From assembly GCA_041690135.1 (NCBI GenBank), contig JAWLHY010000005.1, positions 397,487 through 461,486 on the forward strand: DNA of 64,000 nt, written 5' to 3'. The stretch comes from Armatimonadota bacterium. Its GTDB lineage: Bacteria; Armatimonadota; SYMT01. The position numbers and the translations under genes were made by a program. Shown in pieces: positions 1-64,000 of this stretch (position 1 is the stretch's first letter; each line of letters opens with the position of its first letter). The notes beneath the pieces are model-generated. The model had not been told where the DNA came from. It did not search any database and was given only the letters and a program-made list of their open reading frames with translations.

Positions 1-23
1 CCCACCAGCACGGGGCGGATCGA

Positions 24-1193
24 TTGAAAACACAGGTATCTCCCATGCAGCTCGAGCCCCCTACAGCTACTCCCAATCCGGACGTGCCCGCCGACTGGTG
101 GGCATTCCACGGTGACCGCAACGCCGATGAGAAGATCGCGGCGGAGCGACGGTCCCGGCTGGGCCCCGCCCCGCCCTGGCGGCCGTCCCGGGCCGTGCCG
201 GACAACACCCTCTACACGCCCCGTCCGGAGCCGCTGGGAGAGACCTATCGCTGCGGGAAGGCGGTGATCGAGATGGTCAACGCCGCTCTCGTGCTGCGGC
301 GGCCGCTGTTGATCACCGGTGAGCCGGGCAGCGGGAAGTCGTCCCTGGCGTATGCCGTGGCGCGGGAACTGGGCCTGGGCCGCGTGCTGCGGTGGAACAT
401 TACCAGCCGCACCACCCTGCGGGACGGTCTGTACAGCTACGATGCCCTCGGGCGGTTGCAGGCTTCCGACCTGGGCGGCGACAGTGACCAGGTGGCGGAG
501 ATCGGGCAGTTCATCACCCTGGGGCCGCTGGGCACCGCGCTGCTGCCCTGGTCCACACCGCGGGTGCTGCTGATCGATGAGATCGATAAGAGCGACGTGG
601 ACCTCCCGAACGACCTGCTGCATGTGTTCGAAGAGGGCGAGTTCGAGATCCCGGAACTGGTGCGGCATCCGGATCCGGACGACCGGGGCGTGCGGGTGTG
701 GCCGGACAAGGCGGACCGTCCGCCCCTGGACCGAACGAACCCGGTGCCGCCGGAGCAGTACCAGGTAACGGTGCACCGGGGCCGGGTGCAGTGCAGCCAG
801 TTCCCCTTCGTGGTGCTGACCAGCAACGCCGAGCGAGAGTTTCCGCCGGCGTTCCTGCGCCGGTGCCTGCGCCTGCGGCTGCCCCGACCCGGCCGCGACC
901 AACTGAAGGAGATCGTGCGGGCCCACTTCTCCAATCCGGAGCGGCCGGTGCCCTCCGAGACGCAGCTCGACGAGCTGATCAGCCGGTTTCTCAAGCGGCG
1001 GGACGTGGGCGCCCTGGCCAACGACCAGCTGCTGCAGGCGCTGTTCCTGCGGCTGCGGGGCGGGGAGGCGATCGACAGCAACCCGGAAGATGACCTCCGG
1101 AACCTGATCAACCGGCTGCTCCATCCCCTGAACCAGCCGGAGGCGGCGGTGGAGCCGGACGAGGACGCGGATGACGGCTGCGGGCGCGGATAA
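24..1193 (+). CDS. MoxR-family AAA+ ATPase (vWA-MoxR ternary conflict system type)
   Basis: Walker A GEPGSGKSS, Walker B LLIDEIDKS, PNDLL motif, TSNAEREFPPAFLRRC sensor/Arg finger; overlaps the downstream vWA gene. Start may be the ATG at 45. Confidence 0.92.
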   Translation: MKTQVSPMQLEPPTATPNPDVPADWWAFHGDRNADEKIAAERRSRLGPAPPWRPSRAVPDNTLYTPRPEPLGETYRCGKAVIEMVNAALVLRRPLLITGEPGSGKSSLAYAVARELGLGRVLRWNITSRTTLRDGLYSYDALGRLQASDLGGDSDQVAEIGQFITLGPLGTALLPWSTPRVLLIDEIDKSDVDLPNDLLHVFEEGEFEIPELVRHPDPDDRGVRVWPDKADRPPLDRTNPVPPEQYQVTVHRGRVQCSQFPFVVLTSNAEREFPPAFLRRCLRLRLPRPGRDQLKEIVRAHFSNPERPVPSETQLDELISRFLKRRDVGALANDQLLQALFLRLRGGEAIDSNPEDDLRNLINRLLHPLNQPEAAVEPDEDADDGCGRG

Positions 1194-4100
1194 GTCGCCA
1201 TCGGCGCCGGAATCCCTGATCCAGTTGCTCGACTGCCTGAGCGGGCTGGAAACCCGCCTGCTCGCCGCGGAATTGGCGGACGTGCTCTGGCTGGCCCAGC
1301 GGCTGCCGGAGCGGCAGGCACCTTCCCGGTCCGGGGAGGCGGCCGAGGCACCGGCAACGGAGGAGACGGAGAGCCCCCGGGATTCGGCCCGGTCCGAGGC
1401 CGGATCGCCCGACGGCACGCCTGCCCACACGGACGCCGACTCGGGTACTAACGCGGAGGTCGGACAGGAGAGGGAACGTCCACCGGGATCTGTCCCACCG
1501 ACGGACGCCGGGCAGCCGGAGGACGAGCGGATCCGACTATTTCCAGGCCGTCCCAACTCCCCCGAGCAGACGGGCGCGGGCGAGATGCCTTCTTCCTCAT
1601 TCCAGGGCACGGCAGCCCGCGCCCTCCCCCGGACCCGGCAGATCCTGCGGGCCCTCCGCCCACTCGCGGGCCGGGTCCCCTCGCCCCGGCGGGACGAGCT
1701 GGAGGTGGACGTCGAGGCAACGCTCGAGCGGATTACGGAGGGGCTGCTGGCTGCCCGCGCTCGTTCGGAAGCCAGTGGGGCGGCGCGCCGCAACCGTCCC
1801 ATTCCCCGCACGCCCGTGTTGCGGCCGGCCGAGGTGCGGCCCTACGAGCTGCACCTGGTGGTGGATACCAGCGCCAGCATGGCGGTGTGGGAGGAGGCTG
1901 CGGGAGAGCTGGCACAGCTGCTGGTGGGCCTGGGCAGCTTCTCGGACGTGCGGGTCTGGTACCTAGACACCCAGTCTGGCGGGGAGCCGCCGCTCTACGC
2001 GGGAGTCCGGTGCGGCGGGGGGACCCAACGCGGGGAGCGGCGGTCCGGTGCCGAGCTGCGGGGCGGGGGCGGCAGCATTCCGGGTGCCGGGGCGCGGCTG
2101 GTGCTGGTGCTGACTGACGGCCTGGGGCCAGCATGGTGGGATGGCCGGGCGCTGGACCTGCTGGCCTCCTGGGCGGACACGGGCCGGGTAACGCTGCTCC
2201 AGACGCTGCCGGAGCGGCTCTGGGGCCGCGCGGTGCACGGTGTACCTCGCTGGCTGGTGGGCGCCCACGAGGCCGGTGTCCCGAACCGGCGGCTGCTCAC
2301 GGCTCCCCGGCCGGGCGTCCGCAGCGCGGCGCCGGCGAACGCCCCCCGGTATGATCGAGACCCGGAACGAGTTTACGTTCCGGTGGTCGCGCTAGACCCG
2401 GACCCGCTGCACACCTGGGCGCGACTGATGACCGGACGCGGCGGGGTGTGGCTGCCGGCGTTTCGCATGCGCCTGAAGTCCTCACCGGCCCAAACCGTCG
2501 CGCCTCTCGAGCCCGTAGACCCGGAGGAGCCGGAAACCGAGGCGGCGCGGGCAGCCCGGATGGTACGCGAGTTCCGGGCTGGCGCCCCCTGGGAGGCACG
2601 CCGCCTGGCGGAACTGTTCGCGGCCGTGGGCACCCTCACCATACCGGTGATGCGCGCCATCCAGGATGCGATGGTGGCCGGCTCCGGGCTGGAGGCACTG
2701 GCGGAGGTGCTGGCCAGCGGCCTGCTGGAAGCCCGCGAAGCTGCGGGCGGGACGGTCTACGCTTTCCGTGGAGAGCAGCACGGGATAGCCCTGCGCCAGC
2801 GGCTGTGGCAGCGCGCAAGCGTTCCGGACACGCTGCGGGCCATGCAGACGGCACTGAACGAGCTCCAGCGGAGCGTGGGGGATTTTCTGGCCGGAATGAA
2901 CGCCGAAGGTGCAGCCCAGCCGCTCCAGGTGCTTGATCCACAGGGCCTCCAGCGGCTGTCGGCGGACCACGCCCTGGCGCCGTTCGCGGCGGTGGCGGCG
3001 GAGTACCTGGAGTCGCTGGGCGGGCAGTACGTGCGGAGCGCCCGGACGTGGCAGACAGGCATCGCGTTACCGCCGCATCAAGGAGACGCCGGCGATCCCA
3101 CGTCGTATTCGCTGAACGATCTGATCGCGTTGTCCCGGAACCTGGACGGACAGGGCCCGTGGCTGCAGGGGAAGGTACCGCCCATCCATCTCCTCACCGC
3201 AGCGGAGAAGCTCGGGGAGCCGATCAGCGCGGTAATGCACCGGCTGGGCCGGTTTGAAGCCCGGTTCGAGCTGGAGCTGCCGGTGCTCGACGACCTCGAG
3301 CTGACGGCACTTGATGAGCCGCTGCCTAACGAAGCCGATCGGATCGTGCTGTCCCACGGTCTGGACGGCCAGACGCCCTGGCTGCACGGGCGGGTCGGGA
3401 AAGAACACCTCCTGGCAGCGGCCGTCCAACTGCGAGAGCCCGTGGTGACCGTGCGGCAGCGACTGGAGCGGTTCGCGGCCCTGTTCGAGCTAGAGCTCCC
3501 GGCACCCGGCGACCCCTCCCCCACCCAACCCCTGCGGGTCTTCGTCTCGGCGTCGTTCCGGTATTGCCACCAGGAACGGCGGGCGATCTTGGCGGAGTTG
3601 GCCCGGCGCCCGGAGATCGTGGACACCAGTTGGGAAGCACTGCCGGCGGACCAGCGGGACCGGCAGCACCGGCTGCCGGTGGTGGCCGCATGCGATCTCT
3701 TCCTGCTGCTCCCGGGGGAGGGGCCCAGCGCGGGGCTGGAGGCGGAATACGCCGCAGCATTGGAGCACGGGAAGACCTGCCTCGCATACTTCCACCGGGA
3801 CGCGGCACCGCTGGACGAAACCACGCGGGAGTTCTGGAAGAGACTCCGGGACCGGCACGGCGTTCGGACTTATGGCAGCTCGGAAGAACTGATCCGGCAG
3901 GTCTCACTCGACCTCGATTTTGAGCTGGCGCGGCTGACCGGGAAAGTTCAGGAGCACCCGATGGAGGTGGTGGTCCTGTTCTCGGATGGGCAATGCGCGG
4001 CTCTGCCGGTAGGCGTCGGCGTGTTGGACGCGGCGTTCCACGTGGACCCCGAGCTAGGGCTGCGGATGAACGGCGCGCGCGTGAACGGCGAGGCGGTGCC

Positions 4101-7100
4101 GCTGAGCTATCAACTCCGTCAACGGGATCAGGTGGAGCTGGTCACGACCCCCCACAGTTATCCGTCCCGGGAGTGGCTCGACTGGGTTCAGACCGAGCGG
4201 GCGCGGCACGCCATCCGGGACTGGCTGCGCCGCTACCAGGTGTATGTGGCTGCCGGCGAGATTCCCGACATCCCGGGCCTACAGTTTGAGTGGGCGGTCC
4301 GGTCAGACATCCCCGAGAGAGAGCGAGCAGCAGTCCTCCGCGAATGCGGCCTCTTCATAGCCACATTCCGGCCGCCTGGGTTTGACTACTGGGAAGGGAT
4401 CCGGGACGGAGATGTGTCGGTGGTCCGTGGCGCAGTAGGACAGCACCTTCCAGAGTTCGCTCTGGCCCGGCGGTTGGGACTCCGCTGCCTCATCTACCTG
4501 TATGACGATGTGGACGGCCGCAAACCCGCGGGAATGCTCACAGCGGAAACACTCTATCGCTGCGCTAATGTCTCAGAGTTGCGTGAGGCCATGCGCGGCG
4601 ACTTCCAGGCGGCTGTGGCAAACCAATGGCCGCTAGAGGGGATTCGAGACGGACGAGAGCCCTTGCTCCGCGACCTGTACCAAATGCTAGGGCTACCCCC
4701 ACTACGCAGTGATCTGGAGACCTTCGAGCTCTCGAGGTTCGCTGGCGAGCGAGGATGGTTAGTCCAGGACTTGAACCGTCCAAATCTGGCGATGCTGGTG
4801 TCCGCCGTGCGGGGTTTGCAGAAGGCACCCGCGGCCGTATGGGCGTTGCCACTGCCGCGAACGAACGTCGAGAATGAACTTCTAAACCGCCTGGCAGGCT
4901 GGCTGCGCCAGGAACCGGCAAGCTCTCTGCGCGCGCTGCAGCGTTTTTGGGGAATGTGCGGTCGGGCGGCGCAGCAACCCACTGACGGGCGGGCGGTGGC
5001 GGGTTACCTTCTAGCGTTGGTGTGGTTGGGGCAACTAGTAGAGGGGAACTTTGGGAGGGCCGATCCCGCTCTGGTACTGTCCCCGCTGAATCCCCCCAAC
5101 CTGCGCGATTTCCTCGTTCTCGTGGGGGGACGGCAGCCGGCGGCGCTCGATTTCCGCATTGCCGTGGATGGTGTGACAGTGGCGCACCTCCCCCGCCTTC
5201 GTCTCGACACACCCGAATCGGAGGTGAGGCGGCAGGCGCTGGAGGTTCCCGAGGTCGTTGAGCGTATCGTGAACCGAAACGTCCGCTCTGTCGAGGTGAG
5301 CTTCGGGACTGGGGTGACAATTTCCACCGAGCCGGCATCCCACCCATCATTGACTGGATGCCGTGTCCTCTGGTGTGATCCCAAGCAAGACCGTGTCAAT
5401 AGCAGGGAGATAAGCTGGCTCCAGCAACACGGCGCCGTGATTGCCCGCGTACCGCCCAGCCACGTTCAGCTAGCATTAGGGAGTGGGCTTCCATACGACG
5501 CGCTGATTACGAGCATGGGCGGCGTGTTGCCAGAGGAAGATAGTCTGGGCCTTCATGTGGTTAGGATCGCGAGGCGGCTACGGCCGGAACTCCCGGTGAT
5601 CCTGTTTACCCACCGCACCGTGCCATCGGTTCAGGAGGCCAGAGAGGCGGGAGTTGCGCTGATCACCCCCAAAGTTGAGGTGATCCTGCGGGAACTCCAA
5701 ACGCTGGTCGACCGCCGAACCCCGACCCTGCCCGAGGATTCGGAGGGGTTCTACACGGAGCGCGGTCTTTGCGACGTGATCGACCGGTACCAACTCCGGA
5801 GTGGGCGCCAGGAAGCCGACGCGGTGCTCACCCTGCTGCTGCTGTTCCGGACGGAGACGCAGCGGACGTGGTTGGCAACCACCCACCGGCATCTCTACAT
5901 CTTGCTGGATGATGCGGAGACGCGCGCTACGGGACCGGATACGGAGCGCGTGATCCAGGAAGAACTGACGCTGAAGGAGGCCCAGCCCGTCTTCAGCAGC
6001 GAAGCACGGGAGTGGCTGGAAACGCGTCTTCTCCACATCGGCCGGGCGCGGAACTGGCATTACACGCTCTCCCTCCACCCGCGTGCGCAGGACCTCGAGG
6101 TGACTGTCCGCGAGTTGATTCTTAATGCGAGACACGGTGATCTTAACCCAACATACCGGCAGCTCTTGCTGCTGGCTGCCGAATACGAGGCCATCCAAGC
6201 GACACAAGAGGCCGGTGGCGAGCGCTCACGCCGTTCGGTATCGGTCTACAAGAGGATGCAGCGATCCAGCCAGGCAGCTGACAGGGCACTGCTTTCCCGC
6301 CTAGCTACCAGCGAGAGCCCGGGCGAACGGTTGGCGGCGGTAGCCATCCTTCAGGAGAAGCCAGCTTCGGAGTATCTGCACTGGCTAGCTGCCCGCGTGC
6401 ATGAGGACCAGGCGTTTATCGGGTATCAGGCCGCGCTGGCCCTAACCACGGCGGCCGAGGAACTCAATTCGGTCTACCTGGAAGAGGTAGGCACAAGCAT
6501 CCGCTCGGCTCGGGATACACTGACCTCAGAGGTGAAGGCCGGCACTGACACGGATCGCTACCGCGTACTCGAGCGAGGACTCGAGGTCCTCGTACAGCGC
6601 GAGCGGCAGGATGAGGCGCGACAGCGAGAAGCGGACCTCTCGGACCTCGAACAGAAGCTGTGGAGCAGTGATCCCGAAGAGTGTCTGCGCATCGCGCGGA
6701 TCCTGCTGGAGACGGAGCGTGCCGAGTCCGGCCGTTCGGCGTTGGTGTACCTGTTGGCGGCCAGCGACGAAACCATTCGGCTCGAGGCGGCGCGCCTGCT
6801 TCTGCCTGGGCAGCACCAACCGGTAGCGCTGGAGGCGCTGGCGAGTTTGGCAGGGAGCGAGCAGGAGACGGTCCGCTATTACGCGGCGCAGCTCTTGTTA
6901 GAGACGAAGCTCGCCCCACTCGCAGTGGAGACACTCGGCTCGCTGCTCTCGAGCGAGAACACAAAGAACCGCCTGGAAGCCGCACGACTGTTGCTGAAGA
7001 CCGATCTGGGTGCGGCGGCCCAGGACGTGCTGCGGAGAGTGTTTGACAGCGACGATGACTCCCTTCGCTTTGAGGCGGCGCGTCTGTTGGTGGAGACGGG

Positions 7101-9486
7101 GCATCACAACGCGGCGCTGAAAACGCTGCGTGGGCTGACAACGAGCGACCTCGCGTCGCTGCGCTCGGAAGCGGCGCAACTACTGGAGCGGTATCGCCCC
7201 GTACCGGCGCGAGAGGGCATGCGGAGAGCGCTGTGCGTGGGGATCGATGATTACCCCACCGCCCCGCTGGGGGGCTGCGTGGCCGACGCCCGGCTCTGGA
7301 GGGAGACGCTCGCCCGGCACCGCTTCACGGAGATCCAGACCCTCTTCAACGGTGAGGCCACCCGCGGCGCGATCCTGGACCGGCTCCGCGCGCTGATCGC
7401 CGTCAGTCGTCCGGGCGATACGGTAGTGTTCCAATTCGCCGGCCGTGGCACCCGGGTGCGTGCCCCGCACAACGACGATGTCGACGTGCCGGCGGTAGAC
7501 GAGGCACTGTGTGCTTACGATTGCGACACCGGCGGGCTACTGACTGACGAGGACCTGGATGAGGTGTTTCGAGCAGCTCCGGAAGGCATCAACATTACCT
7601 GCTTTTGGGACTGCAGCCACTCCGGAACGATTAGCCGCTTTGCTAGCGGAATTGCCCGGGTCACGGCGGCTGAGTCCAGCCGCTCCCTGGCGCTGACCCC
7701 CCAGGGGCAGGTAGCTCATCATAAGGTGCGTCTGGGGCGGATGGAAGCGCCCAGAGCCCCTGGTTGGAGGTCACCGATCATATTCTCCGCATGCAGGTCG
7801 GATGAAGTGGCGCTCGAGAGCGGTGGGCAAGGGCACTTCACTCTGCGCGCTACCCGGGTGCTTTGGGACGGCATCCGCGGGTTAACAAACGCAGGGCTGC
7901 ACGAGGCGATCATTCGGAGCTTTGGGCCGGCCGCCCGCCAGCATCCGGTGCTCGATTGTGACCCTGAAGTGGTGAACCAGCCGCTGTTCGCACCGCCCAC
8001 CGGACGCTCGGCGGGCGATGAGCACCCGTCATATGGTGCAGTTGACAGCAATGTAGTTCAGAAAACGTTGCTTGCCGTCGGGACCTACGACGCCTTCGTC
8101 AGTTACAGTTGCCACGACACGGCCTGGGTTACCGGCGAACTCTTGCCGCGTCTGAAGCTCGCCGGCCTGGATGTATGGAGTTTCGCCGAGCGGACGACGG
8201 AGCCGGAGTTCACCGACCATGTGCGCCAGGGAGCGATCGCCGCTTCCCGGTGGCACCTGGTGGTGGTCACCCCACGGCTGCGCGAAAGCCCGGGGGCGAA
8301 CGCAGAGATCACCTATCGCCTGGAAGCCGGCCAGCAGCCCGCGCTAGTTCCGCTGCTGGTGGAAGAGTCCGAACTGCCTCCGGCATTGGCTGGGTTGGAG
8401 TTCATCGACCTGCGTCACCCCCCGGAGTGGGGCCGACAGTTCGAGTTTCTCGCCACCCGCCTGCGGGGCGAACCTGGAGGGGTGATTTCGGAAGAGATTC
8501 TGGCTGCTCCGCACACCGAGGCTGGGGCCGTGCCGGAGAGCCAGGAGCCGCTGGGAGAGGCCTTCCAACGGGCCGAGGCCCTGGCACGAGAGTATACCGA
8601 GACACGCCGGAGAATGAAGGTTGGGGCAGATCGCACCCGAGCGATGTCTCGCATTGCGCAAGACATGCGAGCACTTCCGCCCATCCTCCAGCCGTTGGTG
8701 TTCAACTGGAGCCGCAGCTCGAATGCCGGGGAACGGCTGCTGGCCATCGAACTGCTGGCTCAGTATCCGAACGCCGAGTTCCTGGACTGGCTCGCGGCAC
8801 GCTCGGCGGAGGAGAAGCACTTCCCCGGTTACCGCGGCACGCTTGCCCTGGCGCGCGCAGCGGAACTCCTTCCACCGGAACATGCAGCGCAACTGCGCGA
8901 AACGCTGGCCGTGGCGCGCGGAAATGCGGAGCGCTCCGGAGACCCCAACCAGGTGTCGGCGGTGGCAACGGCCGAGAGAGTGCTGGCGGTGCGGCTGAAC
9001 CCAAGCCCGGACCCTCGGCTCGAGACCCCAGAGCACCAGTCGCAACCGCAACTCCCGGAGCTCACGAACGATCTCCCCGGCTACCGATCCGAAGCCACCG
9101 AATCGGTGCCAGATGCCATCGCGGACTCGCTGGTCGAGGACCTAGCCTACGAGCTCATTAACGAGGACCCGGACGTGACCAGCGACATCGCGGAGTCGGG
9201 CGCAGTCGCTTTCGGCCCGGACGTCTGGCGCATTTCGGACGCCGGCTTCACCAATTCCGAGGGGACCGAGTTGAGCTTTCAGTTGAAGCTGTACCTCGAA
9301 GGCGAGGCGGAGGACCGTATGGTCGTCAGCACTACATTATTTGTGCAGCTAGACGTCTCCGCGGTCGTTGTCGGTGACAAATGGGAAGTCACGAACTGGT
9401 TCGTACTGGACCACCGCTTGGTCACTGAAGGCCCCATCGAGACATTCGGCGAGCCCGTAGAGGGCCCCTATCACTCCGAAGAGTAG
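1171..9486 (+). CDS. SAV_2336-type vWA multidomain conflict protein (vWA, wHTH-like repeats, DUF4062-like, TGS, REC-like, HEAT repeats, caspase-like, TIR)
   Basis: 2771-aa ORF; ELADVLWLA N-terminal motif, MIDAS VVDTSASM and VLTDG; LSRNLDGQGPWL / LSHGLDGQTPWL repeats; VFVSASF; RelA-like TGS; ALCVGIDDY caspase fold; YDAFVSYS TIR. Confidence 0.88.
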   Translation: MTAAGADKSPSAPESLIQLLDCLSGLETRLLAAELADVLWLAQRLPERQAPSRSGEAAEAPATEETESPRDSARSEAGSPDGTPAHTDADSGTNAEVGQERERPPGSVPPTDAGQPEDERIRLFPGRPNSPEQTGAGEMPSSSFQGTAARALPRTRQILRALRPLAGRVPSPRRDELEVDVEATLERITEGLLAARARSEASGAARRNRPIPRTPVLRPAEVRPYELHLVVDTSASMAVWEEAAGELAQLLVGLGSFSDVRVWYLDTQSGGEPPLYAGVRCGGGTQRGERRSGAELRGGGGSIPGAGARLVLVLTDGLGPAWWDGRALDLLASWADTGRVTLLQTLPERLWGRAVHGVPRWLVGAHEAGVPNRRLLTAPRPGVRSAAPANAPRYDRDPERVYVPVVALDPDPLHTWARLMTGRGGVWLPAFRMRLKSSPAQTVAPLEPVDPEEPETEAARAARMVREFRAGAPWEARRLAELFAAVGTLTIPVMRAIQDAMVAGSGLEALAEVLASGLLEAREAAGGTVYAFRGEQHGIALRQRLWQRASVPDTLRAMQTALNELQRSVGDFLAGMNAEGAAQPLQVLDPQGLQRLSADHALAPFAAVAAEYLESLGGQYVRSARTWQTGIALPPHQGDAGDPTSYSLNDLIALSRNLDGQGPWLQGKVPPIHLLTAAEKLGEPISAVMHRLGRFEARFELELPVLDDLELTALDEPLPNEADRIVLSHGLDGQTPWLHGRVGKEHLLAAAVQLREPVVTVRQRLERFAALFELELPAPGDPSPTQPLRVFVSASFRYCHQERRAILAELARRPEIVDTSWEALPADQRDRQHRLPVVAACDLFLLLPGEGPSAGLEAEYAAALEHGKTCLAYFHRDAAPLDETTREFWKRLRDRHGVRTYGSSEELIRQVSLDLDFELARLTGKVQEHPMEVVVLFSDGQCAALPVGVGVLDAAFHVDPELGLRMNGARVNGEAVPLSYQLRQRDQVELVTTPHSYPSREWLDWVQTERARHAIRDWLRRYQVYVAAGEIPDIPGLQFEWAVRSDIPERERAAVLRECGLFIATFRPPGFDYWEGIRDGDVSVVRGAVGQHLPEFALARRLGLRCLIYLYDDVDGRKPAGMLTAETLYRCANVSELREAMRGDFQAAVANQWPLEGIRDGREPLLRDLYQMLGLPPLRSDLETFELSRFAGERGWLVQDLNRPNLAMLVSAVRGLQKAPAAVWALPLPRTNVENELLNRLAGWLRQEPASSLRALQRFWGMCGRAAQQPTDGRAVAGYLLALVWLGQLVEGNFGRADPALVLSPLNPPNLRDFLVLVGGRQPAALDFRIAVDGVTVAHLPRLRLDTPESEVRRQALEVPEVVERIVNRNVRSVEVSFGTGVTISTEPASHPSLTGCRVLWCDPKQDRVNSREISWLQQHGAVIARVPPSHVQLALGSGLPYDALITSMGGVLPEEDSLGLHVVRIARRLRPELPVILFTHRTVPSVQEAREAGVALITPKVEVILRELQTLVDRRTPTLPEDSEGFYTERGLCDVIDRYQLRSGRQEADAVLTLLLLFRTETQRTWLATTHRHLYILLDDAETRATGPDTERVIQEELTLKEAQPVFSSEAREWLETRLLHIGRARNWHYTLSLHPRAQDLEVTVRELILNARHGDLNPTYRQLLLLAAEYEAIQATQEAGGERSRRSVSVYKRMQRSSQAADRALLSRLATSESPGERLAAVAILQEKPASEYLHWLAARVHEDQAFIGYQAALALTTAAEELNSVYLEEVGTSIRSARDTLTSEVKAGTDTDRYRVLERGLEVLVQRERQDEARQREADLSDLEQKLWSSDPEECLRIARILLETERAESGRSALVYLLAASDETIRLEAARLLLPGQHQPVALEALASLAGSEQETVRYYAAQLLLETKLAPLAVETLGSLLSSENTKNRLEAARLLLKTDLGAAAQDVLRRVFDSDDDSLRFEAARLLVETGHHNAALKTLRGLTTSDLASLRSEAAQLLERYRPVPAREGMRRALCVGIDDYPTAPLGGCVADARLWRETLARHRFTEIQTLFNGEATRGAILDRLRALIAVSRPGDTVVFQFAGRGTRVRAPHNDDVDVPAVDEALCAYDCDTGGLLTDEDLDEVFRAAPEGINITCFWDCSHSGTISRFASGIARVTAAESSRSLALTPQGQVAHHKVRLGRMEAPRAPGWRSPIIFSACRSDEVALESGGQGHFTLRATRVLWDGIRGLTNAGLHEAIIRSFGPAARQHPVLDCDPEVVNQPLFAPPTGRSAGDEHPSYGAVDSNVVQKTLLAVGTYDAFVSYSCHDTAWVTGELLPRLKLAGLDVWSFAERTTEPEFTDHVRQGAIAASRWHLVVVTPRLRESPGANAEITYRLEAGQQPALVPLLVEESELPPALAGLEFIDLRHPPEWGRQFEFLATRLRGEPGGVISEEILAAPHTEAGAVPESQEPLGEAFQRAEALAREYTETRRRMKVGADRTRAMSRIAQDMRALPPILQPLVFNWSRSSNAGERLLAIELLAQYPNAEFLDWLAARSAEEKHFPGYRGTLALARAAELLPPEHAAQLRETLAVARGNAERSGDPNQVSAVATAERVLAVRLNPSPDPRLETPEHQSQPQLPELTNDLPGYRSEATESVPDAIADSLVEDLAYELINEDPDVTSDIAESGAVAFGPDVWRISDAGFTNSEGTELSFQLKLYLEGEAEDRMVVSTTLFVQLDVSAVVVGDKWEVTNWFVLDHRLVTEGPIETFGEPVEGPYHSEE

Positions 9487-9533
9487 GTGGGCGGACGCAG
9501 TGCATACTGAACGAAAGGAGAGGTCGCAAAGAA

Positions 9534-10110
9534 TTATACCACTAGTAGTGCGTAAACCTCTGGCAAGGGGTAAAGCCGTCTCAAACGAATGTGTGCGTCC
9601 TCGGTTGTGAACCGCCAGACAGTACCGTTTCTCGGCCTGATTGCGTTCCTGCTGCCAGGCCGAGACTTCCCGCTGGTTGCCAGACCGAGACTTCCCGCTG
9701 GAGATGCTCCGGGACTGAGGTCCGCCGGTTCAGGCACTATTGGGACAGGATCGCCAATTCGCTCTCCGTTGTTGAGCCAACTGCCTTGGTTGGGCGTATA
9801 GTGGATCTCCAACTTCTGGTCCAGTCGCCACGCCTCGGTGGGCGCAAAGGCCTCGTAGAGCGACTCCACACTATGCGTGTTCAGGTTGTCCATGTCTGCC
9901 ACGAACTCACCGCTGTGCTCCGGCGGGGTGCACCACGGTTCATTCAACCAGAGTATTGGTTGGTTTCTTAGAAACCTGACCTACGGCTTCTTGGGGGATA
10001 TTGTCCAAATGCCTGAGGTAGACCATCCGCTCGGGCAACTACCGCAACGTCCATCGGGTGTACCTGTCCAGAACTTCGCTACAGGCCGACGTGAGGGGTT
10101 ACGCTTCCAG
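9534..10110 (-). mobile_element. IS630-family transposase remnant (pseudogene)
   Basis: DNLNTH, LYEAFAPTEAWRL, EIHYTPNQGSWLN and WRFTTEDAHIRLRRLYP are typical IS630 DDE C-terminal motifs; an upstream RWTLR-like HTH fragment is broken by stops and frameshifts. Ends approximate. Confidence 0.8.
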
Positions 10111-10188
10111 TTCGTGACGGCCCGCTCTCTTAACCTCCCGTCAGATTCCGGTACGCTACAACAGAAGTGCCCGAGAAGGAGGCACAGA

Positions 10189-10986
10189 ATGCGCTGGTGG
10201 ACCGTCTTCGCCCTGGTAGCGGCCTGGATTCCTGCGACCGCCGCCGCGCCCGCCCGCGGGGAAGTGACCCCGCTGGTCAACGCCCACGCCCATAACGACT
10301 ACCTCCACCCTCGGCCGCTGGCGGACGCGCTGGACCAGGGCTTTTGCAGCGTGGAGGCGGACATCTTTCTGGTGGAGGGCCGGCTGCTGGTTGCCCACGA
10401 GCCCGCGCAGTTGCGTCCGGAGCGCACCCTGGAGGCGTTGTACCTGGAGCCGCTCCGCCGCCGGGTGCGCGAGCACGGGGGCCGGGTCTATCCGGGCGGG
10501 CCGTCGCTGACCCTGCTGGTCGATATCAAGGGGGATGCGGACCGCACCTACGCCGTGCTGCGGCCCCTGCTGGCCCGGTACGCCGCCATGCTCACGCGGT
10601 TCGAGAACGGGAAGACGGTCGAAGGCGCCGTCACCGTGGTGCTCTCCGGCAACCGCCCCCGCCGGACCCTGGAGGCCGAAGCCCTCCGCTACGCCGCGAT
10701 GGACGGGCGGCTGGAGGATCTCGGCAGCGGTGCGTCCCCCTCCCTGGTCCCGCTGGTGAGCGCCAACTGGCGGCTGCTCTTCACCTGGCGCGGCGACGGC
10801 GAGATCCCGGCGCCGGAGCGGGAGAAGCTGCGCGCCTACGTGGCCAGAGCCCACGCGGACCGGTACCGCCTGCGGTTCTGGGCTACGCCGGACACGACGG
10901 CCGCGTGGAAGGAGCTGGGGGACGCCGGCGTGGACCTGGTGAACACGGACGACCTGAAAGGCCTGGCCGAGTTCCTCCGCCGGTAG
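10189..10986 (+). CDS. Secreted PLC/GDPD-like phosphodiesterase (AIM6-like)
   Basis: AGGAGG RBS before ATG 10189, signal peptide, NAHAHNDY and SVEADI motifs, RFWATPD, VDLVNTDDL. Confidence 0.82.
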   Translation: MRWWTVFALVAAWIPATAAAPARGEVTPLVNAHAHNDYLHPRPLADALDQGFCSVEADIFLVEGRLLVAHEPAQLRPERTLEALYLEPLRRRVREHGGRVYPGGPSLTLLVDIKGDADRTYAVLRPLLARYAAMLTRFENGKTVEGAVTVVLSGNRPRRTLEAEALRYAAMDGRLEDLGSGASPSLVPLVSANWRLLFTWRGDGEIPAPEREKLRAYVARAHADRYRLRFWATPDTTAAWKELGDAGVDLVNTDDLKGLAEFLRR

Positions 10987-11320
10987 TCTTTCCGGAGGAG
11001 GAGCCACAGATTACACAGCGCGGCGGAGCCGCAATGGAGGGGACCTTCACCACGGAGCCACGGAGACACGGAGTAGATCACGGAGAGAAACGAGAAGGGG
11101 GCGGAGTTCGGCACCCAGTTGTCTACGAGAGGGATTGATCACGGTGCAGCACGGCTGATCCGGCGATGCAGTTTCACATGCGACGGCACCGAGACCGTCA
11201 GCCGGTTCTGTCTTGATCGAGTGGCGCGCCACCTCGATCTCTACCCGTGCTCGGGTAGGCCTCGGTTTCCTGATGGGCGGACCTCTTGATCCGGCTCTGG
11301 GGAGGCGGCACGCAGGGGAA

Positions 11321-11974
11321 TCACGGCGCGGGGGCCACGAAGTACAACATCAAGACGTAGTGGCAGGCGCTGCCGCCGAGAACAAAGAGATGCCAGAGTT
11401 CGTGGGAACTGAACCTTCCCGGCCAGAGGCGAGGCCGCTGCGTGGCGAAGACCACCGTGCCGAGCGTGTAAACCACACCGCCGGCGAGGAGCCAGTTAAG
11501 CGCGCCGGCGGGTAGGGTACGGGCCAAGGGCTCCCATGCCGTGACGGAGAGCCAGCCCATCACGAGGTAGAGCGCGACCGGCACCCACTGGGGGCACCCC
11601 CGCCACCCAACTCGCAGAGCGATGCCGAAGAGAGCGATGCCCCAGATGACCGCAAGGAGGGTCCAGCCCCACGGCCCGCGCAGCGGCACCAGGCAAAGCG
11701 GGGTGTAGGTGCCCGCAATCAACAGGTAGATGGCAACCTGATCGAACATCTGGAGGCGTTCCAGGCGCTGTGGAGTGCAGGGAAGCGAGTGGTAGAGGGT
11801 GCTGGCCGCATACAGGGTGATCATGCTGGTCCCGTAGATCAGAAAACCGATCAGGTGCCAGGGCTTGTTCCAGGAAAGAGCGGTCAGGATCAATAATCCG
11901 GCAATGGACAGCACCACCCCGCAGAAATGCGACCAGCCGCAGAACGGCTCTCTCACCCGCCAGCAACTCGCCAT
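11321..11974 (-). CDS. Hemolysin III / PAQR family membrane protein (TrhA/YqfA-like)
   Basis: About 7 TM helices; STLYH, AIYLLIAGTYTP and HELWHLFV motifs. Confidence 0.9.
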   Translation of the reverse strand: MASCWRVREPFCGWSHFCGVVLSIAGLLILTALSWNKPWHLIGFLIYGTSMITLYAASTLYHSLPCTPQRLERLQMFDQVAIYLLIAGTYTPLCLVPLRGPWGWTLLAVIWGIALFGIALRVGWRGCPQWVPVALYLVMGWLSVTAWEPLARTLPAGALNWLLAGGVVYTLGTVVFATQRPRLWPGRFSSHELWHLFVLGGSACHYVLMLYFVAPAP

Positions 11975-12236
11975 CTTCCGACTCCTCCGCGACCGGCCAC
12001 CCCCAACTTGTCCTCCCTCCTCTCGGAGGATTTGGGCCGGCTCCCGCACCTCTTACCCGACCGGGTTGTCAAGAAAACGGCACGGAATCGCTTTCCGCAA
12101 TGAGCCATCGGCCGGCTCCGGGGTATAAAGGCGGTAAGGCTTCCGCTGGATCGGGTGGGATGCAGACCCCGTCTACGGGGTATCCGAGGCTCCGCCAGAG
12201 CACGATCGCCTTCACAGCCCGACGAAAGCCTGATTC

Positions 12237-13466
12237 ATGAGCGCTGATCCATTGTTTACGGCCAACTATCTCCTCCAACACGCCACCGACATCATTCGAC
12301 GGTGGGCCGTGCGCGTCCGTGCCGAAATCCCGGCTTCGCGCGATCAGCAGCCTCTGGTCCTCCAGAACAACCTCGAACAGTTTCTCGGCGAGGTGGCGTG
12401 GGCCCTCGCTCCTAACGCGGAGCCCCGGACGTTGATCGCCGGCCGAACGCTCTCCGAAGACCACGGCGGCCACCGGGCACGGCTGTCCGAGTACGACATC
12501 GGCGCGGTTTTCCTGGAGTACCGGGTGCTGCGCCAGACGATCCTGGAAGTGCTGGACGAAGAGCGTCCGCTGTCGCCGGAGGAGCGGGAAACCGTCAACA
12601 CGGCCCTGGAGCGCGCGGTACAAGACGCGGTGAGCCAGTTCGCCCAGGTGCATCAAGACGCGGAGCGGGACCGGGCCGACCAGACCCAACGCGTGGCCGC
12701 GGAGCTACGCTCTGCCTATGAGCGGGAGCGCCGGATTGCGCAGGTGCTGCAGCGCCCCCTGCGGGTCGAGGTCGCCGAAGATGCCGTGGAGGGGCTTTCC
12801 CTCGCCACGTGTTACGAACCCGCCCGGGAAGAAGCCGAGGTCGGCGGCGACTTCTTCGACGTCGTTCCCTTGGCCGGTGGCCGGGTCGCGCTGGCGGTGG
12901 GCGACACGTGCGGAAAGGGCCTTGAAGCGGCCGTCCACAATACCCATGTGAAGGACGTGCTCCGCGCCTTTCTGAGAGAGAGCCCGGAGGCCCCGGGCGC
13001 CGTTCTGACCCGCCTCAATAACGTGGTCTGCGACGTGTTGGCCGAGGACGCGGAGATGGAAGCCCGGTTCGTCGTGCTGGCGCTGCTGATCCTGGAGCCC
13101 GCTTCCGGTGAGGGCCTCTACAGTGCGGCGGGAGCCGAGCCGCTCCTCCTGGTACGGTCCGAAGGGGAGACGGAAGTCGTGGAATTACCCGCCCTCCCGC
13201 TGGGTATCCAACCCGACGTGGGCTACGAAAGTACGCCTGTGCGCCTGGAACGGGGAGATACGGCTGTTCTCGTCACCGACGGGCTCACCGAGGCGCGAAA
13301 CGGCCGCGAGCTGTTGGGGTATCCGGCAATGACGGAACTCGCGAGGCAGGCACTGCGGGCGCCGACGGTGCACGAAGCCAGCCGGAAGCTTCTGGCCGGA
13401 GTCCGTGCGTTCGCCGACGGTCGGCTGTCCGACGACGCCTGTTTGATCCTGGCGCGTCGCCGGTAA
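12237..13466 (+). CDS. PP2C/SpoIIE-type phosphatase with N-terminal RsbRD_N-like domain
   Basis: VGGDFFD, VGDTCGKG, VTDGLTEA and DDACL metal-binding motifs. Confidence 0.9.
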   Translation: MSADPLFTANYLLQHATDIIRRWAVRVRAEIPASRDQQPLVLQNNLEQFLGEVAWALAPNAEPRTLIAGRTLSEDHGGHRARLSEYDIGAVFLEYRVLRQTILEVLDEERPLSPEERETVNTALERAVQDAVSQFAQVHQDAERDRADQTQRVAAELRSAYERERRIAQVLQRPLRVEVAEDAVEGLSLATCYEPAREEAEVGGDFFDVVPLAGGRVALAVGDTCGKGLEAAVHNTHVKDVLRAFLRESPEAPGAVLTRLNNVVCDVLAEDAEMEARFVVLALLILEPASGEGLYSAAGAEPLLLVRSEGETEVVELPALPLGIQPDVGYESTPVRLERGDTAVLVTDGLTEARNGRELLGYPAMTELARQALRAPTVHEASRKLLAGVRAFADGRLSDDACLILARRR

Positions 13467-13477
13467 CGCGGCGTGAG

Positions 13478-13790
13478 CATTCTTTGGCTGGTGCGAAAAG
13501 CACTGATTGCCGCTGAGAAAGTCGAGTCGGTGTACGTCTCCGCCTACGTCAAGAGTCGGACCACAAGCGACGATTCGACTTGGCGCCTCTCGAGGACATC
13601 GATGCAGCAGCACATGTTGCCCTGCGGATGATGTTCAGTTGCCTCGCGGATGAAGGTGTCGTCGGCTACAATCCCGCTCGTGAGGTCAAGACTGAGAAGG
13701 TGCGCCGGCTGGTGGGCATCACGCCATCTTTCGAAGACGATGTCGATGTAGTGCGTCTGCTGGAGAGCTTCGACACCTCGCACCCCAAGG
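13478..13790 (+). pseudogene. Tyrosine recombinase/integrase N-terminal fragment
   Basis: ALRMMFSCLADEGVVGYNPAREVK followed by a TPSF...VRLLESFDTS core-binding/linker motif; no catalytic domain follows; upstream part is frameshifted. Confidence 0.6.
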
Positions 13791-13988
13791 GTGTGGAGGT
13801 CCTGCCGGTTAACGGGATCCCCTCTCATTCGCTGCGCCTTGGAATGCTTCCGCTGCTACTCCGCCCAGCGCACGGAAGATGTCAGCCCATCAAGTCAGGG
13901 ACAGTCCCTCGGGACCAGGTAAACGGTTTTCGGAACGAGGAAGATCCGCACTGCATCGAGGCGGAGTAACCGCCTCCGGTAAGCTGGT

Positions 13989-14261
13989 TCAGTTCCGGTC
14001 GGTGAACCAGCCGTCGCTGCCGCCGTCCTGGTCCGGGCGGGCGTATAGGTCGTCCTCGTCGTCCCAGAGCCGGTCGCGCTCCGCGTCGAACTCTTCCTGG
14101 GTGCGGCAGTGCCAGAGGTGGACGTTCACGCGGTCCGGGTGGAAGCGCTGGTCCAGGCTTTCGAGGAAGGCGTCCGACTCGTATGGGAACGGTGCGGCTT
14201 CCCGGTTCCGCGCCTCCTGGGCGGCGCGGATCTCCGGTTTCAGTTCGCGAGTGGGGTCCAC
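13989..14261 (-). CDS. Hypothetical acidic protein (90 aa)
   Basis: AAGGAG RBS before GTG; protein-like composition; no family recognised. Confidence 0.55.
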   Translation of the reverse strand: MDPTRELKPEIRAAQEARNREAAPFPYESDAFLESLDQRFHPDRVNVHLWHCRTQEEFDAERDRLWDDEDDLYARPDQDGGSDGWFTDRN

Positions 14262-14467
14262 GGCGGTCTCCTTCTCTCCTCTCCACTTCGGCCACTATAG
14301 TCCGAGGGTCCGGGGTTGTCCATTGCGGTGCTGATTGGCAGGCACCGCGACGCGGGCCTGGCGCAGAGCAGGCAGTCGGACACGAATTGCTTGCATCCCC
14401 CACTTCCCGCTGCGGGTGCGATGCCGGCGCAGCGGGAAGTGGAGAAATGCGGATTCCGTGGCGGCTC

Positions 14468-16768
14468 TCACCTCTTGCCATTGTGGGGAGTGTCCCGCAA
14501 CTTCAGTACGAAGGCATCCGGTTCCCCCTGGATCATGGGGTCCGTTACCCCATTGAAGGTCGTATCGAACGCGTTCCCGGTCGTCGGGAAATCGCTCGAG
14601 TTGGTGCGCCCCGTCACGTAGATGCCGCGGACATGATCCACGGCGATGGCAAGCCCCTCTTCGTTGTTGTTCCCCCCGAAAAAGCTCGAGTGGAGCAGCG
14701 CGGAGCCGTTGGCGTTCAGGCTCGTGACGTAGGCATCGCTGTGATCGCCGTTGAAGCTGGGGTCCACAGCGTTTGGCGTCGTCGGGAAATTCTCGGAATC
14801 GGTCCATCCCGTCATGTGAGCTCGACCGAGACGATCCACCGCAATCGCCAGGCCCAGTTCGCTGCCGCTGCTGCCTACATAGGTGGAATACACCAACGCC
14901 GTCCCGGCGAAGTTCAGTTTCGTCACGAACGCGTCGTTGGACCCGCCGTTGTAGACGGCATCGAAGGCGCCCGGAGTTGTCGGAAACGCCGCGCTGGCCC
15001 ACCCGGTGACGTAGGCGTGTCCCAGTGGGTCGACCGCGATCCCGAAGCCCTGATCGAAGAACGGTCCGCCCAAAAAGGTCGAGTAAACGAGGGCCGTGCC
15101 GGTCGCATTCAGCTTCGTCACGAACGCATCCTGCTCAGATCCGTTGAGGCTCGTGGCAAAGGCGCCCGGGGTAACGGGGAAGTCGGGGGATCGGGTGAAC
15201 CCCGTAACAAAAGCCTGCTCGTTCCCGTCGAGGGCAATGCTCGTACCCGCTTCGGTCAGTTCGCCTACCAGGCTGCTGTCGGTGCCGCCCAGGTAAGTAG
15301 AGTAGACGAGCGCAGATCCGGTCGCATTCAACCGGGCGACGAATCCGTCGGTGATACCGGTGAGACTCGTGTCGAAGGCCCCGGTGGTCGTGGGGAAGTC
15401 CACGGACCCGGTGAACCCCGTCAAATACGCGTTCCCGGACCGATCCACGGCAATTCCCCGGCCTTCATCGGCAACGCTGCCGCCCAGGTAAGTGGAATAG
15501 AGCAGGGCCGAGCCGTTCGCATTCAGCTTCGCAACGAATGCATCGTTGAGGCCGTTGAGGCTTTGATCGAACGCGCCCGGGGTGGTAGGGAAGTCGGCGG
15601 ATCCGGTAAACCCCGTCACGTAGGCCCGGCCCGTGAAATCCACCGCAATCTCCAGCCCTTCTTCAGAGGCGCTGCCGCCCAGGTAAGTGGAGTAAAGCAG
15701 GGTCGAGCCGGCGGTGTTCAACTTACTCACAAACACCTCGGATCCCGCGTTGTATCCTGGGTCGAAAGCTCCCGGCGTGGCGGGGAAGTCTACCGAGTTG
15801 GTCGCGCCGGTCATATAGGCCCGTCCGGCCCGATCGACCGCGATCCCCTCCCCTTTATCCAGAGTGGTTCCACCCAGGAAAGTGGAGTAGCTCAGTACCG
15901 GGTCGATGACCAGGGGTCGGCCGGCATCATACTGCGCAACTTCGAACCCCACGTTCGGCTGGCTCTCCCGCGTGGCGGCTTCCGGGACGTGGTTATCGGC
16001 GGACGCGGCCGTCCCGGCGGGAAGCAGGAGGTAGCGGCCGGCCACCTCGCGGCGCACCCCCGCCACTTCCTGGTAGAGGCACGGCTTGCGCTGGCGGACC
16101 TTGCCGTCCGGAGTGTGCAGCACCAGATCGCCGCCGGGTTCCACTTCCAGCTTTTCCGCGCCGGCGAAAGAAAGCCGGATCTGCCCCGGATCGGCGCCGG
16201 GCGCGACCACGAAGTCATATTCCAGCTCGCGCTGGTTGCCGTAGTAGACCAGGTCCACGCCGGGATAGACGCCGGAGTAGCGCACCCGGCCATACGTCGG
16301 AATGTCGGTCCGCCACTGCTGCGGATCTCGACCCGTGAAGTAGTGGACTCGACCGGGCAGGGGCTCCGCCCCCGTGACCTGCGCTCGGGGCCGGGCTCCC
16401 TCCAGCTTCATGCGCAGGACGGTGGGCGGCTGAGTCGCCGTCGCGGCGCGGGGACGCTTCCCGCCGTGGCGCCGGCGAGCGCTCGCCGGGCGGCGGCGCG
16501 GCTGCAGGGCGAGCACGGCTTCGGTGTCGGTCAGGAACAGCGTATAACCGGGCCCGCGCGAGAGGAAGTGCACCTGCACGTCCGTCTGCCCCCGGTTGGC
16601 TTCGAAGCAGAGGGGCAGGCGTCCGTAGGCGGCCTCCATCTCTTCTCCGGTTGCCGTTCCCCGAGGGTGCGAGGTAGCGGGCTGGCCGGAGCCGGCGAGG
16701 GCACTCCCCAAGGCCAGGCCGGATAGTAGAACGACGGTGAGAGACGGGCTCCAACTGTGGGTCAGCAT
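14468..16768 (-). CDS. Secreted SBBP-repeat beta-propeller protein
   Basis: Signal peptide; FEANRGQTD N-domain, LEYDFVVAPGADP, LVIDPVLSYSTFLGG, then about 7 repeats of IAVD-x-G-x-AYVTG-x-T-x-S-x-DFPTT. Confidence 0.9.
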   Translation of the reverse strand: MLTHSWSPSLTVVLLSGLALGSALAGSGQPATSHPRGTATGEEMEAAYGRLPLCFEANRGQTDVQVHFLSRGPGYTLFLTDTEAVLALQPRRRPASARRRHGGKRPRAATATQPPTVLRMKLEGARPRAQVTGAEPLPGRVHYFTGRDPQQWRTDIPTYGRVRYSGVYPGVDLVYYGNQRELEYDFVVAPGADPGQIRLSFAGAEKLEVEPGGDLVLHTPDGKVRQRKPCLYQEVAGVRREVAGRYLLLPAGTAASADNHVPEAATRESQPNVGFEVAQYDAGRPLVIDPVLSYSTFLGGTTLDKGEGIAVDRAGRAYMTGATNSVDFPATPGAFDPGYNAGSEVFVSKLNTAGSTLLYSTYLGGSASEEGLEIAVDFTGRAYVTGFTGSADFPTTPGAFDQSLNGLNDAFVAKLNANGSALLYSTYLGGSVADEGRGIAVDRSGNAYLTGFTGSVDFPTTTGAFDTSLTGITDGFVARLNATGSALVYSTYLGGTDSSLVGELTEAGTSIALDGNEQAFVTGFTRSPDFPVTPGAFATSLNGSEQDAFVTKLNATGTALVYSTFLGGPFFDQGFGIAVDPLGHAYVTGWASAAFPTTPGAFDAVYNGGSNDAFVTKLNFAGTALVYSTYVGSSGSELGLAIAVDRLGRAHMTGWTDSENFPTTPNAVDPSFNGDHSDAYVTSLNANGSALLHSSFFGGNNNEEGLAIAVDHVRGIYVTGRTNSSDFPTTGNAFDTTFNGVTDPMIQGEPDAFVLKLRDTPHNGKR

Positions 16769-16939
16769 AACTGGCCTCCCATTCTTCGCGAGAGAGGAGG
16801 GAGGCTGCGCGGGGCAGGACCAGCAAACCCGCCGGTTCTCGCCCGAACACCGGCTCCCCGTGCGCCCTGTTCCCGTTCGGAGGGGAGATGACACTCGTTT
16901 TGTTAGCCTGAGATGCTTTACAGGCGATGCTACGAGCTG

Positions 16940-17330
16940 GCAGGCGGTGCTGATCGTCCACCACCGGCGTCGCCTCGGCGAAGGAGCGGCCCTTCACGCC
17001 GTCCACCTGCACCCGGATCTCGCCCACGCGCTGGGTGACGGCGTTGATGAGCAGTTTGCGCCCCCGGGGTACGATCGCCACCACCGTGAACTCGCCGCGG
17101 TCCGGGGCTTCCAGCGCTACCAGGCGGTCCTTCGGCCAGACGGCCTAGCCTTCATCCGCCTTCCGCTGGCCAGGCGGGTACTTGTGGGGAACGTTGTCTC
17201 CCCGGTACGGGAGTGCAAAGCTGCCGTCCGGAAGCTCCAGAAGCTGTGGCGATACCCACACACAGCTGCCGTCCCACTGGCCGAACGCCTGCGTCTCCAG
17301 GAGAATCCCTCTGCAGGAGCGATTGCACGG
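16940..17330 (-). pseudogene. Internal fragment of a decayed gene (glycoside hydrolase-like propeller protein, tentative)
   Basis: Frameshifted protein-like pieces WVSPQLLELPDGSFALPYRGDNVPHKYP and KLLINAVTQRVGEIRVQVDGVKGRSFAEATPVVDDQH. Confidence 0.5.
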
Positions 17331-17332
17331 GT

Positions 17333-18598
17333 TCAACGCACATAGATTGGGTTGGAAAAGATCCAGGGTCGTATTGTTGCGGCTGGGTTCTTGAGGAGAT
17401 CCGAGAGACGCCGCACCTGCCCGCGGCGCAATCGTTCCAGGCGGCTGGGGGGATTCTCCTGGGCGTAGACTTCAATCCGGTACGCGCCGGGGGTGGTCAC
17501 CGTCCACTCCAGGCGTTGCCCTTCCGCAACCGTTACTTCCTGGCCGTTGCGGAGTAGACGGATAATCGGGCGAGGGTGATCCGGGGCCTCCACCTGGAAA
17601 CGCGCACGCTGTTCCAGGCGCAAGGGTTGCCCCATGATCGCTTGGCGCGCGCCCTCCGTCGCCGTGAAGCGGAACCCCGGAGCGGGGGCCACGCGGGGGT
17701 AGACGGCGTAGACCCGGCCGTTGCGATACGCATCGTAGATCAGGCGCCGATCCGTTTCGAGGTTCCCCGTCAGCGCCTGCGGTGTGATGGCATAGGTGCT
17801 CACCGACTCAAAGCTCTCCCCGTAGGTGGGTACGCGCAGCACTCGGCCGGCAAGGGGCACCCGCTCGTGGGCGTCCACGCCGCCGATGCCGACGATCTGT
17901 CGTCCGGAGGCCAGCAAGCGGTCCCACTGCTTCCTCTCGCGCTCGACGTCATTGTTGGTGAGGGTCTTCATCACACTGTCGGGGTTGGAGGCGTACCGCT
18001 GCGCGAGTTGCAAGAGCCGACGCACGCTCCGGTCCTGGAGCCGCAGTCCGTGCTGCGCGGCCATCAGATCGTCATCGACGAGGCTGGCGAGATTGATGAT
18101 CTCCATGCCCGCGTAACCCTTCACGGACCAGTCTTGCCAGAGCCAGCGTGGCGCCATGGGGTGGGCCAGCAAGGTGAAGCCGCCCGCGGCGCTGACGCGA
18201 TCGATCACCTGTTGGGCCTGGTCCGTCTCGAAGGAGAAGCTTTCGGGCAGATCCAGCGCGAGCACATGTCCGGCATCCGTGCTGATCTCCGTGCCGACCA
18301 GGACCAACAGGTCGCCCCAATAACGCTGATGTCCGTCCTTGAGAGGCTCCAGCGTATTATGGTCCGTGACGATGATGTAACTCAGTCCCGCGGCGCGGGC
18401 GGCTTCTACGACCTGGGGGAAGGTGCCGCTGCCGTCGGAATACTGGGTGTGAATGTGGACCGCTCCTCGATAGTGATAGTACTGGGGCGCAACCTGGTTT
18501 TGCCCGGCGGCATGCGTGCCGGTGAGGGTAAGAGCGCCGGTAAGCCCCAGGGCCACCACTGAAAGCCGGAAGCGGAACCGATTGTAGAGAGAATTCAT
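17333..18598 (-). CDS. Secreted PHP-domain metallohydrolase (CehA/McbA-like)
   Basis: GAVHIHTQYSDGSG, VTDHN, GTEIST, LAHP and GGVDAH PHP motifs; signal peptide. Confidence 0.85.
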   Translation of the reverse strand: MNSLYNRFRFRLSVVALGLTGALTLTGTHAAGQNQVAPQYYHYRGAVHIHTQYSDGSGTFPQVVEAARAAGLSYIIVTDHNTLEPLKDGHQRYWGDLLVLVGTEISTDAGHVLALDLPESFSFETDQAQQVIDRVSAAGGFTLLAHPMAPRWLWQDWSVKGYAGMEIINLASLVDDDLMAAQHGLRLQDRSVRRLLQLAQRYASNPDSVMKTLTNNDVERERKQWDRLLASGRQIVGIGGVDAHERVPLAGRVLRVPTYGESFESVSTYAITPQALTGNLETDRRLIYDAYRNGRVYAVYPRVAPAPGFRFTATEGARQAIMGQPLRLEQRARFQVEAPDHPRPIIRLLRNGQEVTVAEGQRLEWTVTTPGAYRIEVYAQENPPSRLERLRRGQVRRLSDLLKNPAATIRPWIFSNPIYVR

Positions 18599-19131
18599 GC
18601 GAGTGCCCGCCGGCAGCGTCGAGAGGAATTGTCCGCTCAGTTTGTCGTATTCCCCATGCTCCTCCAGGTAAACCCCTCCGGCCGGTGCGGCGGTCTTAGA
18701 AACAAACACCGCAAAAGACCCTCTCGACAGGCACCGTATAGGACCGGGGGTGTGCGGTATAGGGGCAAGCAGCGCCAACGTTGCCACGCCGTGGACCCTC
18801 TTGCCTCGCGCCTTCGCTGCACGGGCGGTCGATATCCACGTCTACCAGGGCGACGTTCTTGTGTTGTGGGGCGTGAACTATGACCAGGGCACGCCAGAAC
18901 CGCTCCGAGAGTCCCTCCGGGCCGGTTTGGAGGTGGCGGACAACTCGCGGATTGCGATCGATCCGCAGGATCCCCGGCACGCTAGTCTCAAGGAGAACCT
19001 CCGGATTGAGGTGGAGTACCTGGGCGCCGTGAAGACCGATCAACTCCGGTTGACCCGGAATCGCCATCCGATCGGGAGTGGTTCCTGGCGCCGGGCGGGT
19101 GTTGTATGTGTGGGACCTCCACCCGGGATTA

Positions 19132-19292
19132 CTACACGAACTCTAGCCCGAAGAGCTTCGCCCGGGCCATCCGGAACCGCAGGACGAGCGGCCCTCCGGG
19201 GCGTGGCCCAGATCGTTGTTGCCGCTCCAGTCCAGTCGCAGGCGGTGCTGGTCGCCGACCACCGGCGTCGCCTCGGCGATGGAGCGGCCCTT
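19132..19292 (-). pseudogene. C-terminal fragment of the same gene family as 16940-17330
   Basis: KGRSIAEATPVVGDQHRLRLDWSG then, after a frameshift, PLVLRFRMARAKLFGLEFV-stop; shares a 55-bp near-identical stretch with 16940-16994. Confidence 0.55.
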
Positions 19293-19480
19293 GAGTGCCG
19301 GAACGCCTCTGCCCCACACGCAGGGACCTTGGTCAAGTTTTCTCCGCGCGTGTGCCGCTTCCTAATCTGCCGGTGCCGGTCAAAGCTGCTCTTCCTTCCT
19401 GCGACTAAACGGCAATGCAGCGGACTCGCCCCATAGGTGAATCGGCGCTCATTCGGCTTCCCACGGCTCCTGCCCTTTCG

Positions 19481-19511
19481 TTCCGCGTCCTTCCGTGTGT
19501 TCCGCGGGCAA
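19481..19511 (-). repeat. Short intergenic repeat with 9-10-nt periodicity (CGCGGAA units)
   Basis: Minus strand ttgcccgcggaacacacggaaggacgcggaa; a near-copy lies at 44939-44969. Confidence 0.65.
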
Positions 19512-19529
19512 GAGGTTCTGGGATTCGGT

Positions 19530-20915
19530 TTATGGTTCCCAGACCATCCGGAAGCGTGGCCCCTGCTCGCCTTCCTGCCGAAAGCCAAGGCGTTCGTAGA
19601 AAGCACAGGCCGGGTTCACTTTCAGCACCTGGGTGGTCACGCGGCGGTGGCTGGCCCGGGCCCGGCTCTGAAGCTCCCGGACGATTGCCGTGCCCAGGCC
19701 GCGACCCTGGAAGGCCGGGAGGAGGTGCAGGTTCGCCAGGTGCAGCTCCGCTTCGCGCTCCAGCACGCTCACCGCCCCCGCGAGCTCCGGGCCGGTGGTG
19801 ATGAGCCGGTGGCGCATCACGTCGAAGCGCGCCAGGAAAGGGCTTTGCTCTTCCGCCGGCATCTCAAGCGCGTCGAGTGAGCCCTGCAAGGTCTCGCGGC
19901 GGAGGCGATAGATGAACCCATAGTCCCGCATCGCGGCCGGTCGGAAGTGAAACTCCAGCGTGCCGGCGCTCCGGATCTCCGGCGCGAACGAGGTCTCCCG
20001 GTGCTCCAGCAGCCGATAGCTCGTCACCGGTTTCGCTTCCGGCGTGCCGCAGGTGAGCCCGCGCAGCCCCTCCAACTCCACCGGCTCCACCCGCAGGGTG
20101 TGAAGCGTGTCCTCCCCATCCGCCCCATCCGCCAGGAACGCAGCTTCGGTCACCGTGCCCCGCCGGCGGTGGGACCAGAGCCGGTACGCGGCGACGCGGG
20201 TTTCTGCCTGGGCCTGCCGCAAGTAATGCTCGGCTGCCTGTGAGGGCGGTGGATAGCAGGCGCGCCCGCGCCACCGGGACGGGTACAGCCGCCCCGTCGT
20301 CGCGCACTCCAGAAACGCCGCGTGTTCTTCCGGTTCCACGTGCCCGTAGTAGAGCCCCTCCGGAAGACAGACGACGTTGGCGGCGAAGCGGTCGCCCCCC
20401 ACGTGGGACGACTGCCACACGCGGTTCGACTCACTCCGCGCCAGGCTGAGGTAGGTGGGATAGCCGAACTTCGCGCAGCAGCGGTCGTGCGTGCCGTGGG
20501 TGCAGACCAGGAAGAGCGGGCGCGGGTCGCGGTAAGCCTCGTAGCGCTCCTCTTCCGCCAGCACGCCGAACAGGTCGATCCCCAGCAGGGCCTCGTAGCT
20601 CTCCAGTTCGAAGTGGTAGAGGCGCGAGGCGACCTCGTCGGTGACCGCTACGTAGAAGGCGAGCGTCTCCCGCTGTCCACGCGGCGCTCCCTTGATGAAC
20701 AACAGGCGGGAGCGAGGTACCGCCTGGAGCACGGGCTGCAGGGCTCGCCCCAGGGTACTGCCGGCCTCGATCGTGGCCTCCACCTCGTGCGCCCAGGCCC
20801 CCCGTACTTCCAGCACCAGCCACAGGTCCACCCGCGAGGCGGTCCCGAACAGGGGCTCCCCCACCCGGCGCGCCCCGGAAGCGCAAAGCTCCAGTGGTTG
20901 CGGTCGGCTAGGCAT
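19530..20915 (-). CDS. Sucrase/ferredoxin-like (thioredoxin-like Fe-S) protein fused to a C-terminal GNAT acetyltransferase
   Basis: GEPLFGTA, CTHGTHDRCCAKFG, SHVGGDRFAAN, GLYYG; C-terminal FQGRGLGT acetyl-CoA motif and NPACAFYERLGF. Start overlaps the JmjC stop. Confidence 0.88.
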   Translation of the reverse strand: MPSRPQPLELCASGARRVGEPLFGTASRVDLWLVLEVRGAWAHEVEATIEAGSTLGRALQPVLQAVPRSRLLFIKGAPRGQRETLAFYVAVTDEVASRLYHFELESYEALLGIDLFGVLAEEERYEAYRDPRPLFLVCTHGTHDRCCAKFGYPTYLSLARSESNRVWQSSHVGGDRFAANVVCLPEGLYYGHVEPEEHAAFLECATTGRLYPSRWRGRACYPPPSQAAEHYLRQAQAETRVAAYRLWSHRRRGTVTEAAFLADGADGEDTLHTLRVEPVELEGLRGLTCGTPEAKPVTSYRLLEHRETSFAPEIRSAGTLEFHFRPAAMRDYGFIYRLRRETLQGSLDALEMPAEEQSPFLARFDVMRHRLITTGPELAGAVSVLEREAELHLANLHLLPAFQGRGLGTAIVRELQSRARASHRRVTTQVLKVNPACAFYERLGFRQEGEQGPRFRMVWEP

Positions 20916-22113
20916 AACCGAGGAGCCCTTCCCGCAGCAGGCGCCGGACCAGGACCAGCTTTCCGGGTGTATCCAGCTCATCGGGAAGGTCGGCGGCGCG
21001 GAAGGGCTCGGTCCGGGTGCAGAAGGCCACGGAAGCGGCGGCGTAGCCCGGCAACTCCACGGCCTTGCCCTGGAAAGTGAGCCGCACGCGCTCCCCCTCC
21101 GCGCGCAGGCGGAAGAGCACCTCGGGCCGGCGTCGTACCGGGGTGCCGAGATCCAGCTCCGCGAGCTTTTCCGCGACAAACAGCCGCTCGCCGCTGATCG
21201 GCCGGCGCGTGTTGATGAACCGGTCGATCATCCGGTCTACGGCGCGGAGGGCCGCTTCGGGCTGGGTGAGCTCCGCCGCCAGTTCCGCCAGTTCGGCAGC
21301 CAGGGCGGTGCGGTGCTCTTCCGAGGCGGCAAACCCGGGCGGCAGGTTTCGGCGGAACCGCGCGTCGTCCCGGCATCCGGCGATTGCCTCGGCGAGCAGG
21401 TCCAGCCAGGTGAAGCCGGTCATTCCCAGCGTGACGTGGATCGACCGCTGCCGGGAAGTGAGCGCCTCGTGGATGAAGCCGCGCGGCAGGTAGAGGAGGT
21501 CGCCCGGTCCCAGGTCCAGCTCGCACAGCAACTGCCCCGCGGGAGCGCCTTCGGACCGGTACCCCTGGGTGCGGTCCGGCAGCGGGACGGGAGAGTCATA
21601 CAGGCGCCAGTGCTTGGAGCCGTCGATCTGCAAGATGAACACGTCGTGCGTGTCGTAGTGCGGTGCGAAGCCCTGCGACTCCGGGGGCGTGACGTAGATG
21701 TTGGTCTGGGTGGGATGCGTGAGGACCGCCTCCAGGCTGCGGCACAGCGTGGCGAGCGGAGGCCAACTGCGGTGCAGACCCTGAAGGATCACGGTCGCGC
21801 CGTTCCGGTACTGCTCCACGATGCGGTCCGGGTCCGCCACGCGGCGGCAGGCGCTCCCCGTGCCGGCGGTGGTCTTCGTGTAATCTGAGAGCGGGAGCGG
21901 TTCCCCGGAACGGACGAGCCGGAACTCCGGGTAAGTCATGTCCGAGGTAGTGACCAGCCGGTCGACATCGCCCGGGGTGAGTAGTGCCTGGTAGTGGTCG
22001 GGAACTCCCCGCTGGAGCACGAGTGGCTGCGTCTCCCAGTACTCCTGTAGGAATACCGGGAGCGGCACCGGCGCCAGCAATCGCTCCAGCGTGAACGCAT
22101 CGGATGAGGTCAT
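20908..22113 (-). CDS. JmjC/cupin-4 Fe(II)/2-oxoglutarate oxygenase (YcfD/NO66-like)
   Basis: FLQEYWETQPL, NIYVTPPESQGFAPHYDTHDVFILQIDGSKHW, LGPGDLLYLPRGFIHEA (HxD...H triad plus 2OG-binding Lys); C-terminal winged helix. Confidence 0.92.
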   Translation of the reverse strand: MTSSDAFTLERLLAPVPLPVFLQEYWETQPLVLQRGVPDHYQALLTPGDVDRLVTTSDMTYPEFRLVRSGEPLPLSDYTKTTAGTGSACRRVADPDRIVEQYRNGATVILQGLHRSWPPLATLCRSLEAVLTHPTQTNIYVTPPESQGFAPHYDTHDVFILQIDGSKHWRLYDSPVPLPDRTQGYRSEGAPAGQLLCELDLGPGDLLYLPRGFIHEALTSRQRSIHVTLGMTGFTWLDLLAEAIAGCRDDARFRRNLPPGFAASEEHRTALAAELAELAAELTQPEAALRAVDRMIDRFINTRRPISGERLFVAEKLAELDLGTPVRRRPEVLFRLRAEGERVRLTFQGKAVELPGYAAASVAFCTRTEPFRAADLPDELDTPGKLVLVRRLLREGLLGYA

Positions 22114-22124
22114 GGCAGGGTGAC

Positions 22125-22161
22125 AAATAGAAAGCCGCGAGAGCCCGGTGGGCGCCCGCGG
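22125..22161 (-). terminator. GC-rich hairpin with imperfect U-tract between the peptide and JmjC genes (possible leaky terminator)
   Basis: Minus strand ccgcgggcgccc-acc-gggctctcgcgg followed by ctttctattt. Confidence 0.5.
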
Positions 22162-22188
22162 TCTGGGTGTGGTAGTGAACGGGCGGGG

Positions 22189-22404
22189 CTACTGGTCCCC
22201 TTTGCTATCCGTGGTGTCCGCGTCGCCCGAGCCGTCCGTGCCGTCCGCGTCCGTCCCGTCCGCGTCGCTACCGTCCTTACCGTCAGTGCTGTCCGCATCG
22301 GTGCCGTCCGCATCCCACGCCGCGTACGGCCGGGCGCCGGGAAGCACCGCGCTGTTCACGCGCGTCACGATGATGTCGTCGTCGGTGAGAGTATGAGAGG
22401 GCAT
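22189..22404 (-). CDS. Small Asp-rich repeat peptide, putative RiPP-like precursor
   Basis: AGGAG RBS; 71 aa made of a 30-aa non-repetitive N-terminus and a 41-aa region with 15 Asp and five DADxT units; first gene of the co-oriented JmjC operon. Confidence 0.8.
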   Translation of the reverse strand: MPSHTLTDDDIIVTRVNSAVLPGARPYAAWDADGTDADSTDGKDGSDADGTDADGTDGSGDADTTDSKGDQ

Positions 22405-22752
22405 CCGAGGTTCTCCTGGGCTTGAGCGTTCAACCGCCCGTGTGTCTCTTGTAGACTACCCCGGCTAACTGGGTCCATAAAAGCGACTTTTCGCGCCGCG
22501 AGACCCGACTCGTCGTTTCATCGGGCACTCCAACGTAGGGCATGAGACAGACCCGACTAGGGCCACCCCCACCCGGTCATCGGAGTTTGGCGCATCGCCG
22601 CGGCGGGGAACTACGCCCTGGAACCGGAGCAGGTTTCCGCACAACCGCGGAGTTGAGTCGGATCCAAATGGGTTCAGGGGCTGAAGACAACACGTTTCCC
22701 TGTTAGGCCTCGCACCAGCCGTCTCCACTACTTGCACGAAAGAGGGCGAACC

Positions 22753-23697
22753 ATGGTCTGGGTTCCCGGCGGCACGTTCGTGATGGGATCGAACGATTTC
22801 TATCCCGAAGAGCGGCCTGCCCACCGGGTGACCGTGGACGGCTTCTGGATGGATGAGCATCCGGTGACGAACGCCGAGTTTCGACGGTTTATCGCCGCCA
22901 CCGGATACGTCACCGTGGCGGAAAGGCCACCGGACCCCGAACATTATCCAAGCGCCGACCCGGCATTGTTAGTGGCCGGCTCTCTCGTTTTCCGGCGACC
23001 GCCCGCGCGTGTCGGCCTGCGAGATTTCCGCAACTGGTGGGTCTACGTGCCCGATGCTTGCTGGAGACACCCGCAGGGGCCCGGAAGCACCCTGGAAGGT
23101 TACGACCTCCACCCCGTAACGCAGGTGGCTTACGAAGACGCGGAGGCCTACGCGTACTGGGCCGGCAAGGCCCTGCCGACGGAGGCGGAGTGGGAATTCG
23201 CGGCCCGAGGGGGGCTGGAAGAGGCGGATTTCGTCTGGGGGCATGAGCATGCGCCGGAAGGTCGCATGCTTGCCAACACATGGCAGGGCGAGTTTCCCTG
23301 GCAGAACCTCAACCTCGACGGGTACGCGGGCACCTCGCCGGCCGGCGCTTTCCCCCCGAACGGGTACGGGCTGTACGACATGGCCGGCAACGTGTGGGAG
23401 TGGACCAGCGACATTTTCACGCCGCGCCACCCGGCGGAAGTCTCGAAGCCGTGCTGCATCCCCCGCAACCCGCGGGTCGAGGCGGCGGAGCGGGACCCGG
23501 CGCCGGGGGCGACCGGGGGCGCCGTCCTGCGCCGGGTGCTTAAGGGTGGATCGCATCTCTGCTCGCCCAACTACTGTCTGCGCTACCGGCCGGCGGCGCG
23601 TCAGGGAGAAGCGGTGGATACCTCGGCATGCCACATCGGCTTCCGCTGCATCGTGCGATCGGACGTGGCAGCAGCCAGGAGCGGAGGTGCGAGCTGA
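22753..23697 (+). CDS. Formylglycine-generating enzyme (sulfatase-modifying factor)
   Basis: LPTEAEWEFAARGG, NGYGLYDMAGNVWEW, KGGSHLCSPNYCLRYRPAAR (both catalytic Cys present), HIGFRC. Confidence 0.92.
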   Translation: MVWVPGGTFVMGSNDFYPEERPAHRVTVDGFWMDEHPVTNAEFRRFIAATGYVTVAERPPDPEHYPSADPALLVAGSLVFRRPPARVGLRDFRNWWVYVPDACWRHPQGPGSTLEGYDLHPVTQVAYEDAEAYAYWAGKALPTEAEWEFAARGGLEEADFVWGHEHAPEGRMLANTWQGEFPWQNLNLDGYAGTSPAGAFPPNGYGLYDMAGNVWEWTSDIFTPRHPAEVSKPCCIPRNPRVEAAERDPAPGATGGAVLRRVLKGGSHLCSPNYCLRYRPAARQGEAVDTSACHIGFRCIVRSDVAAARSGGAS

Positions 23698-23701
23698 ACC
23701 C

Positions 23702-24604
23702 ATGGTTGAGCTTCTGGCCCCTCTGCTGAACCTCTCGATCCAGGTCTTCGCCGTGAGCAGCATGCTGGCGGTCGGCCTCAACTACACGGTCCGCCAGATC
23801 ATCGACCCCCTTCGGGACGTGCGCGGGGTGATCCTGGCGCTTTTCGCCAACTTCGTGGCGGTTCCGCTGCTGGCGTACGCGGTGGCGCGCTGGCTCTCGC
23901 TCGACCGGTCCATGGAACTGGGCCTGGTCCTGGTGGCGTTTGCCGCGGGAGCGCCGTTCGTGATCAAACTGGTGCAGTTGGCCGGTGGCACCGTGGCGTT
24001 CAGTTCCGGCCTGCTCGTCCTCCTGCTGCTGGTCACCATCCCCTATCTGCCCCTGGTAATGCCGCTAGCCATCCCGGACGCTACGGTCCACCCGGCCGGC
24101 ATCGCCCGGCCGCTCCTACTAACGATGCTTCTGCCGCTCGGCGCCGGCCTGCTCGTCAAGGCGATGTCCCCCGGCTGGGCCGGGCGCCTGCAGCCGCTTC
24201 TGGGGAAGATCGCCAACGTGACGCTGGTGTTACTGCTGGCTCTGACCTTCATTGTCCATCTCCCTGCCATCCTGAGCGTCTTCGGGACCGGCGCCATCCT
24301 GGCCGCGCTGCTCGTCCTCGCCGGCTCCTTCGCCCTGGGCTACCTGTTCGGAGGCTTCGGAGAGCACCTACGCGACGAGATGGCCCTGGTCACCGCCCAG
24401 CGCAACTTTGCGGCGGCCCTGGTCGTGGCGGAGAGCCTCAACGACCCGGAGACGGTGGTGATGGTCGCGGTGGTCTCGGCGGTTTCGATCGCGCTCCTTT
24501 TTCCGCTGGCGGGAGCCATGGGCAGGCGGGTCGCAACCACGTCCGCACCAGAGAAGGAAAGTTCGAGAGCACCGCGACTGGGGCGTAGACGAGCGGCCTC
24601 GTGA
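23702..24604 (+). CDS. Bile acid:sodium symporter (BASS) family transporter
   Basis: Highly hydrophobic; ANFVAVP, AGAPFVIKL and TAQRNFAAA motifs. Confidence 0.82.
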   Translation: MVELLAPLLNLSIQVFAVSSMLAVGLNYTVRQIIDPLRDVRGVILALFANFVAVPLLAYAVARWLSLDRSMELGLVLVAFAAGAPFVIKLVQLAGGTVAFSSGLLVLLLLVTIPYLPLVMPLAIPDATVHPAGIARPLLLTMLLPLGAGLLVKAMSPGWAGRLQPLLGKIANVTLVLLLALTFIVHLPAILSVFGTGAILAALLVLAGSFALGYLFGGFGEHLRDEMALVTAQRNFAAALVVAESLNDPETVVMVAVVSAVSIALLFPLAGAMGRRVATTSAPEKESSRAPRLGRRRAAS

Positions 24605-24652
24605 CCCAGACGCCGACTCTTCCCAAGACACGCAACTCAAATGGAGGACCCG

Positions 24653-26353
24653 ATGGCCAACCATCAGAACGGCACACCCGCCGCGGAGCGGCCGAACATC
24701 CTGATCCTGTGCATGGACCAGTGGGATACCCACATGCAGGTGCCCGAGGAAGTGCGGTTTCCCGCAATGGAGCGGCTGGAGGCGCAGGGGGTCTCCTTCG
24801 ACCGGCACTACTGCACCGTCCCGATCTGCACTCCTTCGCGGGCGGCGATGTGGACGGGAGTCCATGCCCGGCACACCGGGCTTTGGGATAACACCAACTA
24901 CGCCTGGATCGACGAGCTGTCCCACGAGTTCCCCACCCTCGGACAGATGCTCCGCGAGCAGGGTTACTACACCGCCTTCAAGGGCAAATGGCACCTGTCG
25001 GCGGTCCCCCGCAGTGAGGACGCACTGGAGCGCTACGGCTTCGCGGACTTTCAACAGTGGGGCGAGATGTTCGGGGCACCGCTCCAGGGAGAGCAACTCG
25101 ACGGCGTCGCCGCGTTTGAGACGATCGACTGGCTCGAGCACCGGGCGCAGCAACTCGACCAGCCGTGGCTATTGGTGTGCAGCCTGGTGAATCCGCACGA
25201 CGTGATGTTCCTGCAAACCGACCCGATGCAGGAGCCCCATCCAAATGGTATGATCACGGGCCTCCATTCAACCGTCCAGCAGTTAGGCTGGTTTCAGCAG
25301 GAGTGGGAGGTGACGCTGCCGGGCAACTTCGCGGACGACTACCGGTTGCAGGCGCCGGGCGTGCGGCACTTCAAAGACTATGTGGACCTCCATTTCGGGC
25401 GCATTCCCGACGAGCGCGCGGACCTCTGGCTCAAGCACCGCAACTACCTCATCAACTGCATGCGCCTGGTGGACGCGCAGTTCGCGAAGGTGCTGGACGC
25501 GCTGGATCGCCTGGACCTCTGGGAAAACACCGTCGTCATCTTTACCAGCGACCACGGAGAGATGAACGGCGCCCACCGAATGACCCAGAAGGGCGGCATT
25601 CCCTTTGACGAAGCGGCCGTCGTTAACCTGTCCGTCTGCGCGCCGGGTGGCCCGCGGGGCCGGCGCACCGGTGCAGTGGGCTCCCACCTCGACCTCGCGC
25701 CAACCTTACTGGAGTTTGCCGGCCTCGGCGAGCAGGAGATCCGGGAGCGCTACCCGCACCTGAAGGGCCGCAGTCTGAAAAGCGTGATCCTCGCCCCGGA
25801 CCAGGACGGTCCCCGCGGAAGCATGACATCACCCGGCGATGGAGCGTTGCTCTGCTGGGACGGGCTGCACGCGCTGGACCACGAATGGGCGGTCACCGGC
25901 GCGCTCCGGGAGCTCACGGACATGAGCCTGCAAGAAGCCGAGCCCGCAGTCCACCGGGAGGCGCACCGACGAGACCGGCTGCAGGCGGCCGGGAAGAAGT
26001 ATGGCGCCCCCGACTTCCGCAAACGCACGTTCTTCCGCGCCGTGGTGGACGGGCAGTACAAGCTGGTCCGTTGGTTTAGCCCGGAGGAATACGGCAACCC
26101 CTCCACCCTGGAAGAGTTGTTCGCGCGGGGGGATGTAACGCTCCACGATTTGGAAACCGACCCCGGCGAGTTGGAGAACCTGGGGCATCCCGATCACCCG
26201 GCTTACGACCCGGTGCTGGTAGAGCGGATGCTGGCCAAACTGCACGCCCTCGTCCAGGAAGAGCTCGGTGAAGACCGTGCACCCTTTGACCTGGACCTGT
26301 TCGGCACCCGTGAAGTGAAGTACCGCCAGGGGGAACGGCGCCGGGCAGCGTGA
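24653..26353 (+). CDS. Type I (formylglycine) sulfatase
   Basis: RPNILILCMDQ, CTPSR active-site motif, GKWHL, FTSDHGE; GGAGG RBS. Confidence 0.92.
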   Translation: MANHQNGTPAAERPNILILCMDQWDTHMQVPEEVRFPAMERLEAQGVSFDRHYCTVPICTPSRAAMWTGVHARHTGLWDNTNYAWIDELSHEFPTLGQMLREQGYYTAFKGKWHLSAVPRSEDALERYGFADFQQWGEMFGAPLQGEQLDGVAAFETIDWLEHRAQQLDQPWLLVCSLVNPHDVMFLQTDPMQEPHPNGMITGLHSTVQQLGWFQQEWEVTLPGNFADDYRLQAPGVRHFKDYVDLHFGRIPDERADLWLKHRNYLINCMRLVDAQFAKVLDALDRLDLWENTVVIFTSDHGEMNGAHRMTQKGGIPFDEAAVVNLSVCAPGGPRGRRTGAVGSHLDLAPTLLEFAGLGEQEIRERYPHLKGRSLKSVILAPDQDGPRGSMTSPGDGALLCWDGLHALDHEWAVTGALRELTDMSLQEAEPAVHREAHRRDRLQAAGKKYGAPDFRKRTFFRAVVDGQYKLVRWFSPEEYGNPSTLEELFARGDVTLHDLETDPGELENLGHPDHPAYDPVLVERMLAKLHALVQEELGEDRAPFDLDLFGTREVKYRQGERRRAA

Positions 26354-26430
26354 GGCCGGAGGACACCGATGGACCTGGACAACAAGCCCACTCCCCCTTA
26401 AGCCAATGATGGGCGCGGAAAAGCCGTTGC

Positions 26431-28275
26431 ATGGAGAGGACGCAAACATCTGAGGAAGCGCCCGAGGTCAACCAGCCGGGCCTGGGCGAACTGCGCGCGG
26501 CCGTGGCGACCCAACTGCGGCGGAGCCTGCCCAGCCAGGCCACCCTCGTACAGGACGGGATCGCCGGGTTGAACAGCGCCATCAGCAACGTACCCGACGG
26601 TATGGCGAATGCGGTCGTGGTGGGCGTCAGTCCGGCTTACGGGTTGTACGCCACCATGCTGGGGCCGGCGGTGGGCGGCATTTTCTCCAGCACCCGGCTG
26701 ATGATGATTACTACCACCGCTGCAGCCTCATTGGCGACCAGCCAGGCGCTGGCCGGCCGCACGGGGGAGGCGCGCGCCGAGGCGCTGTTCCTGCTCGTGG
26801 TGCTGATCGGCGCGTTGCAGATCCTGTTCGGGTTACTGCGGCTGGGGCGGCTGATCCGGTTCGTCTCGTACTCGGTAATGACCGGCTTTCTCACCGGCGT
26901 TTCGGTGCTGTTGATCCTGAGCCAACTCCCCACGATCACCGGCTACACGGCGGTCGGGAGCACCCGTATCGCGCAGACGCTCGACCTGTTGGCAAACCTG
27001 GACGAGGTTAATCTCCCGACCGTGGGGCTAGCAACCCTAACGCTGGCGCTCGCCATCGTCCTCCCCCGGACACGGCTGGGCAACCTGGGGAGGCTTGTAG
27101 CTGTCGTGGTCCCATCGGTCCTCGTGGCACTGTTGGGCCTGCGGAACGTCGAGACCGTCCGAGACGCGGGAGAGGTCCCGCAGGGTTTCCCACTGCCGGC
27201 CCTACCGGTGCTGTCGAACGTAACGTTCGACCTGCTCACCGGGGCGCTGGCCGTCGCCACGATCATCCTGGTGCAGGGCGCGGGGGTCAGCCAGAGCGTG
27301 CCGAACCCGGACGGTTCTCGCAGCAGCATCTCTCGCGACTTTCTCGCGGAAGGCGCGGCGAACGTCGCGTCGGGGCTCTTCCGGGGCCTGCCCGTGGGAG
27401 GCTCACTCAGCGCGACGGCGCTGAACGTGCTCTACGGAGCAGGCAGCTGTTGGGCCGTCATCCTTGCGGGAGTGTGGATGGCGCTGATCGTGGTGGCGCT
27501 GCCCGGCCTGGTTTCCTATACGGCGATGCCTGCCCTGGGAGCGCTGCTTATCCTGGCCGGAGCGAGCAGCATCAAACCGGGCGAACTACTCGCCATCTGG
27601 TACGTCGGCTGGGCGTCTCGGGTAGCTGCCGTCACCACGTTCCTCGCGATGCTCTTCCTGCCGATCCAGGCGGCGGTAGGCATCGGGGTCGCGCTCTCCG
27701 CCCTGCTCTACCTCTATGCGTCCTCTACTGATATCTCACTGGTGGAGTTGGTGGAGCGTCCCGATGGGCGGGTCGAGGAGCGCCCGCCGCCCCGGCAACT
27801 GCCGTCACGGCAAGTAACGGTGCTCGATGTCTACGGGCATCTGTTTTACGCGGGCGCCCGGACGCTGGAGCGGCTACTGCCGAGGCCCCAGGGTGCGGAG
27901 AGCCCGGTGGTGGTGCTGCGGCTGCGAGGCCGGACCGCCTTCGGAGCCACCCTGATCGATGCACTGGCCGAGTATGCGGAGCGGCTCGAGGAGGTGGAGG
28001 GTCGATTGTACCTCACCGGGCTCAGCGAAGAGGCCGACGAGCAGCTCGTCCGCACGGGCAAACTGAGCCTGACCGGTCCCGTCCGCGACTTCCGAGCCAC
28101 CCCGATCGTGGGCGAGTCGACCCGCGAGGCGGTCGCCGAGGCGCGAATGTGGCTGGTCGACCAGAACCCAGCGGACCTCGAAGCAGATGTTCGGTCCGTC
28201 CAGCCTCAACCCGGAGCCGCTCCTGCGGTTGAGGGGGAGCAGGACAGGTCACGCAGTGGAGAGGTGGGACCATGA
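26431..28275 (+). CDS. SulP-family anion permease with STAS domain
   Basis: VPDGMANA, YGLYA, SVMTGF, GLPVGGSLS; C-terminal GHLFYAGA STAS domain. Confidence 0.9.
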   Translation: MERTQTSEEAPEVNQPGLGELRAAVATQLRRSLPSQATLVQDGIAGLNSAISNVPDGMANAVVVGVSPAYGLYATMLGPAVGGIFSSTRLMMITTTAAASLATSQALAGRTGEARAEALFLLVVLIGALQILFGLLRLGRLIRFVSYSVMTGFLTGVSVLLILSQLPTITGYTAVGSTRIAQTLDLLANLDEVNLPTVGLATLTLALAIVLPRTRLGNLGRLVAVVVPSVLVALLGLRNVETVRDAGEVPQGFPLPALPVLSNVTFDLLTGALAVATIILVQGAGVSQSVPNPDGSRSSISRDFLAEGAANVASGLFRGLPVGGSLSATALNVLYGAGSCWAVILAGVWMALIVVALPGLVSYTAMPALGALLILAGASSIKPGELLAIWYVGWASRVAAVTTFLAMLFLPIQAAVGIGVALSALLYLYASSTDISLVELVERPDGRVEERPPPRQLPSRQVTVLDVYGHLFYAGARTLERLLPRPQGAESPVVVLRLRGRTAFGATLIDALAEYAERLEEVEGRLYLTGLSEEADEQLVRTGKLSLTGPVRDFRATPIVGESTREAVAEARMWLVDQNPADLEADVRSVQPQPGAAPAVEGEQDRSRSGEVGP

Positions 28276-28311
28276 GCGGGCCGCAGCCCGGCACCAGGCC
28301 CGCAGGCCGGG

Positions 28312-28690
28312 GTGCTCGGCGGGGTCTGGATGCTCCTGTTTGTCCTGCTGGTGCCCGGTTTGGTGGCCCAGGTGCCGATCTCGGTGCTCGCGGCGCTGAT
28401 GATCGTGGCCGGCGTCAGCGCCATCGATGTGGGCGAAGCTCGCGCCATCTGGAACACGGGCTGGCCCTCCCGCCTCGCCATCGGCATCACCTTCCTGGCC
28501 ACGCTGTTCCTCCCGATCCAGGCGGCGGTAGGCCTCGGGGTCGTCCTCTCCGCTCTCCTCTACCTGTACACGGCCTCCTCCGAGGTCTCGCTGGTCCGGT
28601 TGCGGGAGCGGCCCGACGGGCAGATCGAAGTGGTCCCCCCGCCGGAGAGGCTACCCTCCGATGCGGTAACGGTGCTCGAAATCCACGGCC
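28312..28690 (+). pseudogene. Truncated SulP paralog fragment
   Basis: Translation mirrors the last TM helices and STAS start of the preceding gene (LFLPIQAAVG, LSALLYLY, ERPDG, VTVLEIHG), then diverges abruptly. Confidence 0.75.
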
Positions 28691-28858
28691 CCAAGCCAGA
28701 GCGAGTAGGGGCAGGTGGGTCCGGTTCAACCCGTGTTCTGTCGTTTGAGCCGGGATTCCACAGGGTATGGGGAGCTGGATTACATCTCGCGGTGCTGCCC
28801 CGAGACCCCTGGTGTTCGGCGGTCTCCGGCGGAAGCCGGTCGCCCGGAGGAGTTCGAC

Positions 28859-30094
28859 ATGCGTTCCTCTCTCCCACACTTCATCGCTGTCGCCGCCGCG
28901 GTTCCCCTCACCCTACTCACGCTGCTTCCGGCGGCGCACGGGCAAAGACGAGATCCTGCACCGCCCGTTGTGATTGCTTCCAGCGCCGGCGACCTCCGCG
29001 TAGAGCGCCTGGCGACCCTTGAATATCCCTGGGGAATGGCCCGCCTGCCGGACGGAAGGCTGCTGATCACCGAGAAACCCGGGCGGCTGCGGATCTGGGA
29101 GGAAGGCCGGCTGTCCCAGCCCGTCCAGGGGGTGCCGCAGGTCGTCTACCGCGGCACCCGGGCGGAACAGGGCGGCCTGCTGGACGTCGAGATCGACCCC
29201 GACTTTCCGCGGAACCGGCTTGTCTATCTCTCTTACTCGGAGGCGGCGGAGAGGCAGCCCTCGGGCGCCGCGGAGACGGGCGATGTGCGGTTCGGCGATG
29301 CGCTGGACATGTCGGACAACCTCGTGAGAGGCGGGGCCGTTGCACGAGGCCGATTGGAGGGAAACCGGCTGCGCGACGTACGGGTGATTTGGCGTCAGGT
29401 GCCCAAGACGCTGGGCCGGGGCCACTTCGGAAATCGCCTGATCTTCGCGCCGGATGGTAAGCTGTTCATCACCTCCGGCGAGCGGATGCGCTTCGACCCG
29501 GCGCAGAGTCTCGATTCTAACCTGGGCAAGGTCGTCCGGATCAACCCGGACGGTTCGACTCCAATGGACAACCCCTTCGTCGGTCGGGAGGGGGCGCGAG
29601 GCGACATCTGGAGCTATGGCCATCGCAATATCCTCTCCGCCGCCTTCGATCCTTCCGGCCGGCTTTGGGCCTTCGAGATGGGGCCACTTGGCGGCGACGA
29701 GGTCAACCTAGTCCAGCGCGGTCGCAACTACGGCTGGCCCCTGGTCAGCAACGGCGACAACTACGCCGGCCCCTCCATCCCGGATCACCCTACGCGAAAG
29801 GAGTTCCAGGAGCCGGTGCGCTCGTGGACCCCGGTGGTTTCCCCCTCCGGTGCCGCCTTCTATCGCGGCTCACTCTTTCCCGGGTGGCGCGGCAGTGTGC
29901 TGGTCGGTGGCCTGTCCTCCCAGGCCCTGGTTCGCGTTGCTCTAGCCGGCGACCGTGTGGCCGTGGAAGAGCGGATAGACTTGCGGCGGCGAATCCGGGA
30001 CGTGCTTGAGACGCCGGACGGTGCTATTCTGCTCATCGTGGATGATCGCAGCGGCGACCTGTTGCGCTTGACTCCGGCCCGGTCGCGGCGCTGA
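28859..30094 (+). CDS. PQQ-dependent sugar dehydrogenase (GSDH/YliI-like)
   Basis: Signal peptide; LEYPWGMARLPDGRLLITEKPG, QGGLLDV, HFG, IWSYGHRN, GGDEVN, NYGWP. Confidence 0.92.
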   Translation: MRSSLPHFIAVAAAVPLTLLTLLPAAHGQRRDPAPPVVIASSAGDLRVERLATLEYPWGMARLPDGRLLITEKPGRLRIWEEGRLSQPVQGVPQVVYRGTRAEQGGLLDVEIDPDFPRNRLVYLSYSEAAERQPSGAAETGDVRFGDALDMSDNLVRGGAVARGRLEGNRLRDVRVIWRQVPKTLGRGHFGNRLIFAPDGKLFITSGERMRFDPAQSLDSNLGKVVRINPDGSTPMDNPFVGREGARGDIWSYGHRNILSAAFDPSGRLWAFEMGPLGGDEVNLVQRGRNYGWPLVSNGDNYAGPSIPDHPTRKEFQEPVRSWTPVVSPSGAAFYRGSLFPGWRGSVLVGGLSSQALVRVALAGDRVAVEERIDLRRRIRDVLETPDGAILLIVDDRSGDLLRLTPARSRR

Positions 30095-30130
30095 GCCCCG
30101 CGCCCCCTGCAGTGGAGGTGGACACGGAGC

Positions 30131-30712
30131 ATGGTCCAACTGGTCTGGGATTCGCTGGGCGCCTTGCTGGGCCTCACCGGCGAGATCGAGGACGTTAACG
30201 CCCTCCAGATGGCGCTGCGAGCCGTCACGATCTATGCCTTTACCCTGACGATCGTGCGCCTCGGCAGCAAGCGGTTCCTGGGCAAGGCGACGGCCTTTGA
30301 CATCATCGTAGGGATCATGATCGGTTCCGTCATGAGCCGGGCGATCAACGGTTCGGCCCCCTTCTTCCCCACCCTAGCCGCCGGCGCGGCGATGATCGGG
30401 CTCCACTGGATCTTCGCGGGACTGGCGTTCCACACGAGTTGGTTCGGCACGCTCGTTAAGGGAAACCCGGTCTTACTGATCCGGGATGGCGAAATACAGC
30501 AGGAGGGGATGCAACGGGCGAACCTCTCCGAAAACGATTTGGCGGAGGCACTTCGGTTGCAAGCCAATCTCACGGACCCATCGAAAGTCCGCCTTGCCTA
30601 CCTGGAGCGAGACGGCAGCATTAGCGTCATCCCGGCCGGGCGGGAGCTACATGTCCTCGATGTGTCCGTCGAGGAAGGGGTACAAACGGTAAGGGTCGAG
30701 TTCGAGCGATGA
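30131..30712 (+). CDS. DUF421/YetF family membrane protein
   Basis: RLGSKR...TAFD, LIRDGEI, AYLERDGSISVI. Confidence 0.88.
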   Translation: MVQLVWDSLGALLGLTGEIEDVNALQMALRAVTIYAFTLTIVRLGSKRFLGKATAFDIIVGIMIGSVMSRAINGSAPFFPTLAAGAAMIGLHWIFAGLAFHTSWFGTLVKGNPVLLIRDGEIQQEGMQRANLSENDLAEALRLQANLTDPSKVRLAYLERDGSISVIPAGRELHVLDVSVEEGVQTVRVEFER

Positions 30713-30884
30713 ATCCCTATCAGTGTTGGGCAATGCAGCTTGGCCGCCCTATCCCTATCCGTGAGTGGAAAGTGAAGCGAGCCAAACAGGCGATGGATGC
30801 GCGGGCAGCGATCAAAAGCAGCCTGGAGCCGGAACGTGCCGCCAGGACCCGGACTATTCTCTCACAAACCGTGCACGTCTCCGT

Positions 30885-31583
30885 TCAGAGATCCCTCGGT
30901 CCCGTCGGGAGGTCCGGGATTGGGGATGAAGCTTCCGCCTCGTGGAACAGCGCTCGCAGGTCTAATGGCTTGGTGAACATCGCGATCCTGCCTTCCGGCG
31001 ACCGCGGCCATTGCTCCCGAGGGCGGTCCCAGTAGAGCTCGATGCCGTTGCCGTCCGGATCGCTGAGGTAGAGAGCCTCGCTGACGCCGTGGTCGCTGGC
31101 GCCGTGCAGCGGGATGCCCGCGGCGAGGAGCCGCCGCAGCGCATAGGCCAGTTCGGTCCGCGAGGGGTAAAGGATGGCGAAATGATAGAGGCCGGTGGTA
31201 CCCGGTGGAGGCGGCGAGCCGCCCGCGCTCTCCCAGGTGTTCAACCCGATGTGGTGGTGATAGCCACCGGCGGACACGAATGCAGCCTGCGAGCCGTACC
31301 GCTGGGTCAACTCGAAACCGAGCACGCCACAGTAGAAGGCGATCGCCCGCTCCAGGTCAGCCACTTTGAGGTGAACGTGCCCGATGCAAACGCCCTTCGT
31401 GATCGGGCGCCGGACGGGGTCCTCACCGATCTCGCTCTTCCGGGCGACGGCCGGCGGATCCTTCGTTCCCAGCGTCCAACCCGGCGGGTCGCTCGCCGGA
31501 AAGGTTTCTTCCAGCGTCCGGTCGATCTCATCTTCCGTCGAATAAGTGTGGGGGGTGCCTGATGTGCTCATTGGGTTGCTCAT
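30885..31583 (-). CDS. VOC/glyoxalase family protein (catechol dioxygenase-like) with an N-terminal ETFPASDPP extension
   Basis: IGHVHLKVADLER, GGYHHHIGLNTW, GLYHFAIL, DHGVSEALYLSDPDGNGIELY. Start uncertain. Confidence 0.88.
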   Translation of the reverse strand: MSNPMSTSGTPHTYSTEDEIDRTLEETFPASDPPGWTLGTKDPPAVARKSEIGEDPVRRPITKGVCIGHVHLKVADLERAIAFYCGVLGFELTQRYGSQAAFVSAGGYHHHIGLNTWESAGGSPPPPGTTGLYHFAILYPSRTELAYALRRLLAAGIPLHGASDHGVSEALYLSDPDGNGIELYWDRPREQWPRSPEGRIAMFTKPLDLRALFHEAEASSPIPDLPTGPRDL

Positions 31584-32263
31584 GGGGTCCGCATGGTGCC
31601 GGACGGAATGCAGATTCAGTACCCCGCTGCTTCCGGCCGCAAACTGCCCGCGTGCTTGGGGATCTTCCCTGGACCCGCTCGAAAGGGATATGCGGAACTG
31701 TCTCACCGGACTGCAGGAGCACCGGTAATCCAGCGGGCGACCCCCCATCATCCCAGCAGGCCTCCAGTAAACCCATGATGCTCCCGGTGAGCGCCGCCGC
31801 CCGATACCGGCGCGGATGCGACGGACTCCCATGTCCGCGACCTTGAATGTTGGCTGGGGTCTTTGTAGTGCGAAGGGGAAAGAGCCAGAACGCCAGCGCG
31901 ACACGCAGCACGGACGGCGTCAGCAGCCAGGAGCGTTTAACTCCTCCGCACCAGGGGAAGAGGTCCCCGTCATTGCGCGGGAGCAGCCGGGTGAATTAAA
32001 GGCTCCCATGAGATCGAGAGCCGCGTTGACGACCGGGCTGCTTGCGGGAGTTGTGCTGAGGCCGCTCCAGCCCAGGTATTGCGTCAGATCCTGAAAGGCG
32101 GCGGCGTTGTAGCGGTGGCGGACCGGCTCGGACCGCAGATCGACGGAGCGCACAATCAGCTGATCGGGCCGCGGCTTCGCGTACTTCTTCGGCTCCATCG
32201 CCGGCGAAGGGAGTGGTATCCCTCGCTCCCTGGTATGGACCGGTCGCCAAGAAGGAGAATCCC

Positions 32264-32570
32264 ATGACCACGTACCGGGTCGGCTACTTCATCGGAAGCA
32301 TCGCCAGGGCGTCGATCAACCGCACGCTCTCAAAAGCGCTCATTCGTCTTGCGCCAGCCGGTCTGGAGTTTGTGGAAATCCCCATTAAGGATCTTCCGCT
32401 CTACAGCTACGACTACGACGAGGATTATCCGCCGGAGGGAAGGGCGCTCAAAGAGGCCATCGCCCGCGTCGACGCGGTCCTGTTCGTGACCCCGGAATAC
32501 AATCGCTCCATCCCAGGCGGACTCAAGAACGCCATCGACTGGGCGAGTCGCCCCTGGGGAACGAATTCCT
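32264..32570 (+). pseudogene. NADPH-dependent FMN reductase, 3'-truncated
   Basis: AAGGAG RBS; GSIARASINR, FVTPEYNRSIPGGLKNAIDWASRPWG; homology stops after about 100 aa. Confidence 0.8.
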
Positions 32571-33282
32571 TGTGCGTCGACGGCAAAGCCAGGCAGGGGG
32601 GCGGCTTCCTCTTCGCCCGCCCAGGGCGTTCGTGCGGGCGCTGCATTTCGCGGTTCTTGCTTCCTCGTCTTCATGGTTTTCGCTCATTGGGCCGCGCAAC
32701 GGGTCCGCGTTGTTTCATCCGGAGCGCCCGGAATGTGAGTTCTTCCCCGCGATCAGGTCCGCCGTGTGCTCTTCCACCGCCTCCAGAAATCCCTGGGCCG
32801 GGTGCCGCTCTCGGAACTCGGACACCGGAAGCAGCGCTCGTCCCACTCTGACCTGCACGTGCGCCTCCGAAAACTAGAGGCGCCTGTCCACTCGGTTCCG
32901 CGACACGCGCCGCAGCACGTGGTCTTTGACGCTGCCGAAGGTCATACACGGATCCTCGCGCGTCCCCAATCTTTGACTTCCCAACCCAAGCAGATCATAA
33001 CCGCTCGCAGTCGCTTCCATCCTCATCACGCACTGTGGCATACCCACAAGAAGCCGGGCCGGACCTCGATCCCGGAGAAGCCCGGAGCGACGGCCGGCGC
33101 CTTCCGCACTGTGCGCGGAAACTTGGGCCCCGGTGTCTTCCTGCAGGCCGCCCACCGTACTCATGCGCGCCAGGATGCCGGACGCCCTTCCCGTTCCAGG
33201 TAGTGCTCGGCGTCCAGGAAGATCATGCACGGCGAACTCGACCCCGCCCGGCCCGGCTGCACCCACACAGTCCGCTCCGAGC

Positions 33283-34128
33283 TCAGCAGGTCACAGCTGA
33301 AGGCGGTACTCTCGAATGGATCCATGCTTGCCTGACATCCAACGCTAACTGCACGGCGGGACTGGTCGAGTTGGGGTAAGCGATGGTGGTCCGTTTGCCC
33401 GCCGGGATCAAGGTTCCTAGCCTCCGTGGGGGCTCTTTGGAGGAGTGGCATCGTTCCAGGAGTGAAATCACCTGGTCGTAGCGCCTGAGAAATTCGCGCT
33501 CCGACGGCTGCGGACTCCTACCGTAGAGCTCCTGTGCCCGAGCTTTATGCGCTCGCACATAGGAATGCACGGAAAACCTGCACCCTTTCCACTGGGAGTC
33601 TTCGCCTTCCACAAAGGTCGCCTTCGGATCGGCGCCATGCTTCAGCAGCAGGCGCACCAGTTCGACGTTCCCCCCACTGCCGGCGAGGGCCAGGACAGTC
33701 GGCGCATCGCCCTCTCGGCGCTCCACATCGATTCCACGGTCAACCAGGTTTCTTACCGCAGCGTTGTAGTCGTACGCGACTGCGATCGGAAGCAAACGGT
33801 GGCAGAGCGTGTCGTTCGGATTTGGACGACTTTCGATGACGGCCAGCATCATGCCGGCAGCCTTTGCATGGTTGTATTCGTTGATGAACTCCGGGTGAAC
33901 GACTTCCATCAGCGCATCATAGAGAGCCTCCTGGTGCCACCTTTCGTCCTGGGTGGCGCGGTTATCCGCCAGCCACTGCCGCAGTGCGCCTATGTCGCCA
34001 GATCGGAATACGGAAAACAAATGCCGATTCGAAGCAGATGCCATCCATCCGGCATGCACCCGGTCCACTGCTGCCAGGATTGTCAGCAGGCAGATGCCCA
34101 GCACCAGCACGTGTCTTGAGAAGTTCAT
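33283..34128 (-). CDS. Secreted ankyrin-repeat protein
   Basis: Signal peptide; AVRNLVDRGIDV and TVLALAGSGGNVELVRLLLKHGADP ankyrin repeats. Confidence 0.72.
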   Translation of the reverse strand: MNFSRHVLVLGICLLTILAAVDRVHAGWMASASNRHLFSVFRSGDIGALRQWLADNRATQDERWHQEALYDALMEVVHPEFINEYNHAKAAGMMLAVIESRPNPNDTLCHRLLPIAVAYDYNAAVRNLVDRGIDVERREGDAPTVLALAGSGGNVELVRLLLKHGADPKATFVEGEDSQWKGCRFSVHSYVRAHKARAQELYGRSPQPSEREFLRRYDQVISLLERCHSSKEPPRRLGTLIPAGKRTTIAYPNSTSPAVQLALDVRQAWIHSRVPPSAVTC

Positions 34129-34355
34129 CGCAGATAGATCCGACCTATCCCGTCGTGAGCCCAAGCCGATCGAACTACCCCATCCTCGAAATGCGGTGGG
34201 AACACCCGCCGCATGGGGATGATCCGGCTCAAGCACCAAATTGCCGCCCCGTGCAGACAGACTCCACCTTCGGCCAACAGGGAATTCCGGGTTGTTCTAT
34301 CGAACATCCATGACAACACGGGCCCGCGCGTGGGGTCCTCTCGGAGGTTTTCAGG

Positions 34356-35636
34356 ATGAGTGAATCGATCGATCGGCGCCGGCTACTTGGCGTCGCGGCC
34401 GGTGCAGCGGTAGGGCTGGGCGCGCGCCCGGCCCGGGCTCTCGGTTCGAATAACCGGATCGTCGTGGGGGTGATGGGCATGGGCGGACGCGGGACCGCCC
34501 TGGCGAAGGGCTTCCAGCAGCAGCCGAACGTGGAGGTCGCTTACACCTGCGATGTCGATCAGGCGCGGGCCGAGAAGGCCGCCGCGGAGGTCGCGAAGGT
34601 ATCCGGGGGACGCGCTCCCGCCGCAATCACCGATTTCCGCCGTATCCTTGAGGACAAGGCGGTGGACGTCCTTGTGGTGGCCACCAGCAACCACTGGCAC
34701 GCCCCGGCCGCCATCCTGGGCGCCACCGCCGGCAAGCATGTCTACGTGGAGAAGCCGTGCAGCCATAACGCCCGCGAGGGGGAGTTGATGGTCGAGGCCG
34801 CCCGGAAGTACGACCGTCGCATGCAGATGGGCAACCAGCGCCGCACCTGGCCGAAGGTCCGCGAGGGGATCGAGCTGGTCCGGAATGGCGAGATCGGCCG
34901 GGTCACCTTCGCGGAGTGCTGGTACACCAACTCCCGTGGGAGCATTGGTAAGGGGAAGTCCGCACCGGTGCCCGCGGGGTTGGACTACGATCTGTGGCAG
35001 GGTCCCGCGCCGCGCAAGGCGTTCCGCGACAATTACCTGCACTACAACTGGCACTGGTTCTGGCACTGGGGCAACGGCGAGCTGGGCAACAACGGCATCC
35101 ACACGCTCGACCTCTGCCGCTGGGGCCTGGGCGTGGACTACCCGGTCCAGGTAACCTCCCTGGGCGGCCGCTACCGCTTCCAGGACGACCAGGAAACGCC
35201 GGACACTAACATGGTCACCTACACCTTTCCGGACGGCAAGATGGCGACCTGGCATGGCCTGAGCTGCAACCGGCATCCGGACGGCCAGAAGGCCGATGCG
35301 GTCTTCTACGGGGAGAACGGCAGCCTGGCAATCCGGGGCGGTGGTTATGCGCTCTACGATGCTGCGGGCAAGGAAGTGAAGAAGGTGACCGGCCCCGCCG
35401 GCGATGCCAGCCACATTGCCAACTTCCTCGACGCGGTTCGCGGCGAGGGGAAGCTGAACAGCGAGATCGAGGAAGGTCACAAGAGCACCCTGATGTGCCA
35501 CGTCGGCAACATCGCCTACCGGGCCGGCAAGGTGCTCCGGTGCAACCCCAAAGACGGCCACCTCGTCGGCGAGAAGGGCCTGATGAACGAGCACTGGAGC
35601 CGCGAGTACGCGAAGGGCTGGGAGCCCAAGGTCTAG
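34356..35636 (+). CDS. Tat-exported Gfo/Idh/MocA oxidoreductase
   Basis: DRRRLL Tat motif, GMGGRG, HVYVEKP, GNQRR, WHWFW, GELGNNGIH. Confidence 0.92.
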   Translation: MSESIDRRRLLGVAAGAAVGLGARPARALGSNNRIVVGVMGMGGRGTALAKGFQQQPNVEVAYTCDVDQARAEKAAAEVAKVSGGRAPAAITDFRRILEDKAVDVLVVATSNHWHAPAAILGATAGKHVYVEKPCSHNAREGELMVEAARKYDRRMQMGNQRRTWPKVREGIELVRNGEIGRVTFAECWYTNSRGSIGKGKSAPVPAGLDYDLWQGPAPRKAFRDNYLHYNWHWFWHWGNGELGNNGIHTLDLCRWGLGVDYPVQVTSLGGRYRFQDDQETPDTNMVTYTFPDGKMATWHGLSCNRHPDGQKADAVFYGENGSLAIRGGGYALYDAAGKEVKKVTGPAGDASHIANFLDAVRGEGKLNSEIEEGHKSTLMCHVGNIAYRAGKVLRCNPKDGHLVGEKGLMNEHWSREYAKGWEPKV

Positions 35637-35948
35637 CGCATCCCCCGTGGCCGCTTACGAATCGAAAGCCACAGATTGCACAGATTGAGGAAATGATGGA
35701 GGGGCTCCGCGAGTGTGCGGAGCCCCTTCTGCGCAGGCGCCATTCGCAGTTCCGGGAGCAACTCCGGTAATCACATAGCGTCCCCGAATGGCCATAAATG
35801 TGCGAAAGGCATGGATTGGTTCTCCACACGACTGGAGCGGGGAAGGGTGCTTGACGAACTCTCTACCGGTACGCTTCTAGGAGCTATTCAGTAGTTCATC
35901 CATGCTCCAGGCAGATGTAGGCCAACCGGGAACAGTCTTTTGTAAGGT

Positions 35949-37679
35949 CTAAACTCTCCGCAGGGGCTGGGAGAACAGCATATCCACGATGGGAATGGGT
36001 GCGGGGAACTGCTGACCACCGCCGAAGAACTCCGGTCCGGTGGTCGCCTTCCGGTCGTGGAGCTGCGCGATGGTGGAGACGTCCATTCTCCCCAGGATCA
36101 CGGGGGTGAGCGGCTCCCCCATCCGGTGGGTGGATGGGTAAGCAAAAGCCTCGATCCGCACGAAGAGCGGGCGCAGGGTGCCGTCGCCGTTCCGTTCCAG
36201 CGGGAATTCCGCCTCGGTGCGATCCACGATCTTCTCGATGCCCCGGTCCGTGACGAACCGGATCTGGACGTTCGGCCTGCGGGTACGGTCGTGTCCCGTC
36301 ACCGAAACCCGTACTGCGGTAGGTCGGCCTTCACGGTCGCGCCGGACCGTGATCTCCCGAAAGCGGAAGTTGCTCTGGTCGTAGGGGGGTGCCACCTCCC
36401 CTTTCTCGTTCGTCGCCAGGGAACCGATGAGCCCAAAAAACGCTCCCCGGCGATAGGCCACCAGGGCATCCCGCTCTCGCTGCTCCCGAGTGCGGCCTTG
36501 TGGGTTGGGGACGAGCAGGACGTTTCGACCCCTGGCGAAGGTGCGGTGGTCCTTGACGAAGAACCCCCAGCAGCGGCGCCCGGTCCGCAAGATCTCATCC
36601 CAGAGTTGATAGAAGTGGAGGTGAGGACCCGGGTTCGCGTTGTAGAAGCCACCGGGCGCGCCGAAGCCGGTCGTCAGTTCGTTCCATACCTCGATGCCGA
36701 GGACGCGCGGATCGAAGTCCAGCATCGGGAGGTAGTCGCTCACTTTCCCGGTGGGATGGTTCAGGGTGATCCCGCCGCCGTCCGGAAAGAGCAATCCTCC
36801 CTCTTCCCCCTCTCCATCCAGCGCGGCCCGGAAGACGTCGCGCCAGGGCCGGTTGGTCCCCTGCATCAAGCGGAACTGGGTTACGGCGGTGCGATCCGGA
36901 TCGTAACGGAGCAGGGTCTCCAGGGCGGTGGAGGTCGTGCGCAGGTAGATCGAGCCACCAGTCACCGGCCGGTCCCGGACCGGCCCCTTCGGCGCGAAGG
37001 AAGCGCGCGGATCGCATTCCACCGCGCCGTCTATCGTGAGGGTGGCGCCGGGATTTCCAGCTTGTCCGGGCCTCGAGGTGAGCCGGACGTCCAGTCGGTA
37101 GACACCGAGCCAGGGACGCCGCTCCGCGTTGAACAGGTTGAGGCCTTCGAAGCGATGTCGCAGGGGAGAGGCGGAGAGTTCCTTGCTGCTCAGGCTGCTT
37201 CCGTGCCCGGTGGATAGCCGGCTGCCCAGGCCGTTGAAGTGCAGCCCGCTGTCCACGAACGAGTGCTGTTCCGCATTCGGGGCGCCAATCACGTCCGGGT
37301 GCGTCCGGAGGTAGGCGTCGGGGACGGGAGTGGGCGCCGATGGGTAGTAGTTGCTGAACGCGAAGTGCCGGTAGCCCATCGCGTAGAACACGTCGCGTGA
37401 GCTGTCGTTCTGGCCCTGGTGCTGGTGCGACATGGAGTGCAGGTAGGTGTGATTCCCCCATTCCACTCCAGAATACGGGTTGTCGAGGTCTCGGCCCGGA
37501 GCGGCTGCGTGTGTCGCTTTTTCGACACCTCTACACTCCTCGGCGCCCACCGCGCCCAATCCGCCGGCAGCGCCCGATAGACCCAGCACCGATACTACAA
37601 AGTTTCTTCGGTCCACTCCTCTACTCCTGAAGAATCGCCTCACCAGTTCTCCCAGTCGATTGTCGGTCCCTTCACGCAT
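35949..37679 (-). CDS. Tat-exported PHP-like metallohydrolase
   Basis: DRRNF Tat motif; SHQH, SNYY, NAEQH, TLNHP, GIEVWN, WDEIL...KDH resemble divergent PHP motifs. Confidence 0.65.
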   Translation of the reverse strand: MREGTDNRLGELVRRFFRSRGVDRRNFVVSVLGLSGAAGGLGAVGAEECRGVEKATHAAAPGRDLDNPYSGVEWGNHTYLHSMSHQHQGQNDSSRDVFYAMGYRHFAFSNYYPSAPTPVPDAYLRTHPDVIGAPNAEQHSFVDSGLHFNGLGSRLSTGHGSSLSSKELSASPLRHRFEGLNLFNAERRPWLGVYRLDVRLTSRPGQAGNPGATLTIDGAVECDPRASFAPKGPVRDRPVTGGSIYLRTTSTALETLLRYDPDRTAVTQFRLMQGTNRPWRDVFRAALDGEGEEGGLLFPDGGGITLNHPTGKVSDYLPMLDFDPRVLGIEVWNELTTGFGAPGGFYNANPGPHLHFYQLWDEILRTGRRCWGFFVKDHRTFARGRNVLLVPNPQGRTREQRERDALVAYRRGAFFGLIGSLATNEKGEVAPPYDQSNFRFREITVRRDREGRPTAVRVSVTGHDRTRRPNVQIRFVTDRGIEKIVDRTEAEFPLERNGDGTLRPLFVRIEAFAYPSTHRMGEPLTPVILGRMDVSTIAQLHDRKATTGPEFFGGGQQFPAPIPIVDMLFSQPLRRV

Positions 37680-37986
37680 TGGTGGGTAACTTATGAGACG
37701 GGTGCTACGGGCGACGCGTTCCGGACCCTCGGGTGGCAAAGTTGTCAGTAGATCCCGTCAGGGCTATACTATGGGAAATCTTTGCTTCCCGAGGGTTTCC
37801 TGCCAAATGGCACTCAAGTCGCAATTATTGGGAACAACTTTACGATGCCTTGTCGCCGTGCCTTCCCCGAAGGTGGAAAGCTGGATGGCGGGGCGTTTCT
37901 CCGTGTTGTACCCGAACGTGCGACTCTTGCGGCTGCACGGTCTGCAATCTACTCCGGGATAGCGAGCGACTTATAGCGTTCAGTGC

Positions 37987-38020
37987 AAGCCCGGAGATCG
38001 TGCAGATCTCCGGGCTTTTT
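37987..38020 (+). terminator. Intrinsic terminator
   Basis: aagcccggagatc-gtgca-gatctccgggctt perfect stem ending in a T-run. Confidence 0.85.
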
Positions 38021-38309
38021 GTTGTTGGCCTCCCTGCAGTACGTTAACGGTCGGCGTGTGGATCGTCCCAATCTGGAGCAGTAGACTTGCAGATCGCCGA
38101 ATTCGTAGAGAAGATGATGTACACAATCGCGACAGTCAAATCCAAGAGTGTGTCCGGCCGGCCGGCCGTTATTCGGCCGCGGGTTGAGCCGGCACGAATG
38201 CCTGTTAACGACTCTGGCCGGAATGGGGATCGGCTGGCACTCTGGGCCTACGTTTTGTACGCACCGGACCCTCGCGGATAAATTACGTCGCTATTCGGAT
38301 AGGCAATGT

Positions 38310-38340
38310 AACCCCGAGGTCGGTAACCTCGGGGTTTTTT
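38310..38340 (+). terminator. Intrinsic terminator/attenuator upstream of the GreA-like gene
   Basis: aaccccgaggt-cggta-acctcggggtt followed by T-run. Confidence 0.85.
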
Positions 38341-38370
38341 GTATCCAAGGGACACGCCAGGGCGTGAGTT

Positions 38371-38733
38371 TTGGAAAGGAGTACGGTTGTGTTGGAGATT
38401 CAGGATCAACATGAACCTCGGCCAATGAGCTCGGCGGAGAGGATTGGCACAGGTTGCCGGGTTCGGCTGCTGGATGTGGATGAAGCCACCGAATGGGATG
38501 TGACGATTGTCGACAGTGAAGAGGCGGATCCACATGCGGACCGCATTTCGGACTGCTGCCCAATCGGGGAGGCTCTCCTGGGAAGGAAAGCGGGGGAGGT
38601 TGTCTGTGTGGCTATTCCGATGGGCACGGTGCAATACCGCGTGCTCTCGGTTTCTCTTCCCGACCCCGCCGTGATTGGCGGTAACGGCTGGCAGCCGGCA
38701 GTGTCGCTGGGCGCGGAAATGGAGGAGCCGTGA
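38371..38733 (+). CDS. GreA/GreB C-terminal domain protein (Rnk-like)
   Basis: IGTGCRVRL, TIVDSEEADP, ISDCCPIGEALLGRKAGE; no N-terminal coiled coil. Start may be the ATG at 38425. Confidence 0.75.
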   Translation: MERSTVVLEIQDQHEPRPMSSAERIGTGCRVRLLDVDEATEWDVTIVDSEEADPHADRISDCCPIGEALLGRKAGEVVCVAIPMGTVQYRVLSVSLPDPAVIGGNGWQPAVSLGAEMEEP

Positions 38734-39671
38734 TGCGTACCTGCGAACGCAGCTCTGAAAGTTTCGAGTTCCGGTTTGGGGTGGGGGTGGAGGGTGTTGA
38801 CGGTCCGGTCGGCACGCTGAGTGGCTTGCTGTTGGATCCGCACATCCGGCAGGTGGTGGGCCTGGGCATCCGGTCGGGTTTGCTGGGATCACACAGACTG
38901 TGGGTTCCCCTTGAAGTCGTCACTTCCGCTACGGAGGGAGAGGTCCGATTGGATCGGACGATGGAAGAAGTCCGGGAGTACCGCCAGCCGCCAGAGAAGC
39001 CGTTCCGGATGTGTACCTCGCCGCTTCACCCTGGTTCCACGGATTGGACCACGGCAATGTTTCCGGCCCCCTCCCTCCACCTTCCCGACGCGGTGCGGGT
39101 GGTTGCGCTGGATGGCACGGCCGGACGCGTGCGACGAGTTCTTGTCGATGCAGCTTCTCGTGTGATCCGTGAGGTCATCGTGGAATCCGGCTTCTTTAGC
39201 CGAGAGAGTCGCCGGCTGCCGGGGACCTGGGTTCGACGGATCTCGGGAACTGCCCTGGAGGTTGAAGCCACCCTCGCCGCCCTGGCCTTTCTTCCCCTGT
39301 TCCGTGGGGACCAGGAGATTCGGGCGGCTATCCTCGACGCCTGGTTCCATGACGACGTTCTTCGCCCGATGTTTCTCCGCGCACCTCTGGATGTGCAGGT
39401 GCGGCAAGGGGTGGCCATGCTCGAGGGTCACGCCTGGTCCGGTAGCGGACGCCGGCGGCTGGAAGCGCGGGCTCGCGCGGTTCCCGGCGTGCTGGAAGTC
39501 CGTTCCGCAATCGTAAGTGACGACGATTTGCCGCATGCGGTGGCCTCCTCGCTGGCGGATGATCCGCTCGGGCAGGAGTTGCGGCCTCGCATTCGGAGTT
39601 CACTGGGAGTCATCTCGCTTGAAGGCCAGACGCCGGACACCGCCACACGCGCGAATTCGCAGCGGATGTGA
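38730..39671 (+). CDS. PRC-barrel plus BON domain protein
   Basis: Two PRC-like segments (DGPVGTL, DGTAGRVRRVLVD) and a BON domain (VQVRQGVAMLEG...ARAVPGVLEV); second BON appears cut short. Confidence 0.72.
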   Translation: MMRTCERSSESFEFRFGVGVEGVDGPVGTLSGLLLDPHIRQVVGLGIRSGLLGSHRLWVPLEVVTSATEGEVRLDRTMEEVREYRQPPEKPFRMCTSPLHPGSTDWTTAMFPAPSLHLPDAVRVVALDGTAGRVRRVLVDAASRVIREVIVESGFFSRESRRLPGTWVRRISGTALEVEATLAALAFLPLFRGDQEIRAAILDAWFHDDVLRPMFLRAPLDVQVRQGVAMLEGHAWSGSGRRRLEARARAVPGVLEVRSAIVSDDDLPHAVASSLADDPLGQELRPRIRSSLGVISLEGQTPDTATRANSQRM

Positions 39672-39818
39672 TGGCGGCCGGACCCGGCGTGCGGGCTGTG
39701 ACGAACCGGTTGCGGGTCGCCGGAGCCGGTTCGTCTTCGATCGGAGCGGCAGAGATGTTTCGCAGGGGCGAAACCATGCAAAGATAGGCGAAACCTCCCC
39801 GAAGCATGCAGGCATCCC

Positions 39819-40955
39819 ATGATGAAGACGCACACAGGGCAGTTGGTCCCGGCATCCGTGGCGGCAAGCCGGCTTCGCCGGGTGATTCCAGAGGTGGAGC
39901 GAAGATTTCAGGAGCGGAGAGCGGCCACAGAGGGCGAGGACGTCCCGTGTCAGCTAAACGTTCCCGCGCTGCTGGACCGACTGGCAGAAGCTATGGATCA
40001 CGGAGAACTCCCCGAACTCGCCCTTCCGGAAACGCGTCCGCCGGACATGAAGTTGGACCCTGTACAGGTACAGCAGCTTCTGGACCGGGCGCTATTGGAG
40101 TATCACCAGCTCCATCGGGTACTTGTGGAGAGCCTGGACGCTCGCGAGCCGCTGGCCCAAAGTGATCGCTTCTATCTCGACGATGCCTTCCATGGCGCCG
40201 TGCGCCGGACCGCCCGCTCATATGCCGCACTGGAGGGGCAACTGGTGAGCGAGAGCGACAATCGTTTGAACCAGTTCCTGGCGATGATCGCACACGAGTT
40301 GCGCACGCCCCTCTCCACCATCAGTAATGCCCTTTACCTGTTGGAGAACCTATCTCTCTCCGATCAAGCGGCGCGTCAGGTATCGGTCGCTGCTCGGCAA
40401 ACACGCCACGCCGCGCGCCTGGTAAGCGATTTGATGGACCTTTCCCGCATGGCCCGGGGGAAGATCGAACTGCGCCGGGAACCCGTTTCATTCCGGCGGT
40501 TGGCTGCCGATGCAGTCGAGAGCGTCCGTCCCTTGATGGACTCCTTTGGTCACCAATTCACCGCACGCTTCTCTGCTGAACCACTTTGGATAGATGCCGA
40601 CCCAATACGGGTGGAACAGATCATCAACAACCTGTTGACGAACGCCGCCAAATACACGGAGCCCGGTGGCCGCATTCAACTCTCCGTCCAGCGCAGTGGC
40701 GAACACGCACTGCTATCCGTCCGCGATAACGGCATCGGGATCGATCCACAGAAGCTCCCCCGTATCTTCGATCTCTACGAGCAGTTCGGACTATCCGAAA
40801 CCCGCTCGCATGGCGGGCTAGGCATCGGTCTGCCCCTGGTGAAGCGTCTTGTGGAGCTCCATGGCGGCACCGTTCACGCCCAAAGCGAAGGGCTAGGAAA
40901 GGGAAGTGAATTCGAAGTCAGATTGCCATTGTTCAATGACCGCCCGGCACCGTGA
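39819..40955 (+). CDS. Cytoplasmic sensor histidine kinase
   Basis: AHELRTPL H-box, NLLTNAAKY, DNGIGI, GGLGIGL. Confidence 0.92.
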   Translation: MMKTHTGQLVPASVAASRLRRVIPEVERRFQERRAATEGEDVPCQLNVPALLDRLAEAMDHGELPELALPETRPPDMKLDPVQVQQLLDRALLEYHQLHRVLVESLDAREPLAQSDRFYLDDAFHGAVRRTARSYAALEGQLVSESDNRLNQFLAMIAHELRTPLSTISNALYLLENLSLSDQAARQVSVAARQTRHAARLVSDLMDLSRMARGKIELRREPVSFRRLAADAVESVRPLMDSFGHQFTARFSAEPLWIDADPIRVEQIINNLLTNAAKYTEPGGRIQLSVQRSGEHALLSVRDNGIGIDPQKLPRIFDLYEQFGLSETRSHGGLGIGLPLVKRLVELHGGTVHAQSEGLGKGSEFEVRLPLFNDRPAP

Positions 40956-41088
40956 ACCCAGCATGCAAAGCTCGGCTTCCAGGCCGCTTGGGCGCCAGAC
41001 GAGTTTGACTAACCGGAACCCCGATGTGGGTAGTTAGGATACCAGGGGCTCTGTTGTCGGAGGTGCACCCACTTTCGGGAGATACGGT

Positions 41089-42600
41089 ATGGTAGCGGGA
41101 GCACCGGATCACGAGTCTGATCTGGCGGCCACGGGGATCAACGGCCTCGACGATATTCTGGGCGGGGGTTTCCCTCGCAATCACATCTACCTCGTGGAGG
41201 GAGATCCGGGAGCAGGAAAGACGACGCTCTCGCTCCAGTACCTCCTGGAAGGCCGGGAGCGGGGAGAAACAGGGCTCTACGTTACGCTTTCGGAGACGAA
41301 GCGGGAGCTCACGAAAGTTGCCCGGTCACACGGCTGGTCGCTCGAGGGGATCGAGATCTTCGAATTGATCCCGAGCGAGGAAAGCCTCCAGCCCGACAGC
41401 CAGTACACGATGTACCACGCCTCGGAGGTGGAGCTCAGCGAAACCACCCGATTCGTGCTGGACGTGGTCGAGCAGAAGAAGCCGACCCGCGTCGTCATCG
41501 ATTCCCTTTCCGAGTTGCGGCTGCTGGCCCAGAACCCGCTACGCTATCGCCGCCAGATCCTGGCGCTCAAGCAGTTCTTTGCCGGGCGATCCTGCACGGT
41601 GCTCCTCCTCGACGACCGTACGGCCGAGGTGCGGGACCTCCAGGTTCAGAGCGTGGCGCATGGGGTGGTGCTCCTCGACCAGCTCTCACCGCTCTATGGG
41701 GCCGAACGTCGCCGTCTGCGGGTGGCGAAGATGCGGGGCGTCGAGTACCGCGGCGGCTACCACGACTTCATTATCCGCCGGGGCGGCCTTCAGGCTTTTC
41801 CCCGCCTCGTGGCCGCGGAGCACGGGGAGCGATTTGAACGCAGCGACCTCCCGAGTGGCGTCCCCGGCCTGGATCAACTTCTTGGCGGCGGGCTCCGGCG
41901 GGGGACCAGCACTCTCCTTCTGGGGCCGGCCGGCGCGGGAAAGTCCACGGTCGCTATGCAGTACGCGTTGGCCGCCGTGAGGCGGGGTGAGCCGGCCGCC
42001 ATCTTCTCCTTCGAGGAGACGCTTGGGACGATCTTCGACCGGAGCGAGGGGCTTGGAATGCCGGTTCGGGAGTGTCTCGATCAAGGCAACCTCACGATCC
42101 AAACCATCGATCCGGCGGAGCTGTCGCCGGGAGAGTTTGTTTCTAGGATCCGGGAAAGCGTGGAATCACACGGCGCTCGCCTCGTCATCATCGACAGCCT
42201 GAATGGCTACCTTAACGCGATGCCCGAGGAGCGTTTTCTCATCATCCAGCTCCACGAGCTTCTCACGTACTTGAGCCATCAGGGAGTGACCACGATCCTC
42301 ATCGTGGCCCAGCACGGGATGCTCGGGCAGATGAATACCCCCGTGGATGCGAGCTACCTGGCGGATACGCTGCTGGTTTTGCGCTTCTTCGAAGCCCGGG
42401 GAGAACTTTGCCAGGCGATTTCCGTGGTGAAAAAACGGAGCGGCGCGCACGAGCGGACGATCCGAGCGCTGCACCTGGATGAGAACGGAATCACCGTCGG
42501 AGAGCCCCTGCGGCATCTGCAGGGCGTCTTTTCCGGGATCCCTTCGATGGTCACCCCGGAGCTCGGAATGTCACGCGGGTTGGGCGATGATCGAGATTGA
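41089..42600 (+). CDS. KaiC-like double RecA-domain ATPase
   Basis: Two Walker A motifs (GDPGAGKT, GPAGAGKS), IDSL Walker B, KMRG, SYLAD at the KaiC phosphosite position, VVKKRSG. Confidence 0.9.
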   Translation: MVAGAPDHESDLAATGINGLDDILGGGFPRNHIYLVEGDPGAGKTTLSLQYLLEGRERGETGLYVTLSETKRELTKVARSHGWSLEGIEIFELIPSEESLQPDSQYTMYHASEVELSETTRFVLDVVEQKKPTRVVIDSLSELRLLAQNPLRYRRQILALKQFFAGRSCTVLLLDDRTAEVRDLQVQSVAHGVVLLDQLSPLYGAERRRLRVAKMRGVEYRGGYHDFIIRRGGLQAFPRLVAAEHGERFERSDLPSGVPGLDQLLGGGLRRGTSTLLLGPAGAGKSTVAMQYALAAVRRGEPAAIFSFEETLGTIFDRSEGLGMPVRECLDQGNLTIQTIDPAELSPGEFVSRIRESVESHGARLVIIDSLNGYLNAMPEERFLIIQLHELLTYLSHQGVTTILIVAQHGMLGQMNTPVDASYLADTLLVLRFFEARGELCQAISVVKKRSGAHERTIRALHLDENGITVGEPLRHLQGVFSGIPSMVTPELGMSRGLGDDRD

Positions 42601-44530
42601 TCGAGAGCAGCGGATCCTCCTGCTGGCGCCGACGGAGCGCGATGCCGAGATCACTCGCACGATACTGTCCGGCGCCGGCCTCTCCTGTCGGGTATGTCGC
42701 AGCTTGGCGGAGCTCTGCCGGGAATTGCGGGAGGGAGCCGCCGCCGCTCTGGTTACTGAGGAGGCGGTGAGTTCACCGTCTATCGGACTACTCCACGCTT
42801 TCCTGGATCAGCAGCCTCCCTGGTCGGACCTCCCGGTCATTGTGCTCACCCACGGCGGCGCCAGCTCACCCGGCGCGGAGCTGGTGCTGGAAGTACTCCC
42901 GACGGCAACCCTCCTGGAGCGCCCGGTCCGGGTGGCGACCATTGTGAGCGCCGCTCGTACGGCCCTTCGTGCGCGCCGCCGCCAGTACCAGATCCGGGAG
43001 CACCTCCGGGAGCGAGAGCGGACGGAAGCCGCGCTCGTGGCGAGTGAAGAGCGCCTTCGCCGGGCGCTCAGCGCCGCTCGGATGGTGGCCTGGGAATGGG
43101 ACTTGCGGACCGGCGTCTGGAACCCTTCGGAGATGGCCGCGGAACTGTTCGGGCGTGGTGCCGTCGATACCGATGACTTGCTCACTCTCGTCCATCCCGA
43201 AGACCGGCAGACTGTTCTTTTTGCCCGCGAGCAATGCATCCAGCGCAATGAACCCTTTGACCTCGAGTTTCGCATGGTGGTGGGCTCCAGGACCTTCTGG
43301 GTCGCCGCGCAAGCTTCTCTGGAGCGCGATGAGAACGGAGGGCCCTTGAGCCTGGTCGGGATGTGTTCCGACATCACGGCACGGAAAGTCGCCGAGGAAC
43401 TGCTGCGCGAGAGCGACCGCCGGAAGGATGAGTTCCTCGCGATGTTGGCCCACGAGTTGCGGAACCCGCTGGCGCCCATTGTGAATGCGGTCCAGCTCAT
43501 GCGGATGGATTCGGACGGGACACGCGGAGAGCGGAGCCGCGAGATTATCGAGCGACAAGTGCGCCATATGGCCCGCCTGATCGATGATTTGCTGGACCTG
43601 TCCCGGATCTCCACCGGGAAGGTAACGCTGCGCAAACAACGGGTGGACCTGGCGCAAGTCGTCAGGAGCGCCGTCGACACGGTTCGCCCCTTCTTGGACG
43701 AGTGCCGGCACGAATTGACGGTGCAACTCCCGGAGCAGGCCCTGGAAGTCGACGCCGATCCGGCGCGCCTGGAACAGATCCTTAGCAACCTGCTCAATAA
43801 CGCCGGCAAGTACACCGAGCCGGGAGGGCGGATCTCCGTTAGCCTTCAGGCCGAGAACGGTGAGGCGGTGATCCGGGTGCAGGACAACGGTATCGGCATT
43901 GGGCCAGAGCTGCTGCCTCACGTGTTCGATCTCTTCCGGCAGGGTGCGCGGGGCCTCGACCGCTCGCAGGGAGGGCTCGGCATCGGCCTGACACTGGTGC
44001 GCAACCTGGTGGCGCTCCACGGTGGGCGCGCCGAAGTCCACAGTGAGGGGCCGGGTAAGGGAAGTAAGTTCACCCTCCGCCTACCGCTCGGCCCCGCGCC
44101 CGCCCCTGCGATTCAGCGTCCGCCCGCAGCCGCGGACACCGTGAGTGCTCCGTCCCGCGCTCCCGGAGAGCCTGGCGCCCGGCGCCTGCTCGTGGTGGAT
44201 GATAACCGCGATGCCGCGGAGAGTATGGCCGACCTGGCCGCACAGTGGGGCTACGAGGTGCAAAGCGCCTACGATGGCACGGAAGCGCTTCGGATCGCCC
44301 GCTCCTTCCACCCTTCCACCGTGTTTCTCGACATCGGAATGCCCGGGATGGACGGTTATGCGGTGGCGCGAGAACTGCGGCAAATGCCCGAGCTGCAGGG
44401 TACCCTGTTGGTGGCGATGACGGGCTATGGACAGGAGGAAGATGTACGGCGTTCCCGTGAGGCCGGGTTCGATCACCACCTCGTGAAACCCATCGACTTC
44501 GCCGACCTCACCACCCTCCTCAGCCGTTAG
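42587..44530 (+). CDS. Hybrid histidine kinase (REC-like, PAS, HisKA, HATPase, REC)
   Basis: AHELRNPL, NLLNNAGKY, GGLGIGL, C-terminal VVDDN...LDIGMP...HLVKP; start overlaps the KaiC-like gene stop. Confidence 0.92.
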   Translation: MIEIDREQRILLLAPTERDAEITRTILSGAGLSCRVCRSLAELCRELREGAAAALVTEEAVSSPSIGLLHAFLDQQPPWSDLPVIVLTHGGASSPGAELVLEVLPTATLLERPVRVATIVSAARTALRARRRQYQIREHLRERERTEAALVASEERLRRALSAARMVAWEWDLRTGVWNPSEMAAELFGRGAVDTDDLLTLVHPEDRQTVLFAREQCIQRNEPFDLEFRMVVGSRTFWVAAQASLERDENGGPLSLVGMCSDITARKVAEELLRESDRRKDEFLAMLAHELRNPLAPIVNAVQLMRMDSDGTRGERSREIIERQVRHMARLIDDLLDLSRISTGKVTLRKQRVDLAQVVRSAVDTVRPFLDECRHELTVQLPEQALEVDADPARLEQILSNLLNNAGKYTEPGGRISVSLQAENGEAVIRVQDNGIGIGPELLPHVFDLFRQGARGLDRSQGGLGIGLTLVRNLVALHGGRAEVHSEGPGKGSKFTLRLPLGPAPAPAIQRPPAAADTVSAPSRAPGEPGARRLLVVDDNRDAAESMADLAAQWGYEVQSAYDGTEALRIARSFHPSTVFLDIGMPGMDGYAVARELRQMPELQGTLLVAMTGYGQEEDVRRSREAGFDHHLVKPIDFADLTTLLSR

Positions 44531-44773
44531 AGAGCCGGCACACCGCGCTTTCGCGTGTCCTTCCCTTCACACTCAGGGAGCTCTTTTCGGTAGGAGCCGG
44601 TTTGGATGCCCCGGAGGGCGGCCGGAGAACAGGCGCCCGTATGCGGGCAGGAGGTTGCGAGCCCCCGGACCTGTTCAGGCAGCCGCCGCTTTGGTAGCCC
44701 CGACGCATGCGTCGGGTACCCACGAAGTGGGTGATGGGAAGGGGCGGCAAGACAACGGGCGCCCGCACAGAAA

Positions 44774-44861
44774 AGCCCTGGAGGGGCGGCAGGAGAATAG
44801 CCGGGGGTGTAAGCCCCCGGACTTGGCGCCCGCACAGAAAGAGCCCCGGAGGGGCGACAGA
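44774..44861. repeat. REP-like palindromic intergenic element, copy 1
   Basis: agccctggaggggcggca...tagccggggg-tgtaag-cccccggac...agccccggaggggcgacaga; 88 nt, matches 51792-51879. Confidence 0.8.
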
Positions 44862-44938
44862 ACAACACGCCATTGAGGAGAATTGTACCGCCCTCTCTCC
44901 CGCGCCCCCCTCATTCCCTTTCCGCTCTTCCGTCCCCT

Positions 44939-44969
44939 TTCCGCGTCATTCCGCGTATTCCGCGTGCAA
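44939..44969 (-). repeat. Short intergenic repeat with 9-10-nt periodicity (CGCGGAA units)
   Basis: Minus strand ttgcacgcggaatacgcggaatgacgcggaa; near-copy of 19481-19511. Confidence 0.65.
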
Positions 44970-44979
44970 CGTTGTCCCT

Positions 44980-46557
44980 TCACTTAGGCTCCATGGGCTC
45001 GGTGGGAAACTGGTTCCGCCAGGCGTCCAGGCCGCCTTCCAAGGCGTAGGCGTCGAAGCCCATCTCCTGCAGGTGTCGCGCCACCCGGGCGCTCGTCGTT
45101 TCGTGCGGTCAGGTGCAGTAGGCGACCACCGGCCTTTTGCGCGGCAGGCCCACGGCCCATTCCACCAGACCGTCCGGATGGACGTGCACGCTCCCCGGGA
45201 TCCGGTCGCCCCGGTAAGTGGAGCGGCTGCGGACATCCAGCACCAGCGGGGGATCGGGGGATCGGAGCCTGTCTTCCAACTCCTCCACGCTGATCCGGAG
45301 TGCGTCCTCCTTGCCTTCTCCGAAGAGGCCGTAGGCCGTGGTCTCGCGTTCTTCGGGGAGCGTTAACGCTTCGGCCCGCGCGGCATACCATTGGGAGAGC
45401 GGCGTGGCGCTGATCCCGTGCAGAATTACCGAAACGATCACCACGAGGCCCGTGATCGCCATGAGCCGCTCGGCGGCCGGCAGGTGCGCCTGCACCACCA
45501 GCAGGGCGAGAAGCAGTGAGTTGAGGCCTCGGGGGCCGAACCAGCCGATGAAGGCGCGGGCACTCCGGCTAAGGGAGGCGCGCTGCAGCACCAATCCCAT
45601 GGCCAGGGGCCGGACCAGCAGCAGCGCCAGGAGAGCCAGCGCGAGGGTGGGCCACCATGGCACGGCGCTCAGCATCGTCGAGAGAGCGGCGCCGAACAGG
45701 ACGAAGGCCAGCAGCATCGCCATCTCGACCGTCGTCTCGCCGTATTCCAGGAAACAATCGCAGAGCTCCAGGTCCAGCACCACCACCGCTAGCCCCGCGG
45801 CGAAGGCCGCCAGGAATCCGTCGCCTCCCACGGCTACGGCGGCCGCGTAAGCGACCAGCACCAATCCCACTCCGAACAGCGCCTGGTGCTCGCGCCGGAT
45901 CCCCATCCGCGCGTCGATCTTCACCATCATCCACGCGCCGGCGCCGCCCACGATAAAGCCGACGACCGGCCCCAGCACGAACACCTGCGCGAGGAAGGTC
46001 ATCCAGTCCGAAGCGCCCCCCAGGCGTCCGCGAGCCAGCGCGATCAGCACCAGCACGATGGGGAGCACCACCAGATCGTTCGTGCCGGCTTCGATGCTCA
46101 GGGTGTCCCGCACGGGCCGGGGGATCTTCGGGTTCCGCACCACGTCCCGCAGGACCACCGGGTCTGTCGAGGCGAGGATGGCGCCCAGCAGCAGCGAGTG
46201 GATGAGATTCGTGCCGAGCAGCGCCCAGGCGGCCGCGGCAACCCCGGAGATAGTGAGCAGCGTGCCGGGCCCGAGCACCAGCATCGGTACGAACCACCCC
46301 TTGCGGAACTCCGCCGGCTGGATCTTGATCGCGTCGAGGAAGAGGACGAAGACCAGGCTGACGATGGCGACCGCTTCCAGGAGTGGGTCGTGCATGGTCA
46401 CGCGCACGAAGCCCAGCCCGCGCTCCCCGAGCACGAATCCCAGGCCGAGGAAGAGGATGGGGAACGATAGCGGCGCCCGCTCCACCAGCCCCGAGGCGAG
46501 TGCGGAAACGGTGAGGACCACGCCGATCAGGGCGAACAGAGATAGCAGGTCGGGCAT
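44980..46557 (-). CDS. CPA1/NhaP-type cation:proton antiporter fused to a rhodanese domain, with an in-frame UGA (probable selenocysteine) at 45109-45111
   Basis: LASTDPV, EAGTND and GWFGPRGL antiporter motifs; rhodanese VLDVRS...RIPGS...VVAYCT-UGA-PHETTSARVARHLQEMGFDAYALEGGLDAW...EPK-stop at 44980. Confidence 0.85.
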
Positions 46558-46759
46558 CGGGCTGCGGCTTCTCCCACGGGAAGGCGTCCGCACGGCCCAT
46601 CCAGTGGGGACCGGGAGCGGGACTCCCTACAAGCTAGTGTAGCTCAATGCGCCGTCCTGGTTAGTACCCCCTCAAAGATCCCCTCCGGTTCGGGCAGACA
46701 CGCGAGCCCATCCGGCTCCCGAGGGCGACGCCTTGTTGTCGGCGTAATTGAAAGACTTA

Positions 46760-46782
46760 TTTAGTAAAATTGATTTACGAAA
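46760..46782. promoter_or_regulatory. Candidate ROK-family operator
   Basis: Imperfect palindrome TTTAGTAAA-attga-TTTACGAAA in an AT-rich patch upstream of a locus ending in a ROK regulator. Confidence 0.5.
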
Positions 46783-46951
46783 AAGAAGGAGTCGTTCGGC
46801 AGTTGGCGAATATCCCCAGTGAAGCCTCCCGTGTGCCGCCGAAGAGAGGGATGATTGTTGTGCCAGCCACCGGGAGATGGGGTCATTTACTTAAAGGTGA
46901 TCCGGTAAATGCGTCCGGCTGGGAGGACCCAGCCGGACCAGGAGAACGACG

Positions 46952-47704
46952 ATGCTACGACGAAAGGGCTTCACACTCATCGAATTGCTTGTGGTGATAG
47001 CGATTATCGCGATTCTGGCTGCGATCCTCTTCCCGGTCTTCGCGCAGGCCCGCGAGAAGGCCCGGCAGGCATCTTGCTTGAACAACCTAAAGCAGATGGG
47101 CACGGGTCTCCTGATGTACTCGCAGGATTACGATGAGGAGTTGCCGCCCGCGTGGATCGGCTACCCGTCCGTCCCCTTCCCGGGCTACGCGCGGTGGATG
47201 GATGTTGTACAACCCTACGTCAAGAACACGCAGATCTTCAGTTGCCCCAGCAGTACGGCCAAGTATGTGCCGGTTCCCAACGGAGGGACCGTGTCGAGTG
47301 TGGTGAGCAACAACGGGGGCTATGCCATGAACGTCACCTACTACGACAACAGTGACGCCGCCCACCCGCCTACCCCCGTGCCGGACGTGCCGGGCGAGTT
47401 TCCCAAGAGCCTGGCCCAACTCGCGGACCCGGCGGGTACGGCGTACGTCTTCGACTTTTTCAATGGTTGGGGCTCGTTCCAGTGCGTGTGGCCGCGCATC
47501 GCCGGCCAGCCGGCGATCATCAACAACGTTAAGCCGCGGACCCTGGGGAACGGCGGCTGGCTGCGGGAGTGGCACCAGGACAAGATCGACGTTCTGTTCT
47601 GTGACGGGCACGTCAAGGCCACCTCGCTGGACTGGCTGTGTGAGAAGGCGCCGTCCGGCGACACCGCGGGGGCCTATCGCCATTTCACCATTGAAGAAGA
47701 CTGA
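46952..47704 (+). CDS. Prepilin-type N-terminal cleavage/methylation protein (DUF1559, H-X9-DG)
   Basis: [42 protein letters not shown]-terminal [15 protein letters not shown]. Confidence 0.92.
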
Positions 47705-48016
47705 GCGAGTCGCAGTAAGGAGTAGGTGTTCAGTTCTGGTCCGCGAACAAGCGCTTCCCAGGCATGCGGTAGTCACCAACTGAATGGCTCACCCCGCTTT
47801 CTGTGCGCGGGATCCTCCTCTCTGCGCCGGAGCCGGGCACCCTTTGGGTGGCGGGTGCCCGCGTGCGGGTGGCGGGGGTGAGGTCACCCTGGTCACCGCA
47901 GTCGCCAACGGTAACGCACATGGGGCCGGCGTCGTCCTGGGATGGAGCGTGTGCATTCCTACTCCATCTTCCGCGGCGGCCAGACTGCAGTAATGCAAAC
48001 GGGAATTCTGAGAGCC

Positions 48017-50539
48017 ATGTCACGAAAAACTACCTGGATGTTCAGGTCCACGCTGATCATTGCCGCCGGGTCGCTGTTGACCTCCCTCGCCCTCGCTCCG
48101 GGGCTGCGGGCGGCGCCGCCGGCCCGTCTGGTTGTCGAGATGGATCGGCCCGGCGCCGCGGTGAGCCCCATGCTGTACGGCATCTTCTTCGAGGAGATCA
48201 ACCGTGCGGGAGATGGCGGCATCTATGCCGAGATGCTCCAGAACCGCTCCTTCGAGGACGCCCCCTTCCCCCTGGGCTGGAAGTTGGTCCAGGGGGAAGG
48301 GGCTGAGGGGAAGATGGAACTGGACCGGACTCTTCCCCTGAACGGGAAGAACCCCACCAGCCTGCGCCTGGAGATCGCGCGGCCGGGTCATCGCCTCGGC
48401 GTAGCCAGTTACGGCTTTCGCGGCGTTCCCCAGCGGCCGCGCGACCGGCCCGCGGAGTGGCTGCCGCGGTTCGAGAGCGCGTCCGGGGGGCTCGCGGTCG
48501 AACGGGGCAAGAAGTACGACCTGACGTTCTACGCCCGGACGGCGAAGGGTTTCTCCGGCCCGCTTACCGCAACCCTCGAGCGCCCGGATGGGAGGGTCCT
48601 GGCGTCGAAGGCAGTCCGGAACCTCGGTGACCGCTGGAAGAAGGTGACCCTATCCCTGACGCCGGACCGGTCCGAAACGGAGGCGCGCCTCGTGCTTTCC
48701 GCCGGAAGCCCGGGCATCGTGTGGCTCGACATGGTGTCGCTGTTTCCGCGCGACACCTACAAGGGTCGGGCCAACGGCCTCCGTGCCGACCTGATGCGGA
48801 TGATCGAACGGATGCGCCCGGCTTTCGTCCGGTTCCCCGGTGGGTGCTTTGTCGAGGGGGACGAGATCGGCAATGCGTTCCGCTGGAAGGAGACCATCGG
48901 GGATGTGGCCGAACGCCCTGGCCACTGGAACCTGTGGGGCTACCGTTCCACGAACGGCCTGGGATACCACGAGTACCTGCAGATGTGCGAGGATCTCGGT
49001 TCGGAGCCGCTCTTCGTCATCAACTGCGGGATGTCCCACCGGGCGGGGCGGATCAATGCCTATGCCGTGCCGATGGACCAGATGCAGGAGTACGTTCAGG
49101 ACGCTCTCGACGCCATCGAGTACGCCAACGGACCGGTTACCAGCAAGTGGGGCGCTCTCCGCGCAAAGGCGGGCCATCCGAAGCCGTTCAACCTCAAGTA
49201 CCTGCAGATCGGCAACGAGAACGGCGGTCCGGAGTATAACGAACGCTACGCGCTCTTTCACGACGCCCTCAAGCAGCGTTATCCCGGTGTGCAGTTGATC
49301 GCCTGCGACTGGGGCGGGATACCCCGGAACCGACCGCTGGACATCATCGATCCGCACCTCTACAGCGATCCCGAAACGATGCGGGCGCAGGCGACCCGCT
49401 ACGACCGTTACGACCGCCAGGGCCCGAAGGTCTACTTCGGCGAGTACGCGGTCACCAACCGCTCCGGCGCCGGCAACCTCCAGGCGGCCGTGGCGGAGGC
49501 GGCCTTCATGACCGGCCTGGAACGGAACGGCGACATCGTCTTCATGTCTTCCTATGCGCCCCTGCTCAGCCATGCAAGCTGGAAGGCCTGGAACCCGAAC
49601 GCCATCGTGTTCGACCAGGCCCGCATCTACGGCACGCCTTCCTACCACGTCCAGGCGATGTTCGCCAGCCATCGCGCAGATACGCTGCTGCCCGTGCAGG
49701 TGGAGCAGCCGCAGCCCACGCTGGCAACGCCCCGCGGGGTGATCGGGGTGGGCACCTGGCGCACCCAGGCCGAGTACCGCGACATTCGCGTCACAAAGGA
49801 CGGCAAGACCCTCTTCCAGAGCGATTTCTCCCAGGGCCTTCCGGGATGGAAAACCTCCCGGGGCCGCTGGGAGGTCGCGGACGGCGCCCTGCGGCAGACG
49901 GGCCGAGAAGAGGACGCGCGGGCCATTGTGGGAGACCCCGCCTGGAGCGATTACACGCTCTCGTTGAAGGCGCGCAAGTTGGGCGGAGACGAGGGCTTCC
50001 TGATCCTCTTCCAGGCGCCGGGCGACCAGACCAAGTCCTGGTGGAACCTGGGCGGCTGGGAGAACACCCTGCACGGCCTGGAAGTACCGGGAGTGCCGCT
50101 CACCCAGGTGCGGGGCCGGATCGAGACCGGCCGCTGGTACGACATTCGCATCGAGCTCCAGGGCCAGAGCATCAAGTGCTACCTGGATGGAGAACTGGTA
50201 CAGCAGGCGACCCGCACGGTGCCCCCAGCACTGTTTGCCACCGCCGGCCGCGACGAAGAGACGGGAGAGACGGTCCTGAAGGTGGTCAATGCATCGGGGC
50301 AGCCGCTGGAAACCACGATTGACCTGCGCGGGGCCCGGCCGGCACCAGTGAGAGGAAGAGCCATCGTGTTGACCGCTGCCGGGCCGCTGGACGAGAACTC
50401 CTTCGATGCACCGGAGAAGATCGCACCGCGGGAAGAAGAGGTGTGGGCGGCGGGGACTGCCTTCACTCGCACGTTCCCGGCCCATTCCGTCACCGTGCTC
50501 CGTTTGAAGGTGGGCGGTGGGGAGCGCCGGTCGCGGTGA
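48017..50539 (+). CDS. Secreted alpha-L-arabinofuranosidase (GH51) with an inserted beta-sandwich domain
   Basis: LYGIFFEEINRAGDGGIYAE, RFPGGC, IGNEN, GEYA, LERNGDIV, SYAPL. Confidence 0.92.
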   Translation: MSRKTTWMFRSTLIIAAGSLLTSLALAPGLRAAPPARLVVEMDRPGAAVSPMLYGIFFEEINRAGDGGIYAEMLQNRSFEDAPFPLGWKLVQGEGAEGKMELDRTLPLNGKNPTSLRLEIARPGHRLGVASYGFRGVPQRPRDRPAEWLPRFESASGGLAVERGKKYDLTFYARTAKGFSGPLTATLERPDGRVLASKAVRNLGDRWKKVTLSLTPDRSETEARLVLSAGSPGIVWLDMVSLFPRDTYKGRANGLRADLMRMIERMRPAFVRFPGGCFVEGDEIGNAFRWKETIGDVAERPGHWNLWGYRSTNGLGYHEYLQMCEDLGSEPLFVINCGMSHRAGRINAYAVPMDQMQEYVQDALDAIEYANGPVTSKWGALRAKAGHPKPFNLKYLQIGNENGGPEYNERYALFHDALKQRYPGVQLIACDWGGIPRNRPLDIIDPHLYSDPETMRAQATRYDRYDRQGPKVYFGEYAVTNRSGAGNLQAAVAEAAFMTGLERNGDIVFMSSYAPLLSHASWKAWNPNAIVFDQARIYGTPSYHVQAMFASHRADTLLPVQVEQPQPTLATPRGVIGVGTWRTQAEYRDIRVTKDGKTLFQSDFSQGLPGWKTSRGRWEVADGALRQTGREEDARAIVGDPAWSDYTLSLKARKLGGDEGFLILFQAPGDQTKSWWNLGGWENTLHGLEVPGVPLTQVRGRIETGRWYDIRIELQGQSIKCYLDGELVQQATRTVPPALFATAGRDEETGETVLKVVNASGQPLETTIDLRGARPAPVRGRAIVLTAAGPLDENSFDAPEKIAPREEEVWAAGTAFTRTFPAHSVTVLRLKVGGGERRSR

Positions 50540-51708
50540 GCACGCCTCCAAGCATCCAATCCGCTCTACTGAGCAGGATCAACGAGCGCAAAGTGCTGCG
50601 CTCGCTGCAGGTTTACGGTCCCCTGTCCCGCGCGGATCTCGCGCGCCAGGCCGGAATGAGTGCCCCGACCGCCTCCAAGGCGGTCGAGGCACTCCTCCAC
50701 GCCGGCCTCCTGGAAGAGACGGAGGAAACGCGAGGCCCCAGCCGGGGCCGGCCGAGTCGCAAGCTGCAGCTCGCCAGCGTGACGGCCCAGGTGCTCGGGT
50801 TCGTCATCGACGCCGAAAATTGCCGGATCGTTCCCGCCGGGCTGGACGGAACGCTGGATGATGCGCGGAACATCGAGTTTCCTACCCCGGCTACCTATGA
50901 AGCGCTGATCGATGCGGCGACTCGCCACGCGCTGCGGCTCACCCAGCGGGAAGGAGTGAAGACGCTCGGTGTGGGGGTAACGTTGCCCGGTCTGGTCGAC
51001 TATCGTCAAAAGCGGGGGGTACTTTCTCCCAACGTGCCGATCACGAACGGTCGCGCTCCTTGCCGGGACCTGGAGGCTCGCCTGGGGATTCCCTGCACGC
51101 TAATTCAGGAGGAACACGCCCTTTGCCTGGCAGAGCGCCACTTCGGCGGAGCCCGCGGCATCGACGACTTCGCCATGCTGGACGTGAGCACCGGCGTGGG
51201 GCTCGGCGTCATGAGCGGAGGCCGCCTGCTTACCGGGCACAGCGGCCTGGCGGGCGAGATCGGGCACATCACCGTGCAGGCGGATGGCCGCCCCTGCGGC
51301 TGTGGAAACCAGGGCTGCCTGGAAACGATGGCGTGCGACTCCGCGTTGGCCTGGCTGGTGTCCCAGCGGCTGGGGCGGAAGGTCACCCTCGCGGAAGTCG
51401 GAGAGCTTTACCGATCCGGCGAGATCTCGCTCGGGATGGAGTTGGACACGATCGTCCGCTATCTCGGCATCGGTGTTGCCGCAATCCTCAATCTGTTCAA
51501 CCCCTCCATGTTGTTCGTCCACGGGCGCTTGTTCCAGATCGACGAGGGGCTGTTCCCGCGGGTCGTGGAGGAGGCGCGGCGGCGCGCACTGCCGCCCTCC
51601 TATGCGGACTGTCGTATCATCCAGGCACAGGGAAGCAAACGCCAGGGCGCCGTCGCCGCCATCATCGAAGAGCGCATCGATGTCCTGATTCCCACCCAGG
51701 GCAATTAA
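50536..51708 (+). CDS. ROK-family transcriptional regulator
   Basis: N-terminal HTH (LSRADLARQAGMS, GRP), GEIGHI, CGCGNQGCLE zinc motif; GTG overlaps the GH51 stop. Confidence 0.92.
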   Translation: MSTPPSIQSALLSRINERKVLRSLQVYGPLSRADLARQAGMSAPTASKAVEALLHAGLLEETEETRGPSRGRPSRKLQLASVTAQVLGFVIDAENCRIVPAGLDGTLDDARNIEFPTPATYEALIDAATRHALRLTQREGVKTLGVGVTLPGLVDYRQKRGVLSPNVPITNGRAPCRDLEARLGIPCTLIQEEHALCLAERHFGGARGIDDFAMLDVSTGVGLGVMSGGRLLTGHSGLAGEIGHITVQADGRPCGCGNQGCLETMACDSALAWLVSQRLGRKVTLAEVGELYRSGEISLGMELDTIVRYLGIGVAAILNLFNPSMLFVHGRLFQIDEGLFPRVVEEARRRALPPSYADCRIIQAQGSKRQGAVAAIIEERIDVLIPTQGN

Positions 51709-51791
51709 TCTTCCGGAATGGGCTGGCACGCGATCTGGACACCAAATCAGGCCCGAATGGGCGACAGGTGACGCAGTCAGGATACCTCTGT

Positions 51792-51879
51792 AGCCCCGAA
51801 GGGGCGGCAAGAACATAGCCGGGGGTGCAAACCCCCGGACAGAGGCGCCCAACCCAACTAGCCCCGGAGGGGCGACAGA
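51792..51879. repeat. REP-like palindromic intergenic element, copy 2
   Basis: agccccgaaggggcggca...tagccggggg-tgcaaa-cccccggac...agccccggaggggcgacaga. Confidence 0.8.
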
Positions 51880-51904
51880 GAACAAAGCCTTGCTAACTCA
51901 AAGG

Positions 51905-52501
51905 TCAGACACCTCGCTGGGAAAGCAGGCGCTCCACGTATTTCGCCAGGATGTCGACTTCCAGGTTGACGCGGTCTCCCGGTTTCCGCGTGCCGAGATT
52001 CGTTACTTCCCAGGTGTGGGGGATGATGGCGACTTCGAACCAGTCGGGGCCGAGGCCGGCCACCGTGAGGCTGATGCCGTCGATGGTGATCGAGCCTTTC
52101 TCCACCACGTAGCGGAGGACTTCGGGTCCTGCGCGGAAACGCAGACGCCGGGAGTTGCCCTCTTCCGTAACGGACTCGAGGAGACCCGTGGCATCGACGT
52201 GACCCTGGACGATATGCCCGTCGAACCGGCCGGTCGCGGGCATGGGACGCTCCAGGTTGACTCGGTCCCCCACCCCCAGGTCGCCCAGGTTGGTGCGGCG
52301 GAGAGTCTCCGGAACGGCGTCGAAGAGGAGTTGCCCGGCTTCCGTGCCGACCACGGTCAGGCAGACACCGTTGACGGCGATGCTCGCGCCCAGGGCCGCT
52401 TCCGCCGCCAGCGACTCGGCGCGCACATGGAGACGGGCTCCCGCTTCGGTGCGGTCCAGGCGGGTGAGCTCGCCCGCGTACTCAATGATCCCGGTGAACA
52501 T
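51905..52501 (-). CDS. ribE: Riboflavin synthase
   Basis: MFTGII N-terminus, SIAVNGVCLT, GHIVQGHVD, VNLEVD. Confidence 0.96.
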   Translation of the reverse strand: MFTGIIEYAGELTRLDRTEAGARLHVRAESLAAEAALGASIAVNGVCLTVVGTEAGQLLFDAVPETLRRTNLGDLGVGDRVNLERPMPATGRFDGHIVQGHVDATGLLESVTEEGNSRRLRFRAGPEVLRYVVEKGSITIDGISLTVAGLGPDWFEVAIIPHTWEVTNLGTRKPGDRVNLEVDILAKYVERLLSQRGV

Positions 52502-53588
52502 ACCCCATGATAGCCATGTCGTCGCCGAAGCGGCGCATGCGGACGCCTTCCAAATTGATCGCGCCGGCCATCATTTCCACGCCGGCCCCGCCCACGGGTC
52601 CGGGAGCGGTTCGCCCCCCCACCAACTTCGGGGCAATGAACCAGACGACTTCATCCACCAGTCCAGCGTCGAGCAGTGACCCGGCCAGTCCCGCGCCGCC
52701 CTCACAGAGGACGGAATGGATTCCGCGGCCGGCCAGCGTCCGCAGAAGCATCCCTAACTCCAGGCGTCCCCCGCTTTCCGGGATGACCTCGATTTCAATC
52801 CCCAGGTTCGCCAACTCGTCACGGGCCGGAGATTTCGCCGATTCGCCCACGGCGATTACTGTGGGAACTTCGCGGGCGGTGCGGGCGAGATAACCGTCGC
52901 GGGGCAATTCGGCGCGGGGGTCGACGACGACCCGCACGGGATTCCGACCGCCGGGCACGCGGGCGGTCAACTGGGGATTGTCGGCTTTCGCCGTGCCGAT
53001 GCCGACCATCACCGCATCGTGCCGGTCACGGAGCCGATGGACGTAACGCCGGGAAGCCTCCCCGCTGATCCAGCGGCTATCACCCGTGTGAGTCGCGATT
53101 TTGCCGTCCAGGGTCATCGCCATTTTCAGGGTGACCCAGGCCCGGCCTCGCTCCACGGCGCAGAGGTAGGCGCGGTTCAACTCCCGGGCGTCCGCTTCCA
53201 ACAGGCCACACTCCACCTCGAGGCCCGCCTGGCGGAGTTGGGTTAGCCCGCCGCCCGCGACCCTGGGGAAGGGGTCCGCCATCGCCGCGACCACCCGGCG
53301 CACTCCGGAGGCGAGGACGGCCTCTGTGCACGGGGGAGTGCGCCCGTGGTGGCAGCAGGGCTCCAGGGTAACGTAAAGGGTGCCGCCGCGTGCTTTTTCC
53401 CCCGCCGCACGGAACGCGAACACCTCGGCGTGGGGTTCGCCGGCGCGTGGGTGCCACCCCTCCCCCACCACCTCTCCGTCTCGCACCACTATCGCCCCTA
53501 CCATGGGATTCGGAGCGGTTCGACCCTGGGCGCGGGCGGCGAGGCGCAGCGCTCGTCGCATCCAGGCGGCATCCGGGGGTGTAGCCAC
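52482..53588 (-). CDS. ribD: Bifunctional deaminase/reductase of riboflavin synthesis
   Basis: PNPMVGA, HAE, TLEPCCHHGRTPPC, TLDGKIA, CEGG. GTG at 53588 chosen as start because it abuts the upstream stop. Confidence 0.95.
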   Translation of the reverse strand: MATPPDAAWMRRALRLAARAQGRTAPNPMVGAIVVRDGEVVGEGWHPRAGEPHAEVFAFRAAGEKARGGTLYVTLEPCCHHGRTPPCTEAVLASGVRRVVAAMADPFPRVAGGGLTQLRQAGLEVECGLLEADARELNRAYLCAVERGRAWVTLKMAMTLDGKIATHTGDSRWISGEASRRYVHRLRDRHDAVMVGIGTAKADNPQLTARVPGGRNPVRVVVDPRAELPRDGYLARTAREVPTVIAVGESAKSPARDELANLGIEIEVIPESGGRLELGMLLRTLAGRGIHSVLCEGGAGLAGSLLDAGLVDEVVWFIAPKLVGGRTAPGPVGGAGVEMMAGAINLEGVRMRRFGDDMAIMGYVHRDH

Positions 53589-53589
53589 G

Positions 53590-53964
53590 TTACCGGGAAT
53601 CCTCGCCTGCGGAGGGCCGGGCGATTCCACGAACCAGTTCCTTCCGCCACTGCGCGTACTGCCGTAGAACGAACGACGCCTCGCGTACGGCCAGGATCAT
53701 GGGTACCAGGGTCAGGAGCGTAGCGAACAGCAGAAAGAGCAGGCGCTCGCGAGCAGGGCGGTCGGCCATCAGGAAGTCGGCCAGGAACCACAGTACCAGG
53801 TCGATCTCCAGGATCACGGCGGCCGTGAGACGCCGGTGAAATTGGCCGGGCGTGAGGCCCGCGCGGTTACCCGCCAGCCACCGCCAGAGCTCGTAACCGG
53901 TGTACAACCCGAACAACAGGATGGTCGCCAGAAGTAAGGGTTGAAGGTGCGAAGGTAAACCCAT
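53590..53964 (-). CDS. Hypothetical membrane protein (about 3 TM)
   Basis: Three hydrophobic segments; tightly packed between rpe and ribD. Confidence 0.7.
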   Translation of the reverse strand: MGLPSHLQPLLLATILLFGLYTGYELWRWLAGNRAGLTPGQFHRRLTAAVILEIDLVLWFLADFLMADRPARERLLFLLFATLLTLVPMILAVREASFVLRQYAQWRKELVRGIARPSAGEDSR

Positions 53965-53973
53965 TTCGCTGCC

Positions 53974-54642
53974 TCACGACACCGCGGCGTTTCGCAGGGT
54001 GCTCACCCCGGCGGCCAACCCATCAGGATGGCCGAACAGGGCGGAGCCGGCCACGAGGACGGTAGCCCCGGCCGCTACGACCGCTCCCGCCGTTTCGGCG
54101 CTGACTCCCCCGTCTACGGAGAGTTCGGCGGCGGAACGAGCGCGGTCCAGCATCTCCCGGCAGCGCCGGATCTTGTCCACCATCTGCGGAATGAACTTCT
54201 GGCCGCCGAAGCCGGGGTTCACAGTCATGATCAACACCAGGTCCAGATCCGGCAGCACTTCTTCGATCGCGCTTAGCGGCGTTGCCGGATTGAGGGCCAC
54301 GCCGGCGCCGGCGCCTTCGTCGCGGATTTGCGCCAGGAGGCGCTGCAAGTGACGACAGGCCTCCACCTGAACCGTCACGTAGTTGGCGCCCGCGCGGATG
54401 TACTCCGAAAGCAGCGCCTCCGGCCGCTCCACCATCAGGTGTACGTCGAAAGGTCGTGAGGAGTAAGGGCGCACGGCGCGGATGACGGGCGGGCCGAAAG
54501 TCAGGTTTGGAACGAAATGCCCGTCCATCACGTCCACATGGATCCAGTCCGCCCCGGCCTGTTCCGCTGCGGTTACGGAACCTCCCAGAGCTGCGAAATC
54601 TCCGGAGAGAATGGACGGGGCAATCTTGAGGGCCCGGCTCAT
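53974..54642 (-). CDS. rpe: Ribulose-phosphate 3-epimerase
   Basis: IAPSIL, HVDVMDGHFVPN, DVHLMV, MTVNPGFGGQ, VDGG. Confidence 0.96.
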   Translation of the reverse strand: MSRALKIAPSILSGDFAALGGSVTAAEQAGADWIHVDVMDGHFVPNLTFGPPVIRAVRPYSSRPFDVHLMVERPEALLSEYIRAGANYVTVQVEACRHLQRLLAQIRDEGAGAGVALNPATPLSAIEEVLPDLDLVLIMTVNPGFGGQKFIPQMVDKIRRCREMLDRARSAAELSVDGGVSAETAGAVVAAGATVLVAGSALFGHPDGLAAGVSTLRNAAVS

Positions 54643-54644
54643 CG

Positions 54645-56477
54645 TCAACGTGTCTCCCGGTGGATCAGGCGATCATTGAGGTAGACCCGAATTTGCGTCT
54701 TGCCCTCCGTCCCCTGTACGACGACCGTGTGGGCCACCTGGTCGCCCGGCATATGATCCCGATCGTACTGCGTTTCCTCGGTGCCGTCTTCGTGCCGGAC
54801 AATGATGCGGACGTGCTGCGGACCCTGGGACCGTTCGGAAATGGGGAATGCGACTTCAAGTTGGCGCTCCGGCGCATTGGTTGCGGAAGGGGTGCCGGTG
54901 CCTGGCGCGGGCTCGCCCGGCTCGTCGATTTCCGGGGCGGGATCCACGTCCACCGGCTGCGGTTCCGGGATCGGTTCCTTGCCCTTACTGACGACCAGGC
55001 TCACTGAACTCTTCTTTGCCGCCTGCGTCCCTCCCAGCGGCACCTGGGCCATCACTTCGCCCTTGGGGATGACTTCGCTGAACTCTTCCTTGGTATCGCT
55101 GAGGACGAATCCCGCGGTCCGCAGCTCCTTCTGGGCATCATCCAGCTCTTTCCCCACTACGTCGGGAATGGTGACCGGCTGGGTTCCCTGGCTCACCCAC
55201 AAGACAACCGGCTTGCCCGCGCGGACTTCGGAAGTCCCCTTCGGGTCGGTATCGAATACCTTCCCCTCCGGGACACGGTCGTTGAAGTCACGACGCACCT
55301 GGGGCACGAGGCCGAGCTTTTCCAACACCCCGGATGCTTCGGCCTCCCCCATACCGACCAGATCGGCCGGAACCGTGACCTGCTCGGGCGTGCGGGTGAG
55401 GAACATGCCGACCCCAAAGAACCCGACGAACATCAGCACGATCAGCAGGCCCAGGGCGATCAACAGTTTGAAGCTCGGGCCGCCTTCCGTCTCCGGTTCC
55501 TCGCGCCTCGCCCGGCGTGGAGGGGGCGGCGGGGCCGCAGCACGGGTCCTGGTCTTCTGGGGCAACGGTTCGGTCTCCGGCGCCGGCTTGAGCGGCGACC
55601 AGTTTAGCGGGCGATCGTTCTTGAGCGCGTCGCGGACAGCGTGGATGTCGCGCAGTAGACCCTCCAGCGTCACGTAGCGTGCCTTCGGGTCCTTCTGCAT
55701 CAGCTTGAGGGTGATGCCGTCGACCGCCGGTGGGACCGCGGGGTTGGCGGCCCGCAGCGATGGGGGCGGGTCGTGCAAGTGCCTGGCGGCAGTGGCGATC
55801 GGCGTCTCCGCGTCGAAGGGCACGTTGCCCGCCAGCATCTCATACAGAATACACCCGAGCGAGTATGCATCGCTTCGCGAGTCGGGATGGCGGCCCTGTG
55901 TGACCTCCGGCGCGGTGTAGTGAGCCGCCTGCGGGAGCGCATTCATCTGGATGCGGGTCGAGGCCGCGATGCTGGCGCCCAGGCCGAAATCCGTCAGTTT
56001 GACCCGGCCATCCGGAGTGATGATGATGTTGTCGGGCCGGATGTCGCCGTGGATGTAGCCGCTTTCGTGAGCGTAGTGCAGTGCCTCCGCGCAGGCCAGA
56101 ACGATATCGACGGTAACGGCGAGCGGGAATGGCGCTACCCGGCGGATGCGCTCCTTCAGGTTGATGCCGCGCACCCATTCCGTGACGATGACCACCGTGC
56201 CCCGTTCCTGCCAGGCCTCGATGACCTGGGCGATATTGGGGTGGCGGAGTGACGTAACGGATTGCGCCTCGGAGAGGAGACGGCTCACGAACGCCTCGTC
56301 GCTGGTGAACTCCGGCCGGAGGACCTTAATGGCCACAGTCCGCCCGGACTCCAGTTCGCGTCCGCGGTGCGTGTAAAAGAAGGTTCCATCGGCGACACGC
56401 TCACCCAACTCATACCGGTTCCGAAGAACCGGAGGGGTGGCGCCCACCGGATTAGCCGAAGGGCTTTCGGAGCTCAT
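54645..56477 (-). CDS. pknB: PASTA-domain Ser/Thr protein kinase (PknB/PrkC-like)
   Basis: VAIK, HGDIRPDN, DFG, APE; one TM helix; two PASTA domains. Confidence 0.88.
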   Translation of the reverse strand: MSSESPSANPVGATPPVLRNRYELGERVADGTFFYTHRGRELESGRTVAIKVLRPEFTSDEAFVSRLLSEAQSVTSLRHPNIAQVIEAWQERGTVVIVTEWVRGINLKERIRRVAPFPLAVTVDIVLACAEALHYAHESGYIHGDIRPDNIIITPDGRVKLTDFGLGASIAASTRIQMNALPQAAHYTAPEVTQGRHPDSRSDAYSLGCILYEMLAGNVPFDAETPIATAARHLHDPPPSLRAANPAVPPAVDGITLKLMQKDPKARYVTLEGLLRDIHAVRDALKNDRPLNWSPLKPAPETEPLPQKTRTRAAAPPPPPRRARREEPETEGGPSFKLLIALGLLIVLMFVGFFGVGMFLTRTPEQVTVPADLVGMGEAEASGVLEKLGLVPQVRRDFNDRVPEGKVFDTDPKGTSEVRAGKPVVLWVSQGTQPVTIPDVVGKELDDAQKELRTAGFVLSDTKEEFSEVIPKGEVMAQVPLGGTQAAKKSSVSLVVSKGKEPIPEPQPVDVDPAPEIDEPGEPAPGTGTPSATNAPERQLEVAFPISERSQGPQHVRIIVRHEDGTEETQYDRDHMPGDQVAHTVVVQGTEGKTQIRVYLNDRLIHRETR

Positions 56478-56485
56478 GAACTCCC

Positions 56486-56764
56486 TCAGCCTTGGCCGGA
56501 CGGCATCTTGGAGGCAGATTGCCGGCTTGCGCGCCTAAGGCTAAAGCACTTGATTATACCAGTCAGCAGAAGGGCTGCCAACAGAGGACCGGCCACACGG
56601 TCGGCTTCCGCCAACCCGGGCACCGGAGCGGTGGGGTTGTCGGCAGGTGCGAAGACGACGAGCGCGTAACCCACCAGCACCAGCAACAACCAGGCCACCG
56701 GAATTACTTGGAGAAACGACCAGCGGTCTTCGTGGTCTTCGCCCATTCCCACTTCGCTTTCCAT
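56486..56764 (-). CDS. Hypothetical membrane protein (2 TM)
   Basis: Start overlaps the aroB stop; two hydrophobic helices. Confidence 0.65.
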   Translation of the reverse strand: MESEVGMGEDHEDRWSFLQVIPVAWLLLVLVGYALVVFAPADNPTAPVPGLAEADRVAGPLLAALLLTGIIKCFSLRRASRQSASKMPSGQG

Positions 56765-57855
56765 CAGGTTGGTTGCAATACGGCCGCCGCCTCCAGTGCG
56801 AGAGCCTCCTCGACCGGCGCAACCTCCACGCGCCCGATTTCCCGGGCCAGCACGAACCGGAGGGTTCCACTCCGGGTCTTCTTATCCAGTTTCATCGCGG
56901 CAAGCAGCGCGTCCGGGTCAAGGCGCTCACTCAAGCGTACCGGCAGACCGTATGACTCGATGAGCGCCGATACTTGTTCCACCTGGGATGCGCCCAACCA
57001 GCCCAACCGGTGAGACAACCACGTCGCCGCCACCATGCCGAGCGCGACCGCCTCTCCATGCAAATACTGCCCGTAACCCGCCACCGCCTCCACGGCGTGC
57101 CCGATCGTGTGCCCATAGTTGAGGATCGCCCGCAGCCCGGCTTCGCGTTCGTCCTGCCCGACGACTTCCGCCTTGAGCTCGCACGAACGCGCCACCACGT
57201 GCGCGAGTTCATCTACTTGGTGGGCCAGAATCGCTTCCCGGTTCGATCTCAGGTATTCGAAGAACCGGGCGTCCGCGATGATCCCGTACTTGATCACCTC
57301 GGCCAGGCCGGCGCGATACTCGCGCTGCGGTAGGCTCTGGAGAGTGTTCAGATCCACCAGCACCAGCCGGGGCTGGTGGAAGGCGCCCACCAGGTTCTTG
57401 CCGCTTTCCAGATCGATGCCGGTCTTCCCTCCCACGCTGGCATCTACCTGCGCGAGCAGAGTGGTCGGCACCTGGACGAAATCGATACCTCGCAGGTACG
57501 TGGCCGCGGCAAAGCCCCCCAGGTCGCCCGCTACCCCGCCGCCCAGTGCAATGAGCGCGGAACCGCGATCCAGGCGCCCCGCGGCGAGGGCATCATACAC
57601 GTCTCCCAACTGCCGCAGGCACTTGCTGGTTTCGCCGGATGGAATGGTGATCGGTACGACCCGGTAGCCGGCATCGCGCAGGGAAGCGACCACCCTCCCT
57701 CCGTAAAGGTCGACAACGGCAGCATCTTGCACGACCGCGACCGCATCACCCTTTACCCCGGCTTCCCGGATATAGTGGCCGGCCTGCTCCAGCAGGGCGG
57801 AGCCGATCAGGATCTCGTAGCGATGGTCCGGTAGAGGGACGGTAATACGGCGCAT
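56764..57855 (-). CDS. aroB: 3-dehydroquinate synthase
   Basis: GGGVAGDLGGF, VPTTLLAQVDASVGGKT, LNYGHTIGHA, HGEAV. Confidence 0.96.
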   Translation of the reverse strand: MRRITVPLPDHRYEILIGSALLEQAGHYIREAGVKGDAVAVVQDAAVVDLYGGRVVASLRDAGYRVVPITIPSGETSKCLRQLGDVYDALAAGRLDRGSALIALGGGVAGDLGGFAAATYLRGIDFVQVPTTLLAQVDASVGGKTGIDLESGKNLVGAFHQPRLVLVDLNTLQSLPQREYRAGLAEVIKYGIIADARFFEYLRSNREAILAHQVDELAHVVARSCELKAEVVGQDEREAGLRAILNYGHTIGHAVEAVAGYGQYLHGEAVALGMVAATWLSHRLGWLGASQVEQVSALIESYGLPVRLSERLDPDALLAAMKLDKKTRSGTLRFVLAREIGRVEVAPVEEALALEAAAVLQPT

Positions 57856-58355
57856 ATCTTATTCACCACCTGGTGCTTTGTGAGATCGGAAGAGTCGAGG
57901 GTCCAGTCCGCCAGGGCGTAGCGCGGGTTTCTCTCCGCCAGCAGCGTCTCGATCGCCGCTTTCGGATTCGGAGCCGTCTTCAACATCGGGCGTCCCTCCC
58001 AGGGCGCCGTGCGGGCCAGGATCACCTCCGGCCGGGCGGTGAGACAGATCAGCACGCCGCCCTGGCGCAAGAGTTCGACGTTCTCATCGCGCCCCATGAT
58101 GCCGCCACCCGTCGAAACAACGCAGCCCCCGCATTGCGAAACCCGCCGGGCCGCCTCCGTCTCCAGATCGCGAAACGCTTCCTCCCCCCGGCTCGCGAAG
58201 ATGTCCGGGATTCGCATCCCCGCCATCTCTTCGATGATTGCATCCGTGTCGAGGTGCCTGCGCTGGAGGCGCTTACCCAGTTCACGGCCCACGGAGGACT
58301 TTCCGGTGCCCATGAAGCCGATGAGAATGATATTGTGCTTGCGAGGGGGCGCCAC
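57807..58355 (-). CDS. aroK: Shikimate kinase
   Basis: GFMGTGKS, DTD, GEEAFRDLE, STGGG, RPML. Confidence 0.95.
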   Translation of the reverse strand: MAPPRKHNIILIGFMGTGKSSVGRELGKRLQRRHLDTDAIIEEMAGMRIPDIFASRGEEAFRDLETEAARRVSQCGGCVVSTGGGIMGRDENVELLRQGGVLICLTARPEVILARTAPWEGRPMLKTAPNPKAAIETLLAERNPRYALADWTLDSSDLTKHQVVNKICAVLPSLYRTIATRS

Positions 58356-58529
58356 GGCTTGCTCCTGCTATCGAACGCAAGAGATTCTATCATTTGCCTC
58401 TCCACGTGGCCATCGTGGCCGGAAGGAGTGGAGACCGGCATTTTAGAATGTTGACATGCTGCCGTCCCGGACCGGCAGAAACCCCGCGATGCGTTCCACC
58501 GGACAGGTCTCTTCTTCAACGTTTTCCCG

Positions 58530-59291
58530 ATGAGCGACGATATCTCCCCACTTCTGGATTCCTGGCCCTACGACGAGTCGCCCGGGCTGCAGGTCCGCCG
58601 GATCGAGGGCCGGGACGGTATGCCGCGCCTGCAAATCCGCACGGATTTAGGAGTTCTCCAACTCCAGCTGAATGGGCGTCCGGACGGTAAGCGCCCCCAC
58701 GGGTTCACCTCGCTGCTCGACTATCATACGGCGCAGGTACGGGAGCACCGCCGCCGCCACGGGTGGTACGAGGGGTTCGAGCTCGACGGGGCCGCCTGCG
58801 CGGCTTTGCGCCACGAATCACTGCAGTACTACCACCGGCGTATAGCGTTGATGGCGTTGCAGGAGTATGCGCGTGCGGTGGAGGACGCGGACCACAACCT
58901 GCGCATTCTGGACCTACTCAAGGCGTTCGCCCGCGATCAAGAAGACTGGCTGGCGACCGAACAGTACCGCGCGTTCATCACCAGCCACAAGATCGAATGT
59001 CTTGCCAGGGAGCACCTCTTGCGGGAGGACGTGGAGGCATCCCTCCTGGAGTTGGAACGTGGCGTCCGGCAACTGCGGGAGATTTTCGCAGAACAGGACC
59101 GCCTCGAATCATTCGCGGAGTGCCTGGAGGTGAATGCGCTGATGGACCTTCGGCGCCGTTTGGAGGCGCAATACGAAATCGGCTACCGGCAGCGTCTGCG
59201 CCTGTTACTTGATGATGCCCTGCGCCGCGAGGACCCGGATACCGCCGCCGATCTTCGCGCCCAACTTCGGGAGTTGGAGCGCGAAGAGTAG
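58530..59291 (+). CDS. Conserved protein with a C-terminal UVR (UvrB/UvrC)-like coiled-coil motif
   Basis: LQIRTDLGVLQ...GRPDGKRP, ESLQYYHR, C-terminal LDDALRREDPDTAADLRAQL. Confidence 0.72.
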   Translation: MSDDISPLLDSWPYDESPGLQVRRIEGRDGMPRLQIRTDLGVLQLQLNGRPDGKRPHGFTSLLDYHTAQVREHRRRHGWYEGFELDGAACAALRHESLQYYHRRIALMALQEYARAVEDADHNLRILDLLKAFARDQEDWLATEQYRAFITSHKIECLAREHLLREDVEASLLELERGVRQLREIFAEQDRLESFAECLEVNALMDLRRRLEAQYEIGYRQRLRLLLDDALRREDPDTAADLRAQLRELEREE

Positions 59292-59303
59292 CGGCGGCGC
59301 ATC

Positions 59304-60986
59304 CTAACGGGCGTTCATTCCGAAACGCTGGTTCACCGCGGAGCAGACTTCCTCGAAGTAGACAAGGCGTTCGTTGTCCTGGTCGCCGAGGACGTCGAGG
59401 GTGATCCGCGGATCGACCGTGCCGACAACCTCGGAGATCATTTTGACCAGCCCGGTATCGCAGCGCCGAATGACTTCCTCCGCGTCTGAAAGTCCCCCAC
59501 TCCACCGCGTGGGGCGGTCCCACAGCGGAACGTCTTCGTCGGCATCGCCGAACTCGAAGCAGTAGGTCCAGAACAGGTGATAGACGACGTTGTTGACACT
59601 GTCCCACGGGACGGTGGGGCGGTTCTGCTCAAACCACTCGTGGAGCCGGTCCTTGGCCTCCTTGAGGGAGACCTCTTCATTGTTCCGACGAGCCTCGTCG
59701 AAGATACGGCAGAGGGTGTGGATGATCTCATACCGATCCGACATCGGCACATGCCGGATGCGGCGGATACGTAGGGCGGCCAGATAACGCTGGGCAGGGG
59801 TTTGCGACCAGCCCCCGGCCAATCCCGGCGAGGTCGCTTCCGGCGCTCCGTTCAGGCTCAGCTCCGCCGGGCTTTCTCTTTCGGTGACCAGGAAGTCTCC
59901 CCGTACTTCGGACCGCGAAACACGGAACTGGTCGCGCATCGCCAGGATAAAGTCCAGGAACGACGCATAGCCGTAGGCGCTTTCGTCGAACCCCGGCAAC
60001 TCCTGCCGCAAGCGCGCTTTGAGCTGGGTTCCCCGCACCGGCACCCTCTGGAGCGCTCCGTTCCCGTCGGAGCCCAGCATCCGGAGCGACCGGCGGATCG
60101 TTTCCGCCAGCTCTTCCCGCTGCACCTGCTCCTGGGGGGCTTCCGCCTCCGCTGTCCCTACGGATACCGGCCCGCCCTGGGCAAATTCCAGCATTCGCTG
60201 CAGGTTCGCTTCGGCGACCGTACCGCGCTCCGCCACGAAGTAGTCCGCTCCGTCGCCCGGACGTCCGAAGACCACCGCATCCGAATGGGCCTGCAGGAAC
60301 TCGGCGAACGAGGCGTAACCCTCGAACTGCTCCTCCCACCCCGGGTCCAGGCGACGCATGGCCGCTTTTACGGCGGATGCTTTGAGGGGCGTGCCGGGTG
60401 GCGGCATGCCGGGCAAACCCTGACGATCCGCCATCCGTCGGAGCGTGGAGAGCAATAACGTGCGCGAGTCGCGGCGAGAGCCGCCGTTGACGTCGGAGTG
60501 CTCCTCGTGCAGCCAGTCGGCAATCTCTTCATAGAAGAGATAGTGGTCGCAACTCTTGACCAGATACTGGCTGCTGCTCGCCTTCAGTCCCACTCCCCAG
60601 ACCGTCTTGCTGTTCTCGCGCAGGCGGTTGACCAGCGACAAAAAGTCGCTGTCTCCCGAAACGAGGACAAAGTCGGTGATGTCCGGAAAGCGGAAAGCAC
60701 TCTCAATGGCGTCGATGGCGATCCGGATGTCCGCGCCGTTCTTCCATCCCTCGCGGTCGCGGGCCGCCGCAAACACCTGGACGGGCTCGATTCCTTGCTG
60801 CAAGAGGTCGCTTCGGTAGTCTTTGAAGTATCCCCAGTCCGCATACGCACGCTTGATCAGGATGCGTCCTTTCTCCTCCAGTTCTCCCAGAATGGCTCGC
60901 AGGTCCACCCGCTCTTCCAGATGATGTTGCCTAACGCCTCTTGCAATGTTCTCGAAATCAATGAATAGGGCCAGCTTCCGTTCCAT
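59304..60986 (-). CDS. NYN (LabA/DUF88, PIN-like) nuclease with two OST-HTH/LOTUS domains
   Basis: FIDFENI, KNGADIRIAIDA, VSGDSDF; LOTUS-like PGWEEQFEGYASF and PGFDESAYGYASF. Confidence 0.88.
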   Translation of the reverse strand: MERKLALFIDFENIARGVRQHHLEERVDLRAILGELEEKGRILIKRAYADWGYFKDYRSDLLQQGIEPVQVFAAARDREGWKNGADIRIAIDAIESAFRFPDITDFVLVSGDSDFLSLVNRLRENSKTVWGVGLKASSSQYLVKSCDHYLFYEEIADWLHEEHSDVNGGSRRDSRTLLLSTLRRMADRQGLPGMPPPGTPLKASAVKAAMRRLDPGWEEQFEGYASFAEFLQAHSDAVVFGRPGDGADYFVAERGTVAEANLQRMLEFAQGGPVSVGTAEAEAPQEQVQREELAETIRRSLRMLGSDGNGALQRVPVRGTQLKARLRQELPGFDESAYGYASFLDFILAMRDQFRVSRSEVRGDFLVTERESPAELSLNGAPEATSPGLAGGWSQTPAQRYLAALRIRRIRHVPMSDRYEIIHTLCRIFDEARRNNEEVSLKEAKDRLHEWFEQNRPTVPWDSVNNVVYHLFWTYCFEFGDADEDVPLWDRPTRWSGGLSDAEEVIRRCDTGLVKMISEVVGTVDPRITLDVLGDQDNERLVYFEEVCSAVNQRFGMNAR

Positions 60987-60994
60987 TAGTCAGG

Positions 60995-62266
60995 TCAGTC
61001 CAGCATTTCTAGCGTCGCTTGTAGGAGACGCTCTTCCACATCCGGCGTATAAGCCGCCGGCAAGTTGTAGTACGGATGACTTCCGTTCACTTCGTATCCA
61101 CCCAACGGGTACATGGTAGCACTCGGGACGTATCCGACCGCACCATTCGCATATGCCGCCACGATCAGTGGCCGGAAATAGTTCCCCTTATCGTTTTTCA
61201 GACGCAAGGCGTACTCGCTGGCCACTTCTCCGGCCAGGAACACCATACGTGCGTGAGGTCCGAGATGAAGCGCCTGTAATTCGAATGGAATCGTTCCGGG
61301 TACCCGCGCGCGCTCCAGCAACCCCCTGGCCCATTGTCGGTGCAAATCCCCTTCCGCCTCCTGCGCCAATCGCCGCAGTTCCCCTTCAGAAGGGGGGGAT
61401 GCCAGAGGAACCTCCAGGACATTGCGGCGCACTACCAGCCAGGGAACTTCCACTGGTAGCTCGCAGGAGGCGGAAGCCAGAACGGACCGCGCGAGACGTA
61501 ACCCGACTGACTCAACCTCCCATGGTTCCGCCATGCGAAACCGGCCCTCGGCGTCGGTGAAGTTCGGACGCACGTCGCCGGCGCACCCCAGGACGAATAA
61601 GGCTACGCCTCCAATGGTACTCTCCAGTTCCCGGCAAAGGAATCCCGGGTAATCCCCTCCAATGTAGGTGCCGCCGCGGCAGGTTGGATGACAGGCCACA
61701 CACGTAAGCGTGGCCATGACTTCGTCACTCTCCGCATGACGAATCCAGAGGGTATCTACGTCGGGGTCTCGCGGTCCGCCGGGGTTGGGCCGCATGAGGA
61801 CTTTCTCGCCAGCCTGCCACCGGCGGTTGACTCCCAGCGTATCCTCGGCTCGGGAGAACCCCATGCGTGCGGAGGATAAGGAGGCGGTTGCCCTTGCGGC
61901 TACCTCAACGCAACGGTCTTCGAACCAACTGCGGTAGGTCGGGTCCACTTCCCCCGGCATCACCATGTCGCAAACGCGGGGCGCACAATGTGTGTGCGTG
62001 GCCGTGAGTATCACGGCGGCGGGTGGAATGCCTGTAGCCTGGGAGATCCGGTCCTTGAGGGTCGCGGTGCGGCTCCGGTCGAAACCCAGGACTTCCGCCG
62101 AGATCAGCAGCGCCAGAGTATCCCCCTGGCCAAGTGCCAGGGCTCGTACGTGGATCGGGAGATAGCTCCCCTCGGACGGGGACGTGCGATTCCCAAACCC
62201 ATCCAGCCATTGAGGTGATCCTGGAGTGATAGCGAGAGAGGCAGCGCCGGCGCGCAGAGGGGCCAT
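60995..62266 (-). CDS. Neutral/alkaline ceramidase-like hydrolase
   Basis: ATHTHCAP, GVNRR, ACHPT, GDYPG, GCAGD, GYVPS...GGYE. Start approximate. Confidence 0.82.
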   Translation of the reverse strand: MAPLRAGAASLAITPGSPQWLDGFGNRTSPSEGSYLPIHVRALALGQGDTLALLISAEVLGFDRSRTATLKDRISQATGIPPAAVILTATHTHCAPRVCDMVMPGEVDPTYRSWFEDRCVEVAARATASLSSARMGFSRAEDTLGVNRRWQAGEKVLMRPNPGGPRDPDVDTLWIRHAESDEVMATLTCVACHPTCRGGTYIGGDYPGFLCRELESTIGGVALFVLGCAGDVRPNFTDAEGRFRMAEPWEVESVGLRLARSVLASASCELPVEVPWLVVRRNVLEVPLASPPSEGELRRLAQEAEGDLHRQWARGLLERARVPGTIPFELQALHLGPHARMVFLAGEVASEYALRLKNDKGNYFRPLIVAAYANGAVGYVPSATMYPLGGYEVNGSHPYYNLPAAYTPDVEERLLQATLEMLD

Positions 62267-62283
62267 GGTTGAAGGTCTCGAAG

Positions 62284-63723
62284 CTAGCGCCACGGCTGTG
62301 GTGCGACGAAAGCCGATTCGTTCTGACGCAGCTCCAGGGTTGGGAACGACCAATCCCGTGCGGCTTGCCGCGCGCGGCGGTACTCTTCACGCTTCCCGCT
62401 GAGCAAGCAGGCGCGTTGGAGCTTGGACCAGAGTGTGGGCGAGGTGGGCACCACCTTGACCGCTCTGCGGAGAGTGTCGTACTGCTTCTCCCAATCACGC
62501 AGGCGGCCATACATCTCGGCGGAGAGATCCAGAAACATCGCCTGGTGGGTGCGCAGTGGCACTTCCTTCGCTGCTCGCTGGTAGACTTCCAGGGCCTTTT
62601 GCAGCCATCGTCGTTCCTCGGCGGTGACTTCTGTTCTGGCGAATGGCCGGCCCGGTCCGGCGTCCTCCGCCAGCCGCTCGTACAAATCGCCTAGATGAAG
62701 CGCGGCAAACACGTTGTCGGGATCGGTGCGGACGACTCGAGCGACCTGGGTTACTTCCGCGAGTAGTTTGTCGCGCTGGGAATGGGTGTGGCTTGACCGT
62801 GCGGGCCGAACATCCAGTGCGGGGGTTAGAGCTTCCACCGGCGCTCCGGGATGCTGCATGGGCGGCGGGGCGAGGGGGCGCGGTGGAAATGGGTTGGCGT
62901 CTCGGGGGCCGGGCCTCTCCCCTTCCGGCGGGCTCATATACGCGGCATCCGGAATCGGGATGGGCGGGGATACATGTTCCATCCCAGGAGGGGGCGGCGA
63001 GACGGGCTGCTGGCCGGCCGGCTCTCGTAGAAAGTTGGCTCCGGAAGCTCCGGGGGTAGGCACGGGTCCTCCGAGCGAACCTCCGGACTGTTCACCGAAT
63101 CTCGAACGGCGTGTCCGGGATTCGGCGGCGCTGGCGACTCGCGGGGGACCCCAGGTGAGCAGCGCGAAGCTCTTCAGTTGATTAGAAAGCGGTAGGGCCG
63201 CCAAAGGTGTGATCGACTGCAGGCGCTCCAGGTAGCGTTCGGCGCTTTCCCGATGCTTCTCGGCCTGGGAAGCGGTTCTGCGGTCTCGATACAGCACGGC
63301 GAGGATGAGTTCGCACTCGGCCAGGCGTGTGAGCAATGCCGTATTCTGGGGGGCCCGTGCGAGGTCCTCTCGCAGCAATCGGATTCTTTCCTGAACGCGG
63401 CTCTCGAGACCTCTCGGTAGGGGTTGTTCGGGGGGGACGGACGGGGGAACGGTGCCCCGAAGAGTAGTCGACCGGGTGGCGGTGGCCGCGGGAACGCTGC
63501 GGCGGTCGAGCACGATTCGCGCCGCGCCACCCGCCAGCAATAGAGCCCCCATGCCCACGGCAAGCCAGGGACGCCACCGGAGGCCGGCTCCGCGTGTCTC
63601 CCGGCTCCGCAACGGCGCACCACAGGCGGGACACAGGTATTCCCGGTCCCAGCGGGGTGGGAGATGCGAGTTCCCACACCGGCTGCAGACCGGCATTTCC
63701 AGGTCGGCGGCACCTTCGGTCAT
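62284..63723 (-). CDS. Zn-ribbon, TM, Pro-rich and TPR-like protein
   Basis: CSRC...CPAC, one TM helix, Pro-rich linker, helical TPR-like C-terminus. Start uncertain (up to 63768). Confidence 0.7.
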   Translation of the reverse strand: MTEGAADLEMPVCSRCGNSHLPPRWDREYLCPACGAPLRSRETRGAGLRWRPWLAVGMGALLLAGGAARIVLDRRSVPAATATRSTTLRGTVPPSVPPEQPLPRGLESRVQERIRLLREDLARAPQNTALLTRLAECELILAVLYRDRRTASQAEKHRESAERYLERLQSITPLAALPLSNQLKSFALLTWGPPRVASAAESRTRRSRFGEQSGGSLGGPVPTPGASGANFLREPAGQQPVSPPPPGMEHVSPPIPIPDAAYMSPPEGERPGPRDANPFPPRPLAPPPMQHPGAPVEALTPALDVRPARSSHTHSQRDKLLAEVTQVARVVRTDPDNVFAALHLGDLYERLAEDAGPGRPFARTEVTAEERRWLQKALEVYQRAAKEVPLRTHQAMFLDLSAEMYGRLRDWEKQYDTLRRAVKVVPTSPTLWSKLQRACLLSGKREEYRRARQAARDWSFPTLELRQNESAFVAPQPWR

Positions 63724-63853
63724 CCCTTGCTCCTCCAGGCTGCACCCAAGTCGGTTCGTCTCTATCACTATTCAGGAAGGACGCGGTTACCTCCTGCCGA
63801 ACGGTGGCGCGGGTCGGGTCCGTCTTCCGCGCGCCTACCGGAGGGCATCGGCC

Positions 63854-63902
63854 AACAAGAAAAGGGGCCCGGCGGCAATGCCGCCGGGCCCCTTTTCTTG
63901 TT
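63854..63902. terminator. Bidirectional intrinsic terminator
   Basis: aacaagaaaaggggcccggcggca-a-tgccgccgggccccttttcttgtt perfect inverted repeat. Confidence 0.88.
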
Positions 63903-63929
63903 CATGATTCACCCCGAATTTTGAGAGGA

Positions 63930-64000
63930 ATAGAGAGCAACCTCCTGCGGGTAACGCGTGGTTAACCAGCCTAGCGTTCCGAAGGGAGGCCGCTCTCTAT
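63930..64000. ncRNA. Candidate structured RNA (long irregular hairpin), cut by the window edge
   Basis: Nested pairings atagagagc/gctctctat, cctcct/gggagg, cgg/ccg, aacgc/gcgtt, ggtt/agcc, next to a terminator. Confidence 0.4.

Follow-up and report, generated by a model that had tools for sequence, protein, structure and literature searches.

The window analysed here is a stretch of 64,000 nucleotides from an Armatimonadota bacterium (contig JAWLHY010000005.1), and the gene of interest lies on its minus strand. The annotated open reading frame, 45109..46593 (-), closes with ...VVAYCT-TGA, the TGA being 45111-45109. Its likely start is the ATG at 46557-46555, a methionine that has an equivalent in full-length homologs of 524-555 aa. 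When the TGA at 45109-45111 is taken as a residue, the frame continues as PHETTSARVARHLQEMGFDAYALEGGLDAWRNQFPTEPMEPK and then reaches a second TGA at 44982-44980, the true stop. The read-through protein is 525 aa long, with a CPA1/NhaP-type antiporter in front and an entire rhodanese domain behind it. Pfam places Na_H_Exchanger (PF00999) at residues 18-389, with 150.8 bits against a cut-off of 26.2 (E 6.4e-44), and Rhodanese (PF00581) at residues 423-515, with 51.5 bits against a cut-off of 22.2 (E 1.5e-13); the second domain is complete in Pfam only with the TGA read through. A first-pass annotation of this DNA had noted that the frame stops at YCT-TGA in the middle of the rhodanese active-site loop, had proposed that read-through completes the rhodanese fold, and had called the membrane part a CPA1 antiporter. 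All three statements are upheld by these matches, by the conservation of the downstream GGxxAW motif and, for the antiporter, by the fold comparison described below. Judged from sequence, the gene at 44980-46557 (-) is very probably a real member of a selenoprotein family, without prior annotation as such. Its features are as follows.

44980..46557, minus strand: probable selenoprotein gene in full, 525 codons and the final TGA at 44980-44982 (open reading frame; start matched by homologs).
45391..46506, minus strand: CPA1/NhaP-type membrane domain, residues 18-389 (Pfam, profile and fold).
45754..45762, minus strand: invariant C266-D-C268 (LCDCF) where predicted helix 10 begins (alignments and model).
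45298..45366, minus strand: predicted cytoplasmic linker, residues ~398-420, with invariant E402-E403-R404 (invariant alignment columns).
45013..45291, minus strand: rhodanese domain, residues 423-515, split by the UGA in standard annotation (Pfam, PDB matches and model).
45115..45117, minus strand: codon of Cys481, which is invariant and supplies the C of CxU (family alignments).
45109..45111, minus strand: UGA very likely read as selenocysteine (Sec), residue 483, at the catalytic-Cys position (TGA/Cys pairing and GlpE alignment).
45078..45092, minus strand: SECIS-like hairpin that begins 16 nt past the UGA, with a 5-bp stem, GCGCC/GGCGC, and the loop CGGGU.

The membrane domain resembles NhaP proteins of known structure. 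A profile of the family matched PaNhaP in the PDB (4cz8/4cza, E 4.3e-11), bringing the TDP, ND and GPRG motifs into register, and Foldseek also returned PaNhaP (TMt 0.72, E 1.7e-11). MjNhaP1 was likewise reached by profile and by fold; a phmmer search with the membrane domain alone against the PDB gave no match at E <= 1e-5. The transport-site residues T131-D132 (46162-46167), E156, N160-D161 (46075-46080), R316 and R343 are invariant or nearly so in the family alignments, and the TD/E/ND/R/R set is kept by almost every relative whose sequence spans these positions, stand-alone ones included. From the structural literature on NhaP, we take the TD of the unwound helix, the ND, the Glu and the Arg residues to be those that bind the ion. 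Sequence and model together predict cation/proton exchange activity of the CPA1/NhaP type, be the cation Na+ or K+. Two further elements of the antiporter half stand out in the alignments. C266-D-C268 was invariant in 23/23 and 120/120 family members in two alignments; the LCDCF motif is nearly universal in the fused family and occurs in only ~8 of ~75 stand-alone relatives, and it is present in some proteins that have no rhodanese domain. The helix order of the model suggests that LCDCF lies on the cytoplasmic side, which is presumably also its position by NhaP topology. The linker that follows the membrane domain is predicted with lower pLDDT (65-78).

The predicted structure forms an alpha/beta fold at residues 421-520, and the PDB matches of this domain include 6mxv and GlpE (1gmx). 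U483 aligns without gaps with the catalytic Cys of GlpE (CYHGNSS); it also aligns with that of 6mxv, and it opens a six-residue active-site loop of the same length as the loop of GlpE. The motif with Sec at the active site, CxU, is present in the window as AYCTU. The best rhodanese model in NCBIfam was NF041203, rhodanese_LYCAU, with 75.4 bits for the protein and 71.8 bits for the DNA; its curated cut-off of 115 bits is reached neither by the fused domain nor by a stand-alone rhodanese encoded in the same genome, C11 (82.7 bits). C11 is 47% identical to the fused domain, carries FCTUPNEATSARVA, and is followed by the hairpin UCCGCC-CGGGU-GGCGGA at the same spacing as in the fused gene.

The assignment of the UGA was examined across 80 homologous loci, which come from species-representative genomes of other species; these are related species and not independent samples. 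The codon equivalent to 483 is TGA in 60/80 loci and Cys (TGC/TGT) in 20/80, so that the aligned residue in non-TGA loci is Cys in 20/20 and never Trp or Gly. Past the TGA the frame is open and conserved across homologs for 42 codons (UPxExxSAR...GGxxAW). The position of Cys481 is Cys in 56/56 Sec-form and 20/20 Cys-form loci. Among the 120 database proteins listed, 63 end exactly at YC[TSA] and 57 carry YCxC[PA]. The expectations of the first-pass annotation that Cys and UGA would pair at this site in aligned homologs, and that related rhodaneses carry YCxCPxExxSA, thus agree with the data. Possibly the family began with Sec and turned to Cys several times within Anaerolineae/Caldilineae.

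The hairpin lies where the first pass had located it, at 45092-45078 as GCGCC-CGGGU-GGCGC, 16 nt past the UGA and with G in the loop. According to the part of PMC1088965 available to us, a bacterial SECIS is a hairpin that follows the UGA directly and has a G in its small apical loop, and this is the arrangement found at 45078-45092. Pairing was complete in 280/280 cells across 56 aligned sequences, against 20-66% in slid controls, and RNAalifold independently predicted the same helix. Across the family the apical loop is CG(U/G)G(C/U), 5 nt long. Third-position entropy at codons +6 to +10 was 0.30, 0, 0.91, 0 and 0.22 bits in the 56 Sec genes, whereas the same codons in the 20 Cys genes gave 1.14-1.96 bits. 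Flanking four-fold degenerate codons had ~1.1-1.9 bits in the Sec and Cys sets alike, with two-fold and Trp codons lower; synonymous sites in the hairpin are therefore frozen in TGA-bearing genes only. The Ser codon at +6 is AGY in 56/56 Sec genes. A compensatory double change from C-G to U-A was found in L030, L035 and L009. Such changes affect just one of the five stem pairs, in 2/56 aligned sequences plus L009, and 46 of 500 shuffles reach the observed number of doubly changed pairs; true covariation is thin because the stem is only 5 bp long and almost invariant.

Folding of the window sequence by itself did not single out the hairpin. A 65-nt fold gave z = 0.23, with 116/200 shuffles folding at least as well and the hairpin absent from the minimum free energy structure. 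The isolated 23-mer does fold into the hairpin at -9.0 kcal/mol, but 49/200 shuffles equal this value. The significance of the hairpin thus comes from comparison, namely pairing and synonymous conservation, and not from a single GC-rich sequence. In an Rfam scan of 44000-47500 at E <= 10, nothing over the gene reached a family's gathering score. The sole gathering-score match in this interval was Acido-Lenti-1, downstream of the gene.

The genome that contains the window encodes selA (481 bits), selB (SelB-wing_3, 82 bits), selD (370 bits, itself with an in-frame TGA) and a tRNA-Sec(tca) detected by ARAGORN. Among other genomes tested, SelA above 400 bits was found in 5/5 of those that carry the TGA form and in 3/5 of those that carry the Cys form. 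The first-pass annotation had called for a search for this machinery, and had set against its own reading the prospect of a genome devoid of it together with homologs that never show UGA; we found all four components, and TGA is the majority codon among the homologs. From sequence comparison, UGA 45109-45111 is very likely recoded by SelA, SelB, SelD and tRNA-Sec via the SECIS hairpin to place U483 at the catalytic position, while UGA 44980-44982, which has no hairpin, terminates translation. Overall, a selenoprotein antiporter with a U483 rhodanese is the explanation that we favour with high confidence.

The homologs listed are distributed over Chloroflexota classes, Thermomicrobia, Rubrobacteraceae, Thermoanaerobaculia and the lineage of the window itself, and include one cultured carrier, Thermalbibacter longus CFH 74404 (locus L034). 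A search of 41 genomes related to that of the window recovered the gene in only two, G000 and G005, and hence there is no within-phylum series. The gene neighbourhood was compared across 76 loci, in which the largest common neighbour cluster occurred in 9/76; with clusters shared by so few loci there is no operon-based clue to function.

We propose, tentatively and somewhat short of an even chance, that the rhodanese domain is a cytoplasmic regulatory domain, a sensor of redox state or sulfane sulfur that governs ion exchange, and not a free-standing enzyme. Four points were counted in favour of this regulatory reading: the invariant E402-E403-R404, the invariant C266xC268, the lack of a conserved neighbour, and the likeness to KefC, SOS1 and SLC9C1. 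The U483 selenolate would react with oxidants or with sulfane sulfur, in the form of persulfide, polysulfide or thiosulfate. Resolution of the adduct by Cys481 would give a selenenylsulfide, and this change would reach the antiporter through the EER linker and the long final helix. Such a scheme would resemble the gating of KefC, SOS1 and SLC9C1 by their ligand-binding C-terminal domains. As a possible corollary, translation would stop at U483 when selenium is scarce, leaving an antiporter with a broken sensor domain. More doubtful is the full proposition that this is the first ion exchanger with control built on selenium, in which the CxU switch gates exchange and the selenium supply sets the balance between full-length and truncated forms.

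The domain might instead be catalytic, in which case the protein, still a selenoprotein, would act at the membrane as a Sec-dependent sulfurtransferase or reductase on sulfane sulfur, selenium or a metalloid, and the antiporter would anchor it or provide its local ion or pH environment. We consider this rather unlikely. Sec does occupy the catalytic position in a loop as long as that of the sulfurtransferase GlpE, but the loop, UPxExT/S, is acidic, unlike that of thiosulfate-binding rhodaneses, and its Glu at +3 (conserved in 55/56 Sec loci) would be unfavourable for thiosulfate-like anions. The C11 paralog, with the same motif in the same genome, indicates that the module works without a transporter; in the fused protein, however, the invariance of linker residues points to a coupling with the transporter, and the transport-site residues are all kept. 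Also on the side of a catalytic role are the second-best NCBIfam rhodanese model, the chromate-resistance protein ChrE (43.9 bits against a cut-off of 120), and the transporter selenoproteins listed in the accessible part of PMC13188914, most of which are tied to metal or metalloid resistance. Nothing conserved near the gene would serve as a partner in a sulfur or selenium relay.

It is improbable that C481, U483 and E486, possibly together with C266 and C268, form a soft-metal site and make the protein a metal-sensing or metal-gated exchanger. Two invariant CxC-type motifs, both cytoplasmic by helix order, and a conserved acidic residue within the loop would suit such a site, and the available text of PMC13188914 mentions that Sec may coordinate a metal in some selenoproteins associated with transporters. 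However, no metal-resistance genes are conserved nearby, and LCDCF is also found in proteins without a rhodanese domain.

The two readings that dispense with Sec are both very improbable. The first takes the TGA as a true stop, be it through nonsense mutation, pseudogene formation or sequencing error; translation would then yield a 482-aa antiporter that ends in a truncated, non-functional rhodanese stub, and the frame behind it would be a remnant. Gene callers and the public annotation (484-486-aa 'cation:proton antiporter' entries such as P0046, P0072, P0101 and P0121, stopped at the TGA) treat it in this way, and the non-significant hairpin of the single sequence might allow it, but TGA recurs across species with a conserved frame behind it, the hairpin is frozen only in TGA genes, and Sec machinery is present, including SelA in every TGA-form genome tested. 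Read-through by genome-wide reassignment of TGA or by near-cognate insertion of Trp, Cys or Arg would likewise yield the full domain and has nothing specific in its favour; the same gene is terminated by TGA 43 codons downstream, so TGA as a rule does not encode an amino acid here, and the alignment of the site to Cys, the conserved SelB-type hairpin and the presence of selA, selB, selD and tRNA-Sec all argue against it.

With the selenoprotein antiporter as the preferred reading, the prokaryotic selenoproteome would gain a membrane ion exchanger; the transporter-type entries in the 2026 review are mostly metal or sulfur systems, as far as its available part goes (PMC13188914). It would also emerge that a widespread gene is consistently mislabelled in annotation, as a truncated 'cation:proton antiporter'. 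The natural occurrence of Sec and Cys versions of one protein, together with a cultured carrier, makes the benefit of selenium in a sensor domain and the redox gating of CPA1 proteins directly testable. In addition, the tiny, sequence-frozen SECIS, with its 5 bp and 5-nt loop common to fused and stand-alone rhodaneses, offers a handle for finding hidden selenoproteins.

Sec-rhodaneses are already in the literature, as the first pass had noted, and the part of PMC13188914 at hand records a CxU form among them. NF041203 shares with the domain studied here the rhodanese fold and a CxU motif whose Sec occupies the catalytic position, the Cys preceding it by two residues, and the C11 relative shares with it CTUPxExTSARVA and the position of the SECIS. 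Unlike the known family, which is stand-alone with ~126 residues, the domain forms the C-terminus of a 13-helix antiporter. Predicted transporter selenoproteins in the available lists of PMC13188914 comprise the cation-transporting ATPase E1-E2 (UxxC), YeeE/YedE, the SO_0444 Cu/Zn efflux protein and a mercuric transport protein; like the present protein, they are membrane transport proteins in which Sec is predicted within a Cys-rich motif, but their folds and motifs differ, and among the entries found there none is a CPA antiporter or other exchanger and none has a rhodanese domain. No description of an antiporter-rhodanese fusion was found in the literature searched, in line with the first-pass annotation, which knew of none; supplementary tables of selenoproteome surveys could still list the family.

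Among the antiporters, the NhaP-type proteins (PaNhaP 4cz8, MjNhaP1 4czb) share PF00999, the fold and the conserved TD/E/ND/two-Arg set, but the solved proteins are only ~20% identical to the present antiporter. The C-terminal domain of NhaP2 is of the TrkA-C/RCK type; here a rhodanese domain takes its place, LCDCF is invariant, and the NhaP2/PRK05326 potassium:proton antiporter equivalogs NF003714-16 (cut-offs 309-471 bits) are not reached, the best score being 148.9 against 355. KefC (8by2), SOS1 and SLC9C1, which appeared as structural neighbours in the fold search, likewise join a CPA membrane domain to a cytoplasmic C-terminal one, which gates exchange in response to a small molecule or to thiol chemistry, a role that the rhodanese would play here by analogy. 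KefC, a glutathione-gated K+/H+ exchanger, belongs to CPA2, and the sensors of these selenium-free proteins are KTN/RCK or CNBD domains in contrast to the rhodanese found here. As far as the literature searched shows, the probable fusion of a CPA1 antiporter with a CxU Sec-rhodanese is a new arrangement of known kinds of parts.

The gene in question, read on the minus strand, encodes a CPA1/NhaP-type antiporter with a C-terminal rhodanese domain, and the following features define it.

45109..46593, minus strand: ORF, last residues ...RKRPVVAYCT, then TGA at 45111-45109
46557..44980, minus strand: read-through frame, 525 residues with the TGA as a residue (483) and a second TGA (44982-44980) as its end
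45092-45078, minus strand: hairpin GCGCC-CGGGU-GGCGC, beginning 16 nt past the UGA

The first-pass annotation had interpreted the internal TGA as a selenocysteine (Sec) codon whose read-through completes a rhodanese fold. Every one of its coordinates was correct, translation returned exactly the 42 added residues that it quoted, and a complete Pfam Rhodanese match (423-515, E 1.5e-13) was obtained with the read-through product only, preceded by Na_H_Exchanger (residues 18-389, E 6.4e-44). Judging by names read from the sequence, the neighboring ORFs are a putative hybrid sensor kinase (convergent) and a prepilin-like protein (divergent). An Rfam match to Acido-Lenti-1 RNA (RF01687; 44774-44820, minus strand; 37.6 bits against a gathering score of 37, E 3.3e-6) lies on the same strand as the antiporter gene, ~160 nt downstream of its stop, and a second copy at 44843-44864 is partial and weaker.

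Alternation between Cys and UGA at codon 483, which the first-pass annotation had proposed to look for in homologs, was found: the codon is TGA at 60 of 80 loci and Cys at the other 20. These loci were kept from 190 confirmed by tblastn in species-representative genomes. A motif search assigned TGA to 55 and TGC/TGT to 20 of them, and the five outside the motif pattern carry TGA too (YCTUL, WCTUP, YCTUQ, YCTUS, FCAUP). In every TGA locus the frame beyond the codon is open and encodes a conserved UPxE(A/E)(T/S)SAR...GGxxAW. A protein search, in which 8000 candidates were scored and 4077 matched at E <= 0.001, gave the same division: among the 120 homologs listed, 63 (475-489 aa) terminate exactly at YC[TSA] and 57 (524-555 aa) go on as YCxC[PA]. 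Public records of the 484-486-aa forms (P0046, P0072, P0101, P0121 and others) are named simply 'cation:proton antiporter', and the annotated end of their genes is the Sec codon. One divergent family member in the representative library, P0145 (415 aa, YCATPREATSRR), has Thr at the Sec/Cys position; it is a single protein sequence. At the sequence level, comparison demonstrates that UGA is recoded at one specific position, how the domains are arranged and where the predicted Sec lies.

Examination of the window alone did not single out the hairpin. The fold of the 65-nt stretch is no more stable than those of its shuffles (z = 0.23; 116 of 200 fold at least as well) and the hairpin is missing from its minimum free energy structure. 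As an isolated 23-mer it forms at -9.0 kcal/mol with 83% of the ensemble, a value equaled by 49 of 200 shuffles. In GC-rich DNA a 5-bp GC stem arises easily, and the case therefore depends on comparison. In a gap-free alignment of 78 columns containing the window and 55 TGA loci, the helix claimed by the first-pass annotation (columns 26-30/36-40) is standard-paired in 280 of 280 cells, against 20-66% when the 3' arm is slid by 1-3 columns, and RNAalifold predicted the same helix unprompted. The loop consensus is CG(U/G)G(C/U), with G at the second position; bacterial SECIS elements are described as stem-loops directly after the UGA whose small apical loop includes a G (PMC1088965). The nearly invariant stem leaves little covariation proper: pair 27-39 changes from C-G to U-A in two aligned sequences (L030, L035) and in a third locus from a relative of the window's genome (L009, AGT...GCA), and nine stem cells hold G-U or U-G. 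The observed covariation score was reached by 2 of 500 shuffles, and the count of pairs with double changes by 46 of 500.

Conservation at synonymous sites is the stronger argument for a putative SECIS. Third-position entropies for codons +6 to +10, counted after the TGA, were as follows.

56 Sec genes: 0.30, 0.00, 0.91, 0.00, 0.22 bits
20 Cys genes: 1.14, 1.96, 1.90, 1.84, 1.44 bits

Four-fold degenerate flanking codons have ~1.1-1.9 bits in the Sec and Cys sets alike, with two-fold and Trp codons lower. Ser at +6 is encoded by AGY in 56/56 Sec genes and never by TCN, while at +7 the codon is GCC in all but two of the 56, which have GTC (Val), and its third base is C throughout (56/56). Selection therefore acts on an RNA element in genes that carry the TGA, but not in those that carry Cys.

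The window's 9.1-Mb genome also contains the Sec machinery (selA, selB, selD and tRNA-Sec) that the first-pass annotation had proposed to look for.

Contig C1:1149693-1152363: cluster of selA, selD and tRNA-Sec (loci L001, L005)

Here selA (481 bits) is directly followed by selD (370 bits), with tRNA-Sec (anticodon tca) ~460 nt beyond; selB (SelB-wing_3, 82 bits) is on a separate contig. Since selD has one in-frame TGA, SelD is probably a selenoprotein as well. In a small sample picked for long contigs, SelA above 400 bits was present in 5/5 genomes with the TGA form and 3/5 with the Cys form.

Carriers of the gene are labeled Chloroflexota (Chloroflexia, Anaerolineae, Dehalococcoidia, Ktedonobacterales), Thermomicrobia, Rubrobacteraceae and other Actinomycetota, and Thermoanaerobaculia/Acidobacteriota, and include the cultured isolate Thermalbibacter longus (L034). 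Distribution in the window's own phylum is patchy, with the gene in 2 of 41 sampled genomes: that of the window and that of a family member, G005, also with TGA. The G005 gene is split across two contig ends (C9:116-1075, L008; C76:18156-18776, L009), which looks like an assembly break rather than a disruption. In a FastTree phylogeny of 76 proteins, with the Sec/Cys codon masked and midpoint rooting only, one half of the tree (29 rows, Anaerolineae/Caldilineae) contains all 20 Cys forms, which are nested among its 9 Sec forms, and the opposite half is Sec in 47/47. At least five state changes are needed, three of them forced by well-supported branches. This pattern and the shared SECIS suggest an ancestral Sec that was repeatedly replaced by Cys, a direction that under a midpoint root is not proven without an outgroup. 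The window's nearest row is L040 ('uncultured delta proteobacterium'), which like L048 ('Bacteroidetes bacterium') is placed among Chloroflexota sequences; horizontal transfer or a binning or labeling artefact could be responsible. No conserved neighbor gene was found, the largest shared cluster covering 9 of 76 loci.

The membrane domain looks like that of a working CPA1 exchanger, as predicted from its profile, fold and residue conservation. The family profile matches MjNhaP1 and PaNhaP (4cz8/4cza, E 4.3e-11), and the alignments bring the TDP, ND and GPRG motifs into register. An AlphaFold2 model from 120 sequences (mean pLDDT 86.1, pTM 0.84) shows thirteen helical segments of transmembrane type and a long last helix (362-397), then a linker leading to an alpha/beta domain (421-520); Foldseek placed PaNhaP and MjNhaP1 on top (TMt 0.72), followed by SLC9C1, SOS1, NHE1 and KefC. 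Searched exhaustively against representative sequences, the membrane domain gave 443 clusters at E <= 1e-30. T131, D132, E156, N160, D161, R316 and R343 are kept, with few substitutions, in nearly all of the 150 listed that cover those columns, including stand-alone relatives of 390-448 aa. The NhaP2 K+/H+ equivalog models missed their cut-off (149 vs 355 bits).

Both protein alignments have an invariant E402-E403-R404 in the linker and an invariant C266-x-C268 (LCDCF; 45754-45762, minus strand) where the tenth helix begins. The C-terminus of NhaP proteins is on the inner side; by this topology and the position of the helix, LCDCF would be cytoplasmic. Nearly all members of the fused family have the motif, while CxC occurs at this place in only ~8 of ~75 stand-alone CPA1 relatives among the matches listed. 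Since LCDCF also occurs in a few proteins of 409-457 aa that apparently lack the rhodanese domain, the link between motif and fusion is not strict.

When the domain is aligned by HMMER with rhodaneses of solved structure, U483 falls opposite the catalytic Cys, both in GlpE (C-YHGNSS) and in the two 6mxv domains, with the loop ungapped. The strand before it ends with an additional residue, Cys481, which is invariant in 76/76 loci analyzed and in both protein alignments. Together these positions define a CxU motif with Sec as the nucleophile. The loop has the length found in sulfurtransferase-type rhodaneses, but its composition is acidic: among the aligned Sec loci, Pro is found at +1 in 56/56 and Glu at +3 in 55/56. 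We tentatively propose that the rhodanese domain, which would lie on the cytoplasmic side, responds to redox state or sulfane sulfur as a switch, by forming a selenenylsulfide between Cys481 and Sec483, and that the state of this switch may modulate exchange by way of the conserved linker. A catalytic role for the domain is somewhat less likely, and a role in metal binding is improbable.

Two further rhodanese ORFs with in-frame TGA codons are present in the window's genome.

Contig C11:103717-104031: stand-alone rhodanese L090, FCTUPNEATSARVA
Contig C3:593439-593735: second rhodanese ORF L093, VVVYUNVGLKS, no upstream Cys

L093 is a different Sec-rhodanese form. L090 is 47% identical to the fused rhodanese domain across 105 residues, and its hairpin, UCCGCC-CGGGU-GGCGGA, has the same spacing from its TGA as in the fused gene, differing in the outermost pair (G-C to C-G) and by one extra pair. 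From the likeness of motif and hairpin, a CPA1 gene seems to have acquired a Sec-rhodanese module together with its SECIS in one fusion. A 2026 review lists five Sec-rhodanese forms, of which form 3, with the motif CxU, is NF041203 and is credited to Zhang & Gladyshev 2005 (PMC13188914). None of the words antiporter, exchanger, sodium or potassium appears in the main text of that review, and the Sec transporters named there are of other kinds (PMC13188914). NF041203, which models the stand-alone protein, is the best rhodanese model for the fused protein, which at 75.4 bits is under the cut-off of 115 and is not a member; no NCBIfam model matched the whole fused protein at its cut-off. We found no description of an antiporter-rhodanese selenoprotein fusion in the literature searched. 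The family thus combines a known type of Sec module with a new and widespread membrane-protein architecture.
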